A stretch of DNA of 34,403 nt, taken from assembly GCA_037441385.1 (NCBI GenBank), contig JBBISH010000066.1, positions 1 to 34,403 on the forward strand, read 5' to 3'. The position numbers and the translations under genes are program-made. Shown piece after piece: positions 1 to 34,403 of this stretch (position 1 is its first letter; every line of letters begins with the position of its first letter). The notes beneath the pieces are model-generated. The model did not search any database. It had not been told where the DNA came from and worked only from the letters and a program-made list of their open reading frames with translations. The stretch comes from Myxococcales bacterium. GTDB lineage: Bacteria; Myxococcota_A; UBA9042.

Positions 1-275
1 TCCTGGAAGCCGTTCTTGTTTTCGGCCTGGGTCGGGCACTTGTCGTCGCTGTCCTCGATGCCGTCGCCGTCCTTGTCGCCGTCCGGGCAGCCGTCGTCGT
101 CTTTCATGCCGTTCTTGACTTCGGCGTCGTTGGGGCACTTGTCGCTGGTGTCGGCAATGCCGTCGCCGTCATTGTCCGGGTCGGGGCAGCCGTCTTCGTC
201 TTGGAAGCCGTCTTTGTCCTCTTTTTCCAGCGGGCACTTGTCCAGCTTGTCCGGCACGCCGTCGCCATCGGTGTC
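1..275 (-). repeat. Coding TSP3-like tandem repeats (DxDGDGxxDxxDKCP...xGxxDxDGCPD)
   Basis: About three repeat units visible in the translation. Confidence 0.85.
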
Positions 276-887
276 GCGGGCGGCCTTGCCAAACAGGTAG
301 TACAGGCCAAACCAGCCTTCGCCTTCGACCACGTTCTTGCTGTTGCGGCCCGGCACGGTCATGCCGATGGCGTCCAGGCGCAGGCCCAGATCCTCCGTCA
401 GCTCGATGCGGGTACCGATGCCGCCCATGAAGTTGGCGGTGTCGCCGTCGCTTTTGTCGGCCACTTTGCTCGACGAAGTCGACAGGATCTCCGAGCCCAT
501 GCCGATGCGGACGAAGGGGCGGAACATGCCGTCGTTGAAGAAGTTCCACATCGCGTGGCCGCGCAAGCCGATGACGTTGGCCGCGTCGCCCGAGCCCTTG
601 AGGGACGAGAGCACGTACTTGGCCTCGCCTTCCACCGCGATGTGATCGGTCAGGTGGTAGCCCAGGCGCAGGCCAAAGCCAGGACCCGGCTGGACGATCT
701 GCGTCTTGTCTTTGGCATTGCCCAACTCGTTGGTACTGTTCTTGATGTCATAGCCGCCAAACAGGCCTAATTCCACGCTGCCCGCAGGTTCGGCATGCGC
801 GGGTGTGGCCCGCATCGCCGAACCGATCAGGACCATCAGGGCCGCCGGCAGCAACACCGTAATTTTGTGGACTTTGCCAATGTTCAT
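1..887 (-). CDS. OmpA-family outer-membrane protein: beta-barrel plus thrombospondin type-3-like Ca-binding repeats; 3' end runs off the window
   Basis: Not in the ORF track because it has no stop inside the window. Manual translation from ATG 887 (RBS AAGGAG) gives signal peptide [32 protein letters not shown], alternating barrel strands ([20 protein letters not shown]), then repeats such as [31 protein letters not shown]-terminal OmpA domain is inferred, not seen. Confidence 0.85.
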
Positions 888-1111
888 CGCACTCTCCTTG
901 CGTTCGCAGTCGCGCTCGTGCGTCCAAATCCATTCAGGCATCGGGGGCACGCGCGCGCATTGTGCCATCCTGGTGAGCTGATCTCAAACTTGAGCACTAC
1001 TTTTGTTCACACCTCAAAGTGCAAAGGCATCGCAAGTTCTGATCTGCAAGGCAGAAAAATCTGCTCGGCCGGGCCGGAGCCAAGCGCAGCGGACCAACTC
1101 GCCGCCCCTCA

Positions 1112-2278
1112 CTATTCGGTGTTCAACGTGCAGAATGGCAGATCGTCGCTCAGGCGGACGAGAGTCGGCTCGTCGCCACACAAGGCGCAAGCCGCGTCCC
1201 GGCGCAGTTTGATGGTGCGACTCCGCCCGGCGAGCGCGTCGTGAATGGCCAGGCGTCCCAGCAGCGGTTCGCCAATGTCCAGAAGAATCTTCAGGACTTC
1301 AGTGGCCTGCATCAGCCCCACCAGGCCGGGCAACACGCCCAGGACGCCGTTGTCGGTACACGAGCCAAAAGCCTCGGCTGGCGGCGGCTGAGGAAACAGG
1401 CACCGGTAGCACGGCCCGCCGCGGGCTGACCACAGCACGGTGCACGAGCCTTGGAAGCGGTGGATCGAGCCGTGAATGTTGGGCTTTTTTGCCAGGTGGC
1501 AGGCATCGTTGAGCAAGTAGCGGGTGGCAAAATTGTCGCACGCATCCACGACGACATCATAGCCCGCCACTAGATCCATGGCATTTGCTGACGTAATCCT
1601 GCAAAAATGCGCCTCTATGGCCACATCTGGATTCAAGGCCTGCAAGGCTTGACGCGCCGACTCGACTTTGCGATCGCCGAGCCGGGCGGTGCTGTGGATC
1701 ACTTGTCGTTGCAGATTACTGATATCCACCACATCGCCGTCGCAAAGCCCCAGCGTGCCCACGCCCGCCGCCGCGAGATACAGCGCTACCGGCGAGCCCA
1801 GGCCACCCAGCCCCACGATCAGGACGCGGCTCTTCAGCAGCCGCAGCTGGCCGGCCTCGCCAACTTCGGGAAGTAGCAAGTGCCGGCCGTAGCGAAGCTT
1901 TTGCGCCGCCGACAGCCCGCCGGGAGCCTCCAGCGGCAGCCCGGCCGCTTGCCACGCTTGCACGCCGCCGGCAAGGGACTGCACATTGCGATAGCCCATG
2001 TCGATCAGGGACTTAGCCGCAAGCGCCGAGCGAGCCCCAGCCGCGCAGAACAGCACAATGGGCGCGTCGGCGTCGGGCTGCAGCTGAGCGAGGCGCGACT
2101 CCAGGAACGGCCGCCCCAGGCAATGCGCGCCCGCCAGCGTGCCGGCTTCGGTCTCGCTCGGTTCGCGGACGTCGACCAAGGTGACGCCACCCAACGCCAG
2201 CCGCGCCGCCAATTCGCTCGGGCGAATCTCGGCAATGGCCTCGCGCACGGCGTGCAAGTGGTCGGCGAAGCTCGGCAC
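1112..2278 (-). CDS. moeB: MoeB/MoeZ-type adenylyltransferase-sulfurtransferase (N-terminal rhodanese plus ThiF domain)
   Basis: Rhodanese motifs DVRE and FCAAGARS; ThiF motifs RYGRH, GLGGLG, DxVDISNLQRQ, CYRC, SC..GVLG, CALC. Confidence 0.9.
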   Translation of the reverse strand: MPSFADHLHAVREAIAEIRPSELAARLALGGVTLVDVREPSETEAGTLAGAHCLGRPFLESRLAQLQPDADAPIVLFCAAGARSALAAKSLIDMGYRNVQSLAGGVQAWQAAGLPLEAPGGLSAAQKLRYGRHLLLPEVGEAGQLRLLKSRVLIVGLGGLGSPVALYLAAAGVGTLGLCDGDVVDISNLQRQVIHSTARLGDRKVESARQALQALNPDVAIEAHFCRITSANAMDLVAGYDVVVDACDNFATRYLLNDACHLAKKPNIHGSIHRFQGSCTVLWSARGGPCYRCLFPQPPPAEAFGSCTDNGVLGVLPGLVGLMQATEVLKILLDIGEPLLGRLAIHDALAGRSRTIKLRRDAACALCGDEPTLVRLSDDLPFCTLNTE

Positions 2279-2282
2279 AGAG

Positions 2283-2756
2283 CTATCCTTGCGAATTGAG
2301 CAGTTGGCCTAGCTCGGCCAGCGCCATGTTCCAACCCGTAGACACGGCCTCGATGAGCACGTCGGGCGAAAACGCCGTCTCCGTCACCAAGAGCGGGCTG
2401 ATGACGGTGACCACGCAACCCGCCGTACCGTCGTGCAATTCCGCCGGAGCGATCGCGATCCGCAGGACTTCGCCAGGAGCCTCTTGGTCGTCGGAACTCC
2501 ACTGCAGGATCACCAGACTCGGCTCGTCCAAAACCGCCCAACGGCCGCGGCGCTGCCACGTCTCGCCATCCTCGTCCAGCCAGGTGCAATGGACTTCGCC
2601 GTCGACCACCGGCTCACTCGCGGCGGTGTGGCAGAACCATTGGGCCAGTCGGTCCGCGGCGGTGAACCACAGGAAGGCCTGCTCGGGCGGCACCGGCAAC
2701 GGCTGGCGCACGATGACCTGGCGGCGCTCGGCCGCGGCAACTTGGGGCGGCAACAT
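2283..2756 (-). CDS. SRPBCC/AHSA1-like domain protein
   Basis: PPEQAFLWFT...LAQWF, C-terminal GWNMALAEL helix, size of about 157 aa. Confidence 0.7.
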   Translation of the reverse strand: MLPPQVAAAERRQVIVRQPLPVPPEQAFLWFTAADRLAQWFCHTAASEPVVDGEVHCTWLDEDGETWQRRGRWAVLDEPSLVILQWSSDDQEAPGEVLRIAIAPAELHDGTAGCVVTVISPLLVTETAFSPDVLIEAVSTGWNMALAELGQLLNSQG

Positions 2757-2759
2757 CGG

Positions 2760-4424
2760 CTACTTTCCTTTGCCTTTCTTGCCCTTCTTGCCCTTCTCGG
2801 CGGCTGGCTCGGCCTTCTTGGGCATCAGTTCGGCCACGGACTTGCCCAGCGAGTCAAAGATGCTCTTGACGCAGGCGTCCGGCGTGGCGATCGGCGCGAG
2901 CAATTCCTGTGCGTCCACCACTAGCTCCACGCGCGCCTTGCCCGAAGGCAGGCCTTGGTCAAACTGTTCGAACAGGTGCTCGGCATTGCCGCCGCGCTTG
3001 CACAGCGACTGCGCCAGCTCGACTGCGCAGGCCTGACCAGCTTTGCTGCCCAGCAGGAACCCTGCGATTTCGTTCGACTCGAGCAGCGCCGCCTTCTCCT
3101 CCAGGCGCTTGCAGTCGGGCTTGCCGTCCAGTCCCACCAGTTGCGCAGCGGTCCAACGCGCCAAGAACAGGTCGCCCAAGCTCTGATTGTCAAAGTGGAA
3201 AATCCCCTGCCCCTCGGTCCCTTCGCGGAAAAGCGACGACTGCAGCAGACGCTCGCACGTCGAGTGCTTGTCGGGCGCATCGGGCAAAGCGTTGGCGGCG
3301 ATGCATTCCTCCAGTTGGAACTGGAAATTGCGCTGCCCGCTTCCGGGGTTCTTGGCCGCCACCATGGCGTCCACGGTGGTCATGGCCTCTTGCGGCGTCC
3401 AGGGCACGGGCAAGCCCTGCAGGTCGCGGATCAGCTGCGCCGCGACAAAGTAGGTGTAGACCTGCGAGCGACTGGCCTGGAAGTTCTTGAACTCCGGGTT
3501 GTTCTTGTCGATTGCCGCGCTGCGAGCCAGGGCGCGCACCACCTGCAAGTCGCGGTAGGTCGCCATGTGCGGGTAGTGGCAGCGGTCAAAGCTGGTCACC
3601 TTGCGGTCGATGCCGTAGTGATGCATGAAATCTTTGACCGATTGCGTCTCTTCGGTAGTGGTCACGTGCTCGGCCAACCACACATCCGCCTGATCGCAGG
3701 TCAGTTGGGGCAGCTCGAGCCGGCCCTGCACCGTCTTGATGCCGTAGTTGCTGGTAAAGACGGGCGGGCGCGTCATCACGAGCAAGTGGCCCTTGGGTGC
3801 CAGCCGCGCCGCGAAATCGTCGATCGCACGGGCGATTTCCTCGCGCGACAGCAGCGGCGTCTCGTCCAGCGCGTCCAGAACCACCACCCAGTTCAGGTTG
3901 CCCATCGCCGCCTGGATGGCCGCCTCGGCGCCCAACGGCTCCACTTTGGCGATCCGGCTCGCCACCGCCACGGCCACGGGATTCACACCAGAGGGCAGTT
4001 TGCCCAAGTTCGGCGCGACTTCGCTGGCTAGGTCGATGCGGTAGAACGGCAGCTGACCACAGACTTGCGCTTCCAGCGACTCGGCCAGCTGAGATTTGCC
4101 GGTGCCGCCGCGGGCCATCACCAGCGCGGTCTGCAAGTTCAGGGCGCTGGCACCGGTGGCCGTCAGCGCCGCCGCCAAGTCGACTTCGCTCATGTAGGCG
4201 GGCGCGCCGCCAGTCTTCTGGCTGGGCCAAAGGTGAACCAGCAGCTCGACGGGCACATAGGCCCGCGACGCGAGCGCCGCTTGGTGCTTGTCCAGGCGGG
4301 CTTTGCAGGCGGCAGCGTACTCGGGGCCAGGCCCAGTGGGCGGTGGCGGGCCCTTGACCTCGGGCGCGCCGCAGCTGGTCAGGGCGACACCAGCCGCAAG
4401 TGACCACGTTGCAAGGTTTTTCAT
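2760..4424 (-). CDS. Lipoprotein carrying a NACHT/STAND-type P-loop NTPase domain
   Basis: ATG 4424 with RBS AAGGA (alternative ATG 4442); lipobox LTS-C; YVP motif, Walker A ARGGTGKS, Walker B VVVLDALDE, sensor LLVMTRP, SRSQVY..FV, winged-helix FHFDNQSLGDLFLA. Confidence 0.75.
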   Translation of the reverse strand: MKNLATWSLAAGVALTSCGAPEVKGPPPPTGPGPEYAAACKARLDKHQAALASRAYVPVELLVHLWPSQKTGGAPAYMSEVDLAAALTATGASALNLQTALVMARGGTGKSQLAESLEAQVCGQLPFYRIDLASEVAPNLGKLPSGVNPVAVAVASRIAKVEPLGAEAAIQAAMGNLNWVVVLDALDETPLLSREEIARAIDDFAARLAPKGHLLVMTRPPVFTSNYGIKTVQGRLELPQLTCDQADVWLAEHVTTTEETQSVKDFMHHYGIDRKVTSFDRCHYPHMATYRDLQVVRALARSAAIDKNNPEFKNFQASRSQVYTYFVAAQLIRDLQGLPVPWTPQEAMTTVDAMVAAKNPGSGQRNFQFQLEECIAANALPDAPDKHSTCERLLQSSLFREGTEGQGIFHFDNQSLGDLFLARWTAAQLVGLDGKPDCKRLEEKAALLESNEIAGFLLGSKAGQACAVELAQSLCKRGGNAEHLFEQFDQGLPSGKARVELVVDAQELLAPIATPDACVKSIFDSLGKSVAELMPKKAEPAAEKGKKGKKGKGK

Positions 4425-4662
4425 CACGAGTTCCTTCGACATGCCCGTCTCCACCTGTGCGCCTCGCGCCCGATCCGGTCGCCGCAGCGGCGAGCTTAGG
4501 AGCATGGCGCATTGTCGCTGCGGACGCAATTTCTTGCCGGCCTGGCGCCGGGCCCGTATGCCTGCGAGCGCATCCTGGCACTATCCTGTGATTTCAGCCA
4601 AATGCTGCGACTCGGCCGGCGTTGGCTTGGCAGGGGTGCGCCGCGAATGCTAGCGTGCCGCC

Positions 4663-5409
4663 ATGATCACTTGCCCGCTCCCCTTTTCTCAGGCCGAAGA
4701 TCTGGTCGCCAAGCTCCAGCGCGAGTTGGATTTGGCCCCGCCGCAAACCATCTTGCAGGCCGCCCACGCGCATTTTGGAACTGCCGCCGCTATCGCGTTT
4801 TCTGGGGCCGAGGACGTGGCGCTGCTGGGCCTGTGTCGCGACTTTGATCTGCCGTTGCGCGCGTTCTTCTTGGACACCGGCCGGCTGGCGCCAGAGACCC
4901 TAGAACTGGCCGAAGCCGTTCGGGAGAAGCTGGGTTTCGACTTGGAAGTGTACAGCCCACAGGCCCAGGCGGTGCAGGAGCTGGTGCGCGCCAAGGGGCT
5001 GTTTTCGTTCTATCGCGATGGCCACAGCGAGTGCTGTGGGGTGCGCAAGGTCGAGCCGCTGGGGCGGGCGCTGGCCGGGACCCCTGCCTGGCTGACGGGC
5101 CAGCGCCGCGACCAGAGCCCGGCCACCCGCGCCGAAGTGCCGATCGTGCAAGTGGATCTGGCCCACTCGTCGCCGGAGTGCGCAGTGGTGAAGTTCAATC
5201 CGCTGGCGCGCTGGACGTCGGCTCAAGTGTGGAAGTACATCCGCGCGGCCGAATTACCATTCAATGCTCTGCACTTGCGCGGCTACGTCTCGATCGGCTG
5301 CGCGCCGTGCACGCGCCCTGTCCTGCCGGGTCAACACGAGCGTGAAGGCCGCTGGTGGTGGGAAGACGCCGCGCGCAAAGAGTGTGGCCTGCACGGCGCG
5401 GACAAGTAG
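4663..5409 (+). CDS. cysH: Thioredoxin-dependent APS/PAPS reductase of the [4Fe-4S] APS-reductase type
   Basis: [40 protein letters not shown], terminal ECGLH. The CC...CxxC set points to the APS-reductase type. Confidence 0.93.
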
Positions 5410-5421
5410 CCGTTTGGCGGT

Positions 5422-6918
5422 ATGGCTGGCATGCTCCGCGGCCGGCGCCGGGCGCCGTTGGAGCACACCATGGGACGCTTTCCGCCAACCCAGGCCGGCC
5501 TGGCCGCACTGTTGCAGGCCAGCGGCATCACGTTGAGCGACGAGCAACTGAGCCAGCTATGGCGCTACCACCAGCTGCTGCACGAGCGCAACGACGACGG
5601 CGACCTGACCCGTCTGCGCGCGTTTGACACCATGGTTTCGCTGCACTACGTGGACTGCCTGCTGGTCGCGCAAAAACTGGCCGGGCGACTGCCGTCGCCG
5701 CTGCTCGACATCGGCTCGGGCGCAGGGCTGCCGGGGGTGCCACTCAAGATTGGCTCGCCCGCCACCACCGTGATCTGCAACGAAATGCGCGCCAAGCGGA
5801 TCGCCTTCATCGACGAGGCCATCCAAACCTGCGGTCTGCAAGGCATCTCGACGTGGCACGCCACCTTGGGCCACCACTTTGACGACGCCGTGGGCGGCGT
5901 GGTCACCCGCGCGTTCGAGAAGATCCCCGTGACCCTGACGCGCGTGCGGCGGATGGTGCAGCCGGGCGGCCTGGCGATCTTCATGAAGGGGCCCAACTGC
6001 GACGACGAAATTGCCGAGGCGCAGGCCAGCTTTGCCAGCTCTTGGCGGCTGCGGGATGATCTGGCCTACGACATCCCGTTCACGACACACCGGCGTCGCT
6101 TGGTGACGTTCGAGCGGCTGGCCGATCCGACGGAGGTCGGGCGACGCCGGACACGACGCATTGAGTCGGGTAGCAACGAGGCGATGCGCACGTGGCGCGA
6201 CTTGCTGACGGGCAAGGGCATTCGCAAGCACGGACTGGCGCTGGTGGCCGGCTCCAAGCTGGTGCCCGAAGTGCTGCGCGATTTTGCGCACTTGTGCGTC
6301 GAGCTGCTGGTGCCGCTGGGGACGGAGCACGTGGGGGCCGAGGCGAACCCCGACCTGCCCGTGGCCTTGCTGGCGCCGGATTTGTTCCGCGAGCTGGACC
6401 AATTTGGCACCAAGGGGCCGCTGGTCGTGGTTCGCGCGCCACAGCCGCGGCCGTGGCCGGGGGCCCTGCAAGGCCGTGGTGTGCAGGGCGCGACCCTGGC
6501 AGTGCCGTTCCAGGACCCGGAAAATGTTGGAGCGGTGCTGCGTTCTGCGGCCGCGCTGGGCGTGCGCGAGGTGGTGCTGACGCGTGAGGCGGCCTCGCCG
6601 TTCCATCCCAAGGCCGTGCGAGCCGGCGGGCTGGCGGCGTGGCGGATGAACCTGTGGAGCGGCGCGAGCCTGGCCGACATCGCCGCGGCCTTGCCCGCCG
6701 AGCAACTGGTGGCGCTCTCGGCCGAGGGCACGCCTCTGCAAAAGTTCGTCTTTCCAGAGGATTTCTTGCTGTTGCCCGGTGTGGAAGGGCCCGGACTTCC
6801 GGCTGACCTGCGCGCGCAGTCCGTTGCGATCGGCATGGCGGACGGGAGCGAATCGCTGAACGGCCCGGTGGCAGTGGCGATCGCCCTGTACCGTTGGGGC
6901 AGCCAGGACGCGTCCTGA
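5422..6918 (+). CDS. rsmG: Fusion of RsmG (16S rRNA m7G527 methyltransferase) and a TrmH/SpoU-family RNA methyltransferase
   Basis: N-half: HYVDCL, LLDIGSGAGLPGVPL, TRAF, MKGP. C-half: IESGSN, QDPENVGAVLRSA, PKAVRA, GVEGPGL, ESLNGPVA. One uninterrupted ORF; the start could be 5422, 5431 or 5470. Confidence 0.85.
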   Translation: MAGMLRGRRRAPLEHTMGRFPPTQAGLAALLQASGITLSDEQLSQLWRYHQLLHERNDDGDLTRLRAFDTMVSLHYVDCLLVAQKLAGRLPSPLLDIGSGAGLPGVPLKIGSPATTVICNEMRAKRIAFIDEAIQTCGLQGISTWHATLGHHFDDAVGGVVTRAFEKIPVTLTRVRRMVQPGGLAIFMKGPNCDDEIAEAQASFASSWRLRDDLAYDIPFTTHRRRLVTFERLADPTEVGRRRTRRIESGSNEAMRTWRDLLTGKGIRKHGLALVAGSKLVPEVLRDFAHLCVELLVPLGTEHVGAEANPDLPVALLAPDLFRELDQFGTKGPLVVVRAPQPRPWPGALQGRGVQGATLAVPFQDPENVGAVLRSAAALGVREVVLTREAASPFHPKAVRAGGLAAWRMNLWSGASLADIAAALPAEQLVALSAEGTPLQKFVFPEDFLLLPGVEGPGLPADLRAQSVAIGMADGSESLNGPVAVAIALYRWGSQDAS

Positions 6919-6968
6919 AAAATCTATAGTTTCAACAGGTAGAAAATGCCCCCCAAGGTGCGGGATGG

Positions 6969-7949
6969 CTACTTCTCGGCGGGCTTCTCGGCCTTCTTGG
7001 GCTCGACAGGCGCAACTTGGCCAAACGACGCGATCACTGGGTCGTTCTTCTGGATGCCGTCGACCTTGACCTCCACGCGCGTGCCGCTGACTTTGGCGAC
7101 CTTGCCCGTATAGACCTGGCCAATCCACGGCACTTCGACCAGCTGGCCGGGCTTGAGCGCCGGCTTGAGCGGAATCGCCCGCAGGTCCGAGACGGCCACC
7201 ATGCGCACGCGTTGGCTGAACTGACGAGTGATCCAGTTGTCGCCCGACTGACCGACCAGCAACACCACCTCATCCTTGCCCTGGGTGCCCTTGGCAAACG
7301 CAAAGTTGCCGGGCTGCAGGCCCTCTTTTTGGCGGGTGACTTCGCGCGGCGACAGGACCTTGACCAGCAGGTCTTCCTTCCAGTTGTCGGGCAAGTCGGT
7401 GTAGCGAACCGTGATCTTCTCGCCGTCGATCTTCTGCACCACCGCGTGCTTGAGCTCGCTGGCCCATTCCGCCAGCACCATGTCGCCCGCCTTCAGCTCG
7501 GCCGCCGTGCTGCCCGCCGGAATCACAAAGAGGCCGCTGGTCTTGAACGTGCCGCCGGTCAGCTCTTTGATGACCACCACGCCGCCCTTGACCTCGCCCA
7601 CATCGTGGGCAAACAGCCGGTAGGGCTTGTTGGCGTCGTCGTAGGCGCGGTGGGCACCCTGCGTCAAGACGAACACGCGGTCGTCGGCCTTGACCGCCGC
7701 GGTGTTGGCCTGCAAGTTCCAGGCATTCTGGTTCGGGTCGCCGTCGCCATCGGCCACGGACGCCGCGGCCGGCGCTGCCACGGCCGAAGCCGCCGCCGGG
7801 GCCGCAACCGCCTCTGCGGGCTTGGTTTCGGCGGCCTTGGCTGGCTCTGCCGCCGGTTTGGCGGCAGGGGCCTCTTGCTTCTTGCAGCCAGCGGCCAGGG
7901 CCAAAGCGGCGGCGCCCAGGGTCAGCCAACGGAGCGAATTCGGGAACAT
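6969..7949 (-). CDS. Lipoprotein with tandem Tudor/SH3-like beta-barrel repeats
   Basis: ATG 7949 with RBS GGAGG; signal peptide ending LAAG-C; Ala/Pro linker; repeats such as LKAGDMVLAEW...AVVQKIDGEKITVRY and LKPGQLVEVPW...GKVAKVSGTRVEVKV. Confidence 0.65.
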   Translation of the reverse strand: MFPNSLRWLTLGAAALALAAGCKKQEAPAAKPAAEPAKAAETKPAEAVAAPAAASAVAAPAAASVADGDGDPNQNAWNLQANTAAVKADDRVFVLTQGAHRAYDDANKPYRLFAHDVGEVKGGVVVIKELTGGTFKTSGLFVIPAGSTAAELKAGDMVLAEWASELKHAVVQKIDGEKITVRYTDLPDNWKEDLLVKVLSPREVTRQKEGLQPGNFAFAKGTQGKDEVVLLVGQSGDNWITRQFSQRVRMVAVSDLRAIPLKPALKPGQLVEVPWIGQVYTGKVAKVSGTRVEVKVDGIQKNDPVIASFGQVAPVEPKKAEKPAEK

Positions 7950-7963
7950 GCGTGCCTCCAGGA

Positions 7964-8560
7964 CTACAAGCGATCCAGTTTCCAAACGCCGTCTTCTTGC
8001 ACGACGACGGGACGAATTTCAAGGCCTTCTTGCGTTTTGACGGTGGCCTGCAGGCGACCGTCAGCCTGCGCCTCGATCGTGAACTCGGGGTGGGCGCTGC
8101 TCAAGACCTGGGCCACTTTGTCGGCATGGCGCCAGAAGCGCTCTTGATACTGACTTTCAATGTCGGCGAACTGCTTGGCGTAGCGCTCGCTGACAAACGG
8201 CCGCAACGCCTTGAGGTCGTGGGCCTTCAGCGCCGGGAGCGCCACCGCCAACGCCCGCCGCGCCACCATCATCCGCTGGTCCGCCGCCGGCACCGCGCCA
8301 TCGACCGGCGCCTGGGCATCGCGCTGCCGAGCCTTCAGGCCGTCCGCCGCCGGAACCCCAGCTAAGGGGGCACCCGCCACTGGCACCCCAGGAACCAGGG
8401 GCACCAAGACTTGCGGGGCCCGCTGCGGCGCCAGCGCAGACTTGACCTGATAGGCCGGCGGCAGGCACCGCGACGGCTCCAAACTGCAGTCGGTGGGCGC
8501 GGTGCACGCGGGGGCCACGGCCAGCCCCGCCAGAGCGGCAAGCTTCAGGAACCTGCTCAT
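7964..8560 (-). CDS. Hypothetical lipoprotein, possible NTF2-like C-terminal domain
   Basis: ATG 8560; MSRFLKLAALAGLAVAPA-C; ends in VQEDGVWKLDRL. Confidence 0.6.
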   Translation of the reverse strand: MSRFLKLAALAGLAVAPACTAPTDCSLEPSRCLPPAYQVKSALAPQRAPQVLVPLVPGVPVAGAPLAGVPAADGLKARQRDAQAPVDGAVPAADQRMMVARRALAVALPALKAHDLKALRPFVSERYAKQFADIESQYQERFWRHADKVAQVLSSAHPEFTIEAQADGRLQATVKTQEGLEIRPVVVQEDGVWKLDRL

Positions 8561-8606
8561 CGCAACACCCTTTACCGGCACCGCGCCGGACGAGTCCGAC
8601 CTGGCA

Positions 8607-9173
<567 letters not shown>

Positions 9174-9377
9174 GATTTTGCTCCAAGAAAGCGGGGCCGT
9201 GCGGCCAGTGCGCGCGGGTTGGGCGGGCGGGTCCCACGGCGATGACGCGGGTACAGCTCCGGGTAGAGCCCGGCTGCGGCCAGGCGAGGGGCGGAATTCT
9301 ATGGGAGTCGCGACGCTGCGGCAAGGGGACGCACGGCTCCTGGCCACCGCGGCCGCAAGGCGCTACCGTTGGGGGCC

Positions 9378-10514
9378 ATGATCACCGGCTCGCCGTCCAC
9401 CGCCCTTGCCGATCGCCGCGTCACCGTCATCGGTGGCGGGGTGGTGGGGCTGGCCGCGGCAGCGCACCTGGCCCAAGACGGGGCGCAAGTGGTCGTCTTG
9501 GAGCGCGCTTCTAGCCTGGGTGCGCAGACCTCTGCGCGCAACAGCGGTGTGGTGCACGCGGGCCTCTACTACCCTACCGGCTCGGCCAAGGCCCGGCTGT
9601 GCGTGACTGGTCGCGCCCATCTTACCCAGCTCATTGAGTCGGGTCAGGTGAACGGGCGGATGGTCGGCAAGCTGATCGTGGCGATCGACGAGGCGCAACG
9701 ACCTGGCCTGCAACGGCTGGCCGAGCAGGCGCGCGCCAATGGCAGCCCGCCCCTGCACGAGTGGAGCCAAGCGCGAGTTCGCGAGTTCGCGCCCCGCGTT
9801 CAAGCCGTTGCGGCGCTCTGGTCGCCGGGGACAGGCATCGTCGATCCCCACAGTCTGCTGGCTTGGTACAAACGGCAAGCGCAGGCGCGCGGTGCGGAAG
9901 TGCTGGTCCGGCACAGCGTGGTGGCGGCCGAACTGCGCGGCTCCGCATGGCAGCTGCAGGTGCGGCAGGCCGATGGGGCCCTGACGGGCTTGGAGTGCGA
10001 CGCCGTGGTCAACGCCGCCGGTCTGCAGGCCGATCGCGTGGCGCGCTTGGGGTGCGCTGCACCCGACTTGCCGCAGCACCGCTTCGTCAAGGGCAATTAC
10101 TTCGATCTGCTAGGACCTCCGCCGGCCCCCTGCCTGGTCTATCCCTTGCCGATGGCGCACTTGCTGGGCCTGGGCACCCATTTGACCTTGGATCTGGGCG
10201 GCCGAGCGCGTCTGGGCCCCGACACACAGCTCGCGACGTCGGACGACGACCATGCGGTCGATCCTGCCCGCAGCGAGCAATTCTTCAGCGCGGCCAGCCC
10301 GTTCCTGGCCGGCCTGCGGCCCGAGCAGCTGCGACCTGGCTTCGCCGGAATTCGCCCCAAGCTCGCCACCGATCGCGCGGCCGACTTCTACATCCAAGAG
10401 GAATCGGCCCGCGGCGCGCCCGGTTGGGTCAACTTGCTTGGAATCGAGTCGCCGGGCCTGACCGCGAGTTGGGCAATCGGCGCCGCCGTCGCGGACCTGA
10501 TCGCGTCGGCTTGA
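9378..10514 (+). CDS. L-2-hydroxyglutarate oxidase (LhgO)-like FAD-dependent oxidoreductase
   Basis: GGGVVG, TSARNSGVVHAGLYY..GSAKARLC, TGIVD, VNAAGL, KGNYF, LVYP, GIRPK, GIESPGLTAS. Confidence 0.85.
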   Translation: MITGSPSTALADRRVTVIGGGVVGLAAAAHLAQDGAQVVVLERASSLGAQTSARNSGVVHAGLYYPTGSAKARLCVTGRAHLTQLIESGQVNGRMVGKLIVAIDEAQRPGLQRLAEQARANGSPPLHEWSQARVREFAPRVQAVAALWSPGTGIVDPHSLLAWYKRQAQARGAEVLVRHSVVAAELRGSAWQLQVRQADGALTGLECDAVVNAAGLQADRVARLGCAAPDLPQHRFVKGNYFDLLGPPPAPCLVYPLPMAHLLGLGTHLTLDLGGRARLGPDTQLATSDDDHAVDPARSEQFFSAASPFLAGLRPEQLRPGFAGIRPKLATDRAADFYIQEESARGAPGWVNLLGIESPGLTASWAIGAAVADLIASA

Positions 10515-10573
10515 TACACACTCTGGGCCGGGCCCGGAGAGTTGCCAGAATTTGCGATCCAAATCGGACGGAA
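10512..10573 (-). repeat. Degenerate copy of repeat family A lacking the long hairpin module
   Basis: Reverse complement TTCCGTCCGATTTGGATCGCAAATTCTGGCAACTCTCCGGGCCCGGCCCAGAGTGTGTATCA aligns with the left module and the terminus of the 12284 and 33825 copies. Confidence 0.7.
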
Positions 10574-10585
10574 TGGGTCGGGGCT

Positions 10586-12118
10586 CTACCCGCGCGACAC
10601 CCATGCCAGCAAGGCCGCCACGACCAGGGCCAGGGCCACCGCGGCGACCACTGGCCAGCGCGAGGCGGCCTTGGGCTCTACCACGGGTTGCGCCGTCTCG
10701 GACCGGGGCGATTGGGCCAGCGGATCCCGGCGATCCACGTCCAGGGATTCGGCCAAGGGCGAGGACTCGCGACCGGTGTCGGGCGTTGGCGGTGCTGGCG
10801 GCGCGACCACGGACTCCGCCTGGCTGGGCCGCAGCAAATCACGCGACGTGGCCGACTCTTGGCCCAGGCGGGGCAGCGCCATCATCCCATCGGTGGGCGT
10901 ATTCTCCGAATCGAACTGGTCGAATTTCGCCGCCAACTCTTGCGAATCGATCGTCGCAACCTGGATCTGCAGCGACGTGGGGCCCGAGGCCGGGTCAACC
11001 GAGGCCCGCGAGCCGCCCAAAGGCACGGTAGTCCGCGGATCGTCGGTTGCGGCCGTGGAACCTGGCGCTTGCAGGCTGCGCCCCGCCTCTTCCAGCGAAC
11101 CTGGGGCGACCACCATGGTGTCGCTGATCGGCCGGGCTTGCGGGTTCAACTTGCGGCGATCACAAGCCTTGAGCAGCTCGATGCGCAGGGCATCGGCGGT
11201 GGGCGGCCGCTGCGCCGGGTCTTTTTCCAGGCAGCGCATCACCACTTCTTCTAGCGCAGGGGGAATCGCATCGGTGCCGGGTGGGCCAATCAGCGCGGGC
11301 GCACCCTTCAAAATGTGCATGCGCAGGACTTCGGCGGTCGTGCTGGCATCAAACGGAAGCCGCCCCGACAGACACTCGTAGAGCACGATGCCAAGCGAAT
11401 ACAGATCGGCCGCCGGCCCCACCGGACTGCCCGACGCTTGCTCGGGCGCCATGTACTCGGGCGAACCGACCACAAAACCCGAGCGCGTGAGTTGACCTTC
11501 GGTCACGTCGCCGCGCAGGAATTTGGCCAGACCGAAGTCGAGCAGCTTGGCAAAGTCGTGCTCGCCGGCCACGTCCTGCAAAAAGATGTTGTCGGGCTTG
11601 ACGTCGCGGTGGACGACGCCCTTGCGGTGCGCCTCTTCAAGTGCCTTGCACACCTGCGCCACGATGTGGACGACGCGCACCGGCTCCATGATCGGCTCGC
11701 GGCGCAGCACGTCGCTGAGCTTTTGCCCGACCAGGTACTCCATGATGATGAACAGGGCCTTGGTGCGCGAATCGCTGCCAAAGTCCACCACCCGAACCGC
11801 ATTGGGGTGCGCCAGCAGGCTGGCCGCGCGCGCCTCGCGGGTAAAGCGCTTGACCTCGATGGGGTCCGCAGCCAAGTCGCGCCAAAGCACCTTGATCGCC
11901 ACGGATTGCAGGGTCTCGCGCTGCTGCCCACGGTACACGGCGCCCATGCCGCCCACACCAACCAGATCGTGGACTACATAGTGATCGAGCAAGACATCGC
12001 CGCGGTGCAGACGGCCGGGGAACTCGGTGTCGGCGCGAATGACCTCGGTAGGGCACGCATCGGTGTCACACGACAGGGCGTCGGTGCGCAGGCCGCACGT
12101 TGGACAAATTCGCCACAC
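10586..12118 (-). CDS. Hanks-type Ser/Thr protein kinase with N-terminal zinc-ribbon-like segment and C-terminal membrane anchor
   Basis: GVGGMGAVY, VAIK, HRDVKPDN, DFG, GSPEYMAPEQ, DLYSLG; CPTC...CDTDAC; terminal TM helix. GTG 12118 follows GGAGG (the ORF track uses TTG 12133). Confidence 0.92.
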   Translation of the reverse strand: MWRICPTCGLRTDALSCDTDACPTEVIRADTEFPGRLHRGDVLLDHYVVHDLVGVGGMGAVYRGQQRETLQSVAIKVLWRDLAADPIEVKRFTREARAASLLAHPNAVRVVDFGSDSRTKALFIIMEYLVGQKLSDVLRREPIMEPVRVVHIVAQVCKALEEAHRKGVVHRDVKPDNIFLQDVAGEHDFAKLLDFGLAKFLRGDVTEGQLTRSGFVVGSPEYMAPEQASGSPVGPAADLYSLGIVLYECLSGRLPFDASTTAEVLRMHILKGAPALIGPPGTDAIPPALEEVVMRCLEKDPAQRPPTADALRIELLKACDRRKLNPQARPISDTMVVAPGSLEEAGRSLQAPGSTAATDDPRTTVPLGGSRASVDPASGPTSLQIQVATIDSQELAAKFDQFDSENTPTDGMMALPRLGQESATSRDLLRPSQAESVVAPPAPPTPDTGRESSPLAESLDVDRRDPLAQSPRSETAQPVVEPKAASRWPVVAAVALALVVAALLAWVSRG

Positions 12119-12283
12119 CCCGATGACCTCCAAACTCGTCCCGTGGCGCCCCGTTCGCTACGGCTGAACCAAGCTCACGCCGCCCGCCGGTCGCTGGGTG
12201 GGCGAAGTATACGGCGCCAACTCGCGGCGCGCCAGCAACATCCCCTGCCCGACCACGCAGGTCAAGGGCGTGCGCGCCACACC

Positions 12284-12421
12284 TTATACGAACCCCGTCT
12301 GATTCACGCCCGTACGGCTTCTCTGACCCGGTCTGCAACCGGCGAGAATCAGGCGGGGACCCCGGTTCGGGCCCAAAGAATTGCCCGAGTTTTCGATCCG
12401 ATTCGGACGGAACTGGTACTA
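12284..12421 (-). repeat. Repeat family A, full copy with one hairpin module; MITE/REPIN-like
   Basis: About 15 differences over about 130 bp (manual alignment) from 33825-33954, in the opposite orientation; stem CCCCGTCTGATTC-A-CGCC / GGCG-A-GAATCAGGCGGGG; imperfect terminal inverted repeats. Confidence 0.9.
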
Positions 12422-13726
12422 CTGACCGCGGGCAAAGGTGTACCCGTCCCACATGGCATCTTCCATCGAGGCGTACACCCAGCTGCCATAGCGACCACGC
12501 GACGCCACACCCGCCGCCGCAAGATAGTCCAACACGGTCTGGCGGCTGCCAAAATAGTGCTGATCGAACACGACGTAGCCGTAGCGAATGTGACGGATCT
12601 GCTCGACCTCGACTTCGGAGTCGTGCTGCAACCAGCCGTGATCGCGCAAGAACTGCCGCACAGAGGCGACCACCTCAGCGTCACTCGCGCTGGAGTTGGC
12701 CGCCACTTCCACGTACAGGCTGCTCTTGCCAGCCGGCGCCAGGCTGGGCACGGCGTTGCTAAAGGATCCAATGCGGTAGAAGGGGTACTGTGGCTCGGGC
12801 ACGTACAGCCACTGCACGTTGTCCAGCACGTCCGGCCTGGCGACGCCCAGGTTCATGTAGCGCAAGGAGGTGCAGCGCAATTTCGCCGTCGCTTCAGTCA
12901 CTTCAGCGGGCACGTCGCGGACGACCTTGACCAGTTCGGGCAGTGGCAGCGAGGACAGCAAGCGGCCCCAGCTCAGCGCGCGCCCGTCGGACAATTGCGC
13001 GGTCTTTTTCTGCAGATCCACGGCCACGGGCACCGTGTTCAACGCCACCTTGTCGCCCGGCACATGGGCGGCGATGGCTTTGGCAAAAGTCTCGATGCCA
13101 CCGGTGCGCGGATACACAAAGCTGGCGTTGTAGCCGGCTTGCTCGTCCACGATTCCCAAGGCACCGGCCAGGATTTGCGACAGGTTCGGTTTGGGCAAGA
13201 AGCGCGTGCACCAGTCCGCGGTGATCTCTTCGGGTGGGCAGCCCCAAAGCTTGCTGTTGTAGGGCACCATGAAGCGCTCGGTAATGCCCTTGCCAAAACG
13301 CTGCAGGCAGAAATCACGAAAATTCGTCGCTGGTTGCGTCTCGCCGCGCGCCTCGGCCAGCGCCGCGTCGATGGCGTCCATCATGCACTGATGCACTACG
13401 TCCAACGGCAGACCGTGCAGGTTTTGTTGGAACGGGAATGGCGTCATCACGCCGTGCGACCAGATGCGCGAAAGCCGCGCCACGCGCAGCATCTCGTCGC
13501 CCATGACGTCGGCCACGAACTGCTTCATCTCGGGGTAGCGCAAGTGCAGCCAATGCCCGGTGTGGTCAAAGTGGTAGCCGTCCACCACCTCGGTGCGCGT
13601 CAGACCGCCCAGGCGATCGTCGCGCTCGACCAGCAAGTAGTCGCCCTGCCCGCCCTTCTGCAAGAAGTACGCGGCGCTCAGCCCGGTCAGGCCGCCACCC
13701 AGGATCAAGTTCTCAACGTGCTGCAC
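12419..13726 (-). CDS. FAD-dependent oxidoreductase (protoporphyrinogen-oxidase/UDP-galactopyranose-mutase-like)
   Basis: ILGGGLTGLSAA, GGLTRT, FDHTGHWLH, PYNSKLWG, FVYP..GG, GRYGSWVY; substrate uncertain. Confidence 0.75.
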   Translation of the reverse strand: MQHVENLILGGGLTGLSAAYFLQKGGQGDYLLVERDDRLGGLTRTEVVDGYHFDHTGHWLHLRYPEMKQFVADVMGDEMLRVARLSRIWSHGVMTPFPFQQNLHGLPLDVVHQCMMDAIDAALAEARGETQPATNFRDFCLQRFGKGITERFMVPYNSKLWGCPPEEITADWCTRFLPKPNLSQILAGALGIVDEQAGYNASFVYPRTGGIETFAKAIAAHVPGDKVALNTVPVAVDLQKKTAQLSDGRALSWGRLLSSLPLPELVKVVRDVPAEVTEATAKLRCTSLRYMNLGVARPDVLDNVQWLYVPEPQYPFYRIGSFSNAVPSLAPAGKSSLYVEVAANSSASDAEVVASVRQFLRDHGWLQHDSEVEVEQIRHIRYGYVVFDQHYFGSRQTVLDYLAAAGVASRGRYGSWVYASMEDAMWDGYTFARGQ

Positions 13727-13750
13727 TGGCTTTCTCCGCGGTCGGTAGCG

Positions 13751-15004
13751 CTACTCGGGGCCCGTGCCGATCAGGTGGAACATATGGCCCATGCGGTCGC
13801 GTTTAGTAAGCAGATACCCCAAGTTGTCGGCCGTAGGCGGCACTTCGATGGGCACGCGCTCGGCCACGTCGATACCCAGCCGCTGCAGGGCCCAGATCTT
13901 GTCGGGGTTGTTGGTCAGCAGCCGCAACCGCTCCATGCCCAGGTCGCGAAGAATCTGCGCCGCCACCGCGTAGTCGCGCTCGTCGGGCGCAAAGCCCAGC
14001 GCCACGTTGGCCTCGACCGTGTCCTTGCCGCGATCCTGTAGGGCGTAGGCGCGGATCTTGTTGATGAGGCCGATGCCGCGGCCCTCTTGGCGCAGGTACA
14101 AGACGGCCCCGTAGCCGTCGTTCGCCACCAGTTCGAGCGAGCGTTGCAGCTGGTCGCCGCAGTCGCAGCGGCGCGAATGCAGGATGTCGCCCGTCAGGCA
14201 TTGGCTGTGCAGGCGCACGAGTGGCAGACGACCGGCGTCGCCGCCCTGCTTGAACAGGGCGATATGGGCGGTCCCATCCACCTCGTGGGCGTAGATGCGG
14301 ATGCGGAAAGGCCCAAACTGCGTGGGCACGTCGCCCTCGCGCACGATGCGAATCAGACGCTCGTGGGCCGCGCGCCAGGCTAGCACGTCGGATACGGCGA
14401 CCAAGGGCCAGCCCAGCTGAGCGGCAAACTGCTCGCCTTGATCCGCGCGCGCCTCTTCTACACCGTCCAAGACGTGCGAGATCAGCGCCGCCGGGTGCAA
14501 TCCTGCCAGCACCATCAGATCGTGGGCCGCCTCGGGACCCAGCGGCGCATCGAGCACGCCGCGCGCGCCCACCACGCAAGGCATGATGTGCCCAGGACGC
14601 ACAAAATCCTCAGCGCGGGCCGTGGGATCGGCCAGCTGCCGCGCCGTCAGAGCCCGGTCCTCGGCCGAGATACCGGTCGAGACACCGATGGCCGCCTCTA
14701 CGCTGACGCCGTAGTGCGGCATCCACGCAGGGGCCCGGCGCCGCTCTAGGGCTGCGCAATCCAGTTGCTTGGCGCGGGCCGCCGTCAGCGTCACGGTCAA
14801 GATCCCGCGGGCGTCGCCTGCCAGCAGGTTGACCGAGGCAGGCGTGGCCATTTGCGCCGGGACCACGGCCCACAACGCGCGGCTGCCACTCAAGTCTTCG
14901 GCCACCAGTACCGGCTCGCCCAGGCGCAGGCGCTCCAAGGCGCGCGCGGTGGCGATCTCGGCGTTGGAAGGCGACTGGCCCAGATCCGAAGGGGAGGTTT
15001 CCAA
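13751..15004 (-). CDS. ribA: RibBA-like protein: intact GTP cyclohydrolase II plus degenerate DHBP synthase domain
   Basis: GCH II motifs [38 protein letters not shown]-half has the RibB fold ([14 protein letters not shown]) but no RENEGD or RxGHTE. Start is approximate (TTG 15004); the ORF-track extension to 15691 is antisense to yebC. Confidence 0.85.
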
Positions 15005-15029
15005 GGTGTACTGCCTGGTTGCTTGTGAG

Positions 15030-15092
15030 TTCGGGATCCGGAATCCGGACTCCGGGATCCGGCTCGGGCTCGGGCTCGGGATCCGGCCGGGC
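15030..15092. repeat. Intergenic 6-7 bp microsatellite-like tract (TCCGGRA/TCGGGC units)
   Basis: TTCGGGA TCCGGAA TCCGGAC TCCGGGA TCCGGC TCGGGC TCGGGC TCGGGA TCCGGC CGGGC. Confidence 0.8.
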
Positions 15093-15250
15093 AGTGTCGC
15101 AAAGTGGCCATGGGGCGTCAAACCGCGGGCCTCGGCCTCTTTTGCCAAGTTCGTCCGCATGCTAGACTTATGCCCCCTCGCGGCCGGCCCCTGGGCAGCG
15201 CCGGCGCACCGCGAGCGAAACGCCCCACCACGCATCCGGAGCATTTGGGT

Positions 15251-16006
15251 ATGAGCGGACACAATAAATGGAGCACGATCAAGCACAAGAAGGGTAAGGC
15301 CGACGCGGCGCGCGGCAAGGTCTTTACCAAGCTGATCAAGGAAATCACGGTGGCCGCCAAATTGGGCGGCGGCGACATCAACGGCAACCCGCGCCTGCGC
15401 AAGGCCGTTCTGGACGCCAAGGGCAACAACATGCCCGCCGACAACATCACCCGCGCGATCAAGAAGGGCACCGGCGAACTCGAGGGCGTGGCCTACGAAG
15501 AGCTGGTCTACGAGTGCTATGGCCCCGGCGGCACGGCGATCCTGATCGACGCCACCACCGACAACCGCAACCGCGCCAACACCGAAATCCGCACGGTAGC
15601 GACCAAGCGCGGCGGCAAGATGGCCGAACCCGGCTCGGTGGGCTACCTGTTCTCGACCGTAGGCCAGATCCTGGTCCCCAAGGCGGGGCAAGACGAAGAC
15701 TCGGTGATGGAGAAGGCCTTGGAGGCGGGCGCCGCCGACATGTCGGCCGAAGACGACGACGACAACTACGTGGTGACCACCGAGTTCGCCGACCTGTGGC
15801 TGGTGCGCGATGCCCTGGAGAAGATGGGCCTGCCGATCGCCGACAGCAAGGTCGCCAAGGTCGCCGGCACCACCATCACATTGTCGGGCCGCGAGGCGGA
15901 AGTCATGATGGGTCTGATGGAAGCCCTGGACGACCTGGACGACGTGCAGAGCGTGTGGGCCAACTTCGACATCGACGAAGCCACACTTGCCGCGATGGAA
16001 GGTTGA
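15251..16006 (+). CDS. yebC: YebC/PmpR (TACO1) family protein
   Basis: [55 protein letters not shown]. Confidence 0.95.
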
Positions 16007-16049
16007 TCAGCGACCGGGCGGCGATCCCACCGACCGACAGGAGAACTCC

Positions 16050-16979
16050 ATGAATCACCTGCACATCCGGATCGCCGCCGTGGCTGCGCTGGCGCTGGCG
16101 TCCATGGCCCAGACGGGCTGCAAAGGCTGCGCGAAAGAGCCCACCGAGCCTGCCGGCAAGCCAGCCGCCGTCGACAAAACCCCTGCACCGTCGGCGGGTT
16201 TGCCTGCTCCGGCCAGTGCCGTCGACGCTCCGGCGCCGGTCTCGCCCGAAGTGTACCCGGGCCCCCGGTCCGAAAGTCTGGACGGCTGGCGCATCACCAC
16301 CGGCTTTGCCAATGCCAAGGACGAGGCGCAGTCGCAGCCCACCGCGGTCGAAGACACCAAGGTCTTTGTCACGGTGCTCGACGACAAGTCGCGGCCGGTC
16401 GGCAGGCTGACCAAGCTAGAGCGCGCCGAGTTGCACTTGTTCGTGGTCGCGCGCGATCTGCGCCATGCCCGCTATGCTTTTGGCAACGGCCCGGTCAAAG
16501 AGGGCGCGGACGCGCGGGCGGCGACGATTCACATGCCCGGCGGCGGCGACCACGCGATGATCGCGGTGTTCAAGCCAGAAGGCGGCTCGGCGCGGGTGGT
16601 TTCGGCGCCGGTGACGGTCAAGGGCGTGCTGCCCGAGGTGATGGGCCCGGGGCTGGGCAGCCTGGGTCCGCGCGCCAAGTCCGAGGCCGAGCACGTAGCG
16701 CTGTTGTCGACTCCCTCGCAGATCATCGCCGGCAAGCCGGTGGTGCTGGCCGCGCAGGATCTGGACCCGGCCGACAAGCCCAAGGGCGACCTGAATCTGC
16801 CCTTTGTGGTGGTGCTGAACGACCAGATGGGCTGGGGCGACGTGGTCGAGTGGGACGCGCAGGGCAAGGGCACCTGGATGCCGCGCCAGCCGGGCGACTA
16901 TCTGGTCCTGGCACCGCCGACCCGGGGCGCCACCGCGCTGACCTTCCGTCTGCACGTCGACGCGCCGCCCAAGCAGTAA
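16050..16979 (+). CDS. Hypothetical lipoprotein with beta-rich, probably Ig-like, domains
   Basis: ATG 16050 with RBS AGGAG; signal peptide ending QTG-C-KG-C; Pro/Ala linker; LHLFVVARDL. Confidence 0.65.
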   Translation: MNHLHIRIAAVAALALASMAQTGCKGCAKEPTEPAGKPAAVDKTPAPSAGLPAPASAVDAPAPVSPEVYPGPRSESLDGWRITTGFANAKDEAQSQPTAVEDTKVFVTVLDDKSRPVGRLTKLERAELHLFVVARDLRHARYAFGNGPVKEGADARAATIHMPGGGDHAMIAVFKPEGGSARVVSAPVTVKGVLPEVMGPGLGSLGPRAKSEAEHVALLSTPSQIIAGKPVVLAAQDLDPADKPKGDLNLPFVVVLNDQMGWGDVVEWDAQGKGTWMPRQPGDYLVLAPPTRGATALTFRLHVDAPPKQ

Positions 16980-17021
16980 CGATTCATCAAGCACAGCTTT
17001 ACAAATAGCGACCAGGACGCC

Positions 17022-18305
17022 ATGAACCTCTTAGACGATCTGCGCTGGCGCGGGCTGCTGCACCAGGTGACCGACGCAGACTTTGCCAAGAAAGCCCTGC
17101 AAGAACAGAAGGTAACGGCCTACATCGGCTTCGATCCCACCGCCGCCAGCCTGCACGTGGGCTCGCTGCTGCAGATCGTGCTGTTGGCGCGTTTGGGGCG
17201 GGCGGGCCACACGCCGATCGCCGTGGTGGGCGGCGGGACGGGCCGCATCGGCGATCCCTCGGGCAAAACGGCCGAGCGCAAGCTGCTGTCGGACGCCGAC
17301 GTGACGGCCAACGTGGCCGCGATCCATGCGCAAATCGGCGCGATTCTGGACAACGCCAGCGTGCAGGCCCTGCGCATCGACAACGCCGACTGGCTGTGCA
17401 GCCAAGACCTGATCGGCTTCTTGCGCGACGTGGGCAAGCACTTCAGCGTCAACGCGATGATCGCCCGCGACTCGGTCAAGAACCGGCTAGAGGCGCGCGA
17501 ACAAGGAATTTCGTATACGGAATTCAGCTACATGCTGCTGCAGGCCTTCGACTTCGTCGAGCTGTACCGACGGCACGGTTGCATGGCGCAGTTTGGCGGG
17601 TCGGACCAGTGGGGCAACATCGTCTCGGGCATCGATCTCATCGACCGCCTGGAGCGGCGCGCCGACGGCAGCCTGCCGCATGGGCCGGCCTTTGGCGTCA
17701 CGGTACCCCTCGTCACGACGAAAAGTGGCCAGAAATTCGGCAAGACCGAGGCCGGCGCGGTGTGGCTCGACGCCAACCTGACCAGCCCGTACCAGTTCTA
17801 CCAGTTCTGGATGAACAGCGACGACGACGACGCGCTGCGCTACCTGGCGTACTTTACATTCATCAAACAGGATGAGTACGAGGCGCTCAAGGCCGCGCAC
17901 CTGGAGGCGCCGCATCACCGGCAGGCCCAGCGCCGCTTGGCCGACGAAGTGACCGCCCTGGTGCACCCGCAGCAACTAGCGGCGGTGCAAGCGGCGACCA
18001 GGGTGCTGTTCGGCGGCAATCCGCTGGACGCGGATCTGGCGACGCTGCAGGTGCTGGAGCGCGAACTGCCCACCTGTACGCTGCCGGCCGACGCGACCGT
18101 GGAGCAGTTGCTGGTGGGCGATCAGCGGCCGTATGCCAGCAATGGCGAGGCGCGGCGGGCAGTTGTGCAAAACGCGGTGACGATCTCGGGCCAAAAGTTC
18201 ACCGGCGACCTGCGCGCGCCCGTGCCGGCCGAGGCCTGGCTGCGCGACCGCTATGTGCTAGTGCGCAAAGGCAAGAAAGACTGGTTCCTGGCCGCGCGCC
18301 CATGA
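17022..18305 (+). CDS. tyrS: Tyrosine--tRNA ligase
   Basis: YIGFDPTAASLHVGS, IGDPSGK, EFSYMLLQAFDF, QFGGSDQWGNI, KFGKTE, C-terminal S4-like VRKGKK. Confidence 0.97.
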   Translation: MNLLDDLRWRGLLHQVTDADFAKKALQEQKVTAYIGFDPTAASLHVGSLLQIVLLARLGRAGHTPIAVVGGGTGRIGDPSGKTAERKLLSDADVTANVAAIHAQIGAILDNASVQALRIDNADWLCSQDLIGFLRDVGKHFSVNAMIARDSVKNRLEAREQGISYTEFSYMLLQAFDFVELYRRHGCMAQFGGSDQWGNIVSGIDLIDRLERRADGSLPHGPAFGVTVPLVTTKSGQKFGKTEAGAVWLDANLTSPYQFYQFWMNSDDDDALRYLAYFTFIKQDEYEALKAAHLEAPHHRQAQRRLADEVTALVHPQQLAAVQAATRVLFGGNPLDADLATLQVLERELPTCTLPADATVEQLLVGDQRPYASNGEARRAVVQNAVTISGQKFTGDLRAPVPAEAWLRDRYVLVRKGKKDWFLAARP

Positions 18306-18880
18306 TCTGGACTCGCGACCGCATCCGCGCGGCGCTGGCCGATCCGCCCCCGCAGCAGCTGCCGCTAGACGGCGACCGCGCCTCGGCCGTGCTGTTGCCA
18401 ATCTTGGCGCGATCCAGCGGGGCGTCGCTGCTGATGGTGCGCAAGTCGCTGCGGCTCGCCAAGCACGCCGGGCAGGTCGGCTTTCCGGGCGGAGCGCTGG
18501 ATGGCGCCGAGACGGCCGAGGCCGCCGCCCTGCGCGAAGCCTTTGAAGAGGTGGCGCTGCCGGCCGATCGCGTGGAGATGCTGGGGCAGCTGGACGACGA
18601 GCGCACCTGGGTCACCGGATTTCATATTCGCCCGCTGGTGGGCTGGGTTGCGGATGTGCCGCCAGCCTGGCAGCTCGACCCCTACGAGATCGACAGCGTG
18701 CTGGAAGTGGGCGTCGAGGAACTGGTCGAGACCGAGCCCTGCTCGGTGCTGGAATTCGCCGCCTATGGTCAGGCGTTTGCCATGCCGCGCTGGGAATTCA
18801 GCGGCGGCCGGGTGGTTTGGGGCGCTTCTGGGCGTATCTTGAACAACTTTCGCCAGCGGTTGCTGCGCGTCGCCCGATGA
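18302..18880 (+). CDS. Nudix hydrolase, CoA pyrophosphatase (NudL/PCD1) subfamily
   Basis: SAVLLP, HAGQVGFPGG, AALREAFEEV, VWGASG; ATGA overlap with tyrS. Confidence 0.88.
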   Translation: MIWTRDRIRAALADPPPQQLPLDGDRASAVLLPILARSSGASLLMVRKSLRLAKHAGQVGFPGGALDGAETAEAAALREAFEEVALPADRVEMLGQLDDERTWVTGFHIRPLVGWVADVPPAWQLDPYEIDSVLEVGVEELVETEPCSVLEFAAYGQAFAMPRWEFSGGRVVWGASGRILNNFRQRLLRVAR

Positions 18881-18970
18881 CGCACCCTACGTTTCCAGTT
18901 GAGTCATGACGCAGCGTGTCATAGACTTGCGCCGTGGCCGCGCCTCAGCCGGCGTGGCGGGAGCATTCCC

Positions 18971-19666
18971 ATGGGTCAGCCGCGCGTCATCAAACGCTAT
19001 GCCAACCGCAAGATGTACGACACTTCGCGCTCGTGCTACGTCACGCTCGAAGAAGTGGCCGAGATGGTGCGCAATGGCCACGAAGTCCAAGTCATCGATA
19101 ATAAAAGCAAGGCCGACCTCACCGAGGTGACGCTGACCCAGGCGCTGCTCGACTCCGAGCGCAAGCGCCGCGGGACCGTGCCGCTGGTGGGACTGCGGAC
19201 GCTGATTGCTCAAGGCAACGACTTTCTTCAGAAAAAGGTGGCACAGCCGGTGGTACGGGCCCGCGACGAAGCCGAGCGCACCGTCGAGACCTGGCGCGAC
19301 GAGGCCGAGCGCACCGTACAAAGCTGGCGCCACGAGGCCGAGCGCGTGCTGCAGCACCGGCGGCCGGTCGACGTCGAAGAGACCGCGGCGCCTGAAGTGC
19401 CCGCAAGTGGCGAAAACCACGACAACAAGGGCAAGTCCTGGCGCTGGCCGATCGGGCCGTCGTTCTCGCCCGACGAACTTCAACACTTCTTGGACGAGGT
19501 CGTGCGCGGCTCGGTGGTGGCGTGGTTGGCCCCGCATGGGCAGTCCGCGGACAAGATGGGCCAGGAAATCACCGAATTGCGTGCAGAAGTGGCCAACTTG
19601 CAGGCGCGCGTGGCCGAACTAGAGAGTCAGCTTCCCGGCCGCAACCGGCGCGTGAATCGTTCGTGA
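18971..19666 (+). CDS. PhaR-like protein (PHB-accumulation regulator N-terminal DNA-binding domain)
   Basis: IKRYANRKMYDTSRSCYVTLEE, VIDNK..DLT..TLTQ; C-terminal coiled coil; ATG 18971 after GGGAG. Confidence 0.8.
   Translation: MGQPRVIKRYANRKMYDTSRSCYVTLEEVAEMVRNGHEVQVIDNKSKADLTEVTLTQALLDSERKRRGTVPLVGLRTLIAQGNDFLQKKVAQPVVRARDEAERTVETWRDEAERTVQSWRHEAERVLQHRRPVDVEETAAPEVPASGENHDNKGKSWRWPIGPSFSPDELQHFLDEVVRGSVVAWLAPHGQSADKMGQEITELRAEVANLQARVAELESQLPGRNRRVNRS
19262..19360 (+). repeat. Three coding 33-bp (11-aa) tandem repeats
   Basis: RDEAERTVETW / RDEAERTVQSW / RHEAERVLQHR. Confidence 0.85.
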
Positions 19667-19771
19667 CGCAAGCGCGTATCCAAGAGGGCCGGGTGCTTGA
19701 TCGGCCGCGCACACGAGCGCAGCATACCAGCGGCCCCGACCAGGGTTAGCAACATCCTTAGGAGATCTGCC

Positions 19772-20263
19772 ATGAAAGCCCTACGCACCACGTTCACCTC
19801 TCTCGCCGTCGTTTGCGCCGCCCTGGCTTGCGTCGTGAGCGCCAACCCCGCGATGGGTAAAGAGAAGGCCCCGCCGAAGGCCGAAGAGACGCCGCAGATC
19901 GACGAGAACGAGATCCTTGGCGAAGCCAAGATCGCGATGAAGATCGAGTTCGTGAAGTTCCAGCTCGACGACAAGAAAGAGTGGGACAACCACGAATACG
20001 TCGATGGCGCCAAGACCTTGATCATCAAGGGCATCGATCGAAGCGGCGACCACACCGTAACGCTGACGCCGCGCGAGTCGGGCTACGAGCCAGTCACGCT
20101 GACCATCAAGAGCAGCGATTTCAAGCGCACCGTGACCAAGACCAAGGGCCGCACCCAGACGATCGCGTTCTTGGCGCACTACTCGGCCAGCTTCACCAAG
20201 CCCACGGCGCCCAAGACGGACAAGCCCGCGGACAAGCCGGCCGACAAGCCCGCCGAGAAATAG
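19772..20263 (+). CDS. Secreted hypothetical protein, beta-rich (PEGA-like?)
   Basis: ATG 19772 with RBS AGGAG; signal peptide; SGDHTVTLTPRESGYEP; (DKPA)n tail. Confidence 0.7.
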   Translation: MKALRTTFTSLAVVCAALACVVSANPAMGKEKAPPKAEETPQIDENEILGEAKIAMKIEFVKFQLDDKKEWDNHEYVDGAKTLIIKGIDRSGDHTVTLTPRESGYEPVTLTIKSSDFKRTVTKTKGRTQTIAFLAHYSASFTKPTAPKTDKPADKPADKPAEK

Positions 20264-20266
20264 CGG

Positions 20267-20935
20267 CTACGGCTTCCACGGCCGGGTCGCCGACCACAGC
20301 CACTCGAAGGCGGTGGCCACCAGCAGCGCATACGTCCATGCGCCGATACGCAGAAGTTGCGGGTAGTTGCGCAGGTGCGGCCACAGCGTCGCCGCCGCCA
20401 GCCCCGCCAGCGCACCCGCTAGGGGCGCCACCGTCCCGCCGCCCGGCATCGCCAACGCCAATAGCTGCAATCCCCACACGCCTGCCAACGCCAACCGCCC
20501 GCCGCGACGCGGAGTTTCGCTGTGCCGGCCGAGCCAGGTGGTCGCTACCAGCACGCCCAGCGCCCCGGCCGAAGCCGTCGCCGCCGGGCTGCCGGGTTCG
20601 ATCAAGGCCTGAGCCAGCGCGCCACACAGCATCGAACTAGCGAAAATGACTGTAATCCCAGTCGGCGAAGCCTGGCGCTCCAGCGGCCGAGCCCAGGCCA
20701 GCGTGGTGACCGAGGCGAACAGATGCAGCGCACCGGCGTGCAGCCAGCCAGCCGTAAGCAGGCGCGGCCACTGACCTTTGCCGACCAGCTCGCCCAAGTT
20801 GGCGCCCATCCGCACCAGCCCGGGCTGGTCCAAGCCGTGCCACAGGTACTGGCCAGCGCACACCAGCGTCCACGCCGCAGCGATCACCAGCGTTGGGCCC
20901 AGCTGGGGCGGCGGCGCGCTGCGCGACTCAGACAC
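20267..20935 (-). CDS. Rhomboid-family membrane protein, probably catalytically inactive
   Basis: MGA...GQWPRLLT..WLH...HLF; GASG appears as TASA; the catalytic His position appears as Pro (VAPLAG); GTG 20935 overlaps the upstream stop. Confidence 0.65.
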   Translation of the reverse strand: MSESRSAPPPQLGPTLVIAAAWTLVCAGQYLWHGLDQPGLVRMGANLGELVGKGQWPRLLTAGWLHAGALHLFASVTTLAWARPLERQASPTGITVIFASSMLCGALAQALIEPGSPAATASAGALGVLVATTWLGRHSETPRRGGRLALAGVWGLQLLALAMPGGGTVAPLAGALAGLAAATLWPHLRNYPQLLRIGAWTYALLVATAFEWLWSATRPWKP

Positions 20936-21869
20936 GTTCGGCCCACTGCGCCAGCGTCGCCACGTCGTGGGTGGCGGCCAGGTCTTCCAGCGTGCGCAGC
21001 AGCACCGGCCACTTGGCCTTGAGCGGCACCCGCTGGTCGGGCTGGGCCAGCAGCCGCGCGGGCAGGCGATCCCCAGCATTGTCCAGCAGATCGATGGCGT
21101 GGCACTCGAAGTTGAGCCAGTCGCTGCTGAGCAGCAGCGGCCGCGTCGCCAACCGCAGCGCCTCGCCGCCGGCGATGACACTGGTGGCGATGAAGGGCCA
21201 GCGCACGCCGGGGAGCGTGCCAATCGGCAACTCGATCAGCGTTCGGCCCGAAGGCAGCGCCCAGCGGTAGGGTTTGCGGTCCCCCAGCCACACGCTGGGC
21301 GGCTCGGCAATACTACCCGACGGCCGGCCACGCAGCCGATACAGCTGGATGATCCCGGCCTTGGCCCCTTGGTAGGCCGGGCACGGGAAGCGCGACGAGT
21401 CGTAGCTGTGGCCCGCATCGACGATGGCGTTGACCAGCGCGTCGCTGAGCACGTAGCCGGGCGCGCGGAACCCGAGCACGGCCTGGCCGGTGGCGTCTTG
21501 CAGGATCGCGCGCGACTTGTGCAATTCTTCGCGCAGTTCGTCCGCCGGCAGGCGCGACAGGTTGTACGGGTGCGTCAGGCTGTGACTGCCGACTTCGTGC
21601 CCCGCCGCGACCAAATCCGACAGCACGGCGCGGACTTCGGGGTTCTGCAAGTCTTGCGCGACCACAAAGAAGGTGGCCTTGGCGCCAACCCGCACAAACA
21701 AATCCAGGAAACGCGGCACGCCCATGGTCCACACGCGCGGATCGTGGGTGCGGGCATCGAAATCGGCGGCGTTGCCCGCCCCGCCCTGGTGGCCGTGGAT
21801 GCGGTCGTACAGGTACAGCCCGTCGATGTCGACGTTGACCGCAGCGCGAGGCGCAGAAAGGGCGCTCAT
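20928..21869 (-). CDS. Polysaccharide deacetylase (CE4) family protein
   Basis: VNVDID, KATFFVV, GHEVGSHSLTH, GFRAPGY, YDSS; ATG 21869 overlaps the GT2 stop (ATGA). Confidence 0.88.
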   Translation of the reverse strand: MSALSAPRAAVNVDIDGLYLYDRIHGHQGGAGNAADFDARTHDPRVWTMGVPRFLDLFVRVGAKATFFVVAQDLQNPEVRAVLSDLVAAGHEVGSHSLTHPYNLSRLPADELREELHKSRAILQDATGQAVLGFRAPGYVLSDALVNAIVDAGHSYDSSRFPCPAYQGAKAGIIQLYRLRGRPSGSIAEPPSVWLGDRKPYRWALPSGRTLIELPIGTLPGVRWPFIATSVIAGGEALRLATRPLLLSSDWLNFECHAIDLLDNAGDRLPARLLAQPDQRVPLKAKWPVLLRTLEDLAATHDVATLAQWAERV

Positions 21870-22612
21870 CGGTTCTTGATGCGGATGACCACGAACAGGC
21901 GGCCCAAGCCCTTCAGAACGTTCGGAACGCGCTTGAACAGGTGGATCGAAGGTGGGCGCTTCTCGTGAATACGAATGGGAATTTCGGTCACACGCACGTG
22001 GTAGCGCTGGGCGCGGATCACCAACTCGCTGGCGAAGAGGTCGCGGTCCACCACGCACTTGCCCACGGTGTAGGTCAGCTTGTCGCGGCGGAAGGCCTTG
22101 AGGCCATGCGTGTCGGTGCCGCGGAAGCCGAGCATGACGCGCAGCAACCCGTTGATCACCATGGTGGCAGCGCGACGGGTGAGCGGGCGCTCGTCCTTGG
22201 CGTCGGGGTGCGCCTTGCTGCCCACGACCATGTCGGCGCGATCGTCGTCCAGAATCGCCAGCGCGCGCTTGTGGAAGTCCAGATCGCAAAGGTCAATCTC
22301 TTCGCAGATCACGTACTTGCCGCGTGCCGCCTCGATGCCGCGCCGCAGCGCCTTGCCGTAGTTGGGCTCGTCCGAGTGGATCGCCCGCACCGACGGGTAG
22401 GCGCGGCTCAGCTTGTCGGCGATCGCGCGCGTGTCGTCTTTGCTGCCGTTTTCGCTGATCAGGATCTCGAACGGGCGACCCAAGGACAGCAGCCCCTGGT
22501 GCAGGTCGACCACCGCGCCCCAAAGGATGGCTTCTTCGTTGTAGCAGGGGATGACGACGCTGAGATCGGGTTCGATGGTGCTCGCCGCTGCGGCGGTGTT
22601 TTCGGAACTCAC
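21866..22612 (-). CDS. GT2 glycosyltransferase, polyprenol-phosphate glycosyltransferase (DPM1-like)
   Basis: SVVIPCYNEE, ENGSKDDT, NYGKALRRG, EIDL, DMVVGSK, DTHGLKAF; GTG 22612 after GGAGG. Confidence 0.88.
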   Translation of the reverse strand: MSSENTAAAASTIEPDLSVVIPCYNEEAILWGAVVDLHQGLLSLGRPFEILISENGSKDDTRAIADKLSRAYPSVRAIHSDEPNYGKALRRGIEAARGKYVICEEIDLCDLDFHKRALAILDDDRADMVVGSKAHPDAKDERPLTRRAATMVINGLLRVMLGFRGTDTHGLKAFRRDKLTYTVGKCVVDRDLFASELVIRAQRYHVRVTEIPIRIHEKRPPSIHLFKRVPNVLKGLGRLFVVIRIKNR

Positions 22613-22712
22613 GCTAGGCCTCCGGGAGCAAAACCGGGCCAAGAGTGTCGGCCAGCCGAACGCTCAGGTCAAGGCCTGCCGGGATATGGGAGCGAACGGA
22701 GGGTTCGGCAGG

Positions 22713-23222
22713 CTACTGCGCTTGGGTAATCGCAGTCTTGACGTCGTCGCAAGTCTTGCCCTGCGGCAGTGCGCCAATGGTCGTGTCGGCCTCGCAGTCC
22801 TTGGGGATCGCGTTGTTGCCCAGTTTGCCAATCGTCTCGGTCAGCAGGCAGCGCGCCGCGGGCTCCAGGGTGCCCTGGGTCTTGGTCTTCAGCTCGGCCA
22901 GCGCCTGGGTCTTGCTTTGGGCCGACAGGTTGGTATTGGCGTTGATGTCCTTCTTGGCGGCCTGGTAGGTGTCGATGACCTTGGTCACCTGCGGGGTCAT
23001 GGGGGTACACGCCTCGGACACCAGGCCCTTGGTCAGGGACTTGCCCATCAAGTTGGTGCAGCAATTCAACATCTTGGACGTGTTCGGCAGCTCGGGTTCC
23101 TTGAGCGCCAGGGGCGTGCCGTCGATGGCCTTGGCGGCGTCGTTCAAGACGCTTTGGCAACCGAGCAGCGCGGCGGTGCCAGCAACAAGGACCAGAAACG
23201 AGCGGAGAAAGGTCATCTGCAT
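22713..23222 (-). CDS. Small cysteine-rich lipoprotein
   Basis: ATG 23222 after GAGG; MQMTFLRSFLVLVAGTAALLG-C; six further Cys. Confidence 0.75.
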   Translation of the reverse strand: MQMTFLRSFLVLVAGTAALLGCQSVLNDAAKAIDGTPLALKEPELPNTSKMLNCCTNLMGKSLTKGLVSEACTPMTPQVTKVIDTYQAAKKDINANTNLSAQSKTQALAELKTKTQGTLEPAARCLLTETIGKLGNNAIPKDCEADTTIGALPQGKTCDDVKTAITQAQ

Positions 23223-23425
23223 CAAAAACCTCGGCGGACGGTGACGGATCGTGACGATCGCCAATGGGTTCGGGCCACGCGGCCCGGCCCCCAAGGGCAA
23301 CCTGGCAGGCATGATACCGGCGCCGGCGGCGAACGCCAATTCGGCACGAAATTCCTGACAACACGCGCCCCTGGTGTATTCTCGCCGGCGGGCTGGTCTA
23401 TGCGCGACTAGCCCCAGGAGTCCGC

Positions 23426-26400
23426 TTGGCCACCCCCAAAACCACCCCAGGTCGCGGTCGTCGCACCGCACTATTCGTCTTTGGCGGCCTGATGTTGCTG
23501 CTCGTCGGCGGTATCGGCATCGGCTCGATCGCCGCAGGCAGCATCCTGCGTTCGCGCTTGCAGATGGTGGCAGACGACGCGGGCTTGGCGCTGAAGCTCG
23601 AGCAGATCTCGGTGTCGCCCTTTGGGCGAATTCGCGTGCAGGGTCTGGCGTTTACCCGCAAAGACGGCAGCAACGTCGCGGCAGTGCAAGAGGCCACGGC
23701 CGAGCTGTCGCCGTGGAAGGCCCTGATGGGGCGGCGGCGGCCGCAGCGCGCGGATGTGCGGCAATTCGAGGTGGACGTGCTGTTGCAGGACGGCAAGCCC
23801 AAGGAGCTGCTGGATCTGTACAAGGCGGCGCGCAAGCAGTTGCCCGCCAAGAAGAAAGTCGACGATCAAGAAGAAAAGCAGGCCAAGGGCGGCACCGCAC
23901 TGTTCGTCGAGCAAGGCGCGGTCACCATTCGCGTCCAGGGCAAGGGCTCGCAGTACCTGCCGCAGGGACTGCGGATTCACGACGTGGCGCTGCACGTGGA
24001 CCTGTCGCACGGCGTGGGCGATCTGGCGGCGGTGGTGGACGGCACGGTGGCGAGCAAGCTGGCGGCCACGCTGGAGACCCAGGCCGACGGGCCGCCGAAA
24101 CTGGCTGCGCGCTTCCAACCCGAATTCCGCCTGAAAATGCCCGATTCGGCGCCGCTGCCGCTGGGGGTGGACTCGATCGCGGTGGCGGGGCTGCGCTTTG
24201 ATGCGCAAGCGGGTGGCTCGGTCGAGGATCTGGTGCTGCGCAAAGGCGAGCAGGTGCTGGTGTCGGTCAAACACGTGCGGCCTCTGACGCAGCGGCTGGG
24301 CGTGGCGGCTGAGCAAATCGCGTTTGCGCTGCCCGAGCCCAAGGCCAGTGGGGACAAGAGCGACGCGGCGGCGGACAAGGCCAAGGCCGACAAGGCGGGT
24401 AAGCCCAGCAAGCCACAGCAGAATGACGGTCCGGCCGCCCAGGCCCCGGCGGGCGTGGCGCAGGCGAGCACCGCGCGGATCTGGAACGGCACGGCCGAGC
24501 GGCTGAGCCTGGCGCTGGACGGTGTGGAAGGTGGTGAAATCCCACTGGTTGCCCGCCTGGAGGCGTGCAAGGTGACGATCCCAGGCAACGTGGGCGTCAT
24601 CGGCGTGCAGGCGGTGGAGCTGAAGACCGACAAGATTCCCGGCGAGCACGCGCTGGAGTCGCTGACCGGGTTTACGGTGGACCAACCCTCGGTGGATTTG
24701 CCCTGGCGGCAAGAGGCCTTGGAGCAGGTACCCGGCGGGCGGCACCTGTGGAAGGCGGTCACGGCAGCGGAGTTGGCCAAGCTGAAGCGCCAGGCGATGG
24801 ACGAGGCCGAGGCCGACGAGGAGCTGAACGACCCCAACCTGCCTCCCGATGTGCGCGACAAGAAGATCAAAGAGCGCGTGGATCAAAAGCTGCGCGAAGC
24901 CGGCAAGTTGCCAGAGGATCCCAAGAACAAGAAACCGGGCGTCAAGAAGCCGCAGGTGGCCGGCGCGCAGCTGGACGACGACGGCAAGAAGGCGGCGCCG
25001 CAGGCGAAGAAGTCGTGGACTTCGACCCAGGTGCAACCCCTGCGCGACCTGCACAAGCAGCTGCTGGGGGCCGACGAGCTGGTGCAGAGCGTCATCGCCA
25101 AGATGGCTCAGGCGCCCAAGCTGAAGCTGCAGGTGCGCGGCGGGCGCTTTGGGCTGCTGCGCGAGGGCTCGAACAAGCCGTTTGGCGGCGTGCAAGACAT
25201 CACGGTGGAGTCGACCCCGGCGCAGGCCGATGGCACGCGCGGGCTGCTCGTGTCGGCCAAACCCTTTGATGACGAACGGGTGTGGGGCGAGATTTCCAGC
25301 GACGTCATCACCGGCCCGGGTCCCAAGCTGCAAAAAGCCAAGCTGAAATTGGCGGGCGGCCATTTTGCTCAGGCGCTGCGCATCGTCAGCTCGGCGGTGT
25401 CGGTGCCGCCGGACTCGGACATCGAGGTCAACCTTGACTTTGCCACCGGGACGGTCGCGGGGCAGAACCTGGCGATCACGGGCGATTTTGCGATCAAGAA
25501 GCTGGGCTTTGACTACTGGCGGTTGGCGCCCAAGCCGATCGACGATTTTTCGGCGGCGGGCAAGGTCGCGTTCCGCGTCAGTGGGCCCGAGAACCTGATC
25601 TCGGTGGACCTGCCCGACCTGACCATCGGCGAGGCCAAGGTCCATGCGCTGCTGGAAGCGACCGACCTGGCCAGCAAACCCACCGTGCATCTGCACTTTG
25701 AGGCACCCAAGCAAGACGCCGGGGCGATGGCGCGATCGATCCCGCCCGGCATGACCTCGACGATCGGCCGCATCGAGGCGCGCGGCGAGATCAGCTGGCT
25801 GGTGGACCTGAAGGTGCCGCTCGCCGACGTGTACAAGTCGGACCTCAAAGTGGAAATGGACGACACGACCTGCGAGATCGTCAAGTTTGGCAACGTGGAC
25901 CTGAACGACTGGGCGGGCGATTTTTCGCGGCCCGTCAACGAGAACGGCACCCTGCTCGACGACGTGCAAGTGGGCCCCAGCTCTGGCTTTTGGGTGCCCC
26001 TGGCCGAGCTGGCGCCCTGGACGTGGTGGGCGATGGTGGCGACCGAGGACGGCCGCTTCTACAAGCACCGCGGCGTGGCGCCAGGTCTGATTCTGCGCGC
26101 GATTCGCTTGGACTTGGACTACGGACGGTTTGTCTACGGCGGCTCGACCATCACGCAACAGCTGGTGAAGAATATCTTTTTGACGCGGGCCAAGAACCTG
26201 TCGCGCAAGTTCGAAGAGCTGCTGATCGTCTGGCACATGGAGCGCGACCTGCAGAAGATCTTGCCGGCCAAAGGGCCCAAGGACCCACCGAACAAGGCCG
26301 CCAAGGACCGCATTCTTGAGCTGTATGTGAACATGATCGAGTTTGGCAACGACGGCAAAGACGTCAAAATCTACGGTCTGCAGCGCGCCGCCAAGACCTA

Positions 26401-26677
26401 CTTTGGCAAGGACGCCGCGGCCTTGTCGCCCCTGGAGTCGGCGTTCCTGGCGGCCAACAAGCCGTGCCCGCGCTGCGGCTACACCCGCTTTGTGACCAAG
26501 AACTGGGACTCTTGGTGGCAGTCGCGCATGAAGGGCATCCTGGACAAGATGCGCAACGAAAAGGTGATCTCGGAAGAGCAGTACCTGGCCGAGATCAACA
26601 CGGTGCCCAAGTTTGTGGGCTGGCCGCAGACCGTTGTGCCGGCGGCGGATGTGCCTTTGGGCGGGACGGAGGAGTAG
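23426..26677 (+). CDS. Large monofunctional peptidoglycan transglycosylase (GT51) with N-terminal TM and a long beta-rich, AsmA-like region
   Basis: C-terminal GT51 motifs EDGRFYKHRG, GGSTITQQLVKN, RKFEE, KDRILELYVN; no transpeptidase domain; about 800 aa N-terminal extension. Confidence 0.85.
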   Translation: MATPKTTPGRGRRTALFVFGGLMLLLVGGIGIGSIAAGSILRSRLQMVADDAGLALKLEQISVSPFGRIRVQGLAFTRKDGSNVAAVQEATAELSPWKALMGRRRPQRADVRQFEVDVLLQDGKPKELLDLYKAARKQLPAKKKVDDQEEKQAKGGTALFVEQGAVTIRVQGKGSQYLPQGLRIHDVALHVDLSHGVGDLAAVVDGTVASKLAATLETQADGPPKLAARFQPEFRLKMPDSAPLPLGVDSIAVAGLRFDAQAGGSVEDLVLRKGEQVLVSVKHVRPLTQRLGVAAEQIAFALPEPKASGDKSDAAADKAKADKAGKPSKPQQNDGPAAQAPAGVAQASTARIWNGTAERLSLALDGVEGGEIPLVARLEACKVTIPGNVGVIGVQAVELKTDKIPGEHALESLTGFTVDQPSVDLPWRQEALEQVPGGRHLWKAVTAAELAKLKRQAMDEAEADEELNDPNLPPDVRDKKIKERVDQKLREAGKLPEDPKNKKPGVKKPQVAGAQLDDDGKKAAPQAKKSWTSTQVQPLRDLHKQLLGADELVQSVIAKMAQAPKLKLQVRGGRFGLLREGSNKPFGGVQDITVESTPAQADGTRGLLVSAKPFDDERVWGEISSDVITGPGPKLQKAKLKLAGGHFAQALRIVSSAVSVPPDSDIEVNLDFATGTVAGQNLAITGDFAIKKLGFDYWRLAPKPIDDFSAAGKVAFRVSGPENLISVDLPDLTIGEAKVHALLEATDLASKPTVHLHFEAPKQDAGAMARSIPPGMTSTIGRIEARGEISWLVDLKVPLADVYKSDLKVEMDDTTCEIVKFGNVDLNDWAGDFSRPVNENGTLLDDVQVGPSSGFWVPLAELAPWTWWAMVATEDGRFYKHRGVAPGLILRAIRLDLDYGRFVYGGSTITQQLVKNIFLTRAKNLSRKFEELLIVWHMERDLQKILPAKGPKDPPNKAAKDRILELYVNMIEFGNDGKDVKIYGLQRAAKTYFGKDAAALSPLESAFLAANKPCPRCGYTRFVTKNWDSWWQSRMKGILDKMRNEKVISEEQYLAEINTVPKFVGWPQTVVPAADVPLGGTEE

Positions 26678-26688
26678 GTACAACCCCG

Positions 26689-28653
<1,965 letters not shown>

Positions 28654-28794
28654 CGGGATGCTTTGCGGCGAGTCGAGTCGCGAAGGGCGCGGCATGGTAG
28701 GCGTGCAGTCGCAGAGTAGCAAGCAGTTTTGGACCAAGGGGACTTGCCTGCGCTACACTCGCTCGGCGCGAGCGGCTCGCGGCTGGAGGCACAG

Positions 28795-29451
28795 ATGCAT
28801 TGGGCAGCAACGACGGCCATCGCCTTGGTGGTGGGCGCAGCCGCCGGGGTAGCGGTGGGCAAGCTGGGCAACAGCACGCCTTCTCCGGGTGAAGCGCCGG
28901 CCTTGCCAGGCGTGGAGGTGGCGGCCCCAGCCGAGCGAACGGCGCCGCTCTTTGCCAGTGCGACGCCGGCCGAAGCCCCCGCTGAGGCCACGGCCAACCT
29001 GCAAGCCGCGGCGCCAGTGGAGGCGCCCGCAGCCCCAGGCGCGGTGGCGCGGCCGTCGCCTGACAAACCTCCAAACGAAATCCTTGTGTTGCCCCACGGA
29101 CCCGGCCACTTTGCCCGCGTCGATCTGGCCGCGGCGGGCCTGAACAGCTTGCCGATCTACGCGGGGACGATGAATCGCGACGGACCAGCCCAGTTGACAT
29201 CTATCCAGCGGGCGGCAAAGGTCGGCTCGCTCAAAGGGCCCGAGGCGGAAGTCGAGTGGATCCATGCGGGCTTTGATCACGACGCCCGCCTAGTTGCAGC
29301 TCATGTTCGCGTGCCAGACGGCGGTCCCGAAGGACTGATCGTGCTGCTCGTGACCCGCAAAGGGCAGCCCGAAGTGCTTTTGCCGCTGCGTCCAGACCCC
29401 AGCCGGCAAGCCGAGCCGCCCGCCAAGGTGCCCGGACCGGCCGCCCCTTGA
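28795..29451 (+). CDS. Hypothetical protein with N-terminal membrane anchor or signal peptide
   Basis: ATG 28795 after GGAGG; hydrophobic N-terminus; Ala/Pro linker; small globular domain. Confidence 0.65.
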   Translation: MHWAATTAIALVVGAAAGVAVGKLGNSTPSPGEAPALPGVEVAAPAERTAPLFASATPAEAPAEATANLQAAAPVEAPAAPGAVARPSPDKPPNEILVLPHGPGHFARVDLAAAGLNSLPIYAGTMNRDGPAQLTSIQRAAKVGSLKGPEAEVEWIHAGFDHDARLVAAHVRVPDGGPEGLIVLLVTRKGQPEVLLPLRPDPSRQAEPPAKVPGPAAP

Positions 29452-29810
29452 TCTTTGTCAATCAACGCACGGTCCAGTTCAATAATTTTACCTGGTTGTG
29501 AACTTCCTACCGATCGTCAAGTTGGCGCTCGCCGGCTTCGTGCACAGACTTGTCCACAGTGTCCAAGAATTATCAGGATTTGTCATCTATTTTCATGAAC
29601 TTACTATCCACAGCCTCTGGGCGAGTGCGACTCGGATCCGGCATGATCATGGTCCGAACTTGTTCCTTGACGATCGATTTCTAGACGATCGGCAACAATC
29701 GGAGCGCAGTTCGCTGGTTTCGCCGGCGACTCGTGGGCGGCGGCGAGGGATTTTCGGGTCGTCCACGCAAAAATGCGCTCGTTCCGGACTAGACGCTTGT
29801 CAAGTTTTTC
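29452..29810. promoter_or_regulatory. AT-rich intergenic region with DnaA-box-like 9-mers and repeated pseudo-palindromes
   Basis: TTGTCCACA 29550-29558, CTATCCACA 29604-29612, weaker TCGTGCACA 29538-29546; CTWGAC-N4-GTCAAG-like sites at 29506, 29666, 29681 and 29789; clearly lower GC than the flanks. Confidence 0.55.
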
Positions 29811-29903
29811 GAGAAGGGCCACCATCACGACACGGACGGCCGCTGTGGCTTCCGGCGCAAGGCTGGTCAGCGACTAGCTTTTGCGTCGCGCGGCGCCCGT
29901 ACG

Positions 29904-29951
29904 AGGGGAGAACCCAAACTCAGGGGAGAACCCAAACTCAGGGGAGAATCC
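29904..29951 (+). repeat. 18-bp tandem direct repeat, about 2.6 copies
   Basis: AGGGGAGAACCCAAACTC AGGGGAGAACCCAAACTC AGGGGAGAATCC. Confidence 0.9.
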
Positions 29952-30076
29952 GCATCGGCGCACGGGGCGCGGGCGCGGCTCGAATCCAGCAAGCCGTCCA
30001 GGACCGGCCATGGCCCAGGACGAACGGCAACTCTGGCGCGATCCACCGTGACGCGCACTGGTTCGTGGGGGCAAAA

Positions 30077-30694
30077 GTGCAGGCCTTTCCAATCCGATCG
30101 TCGGTCAGGGCAAGCAACATCCGGACGGCAGATGCCAAGGCCAGCGGCCTGCGCGGACGCACCCCCAGCGAGCCCGGCCGCGGCCCCAGCCGCACCACCA
30201 GCGGCATCGCCGCCCTGGCCAACGCGCTCGGCAGTCGCGCGCGCGGCCCGGTGGCCAGCAGCAGCCGCGACAGCGCCGACGACGACGACCGCAAGGGCCG
30301 CTCGCGCACCATTCCCGCGCGCCGCTTGACCCGCGCCGAGATCGCCGAGGGCGTGGCGCTGGCCGAATACATGGACTACCGCCGGCCCGAGAACCGCTCG
30401 GAATGCCGCGACGGCGTGCGGCCGTGCCCGTTCGTGGCGTGCAAGCACCACCTGTACTTGGACGTCAACCCGGTGACGGGCTCGATCAAGATCAACTTCC
30501 CAGACATCGAAGTGTGGGAGATGGCCGAGACCTGTGCTCTGGACATCGCCGAACGCGGAGGTCTGACGCTGGAAGAAGTGGGCACAATCATGAACTTGAC
30601 CCGCGAACGCATTCGTCAGGTCGAGGTGAGCGGCCTGGAAAAGCTGCAGGCCGAGGACTTTGCGGTCGACCTGGAAGACGTGTTCGGCAGCTGA
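30077..30694 (+). CDS. DNA-binding protein: Cys/His-rich module plus sigma70 region-4 HTH; not a full sigma factor
   Basis: [22 protein letters not shown]...TCALD, then [26 protein letters not shown]; no region 2. Start uncertain (GTG 30077 is a guess). Confidence 0.8.
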
Positions 30695-30776
30695 GGACGG
30701 CACCCTGCCCTTGACCCGGCGCGGCGCACAAGGCTTGATCGGGCCTGCCGGCCGGTGGACGCCGGTCCGGTGACGC

Positions 30777-32324
30777 ATGAACAATTCCACGGCGCGCCTA
30801 GCACTGTTGTTGGCTCACGATCGCAGCGGTTTGGCCGACCTGGCGCACGAGTTGTCGGCGATGGGCTACTTCATCGTCTCGGCGGGACCGTCGGCGATGG
30901 ATCTCGCGGCCGCTGGCGTCAAAGTCCTGACCATCGAACGCCTTTCGGCCACGCCCGATATCTTGGACGGGGCGATCCGCACGTTGCACCCCGCGGTCAT
31001 GGCCGGGATCTGCGCCCGCCGCGATCGCGCCGATCACACGGACTTGCTGAATGCCTACCGGATCGGCCCGGTTGACTTTGTGGCCGTAAACCTTGCGCCG
31101 GCTGGCTCTGTCGCGGACTCGCCGCTGGACCTGAGCGGGGCGGCCGCGCTGCTGGCCGGCGCCAACAATCCGCAAGGCGTGGCAGTGCTTTGCGATCCCG
31201 CCGACTACCCCAAGGCCCTGGCGGCGATGCGCGAGGGCGCGCTGTCGATTGAGATCCGCCAAGGTCTGGCGATCAAGGCTTTGGTCCATGTGGTCGAACA
31301 CTTGGGCCATGTATCGCTGGGACTGGGCGGGCCGGCCCTGGGCGAAAGGGGAGCCGGGGCTGAGCAGTGGCCGCCCGCAGCGCAAGGGGGCGCGCAACTC
31401 GAGCCAGCGGCGGTGCTTTGGCAGTCGCCGAGCGGGCCGGAGCAGGTGCAGTTGCTGACGGACCTGCAGCAGCAATGGCTCAGTCCGCCCAGCCTGTCGC
31501 TGCTGCAAGGCCCTGCCCTCACAGCGGATTTGGTGGTCGACGCCGATGTGGCGTGGGGTGCCCTGGCCGAGTTCGGCGAGTCGGTCGCAACGGCTGTGGT
31601 GAGCCGCGCGGGGGTGGTCTGCGCCGCTGGCGTGATGGCGATGTCGGTGGCGGGCGCCGTGCTGCGCGCCGTGGATGGAGACCCGCTGGCCGCGCAATAC
31701 GCAACGGTGGCCGTCAACCGCACGGTCGATTTGGGCGCCATGCGCGCCCTGCTCGCGCGGCCGTTGGCGCTGGTGGTGGCCCCGGCCTTTGACGACGACG
31801 CGGTCGAGATCGCGGCGGCAAGCGCCCAGTTGCGGCTGTTGACGATGGGCCCCCCCAACCCTGCTGCGCTGCACCGGCGGCTGCGCGCGACGCGCCTGGG
31901 CGTCTTGCAGCAGGATACCCAGGCGGCAGGCGACGTTCTCCAACTGGCAACGTGCGTGACGGCCTCGCCTCCGGACGAGGTCCAGTACCGGGCGCTGGCC
32001 TTGGCGTGGCGACTGGTCGCCCATCAGCCCAGTTGCAGCGCGGTGGTGTGCGACGAGTCGGGGTCGGTGGGGATCGCGAGCGGCTTGGCCAATGTGGGCG
32101 ACGCCATCGTGGTGGCGGTGGGCAAGTGCCGGCGCACCTACAAGCCTGTGGCGATGGCCGTGGATGCCCCGCTGCTGGGCCGCGAAAACCTGGAGCCGCT
32201 GGCCAAGCTGGGGATCCGTGCGCTGGCCATGGCCTGCGACGAGCCCCCGGCGCCAGCACTGGTGGCCGCGGCCGAGGACCACTCGATCCGCATCCTTTGT
32301 GTGCCCCGCATCCCAAAGATCTAG
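30777..32324 (+). CDS. Highly degenerate full-length PurH-like protein (IMP cyclohydrolase/AICAR transformylase fold)
   Basis: Collinear with PurH (PDILDG.IRTLHP.V.AGI.ARRD, DFVAVNL, V.VLCDPADY, VAVNR.VD, VVAPAF, AL.LAWR), but the catalytic motifs are substituted. Confidence 0.8.
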   Translation: MNNSTARLALLLAHDRSGLADLAHELSAMGYFIVSAGPSAMDLAAAGVKVLTIERLSATPDILDGAIRTLHPAVMAGICARRDRADHTDLLNAYRIGPVDFVAVNLAPAGSVADSPLDLSGAAALLAGANNPQGVAVLCDPADYPKALAAMREGALSIEIRQGLAIKALVHVVEHLGHVSLGLGGPALGERGAGAEQWPPAAQGGAQLEPAAVLWQSPSGPEQVQLLTDLQQQWLSPPSLSLLQGPALTADLVVDADVAWGALAEFGESVATAVVSRAGVVCAAGVMAMSVAGAVLRAVDGDPLAAQYATVAVNRTVDLGAMRALLARPLALVVAPAFDDDAVEIAAASAQLRLLTMGPPNPAALHRRLRATRLGVLQQDTQAAGDVLQLATCVTASPPDEVQYRALALAWRLVAHQPSCSAVVCDESGSVGIASGLANVGDAIVVAVGKCRRTYKPVAMAVDAPLLGRENLEPLAKLGIRALAMACDEPPAPALVAAAEDHSIRILCVPRIPKI

Positions 32325-32423
32325 AATCCGCGCGACGTTGCTGACCTACGCACTGCAAGCGCGGCCAGGATTGGCTGGGGTCTCGAGCCGCTGCACAGCA
32401 TCCAGGATCCACCATCGAAATTC

Positions 32424-32553
32424 GCCCCGGCCGCCGATTTGGGATGCAAATCAAGGCGCAAGGAGCGGAGCGACTGAGGCGACCTAGCGGTCGCCGCAGG
32501 GAGAGTAGCGACGCAGCAACGCCGTGTTGCGCCCAAAGCGGCGGATCGGGGGC
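32424..32553. repeat. Long imperfect palindrome (REP/MITE-like or structured RNA), single copy in this window
   Basis: Nested arms CCGCCG/CGGCGG, TTTGGG/CCCAAA, TGCAA/TTGCG, GGCG/CGCC; apical hairpin GGCGACC-TAGC-GGTCGCC (32478-32495). Confidence 0.7.
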
Positions 32554-32656
32554 ATGGTCGGCCGTTGCGCTCGCAGGCCAGCCGCGCTACCTTGGCCCTT
32601 CGTGGCGCCAACTTCGCCCTCGCCGCGGCGATTGGTGGGCCCGCACAGGTGCATGG

Positions 32657-33775
32657 ATGCGTGTTCAGTGCGACAGGTGTGGTTCGAGCTACACACTGCC
32701 CGAAGAGCGGGTTGCCCCTGGGCGCCGGCTGCAGTTCCAGTGCCGGCACTGCCAAAATCGCATCGTGGTGCAAGTCCCAGAGGCGGCTGTGGCCGTCGCG
32801 CCCGCTGCGCAGCTGCCCCAGACCAGCTCGCCAGCCTCGCGCGGTGCGGCGCTTTCCAGCTCGCCGGTTCTGTCGTCGGGTCCGCCGGCCGGCCGGGTGC
32901 TGTGGTTCGTGGGCTCGCCGACCGGCCAGCAACAGCGCATGGACACAGAAGGTCTGCGCGCGGCGATCGCCGAAGGGACGGTCAATCGCGACAACTGGGT
33001 GTGGAAGAAGGGCATGGCCGAATGGCAGCGCGCCGCGGATTGCCCGGACTTTGTCGAGTTGTTCGCCCAGGCCGAGGCTCGGTCCGCGGCGCTGGATAGC
33101 GACCCGCAGCCCACCCTAGCCAGCCAGGTGGTCGAATTGTCGCGTCCGGCGGTGGTGACCGGCAGCCATGTGGCGGGCACCGCGTCGGTGCACAAAGGCT
33201 CGGGGCACAACACGGATCAGCGCGCACTGGCCCTGCCGATCATCCGCGTGCAAGACAGCGGCGACGGCCCGGTCGCCGAGCCGATCCGCAAAGACGTAAG
33301 TGTGCGCCGCCCAAGTCAGCCTGCGCCGCGCGACCGCCAGGGCCGCGACACCCGCCAAGAGGGCCGCGGCGAGGGTCGGGCCAACATGGCCGAAGGCGTT
33401 GGGCTGCTGCGCACGCACGCCACCGAGCGCGAGGCCGCCACCGCCTCGTTCGACACGGTCAGCGCTGGCGACGACGACAAGGCGAAGTGGTCGCCCGCCA
33501 CCGACACGTACACCGGCCAAAAGGCGCGCCTGACGCGACGAGTCGACGACCGCGATCGCAATGCGGCCGTGGAATGGGCCGACACGATCGGCAAGAAGGA
33601 TCAAGAGCGCGAGCAGCTGCAGGCGCAAGTGCGGGCCTGGCAACGCTTGGCGGTGGCGGCCGTGGCCGCCCTGGGGATCGTGCTGATCGTGGCCCTGCTC
33701 ATGACCGTCAAGTGGCGCGACGCCGCGGGCGCGCTGGAGCAGTGCCAGCAAAAGCCAGCGGCCCACAAAGGCTGA
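32657..33775 (+). CDS. Zinc-ribbon (MJ0042-type) plus GYF_2 domain membrane protein, resembling the cytoplasmic part of GltJ/AgmX
   Basis: MRVQCDRC..SY.LP......FQCRHC; WFV...G.VNRDNWVWKKGMAEWQRA; disordered linker; coiled coil and C-terminal TM. Confidence 0.8.
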   Translation: MRVQCDRCGSSYTLPEERVAPGRRLQFQCRHCQNRIVVQVPEAAVAVAPAAQLPQTSSPASRGAALSSSPVLSSGPPAGRVLWFVGSPTGQQQRMDTEGLRAAIAEGTVNRDNWVWKKGMAEWQRAADCPDFVELFAQAEARSAALDSDPQPTLASQVVELSRPAVVTGSHVAGTASVHKGSGHNTDQRALALPIIRVQDSGDGPVAEPIRKDVSVRRPSQPAPRDRQGRDTRQEGRGEGRANMAEGVGLLRTHATEREAATASFDTVSAGDDDKAKWSPATDTYTGQKARLTRRVDDRDRNAAVEWADTIGKKDQEREQLQAQVRAWQRLAVAAVAALGIVLIVALLMTVKWRDAAGALEQCQQKPAAHKG

Positions 33776-33824
33776 CCGCGGCCCTGGTTGCACTCGGCAG
33801 CCCGGACTGCAACGCCGGATGGCG

Positions 33825-34037
33825 GTTCCGTCCGAATCGGTTCAAAAACTCGGGCAGTCTTTCGGGCCCGAACCGGGGTCCCCGCCTGATTCTCGCCAGT
33901 TGCAGAACGGGTCAGAGAAGCCGTACAGGCGCGAATCAGGGTTGGGGTGCGTATCAGACCGGGGTCCCGCCGGATTCTTGCCCGTTGCAGACCGGGTCAC
34001 AATAGCCGTGCGGGCGCAAATCGGGTGGGGTACGTGT
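33825..34037 (+). repeat. Repeat family A, copy with two tandem hairpin modules (86-bp period)
   Basis: 33825-33954 matches the reverse complement of 12286-12413; 33958-34037 is a diverged second copy of 33872-33954. Confidence 0.9.
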
Positions 34038-34073
34038 GAGGCCGATGCGCGACGCAACAGGTTGGGGGGAGCG

Positions 34074-34403
34074 GTGAAAGAAACGCCCAGCTATGTCGAA
34101 AACGACTACGGTCGTTGCCTGGACGATCTCGTCCCAGGCGACGAATACCGGCATCCGTTCGAAGTGACGGTGGATGCCAGCATCATTGGTCCGTATTCGG
34201 CTTCGTTCATGGATGCTTGCCCGATGTGGTCGTCCGACCGCTATGCGCGGGCCTATCACATGGCGTCGCGGCCCGTAAGTCCCCATCTGACCTTCAATCT
34301 TGCGCTCTCGATGTCGGTCCACGACGTGTCGCAGCAGGGCATTGCGCACATGGCGTACGTCCATGTTCGCTTCCCCAAGCCGCTGTACGCCGGGACCACG
34401 GTC
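34074..34403 (+). CDS. MaoC-family hot-dog dehydratase (mesaconyl-CoA hydratase-like); truncated by the window end
   Basis: Not in the ORF track. GTG 34074 after GGGGAG gives MKETPSYVENDYGRCLDDLVPGDEYRHPFEVTV...SSDRYA...SVHDVSQQGIAHMAY..VRFPKPLYAGTTV. Confidence 0.75.
   Translation, partial: MKETPSYVENDYGRCLDDLVPGDEYRHPFEVTVDASIIGPYSASFMDACPMWSSDRYARAYHMASRPVSPHLTFNLALSMSVHDVSQQGIAHMAYVHVRFPKPLYAGTTV

Follow-up and report, generated by a model that had tools for sequence, protein, structure and literature searches.

A predicted lipoprotein with a NACHT NTPase module in a Myxococcota family: a possible extracytoplasmic nucleotide-dependent switch

Introduction

To our knowledge, NACHT/STAND switches, from those of bacterial anti-phage systems to those of human inflammasomes, are understood as cytoplasmic proteins that are driven by the ATP pool of the cell. 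The periplasm has no maintained ATP pool. In the window, i.e., the whole stretch of 34,403 nucleotides analyzed here, which comes from an uncultured freshwater myxobacterium, a reverse-strand gene encodes a protein with a lipoprotein signal in front of an NTPase module of this kind. Where does such a protein work, and for what does it keep its ATPase motifs? To the first part of this question, a highly probable answer can be given: the protein would be a Sec lipoprotein precursor that is lipidated on Cys18 and probably located in the outer membrane, made of a bare NACHT module with a tether, a Lys tail and ten paired Cys residues, and encoded by a vertically inherited core gene. For the second part, a resident extracytoplasmic switch that depends on nucleotide is the reading somewhat favored here. 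The family was found to keep every ATPase residue along with its export signals and disulfide pairs, which means either that usable nucleotide exists, at least for short times, in the envelope of these bacteria or that the NACHT P-loop now serves another ligand; either case would be new.

The gene and its start codon

The coding sequence of the lipoprotein NACHT NTPase is placed at 2760..4442 on the reverse strand (560 amino acids from ATG 4442, stop codon 2760-2762), within an open reading frame listed as 2760..4529 on the same strand. The sequence-only reading had started the gene at ATG 4424, which gives a translation of 554 amino acids with the N-terminus MKNLATWSLAAGVALTS-C. Its open reading frame is real and its motifs are all present, but ATG 4442, 18 nt further upstream, is probably the true start, because a GGAG lies 6 nt upstream of it and because its product, beginning MSKELVMKNL, has 23 residues before the lipobox Cys, a spacing like that of the closest orthologues P0002 and P0003. 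The signal peptide is complete from either start. Residue numbers (Cys18, C40, K110 etc.) refer throughout to the 554-residue frame from ATG 4424.

Signal peptide, lipid anchor and tether

The signal peptide, MSKELVMKNLATWSLAAGVALTS (4374..4442, reverse strand), contains an n-region with two Lys residues, a short hydrophobic core and the lipobox L-T-S directly before a Cys. Written as MSKELVMKNLATWSLAAGVA-LTS-C, it agrees with the lipoprotein layout of a positive n-region, a short hydrophobic core and a lipobox [LVI][ASTVI][GAS]-C, the strict pattern, which we take to be of the PROSITE PS51257 type. Cys18 (4371..4373, reverse strand) is predicted to carry the lipid and to begin the mature protein, and 107 of the 123 aligned family members likewise have a Cys in this lipobox column. 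The strict pattern is fitted by 84 of the 116 members that have at least 15 amino acids before the C40 column, with A, G or S at position -1 in 101 of 105 and L, A or V at position -3 in 74 of 105. Judged from the alignment, a lipobox conserved in this way across the family is no chance feature. Gly follows at position +2, as in 75 of 105 members, and with this Gly the outer membrane is the probable destination of the protein. Lgt (PF01790, five matches, best E 2e-62) and LspA (PF01252, one match, E 5e-26) are encoded in the genome, and the paralogues on two other contigs of the same genome are lipoproteins as well. Behind Cys18 lies the Pro/Gly-rich tether GAPEVKGPPPPTGPG (4326..4370, reverse strand), which was modeled with pLDDT 53-55 and without secondary structure; family-wide, a linker of 22 amino acids at the median, with a median P/G/A/S/T share of 0.62, joins this Cys to C40. 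The signal peptide with its lipobox and the Pro-rich tether, both of which had been claimed from the letters, are thus borne out.

Members without the lipobox Cys are informative. P0062, P0074, P0084 and P0071 have an N-terminal signal anchor in its place and retain the Cys-bearing NACHT, while other Cys-less relatives contain a helical N-terminal domain of about 290 amino acids, followed by one transmembrane helix and then the Cys-bearing NACHT. For the N-terminal domain of these long relatives, Pfam gave no match. An excess of positive charge on the N-terminal side of the transmembrane helix is clear in P0099 and P0104 but only slight in P0143, and it is absent in P0148. Across homologs, lipobox and Walker motifs are either retained together or the lipobox is swapped for another export or anchor signal, and gene calls that begin downstream of the signal, a pattern that had been named as speaking against export, are few and look truncated. 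Taken together, the export and lipid-anchor signal and the conserved Cys pairs described below make the envelope, outside the cytoplasm, the most likely site at which the protein works.

A complete NACHT module

The AlphaFold2 model of the protein (pLDDT 86.2, pTM 0.82) gave Foldseek top matches that were all NLR NACHT modules, namely NOD2 (5irm, E 2e-11) and then NLRP3 and NLRC4. With VIA-align, NLRC4 (4kxf_B) was superposed at Z 18.5 and rmsd 5.0 with 416 aligned residues, model residues 32-535 against chain residues 98-603, and NLRP3 (7alv) at Z 17.5 with 410 aligned residues, reaching over chain residues 134-676, the range for NLRP3 being Z 16-17.5. Over model residues 32-535, NLRP1 was found at Z 18.5 and NOD2 at Z 15.6-15.9, whereas Cdc6/ORC and plant NB-ARC were aligned at Z 11-12.4 and cover just residues ~45-430. 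Among STAND and AAA+ clades, the modeled NBD-HD1-WHD-HD2 fold therefore comes nearest to the NACHT modules of NLRs, and the outcome of the structure search is the NACHT fold that the sequence-only reading had anticipated.

The motifs quoted in that reading are all present at the coordinates checked: YVP at residues 56-58, ARGGTGKS at 104-111, VVVLDALDE at 180-188, TRPP at 218-221, SRSQVY..FV at 318-327 and FHFDNQSLGDLFLARW at 409-424. The N-terminal helix and NBD (residues 34-240, with C40 and C122; 3705..4325, reverse strand) were delimited by the NLRC4/NLRP3 alignment and by secondary structure. Within them, the Walker A motif or P-loop ARGGTGKS (4092..4115, reverse strand) has G107, G109 and K110 in 122 of 122 rows with letters and S or T at position 111 in 122 of 122. 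In the Walker B motif VVVLDALDE (3861..3887, reverse strand), the family alignment shows the NACHT-type small residue after the first Asp: D184 is present in 122 of 123 members (Glu in the remaining one), residue 185 is S, A or G in 122 of 123, D187 is found in 108 and E188 in 115 of 123. The NACHT Walker B is defined as hhhhD[GAS]hDE, in which the Asp that binds Mg is followed directly by a small residue and, two positions on, by an acidic pair, a definition that is said to go back to Koonin and Aravind in 2000. The sensor-1 region TRPP (3762..3773, reverse strand) contains R219 in all 123 members and P220 in 111 of 123. The fold alignment places HD1 and the winged-helix region at residues 243-430 (with C243, C282, C374 and C390; 3135..3698, reverse strand), and the FHFDNQSLGDLFLARW signature lies within the winged-helix region (3153-3200, reverse strand). 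H410 is variable, with 44 His and 42 Arg among 123 members; the winged-helix His contacts ADP in animal NLRs. The HD2-like helical domain (residues 438-535, with C438, C466, C475 and C518; 2820..3113, reverse strand) was aligned as far as residue 603 of NLRC4 and residue 676 of NLRP3.

In Pfam, the window protein matched NPHP3_N alone, with 13.3 bits where the cut-off demands 24.8, and NACHT (PF05729) did not match it at E <= 1. P0099 and P0104, which resemble the query at E 4e-46 and 3e-42, pass the Pfam NACHT cut-off of 26.7 bits with 28.5 and 30.2 bits, and among 49 close members NACHT is matched by 9 (best 1.5e-5) and AAA_16 by 22 (E <= 0.1). Pfam and NCBIfam gave no effector and no repeat domain, in agreement with what had been read from the sequence, and the NACHT alignment fills model residues 32-535. 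As modeled, the protein is a complete NACHT module with neither an effector nor a repeat sensor.

Ten cysteines and their pairing

Besides Cys18, the mature protein contains exactly ten Cys residues (40, 122, 243, 282, 374, 390, 438, 466, 475 and 518), as had been counted before. Of 123 rows, 122 contain C122, and the count is the same for C374, C390, C438 and C466; C40 occurs in all 116 rows with letters. C243 and C282 were both present in 112 of 121 rows and both missing in 9, and one alone was found in none; the tree implies 8 changes, and in all 6 independent pairs the two Cys residues go the same way (p 0.031). The co-presence of C243 and C282 is, at the level of the alignment, that expected of a disulfide, which supports the earlier proposal of disulfides from the even Cys count. 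In P0133, C374 and C390 are deleted together, and in P0137, C475 and C518 are both absent, so that the three co-lost pairs (243/282, 374/390 and 475/518) all consist of consecutive Cys residues. C475 is shifted by 5 residues in five orthologues at an unchanged Cys count, but P0088 lacks C518 and yet retains an odd number of Cys in HD2, which speaks against the pairing there. The Cys residues are scattered, clusters of the CxxC or CxxH type are missing, and losses come in twos instead of fours, which fits disulfides but not a metal site. The simplest pairing would be five consecutive disulfides, 40-122, 243-282, 374-390, 438-466 and 475-518, of which 243-282 has statistical co-variation and the others come from one or two sequences or from elimination. 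These five disulfides could form only in an oxidizing envelope. The DsbA family (24 matches) and VKOR (2 matches) are represented in the genome.

The C-terminal tail

The protein ends in the polycationic tail KKAEPAAEKGKKGKKGKGK (2763..2819, reverse strand), with Lys as the final residue. This end of the protein combines a Pro/Ala spacer with the Lys-rich tail, which would be flexible. A net charge of at least +5 in the last 20 amino acids was found in 38 of 123 members, mainly in the orthologue group. The last residue is Lys in 40 of the 49 proteins of that group, a count weakened by their kinship, versus 9 of 67 other members, although the Lys share in the 12 residues before the last is just 0.39 in the orthologue-group proteins. 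Four matches to YkuD-type L,D-transpeptidases were found in the genome.

Distribution and genomic neighborhood

The family consists of 105 cluster representatives, nearly all of them from Myxococcota MAGs. It is present in 28 of 28 sampled genomes of the taxonomic family to which the window belongs, with at least 2-3 copies each, and in at least 3 of 372 sampled genomes of the other families of the phylum; the phylum search had a stricter first look, so these counts are floors, and genomes of one family are kin rather than independent samples. The ATPase motifs are kept family-wide, down to about 26% identity, while the Lys tail is confined to the orthologue group. The dN/dS of the NACHT gene is 0.069 and 0.093 against its two closest orthologues. 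Vertical inheritance under purifying selection, in several copies within one Myxococcota family, is part of the highly probable description given at the outset, in which the gene is not a mobile defense gene. With PADLOC-DB v2.0.0, P0001, P0099, P0104, P0014, P0062 and P0113 matched no family at E <= 0.01. Hallmarks of an anti-phage defense system of the bNACHT/Avs type were thus not seen, there being no PADLOC model match in these six members, no tripartite effector-NTPase-sensor layout and no patchy or island distribution.

Downstream of the NACHT gene lies an SRPBCC/AHSA1 gene (2283..2756, reverse strand; 157 amino acids, no signal peptide, Pfam AHSA1 E 8e-13), followed by a rhodanese-ThiF gene of the MoeB/MoeZ-like type (1112..2278, reverse strand; Pfam ThiF E 1e-79, Rhodanese E 2e-16) as the third gene in the same direction. 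The NACHT stop at 2760 is separated by 3 nt from the AHSA1 ATG at 2756, and the AHSA1 stop at 2283 by 4 nt from the rhodanese-ThiF GTG at 2278. The gaps of 3-4 bp that had been noted are thus real, but the link to SRPBCC proved stronger than had been assumed and that to moeB weaker. AHSA1 is directly downstream of NACHT in 23 of 31 loci, with a median distance of -6 nt from the NACHT stop to the expected AHSA1 start in these 23, whereas rhodanese-ThiF is downstream in 16 of 30 loci, with a median gap of 72 nt after AHSA1. The AHSA1 orthologue was found only in the family of the window, in 25 of 36 there and in 0 of 70 in the other families of the class. By sequence, the SRPBCC/AHSA1 gene is a conserved, lineage-specific partner gene with a predicted cytoplasmic product, and this tight pairing is an unexplained lead.

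On the other side, a divergent gene for a CysH-type PAPS reductase with a C-terminal ECGLH (4663..5409, forward strand; Pfam PAPS_reduct E 2.5e-48) is found upstream in 20 of 27 loci, and downstream on the same strand in 2 further ones. The locus is fixed beside CysH, GidB-SpoU and rhodanese-ThiF, and the window as a whole is a housekeeping region (TyrRS, YebC, DeaD, PurH, cyclophilin), with no sigma factor among the genes that neighbor the NACHT gene. A weak, terminator-like hairpin with a T-run lies right after the rhodanese-ThiF stop (1063..1085, reverse strand); the pattern scan found 2 such sites against 3.4 expected in shuffles, and the position alone is suggestive.

Proposed mechanism and alternatives

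The precursor would be exported by Sec, lipidated on Cys18 and probably sent to the outer membrane, and the mature form would consist of a short Pro-rich tether, a bare NBD-HD1-WHD-HD2 NACHT and a flexible tail, rich in Lys and with a final Lys. Near invariance of K110 in Walker A, of the acidic positions in Walker B and of R219 in sensor 1 tips the balance slightly toward a module that still binds, and probably hydrolyzes, nucleotide and that would act as a STAND-type switch. Such a mechanism needs a source of nucleotide in the envelope, since no ATP pool is maintained there. ATP or ADP would reach the periplasm or the cell surface only at a membrane breach, caused by damage to the cell itself, by phage entry or by lysing kin or prey. 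Release of ATP by bacteria has been reported. On binding nucleotide, the anchored protein would change its conformation or associate with itself. The output of the lipoprotein form would be a change in what the cationic tail holds, be it peptidoglycan or an anionic membrane surface, and that of the transmembrane relatives a change in their cytoplasmic N-terminal helical domain. The cytoplasmic SRPBCC protein would be a dedicated partner. That the nucleotide itself is the signal is doubtful. Somewhat more doubtful still is a further reading, in which an NLR-type NACHT serves as a sensor of danger in the envelope with the leaked nucleotide itself as its ligand. The module would then be empty or ADP-bound in the nucleotide-free periplasm and would fire only when cytoplasmic ATP leaks in, whereupon it would self-associate and alter the link between outer membrane and wall made by the terminal-Lys tail, or, in the transmembrane-fused relatives, signal to the cytoplasmic domain. 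If true, bacteria would here have a receptor for extracellular ATP, and STAND/NLR proteins their first extracytoplasmic member. Against the main reading of a resident switch stands the predicted cytoplasmic product of the only conserved partner gene, which is not what one would expect of a purely envelope-resident system, and so do the variable winged-helix His and the sub-threshold Pfam score of the window protein.

The same architecture could belong to an exported, lipid-anchored structural element that is no longer a nucleotide switch, an unlikely reading in which the P-loop would serve another phosphorylated ligand (lipid-linked pyrophosphate, lipid A phosphate or polyphosphate) or the stability of the fold. 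In its staple version, the protein would link the outer membrane to peptidoglycan in the style of Braun's lipoprotein, through its terminal Lys or cationic tail. The textbook view that there is no periplasmic ATP pool fits this reading, and so do the lack of effector and sensor domains, a lipid anchor at one end with a Pro/Ala spacer and a Lys-rich tail at the other, the prevalence of a terminal Lys among orthologues, the YkuD-type matches in the genome and the variable winged-helix His; a gene that is syntenic and universal in its family is also what is expected of a structural component. However, so strict a conservation of K110, of the two acidic positions in Walker B and of R219 exceeds the needs of fold stability, the catalytic D/E pair in particular points to Mg-nucleotide chemistry, and the Lys tail is found only in the orthologue group whereas the ATPase motifs extend over the whole family.

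Two further readings would return the ATPase to a cytoplasm. In one, which is improbable, the lipoprotein would be displayed on the outer membrane or on vesicles and transferred, its ATPase would be used in the cytoplasm of the recipient, and the SRPBCC protein would be the antidote of the producer. One route considered for this is outer-membrane exchange, which in Myxococcus reportedly carries SitA lipoprotein toxins. Another is that of secreted effectors with CR-ATPases related to STAND, as described in passages of Kaur et al. 2021 (PMC8195603). Delivery would resolve the ATP paradox, and an SRPBCC gene that starts within a few nucleotides of the NACHT stop and occurs only where NACHT occurs has a toxin-immunity layout. 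The protein nevertheless contains no toxin domain, and polymorphic toxins are patchy and variable, whereas this gene keeps a constant place among housekeeping genes in all sampled genomes of the family and is under strong purifying selection, with a dN/dS of 0.07-0.09. Moreover, the signal-anchor and transmembrane-helix relatives cannot leave the inner membrane of the producer yet keep the Cys-bearing NACHT, and five disulfides would be reduced in a recipient cytoplasm. Very improbable is the other reading, that of a cytoplasmic protein whose hydrophobic N-terminus is uncleaved or mis-called and whose Cys residues bind metal or sense redox. It agrees with the cytoplasmic location of every characterized NACHT/STAND protein, the intact ATPase motifs and the cytoplasmic partner product, and STAND NTPase domains are listed as intracellular in the passages of Kaur et al. 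2021 (PMC8195603). It is at odds with the Cys that, in 107 of 123 members, comes right after a short hydrophobic core, with charges before it and A, G or S at -1, and with the replacement of a missing Cys by a longer transmembrane anchor whose N-in charge bias also places the NACHT outside. Scattered Cys residues that lack CxxC/CxxH clusters and are lost pairwise, and the scarcity and truncated look of downstream-starting gene calls, likewise argue against it.

Relation to known systems

The animal NLRs NLRC4, NLRP3, NOD2 and NLRP1 share with the present protein the four-part NBD-HD1-WHD-HD2 module, which here takes up the whole mature protein, as well as Walker A, the NACHT-type Walker B (D-[SAG]-x-D-E) and the sensor-1 Arg. 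Identity is, however, just 10-14%, and the present protein has neither an LRR sensor nor a CARD/PYD effector; it differs also by its lipoprotein signal, ten paired Cys residues, Lys tail, predicted extracytoplasmic site and non-conserved WHD His. The family thereby offers a compact, effector-free NACHT of about 500 amino acids. Among bacterial NACHT proteins, bNACHT01 (clade 14) also lacks C-terminal repeat sensors, as stated in the passages of Kibby et al. (10.1101/2022.07.19.500537), which further mention TM-bearing bNACHTs that may sense intra-membrane or periplasmic signals. The searched text passages of that study describe no exported NACHT module. Unlike bNACHT, the present gene has no N-terminal effector and no PADLOC match, and it is core and syntenic in a housekeeping region.

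The sole statement in print found for a periplasmic NACHT is a one-sentence prediction from topology in the passages of Dore et al. 2024 (PMC10907252), which concerns the second DGR-3 target of Thiohalocapsa PB-PSB1. That target, from a gammaproteobacterium, is a DGR-diversified NACHT with a C-type-lectin antigen sensor, whereas the present family has neither CLec nor DGR, and the same passages describe no lipoprotein anchor, conserved disulfides or family for it (PMC10907252). Very probably, the present NACHT is extracytoplasmic and stabilized by disulfides, and its export and lipid-anchor signal and conserved Cys pairs set it apart from every studied relative.

Two envelope proteins offer partial parallels. 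Braun's lipoprotein Lpp has an N-terminal lipid anchor and a C-terminal Lys that is linked to peptidoglycan by YkuD-type L,D-transpeptidases. Its likeness to the present protein is confined to the end groups, namely the terminal Lys of 40 of 49 orthologue-group proteins and the YkuD homologues in the genome, and it differs as a 58-residue coiled coil without an enzyme domain. Lig E, described as a periplasm-targeted ATP-dependent ligase, is a nucleotide-dependent enzyme with a signal peptide that is considered to act outside the cytoplasm, a precedent by which an absent ATP pool does not rule out extracytoplasmic nucleotide-dependent proteins. It differs by its unrelated fold and chemistry and as a soluble enzyme rather than a lipoprotein, and it can carry its AMP covalently.

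Another parallel, from within the Myxococcota, is Myxococcus DdvA, whose periplasmic TPR-CHAT domain was solved by cryo-EM, according to the passages of PMC11506125. Here a module known elsewhere only from cytoplasmic conflict systems stands in the periplasm behind one transmembrane helix, with a cytoplasmic N-terminal output domain, which is the topology predicted for P0099, P0104 and P0143, and for P0148 with an ambiguous charge bias. DdvA differs in its caspase-like protease fold, which is not an NTPase and needs no nucleotide, and its partner is an ECF sigma factor, with a defense island under DdvA control, whereas the window gene has no sigma factor beside it. Together with the caspase-like domain of DdvA, the present family suggests a relocation of several "immune-type" modules to the envelope in Myxococcota.

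Gene Structure and Fold of the Window's NACHT Protein

The NACHT gene lies in an open reading frame of the ORF list at 2760..4529 on the reverse strand, which contains the ATG at 4424 where the sequence-only reading had begun the gene (2760..4424). Translation from this ATG gives a protein of 554 residues (P0001, whose numbering is used here) with the N-terminus MKNLATWSLAAGVALTS-C. A second ATG at 4442, preceded by GGAG at a distance of 6 nt, opens a product beginning MSKELVMKNL... and places 23 residues before the Cys, the same spacing as in the two closest orthologues. Because of this GGAG and the matching N-terminal length, 4442 is preferred as the probable start, for a protein of 560 residues. 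The signal peptide is complete from either start. The reading frame and signal peptide first proposed are thus retained, whereas the start codon probably lies 18 nt further upstream. The proposal as a whole, a lipid-anchored and apparently exported NACHT/STAND NTPase, was confirmed in its particulars: the signal peptide with its lipobox, every quoted NACHT motif, exactly ten Cys besides that of the lipobox, and gaps of 3 nt and 4 nt to the next two genes are all found in the sequence.

Direct family searches with the window's protein came back almost empty. Pfam gave only a sub-threshold NPHP3_N match (13.3 bits against a cut-off of 24.8), NCBIfam only a chance-level match, and the PDB, searched by sequence, nothing for the query alone and, for a profile, no more than weak P-loop similarity to Toc34 (E 0.046); homologues and a fold were therefore required to identify it. 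A word-index search found 49 homologues of 498-606 residues, none informatively named, and exhaustive searching across 1.84 billion cluster representatives brought up 105 at E <= 1e-3, including 73 at E <= 1e-30. The AlphaFold2 model, built on an alignment of the query with 48 homologues (P0050 was omitted, as it covers 40% of the query), is confident, with a pLDDT of 86.2 and a pTM of 0.82. In Foldseek against the PDB its best matches are all NLR NACHT modules, with NOD2 (E 2e-11) followed by NLRP3 and NLRC4. VIA-align gave Z 18.5 for NLRC4 (416 residues aligned, model 32-535 against chain 98-603), Z 18.5 for NLRP1 and Z 16-17.5 for NLRP3, and Z 11-12.4 for ORC/Cdc6 and plant NB-ARC proteins, which cover the first two thirds of the model only. 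Given these structural matches over model residues 32-535, the mature protein is predicted to be a bare NBD-HD1-WHD-HD2 module. A model of two copies (residues 54-535), run without controls, had a complex score of 0.00 against a mark of 0.42 and speaks neither for nor against self-association.

Family motifs agree with the fold. Two family members pass the Pfam NACHT cut-off, and 9 of 49 close members match NACHT at E <= 0.1. A small residue after the first Walker B Asp is a NACHT hallmark, and this position holds S, A or G in 122 of 123 sequences of the family alignment, which comprises all of P0001-P0151 with at least 400 residues, excluding 26 shorter fragments, P0050 and the doubtful P0151. 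The structural assignment to NACHT made from motifs is supported by both lines of evidence.

The NTPase site is conserved among sequences down to 26% identity. Position 111 is S or T in 122/122 rows, D184 is present in 122/123 (Glu in the remaining one), D187 in 108/123 (otherwise Glu, His or Ala), E188 in 115/123 and R219 in 123/123. The one weak point is the winged-helix His, a position with His in 44 of the 123 rows, Arg in 42 and various residues elsewhere. Purifying selection acts on the gene, with dN/dS ratios of 0.069 and 0.093 relative to orthologues at dS 0.61 and 0.97, respectively; pairs further apart are saturated.

Predicted Export and Anchoring

Homologues keep the lipobox together with the Walker motifs: the lipobox column (Cys18) holds Cys in 107 of 123 members, with seven N-terminally truncated and nine carrying another residue, and the Walker A Lys (K110) is found in all 122 rows with letters there. 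Among the 116 members with at least 15 residues before the C40 column, 84 fit a strict lipobox pattern and most of the others have near-lipoboxes such as PIAC and CAAC. In 101 of 105 members the residue at -1 is A, G or S, and in 75 of 105 that at +2 is Gly. The NACHT paralogues on contigs C78 and C13 of the window's genome are lipoproteins as well, and the genome encodes Lgt and LspA.

Some relatives are anchored differently. In P0062, P0074, P0084 and P0071 the N-terminus is a longer signal anchor that follows Arg or Lys. In P0099, P0104, P0143 (encoded at L055 1981-4152, reverse strand) and P0148, of 706-850 residues, an N-terminal domain of about 250-290 residues is followed by a single transmembrane helix and then the NACHT module; an excess of positive charge on the N-terminal side of this helix is clear in P0099 and P0104, weak in P0143 and lacking in P0148. 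By the positive-inside rule, NACHT is predicted to lie outside in the signal-anchored and transmembrane-helix forms, and the conserved Cys are retained in all of these relatives. For the N-terminal domain of the long relatives, Pfam gave no family beyond the NACHT part, the ESM Atlas no usable match, and a word-index search with residues 1-300 no homologue except the query itself. An AlphaFold2 model of P0099, built on 4 sequences only, has a mean pLDDT of 68, with residues 7-250 all-helical at a pLDDT of roughly 60-89. A 1187-residue open frame around the homologue in genome G016 was rejected as a further long fusion, being a high-GC open-frame artefact; the gene there encodes a signal-anchored form. 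Tat export with a pre-bound nucleotide was likewise rejected as a general mechanism, since an RR ahead of the Cys is confined to 22 of 105 members, the window's protein not among them.

At one end of the protein the predicted lipid-modified Cys leads into a Pro/Gly tether; at the other, HD2 gives way to a spacer of Pro and Ala and then a tail rich in Lys. The last 20 residues have a net charge of at least +5 in 38 of 123 members. The tail is a feature of the orthologue group: a terminal Lys is found in 40 of 49 proteins of this group, where the share of Lys among the 12 preceding residues is only 0.39, versus 9 of 67 other members. In Braun's lipoprotein, YkuD-type L,D-transpeptidases join the terminal Lys to peptidoglycan, and the window's genome has four matches to such enzymes; the likeness to Braun's lipoprotein is a lead and no more.

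Paired Cysteines

The ten other Cys are conserved. C122, C374, C390, C438 and C466 each occur in 122 of the 123 rows, C40 in all 116 rows reaching its column, and C243, C282, C475 and C518 in 113, 112, 114 and 119 rows, respectively. Among 121 rows with letters at both C243 and C282, 112 have both, nine have neither and none has a single one. On a FastTree tree built without these two columns, their history comprises 8 changes, and six of six independent supported pairs are concordant (sign test p 0.031). Single sequences add two further cases: P0133 has lost both C374 and C390 by deletion, and both C475 and C518 are missing from P0137. In five orthologues C475 is shifted by five residues with the Cys count unchanged, and P0088 is an exception, having lost C518 and kept the moved Cys.

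Since each co-varying pair consists of consecutive Cys, the simplest scheme would be five consecutive disulfides, 40-122, 243-282, 374-390, 438-466 and 475-518. Consecutive pairing is the product of DsbA during translocation, and the window's genome has 24 DsbA-family and 2 VKOR matches. The disulfides suggested earlier from the even Cys count thus gain support from the joint presence and loss of C243 and C282 and from this machinery. A metal cluster or Fe-S role was rejected, as the Cys lie apart from one another and disappear in pairs.

Distribution and Gene Partners

The family was found at 33 loci (one genome per species), all from Myxococcota or 'Deltaproteobacteria' MAGs apart from a few TPA records labelled otherwise. 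The latter (loci L009, L011, L022-L024 and L027) are metagenome-assembled records titled 'uncultured Enterobacteriaceae' or 'Klebsiella pneumoniae', organism names that are in all likelihood mistaken. Among 401 sampled genomes of the phylum, the family occurs in 28/28 genomes of the window's own Myxococcota family, with at least 2-3 matches each, and in 3/372 genomes of other families, counts that are floors from a stricter first look. We know of no cultured host. Computationally, this is a vertically inherited, multi-copy core family of one Myxococcota family.

The window itself is a housekeeping region and not a defence island. Downstream of the NACHT gene lie AHSA1, a gene of the SRPBCC family (2283-2756, reverse), and a rhodanese-ThiF gene (1112-2278, reverse), and divergent from it lie a PAPS reductase gene (4663-5409, forward) and a GidB-SpoU fusion (5422-6918, forward), all assigned by Pfam; the remaining genes include those for cyclophilin, TyrRS, YebC, DeaD, PurH and a Ser/Thr kinase. 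PADLOC models matched none of the six family members tested.

The orthologue locus is fixed. In 23 of the 31 loci where the sequence extends far enough, the next gene downstream is AHSA1; rhodanese-ThiF comes after it in 16 of 30, and the PAPS reductase gene is divergent upstream in 20 of 27 and downstream in 2 more. The distance from the NACHT stop to the expected AHSA1 start has a median of -6 nt and is at most 36 nt in 20 of the 23 loci. The AHSA1 orthologue was found only in the window's family (25 of 36 genomes there, 0 of 70 in other families of the class), and of the 21 genomes common to both surveys all but G139 have it next to the best NACHT match; no signal peptide was found in its products. 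Although kin are not independent, NACHT and AHSA1 form a lineage-specific, tightly coupled gene pair. No functional tie to sulfur assimilation through CysH and rhodanese-ThiF is claimed: the synteny is real, but the gap between AHSA1 and ThiF is larger (median 72 nt), and a conserved housekeeping block alone may explain the CysH adjacency.

Three genomes from two genera of the window's family (G028 and G204 in g3, G184 in g6) carry a tandem pair of further NACHT paralogues at a distance of roughly 10 kb from the main copy; the matches concerned are at G028:C17 4611-7804 and 17100-18710, G204:C7 95292-98613 and 108169-109773, and G184:C158 675-3952 and 13122-14744. The products of such tandem copies might combine into mixed assemblies. 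In the window's genome, unlike these three, the paralogues are on separate contigs. That on C78 (locus L002, 1321-3036) is flanked by a divergent Ser/Thr protein kinase with a C-terminal membrane segment (L002 3-1544, reverse) and by a 222-residue membrane-anchored protein with several Cys (3052-3720, forward). The latter starts 16 nt past the paralogue's stop, and the tightly coupled partner there thus differs from the SRPBCC gene.

A Probable NACHT Module in the Envelope

The computational results comprise a NACHT fold, intact NTPase motifs, conserved export and anchor signals, Cys acting as disulfide pairs, and a host with the corresponding machinery. We infer a resident envelope protein that would still use a nucleotide; as judged from sequence and model, it is very probably a NACHT placed in a new compartment and anchored and stabilised in a new way. 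The most economical mechanism would be that the nucleotide itself is the signal, because it is normally absent from the envelope.

Three rival readings were weighed. It is unlikely, if still conceivable, that the module serves as a structural staple or binds a non-nucleotide ligand. Delivery of the protein, with the SRPBCC protein as its antidote, is improbable, and the transmembrane-fused relatives speak against it. Least credible is a cytoplasmic protein mis-read as exported, for which we see very little chance: the paired loss of Cys argues against this reading, as it does against metal binding. The preferred reading remains that of a resident, nucleotide-using envelope protein.

Precedents are few. 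In a passage of Kaur et al. 2021 (PMC8195603), STAND domains are listed as intracellular. Kibby et al. (bioRxiv 2022.07.19.500537) mention bNACHT proteins with transmembrane regions that possibly sense periplasmic signals, and no exported NACHT was found in the searched passages of that work. One sentence in Dore et al. (PMC10907252) is the only precedent found for an extracytoplasmic NACHT; the passages returned by a literature search for an exported or lipoprotein NACHT or STAND NTPase otherwise hold no description of one. The topology of the long relatives, with an N-terminal domain, one transmembrane helix and a Cys-bearing NACHT, resembles that of the anti-sigma factor DdvA of Myxococcus, in which, according to a cryo-EM report (PMC11506125), TPR-CHAT, another conflict-type module, works in the periplasm behind one transmembrane helix. 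For Lig E, an ATP-dependent ligase, targeting to the periplasm is reported, and papers on bacterial ATP release exist.

Other Genes of the Window

The GidB-SpoU fusion, of 498 residues, combines a GidB/RsmG-type 16S rRNA methyltransferase domain (42-206) with a SpoU/TrmH-type methylase domain (362-490), and adjoins the NACHT locus in related MAGs too, at 55-94% identity. The MoeB/ThiF-family protein (1112-2278, reverse) has its rhodanese domain (20-112) N-terminal to ThiF (130-364), an order opposite to that of MoeZ/MoeBR-type enzymes; that its gene shares a block with CysH may hint at sulfur-carrier chemistry. Two more predicted lipoproteins without a Pfam family are encoded at 6969-7985 and 7964-8668 (both reverse), with the N-terminal signals ...LTLGAAALALAAGC... 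and MSRFLKLAALAGLAVAPAC..., respectively. The former contains a long linker rich in Ala, Pro and Lys, has a C-terminus with many Lys (KKAEKPAEK) that is reminiscent of the NACHT tail, and is kept in loci L005 and L006. A protein of 1083 residues (23426-26677, forward) joins a DUF748-like N-terminus to a C-terminal glycosyltransferase-51 (transglycosylase) domain (851-1042), an unusual placement. At 3-968 (reverse), cut by the window end, lies an outer-membrane beta-barrel with thrombospondin type-3 (DxDxDGxxD) calcium-binding repeats, whose gene adjoins the rhodanese-ThiF gene in L005 and L006 as well.
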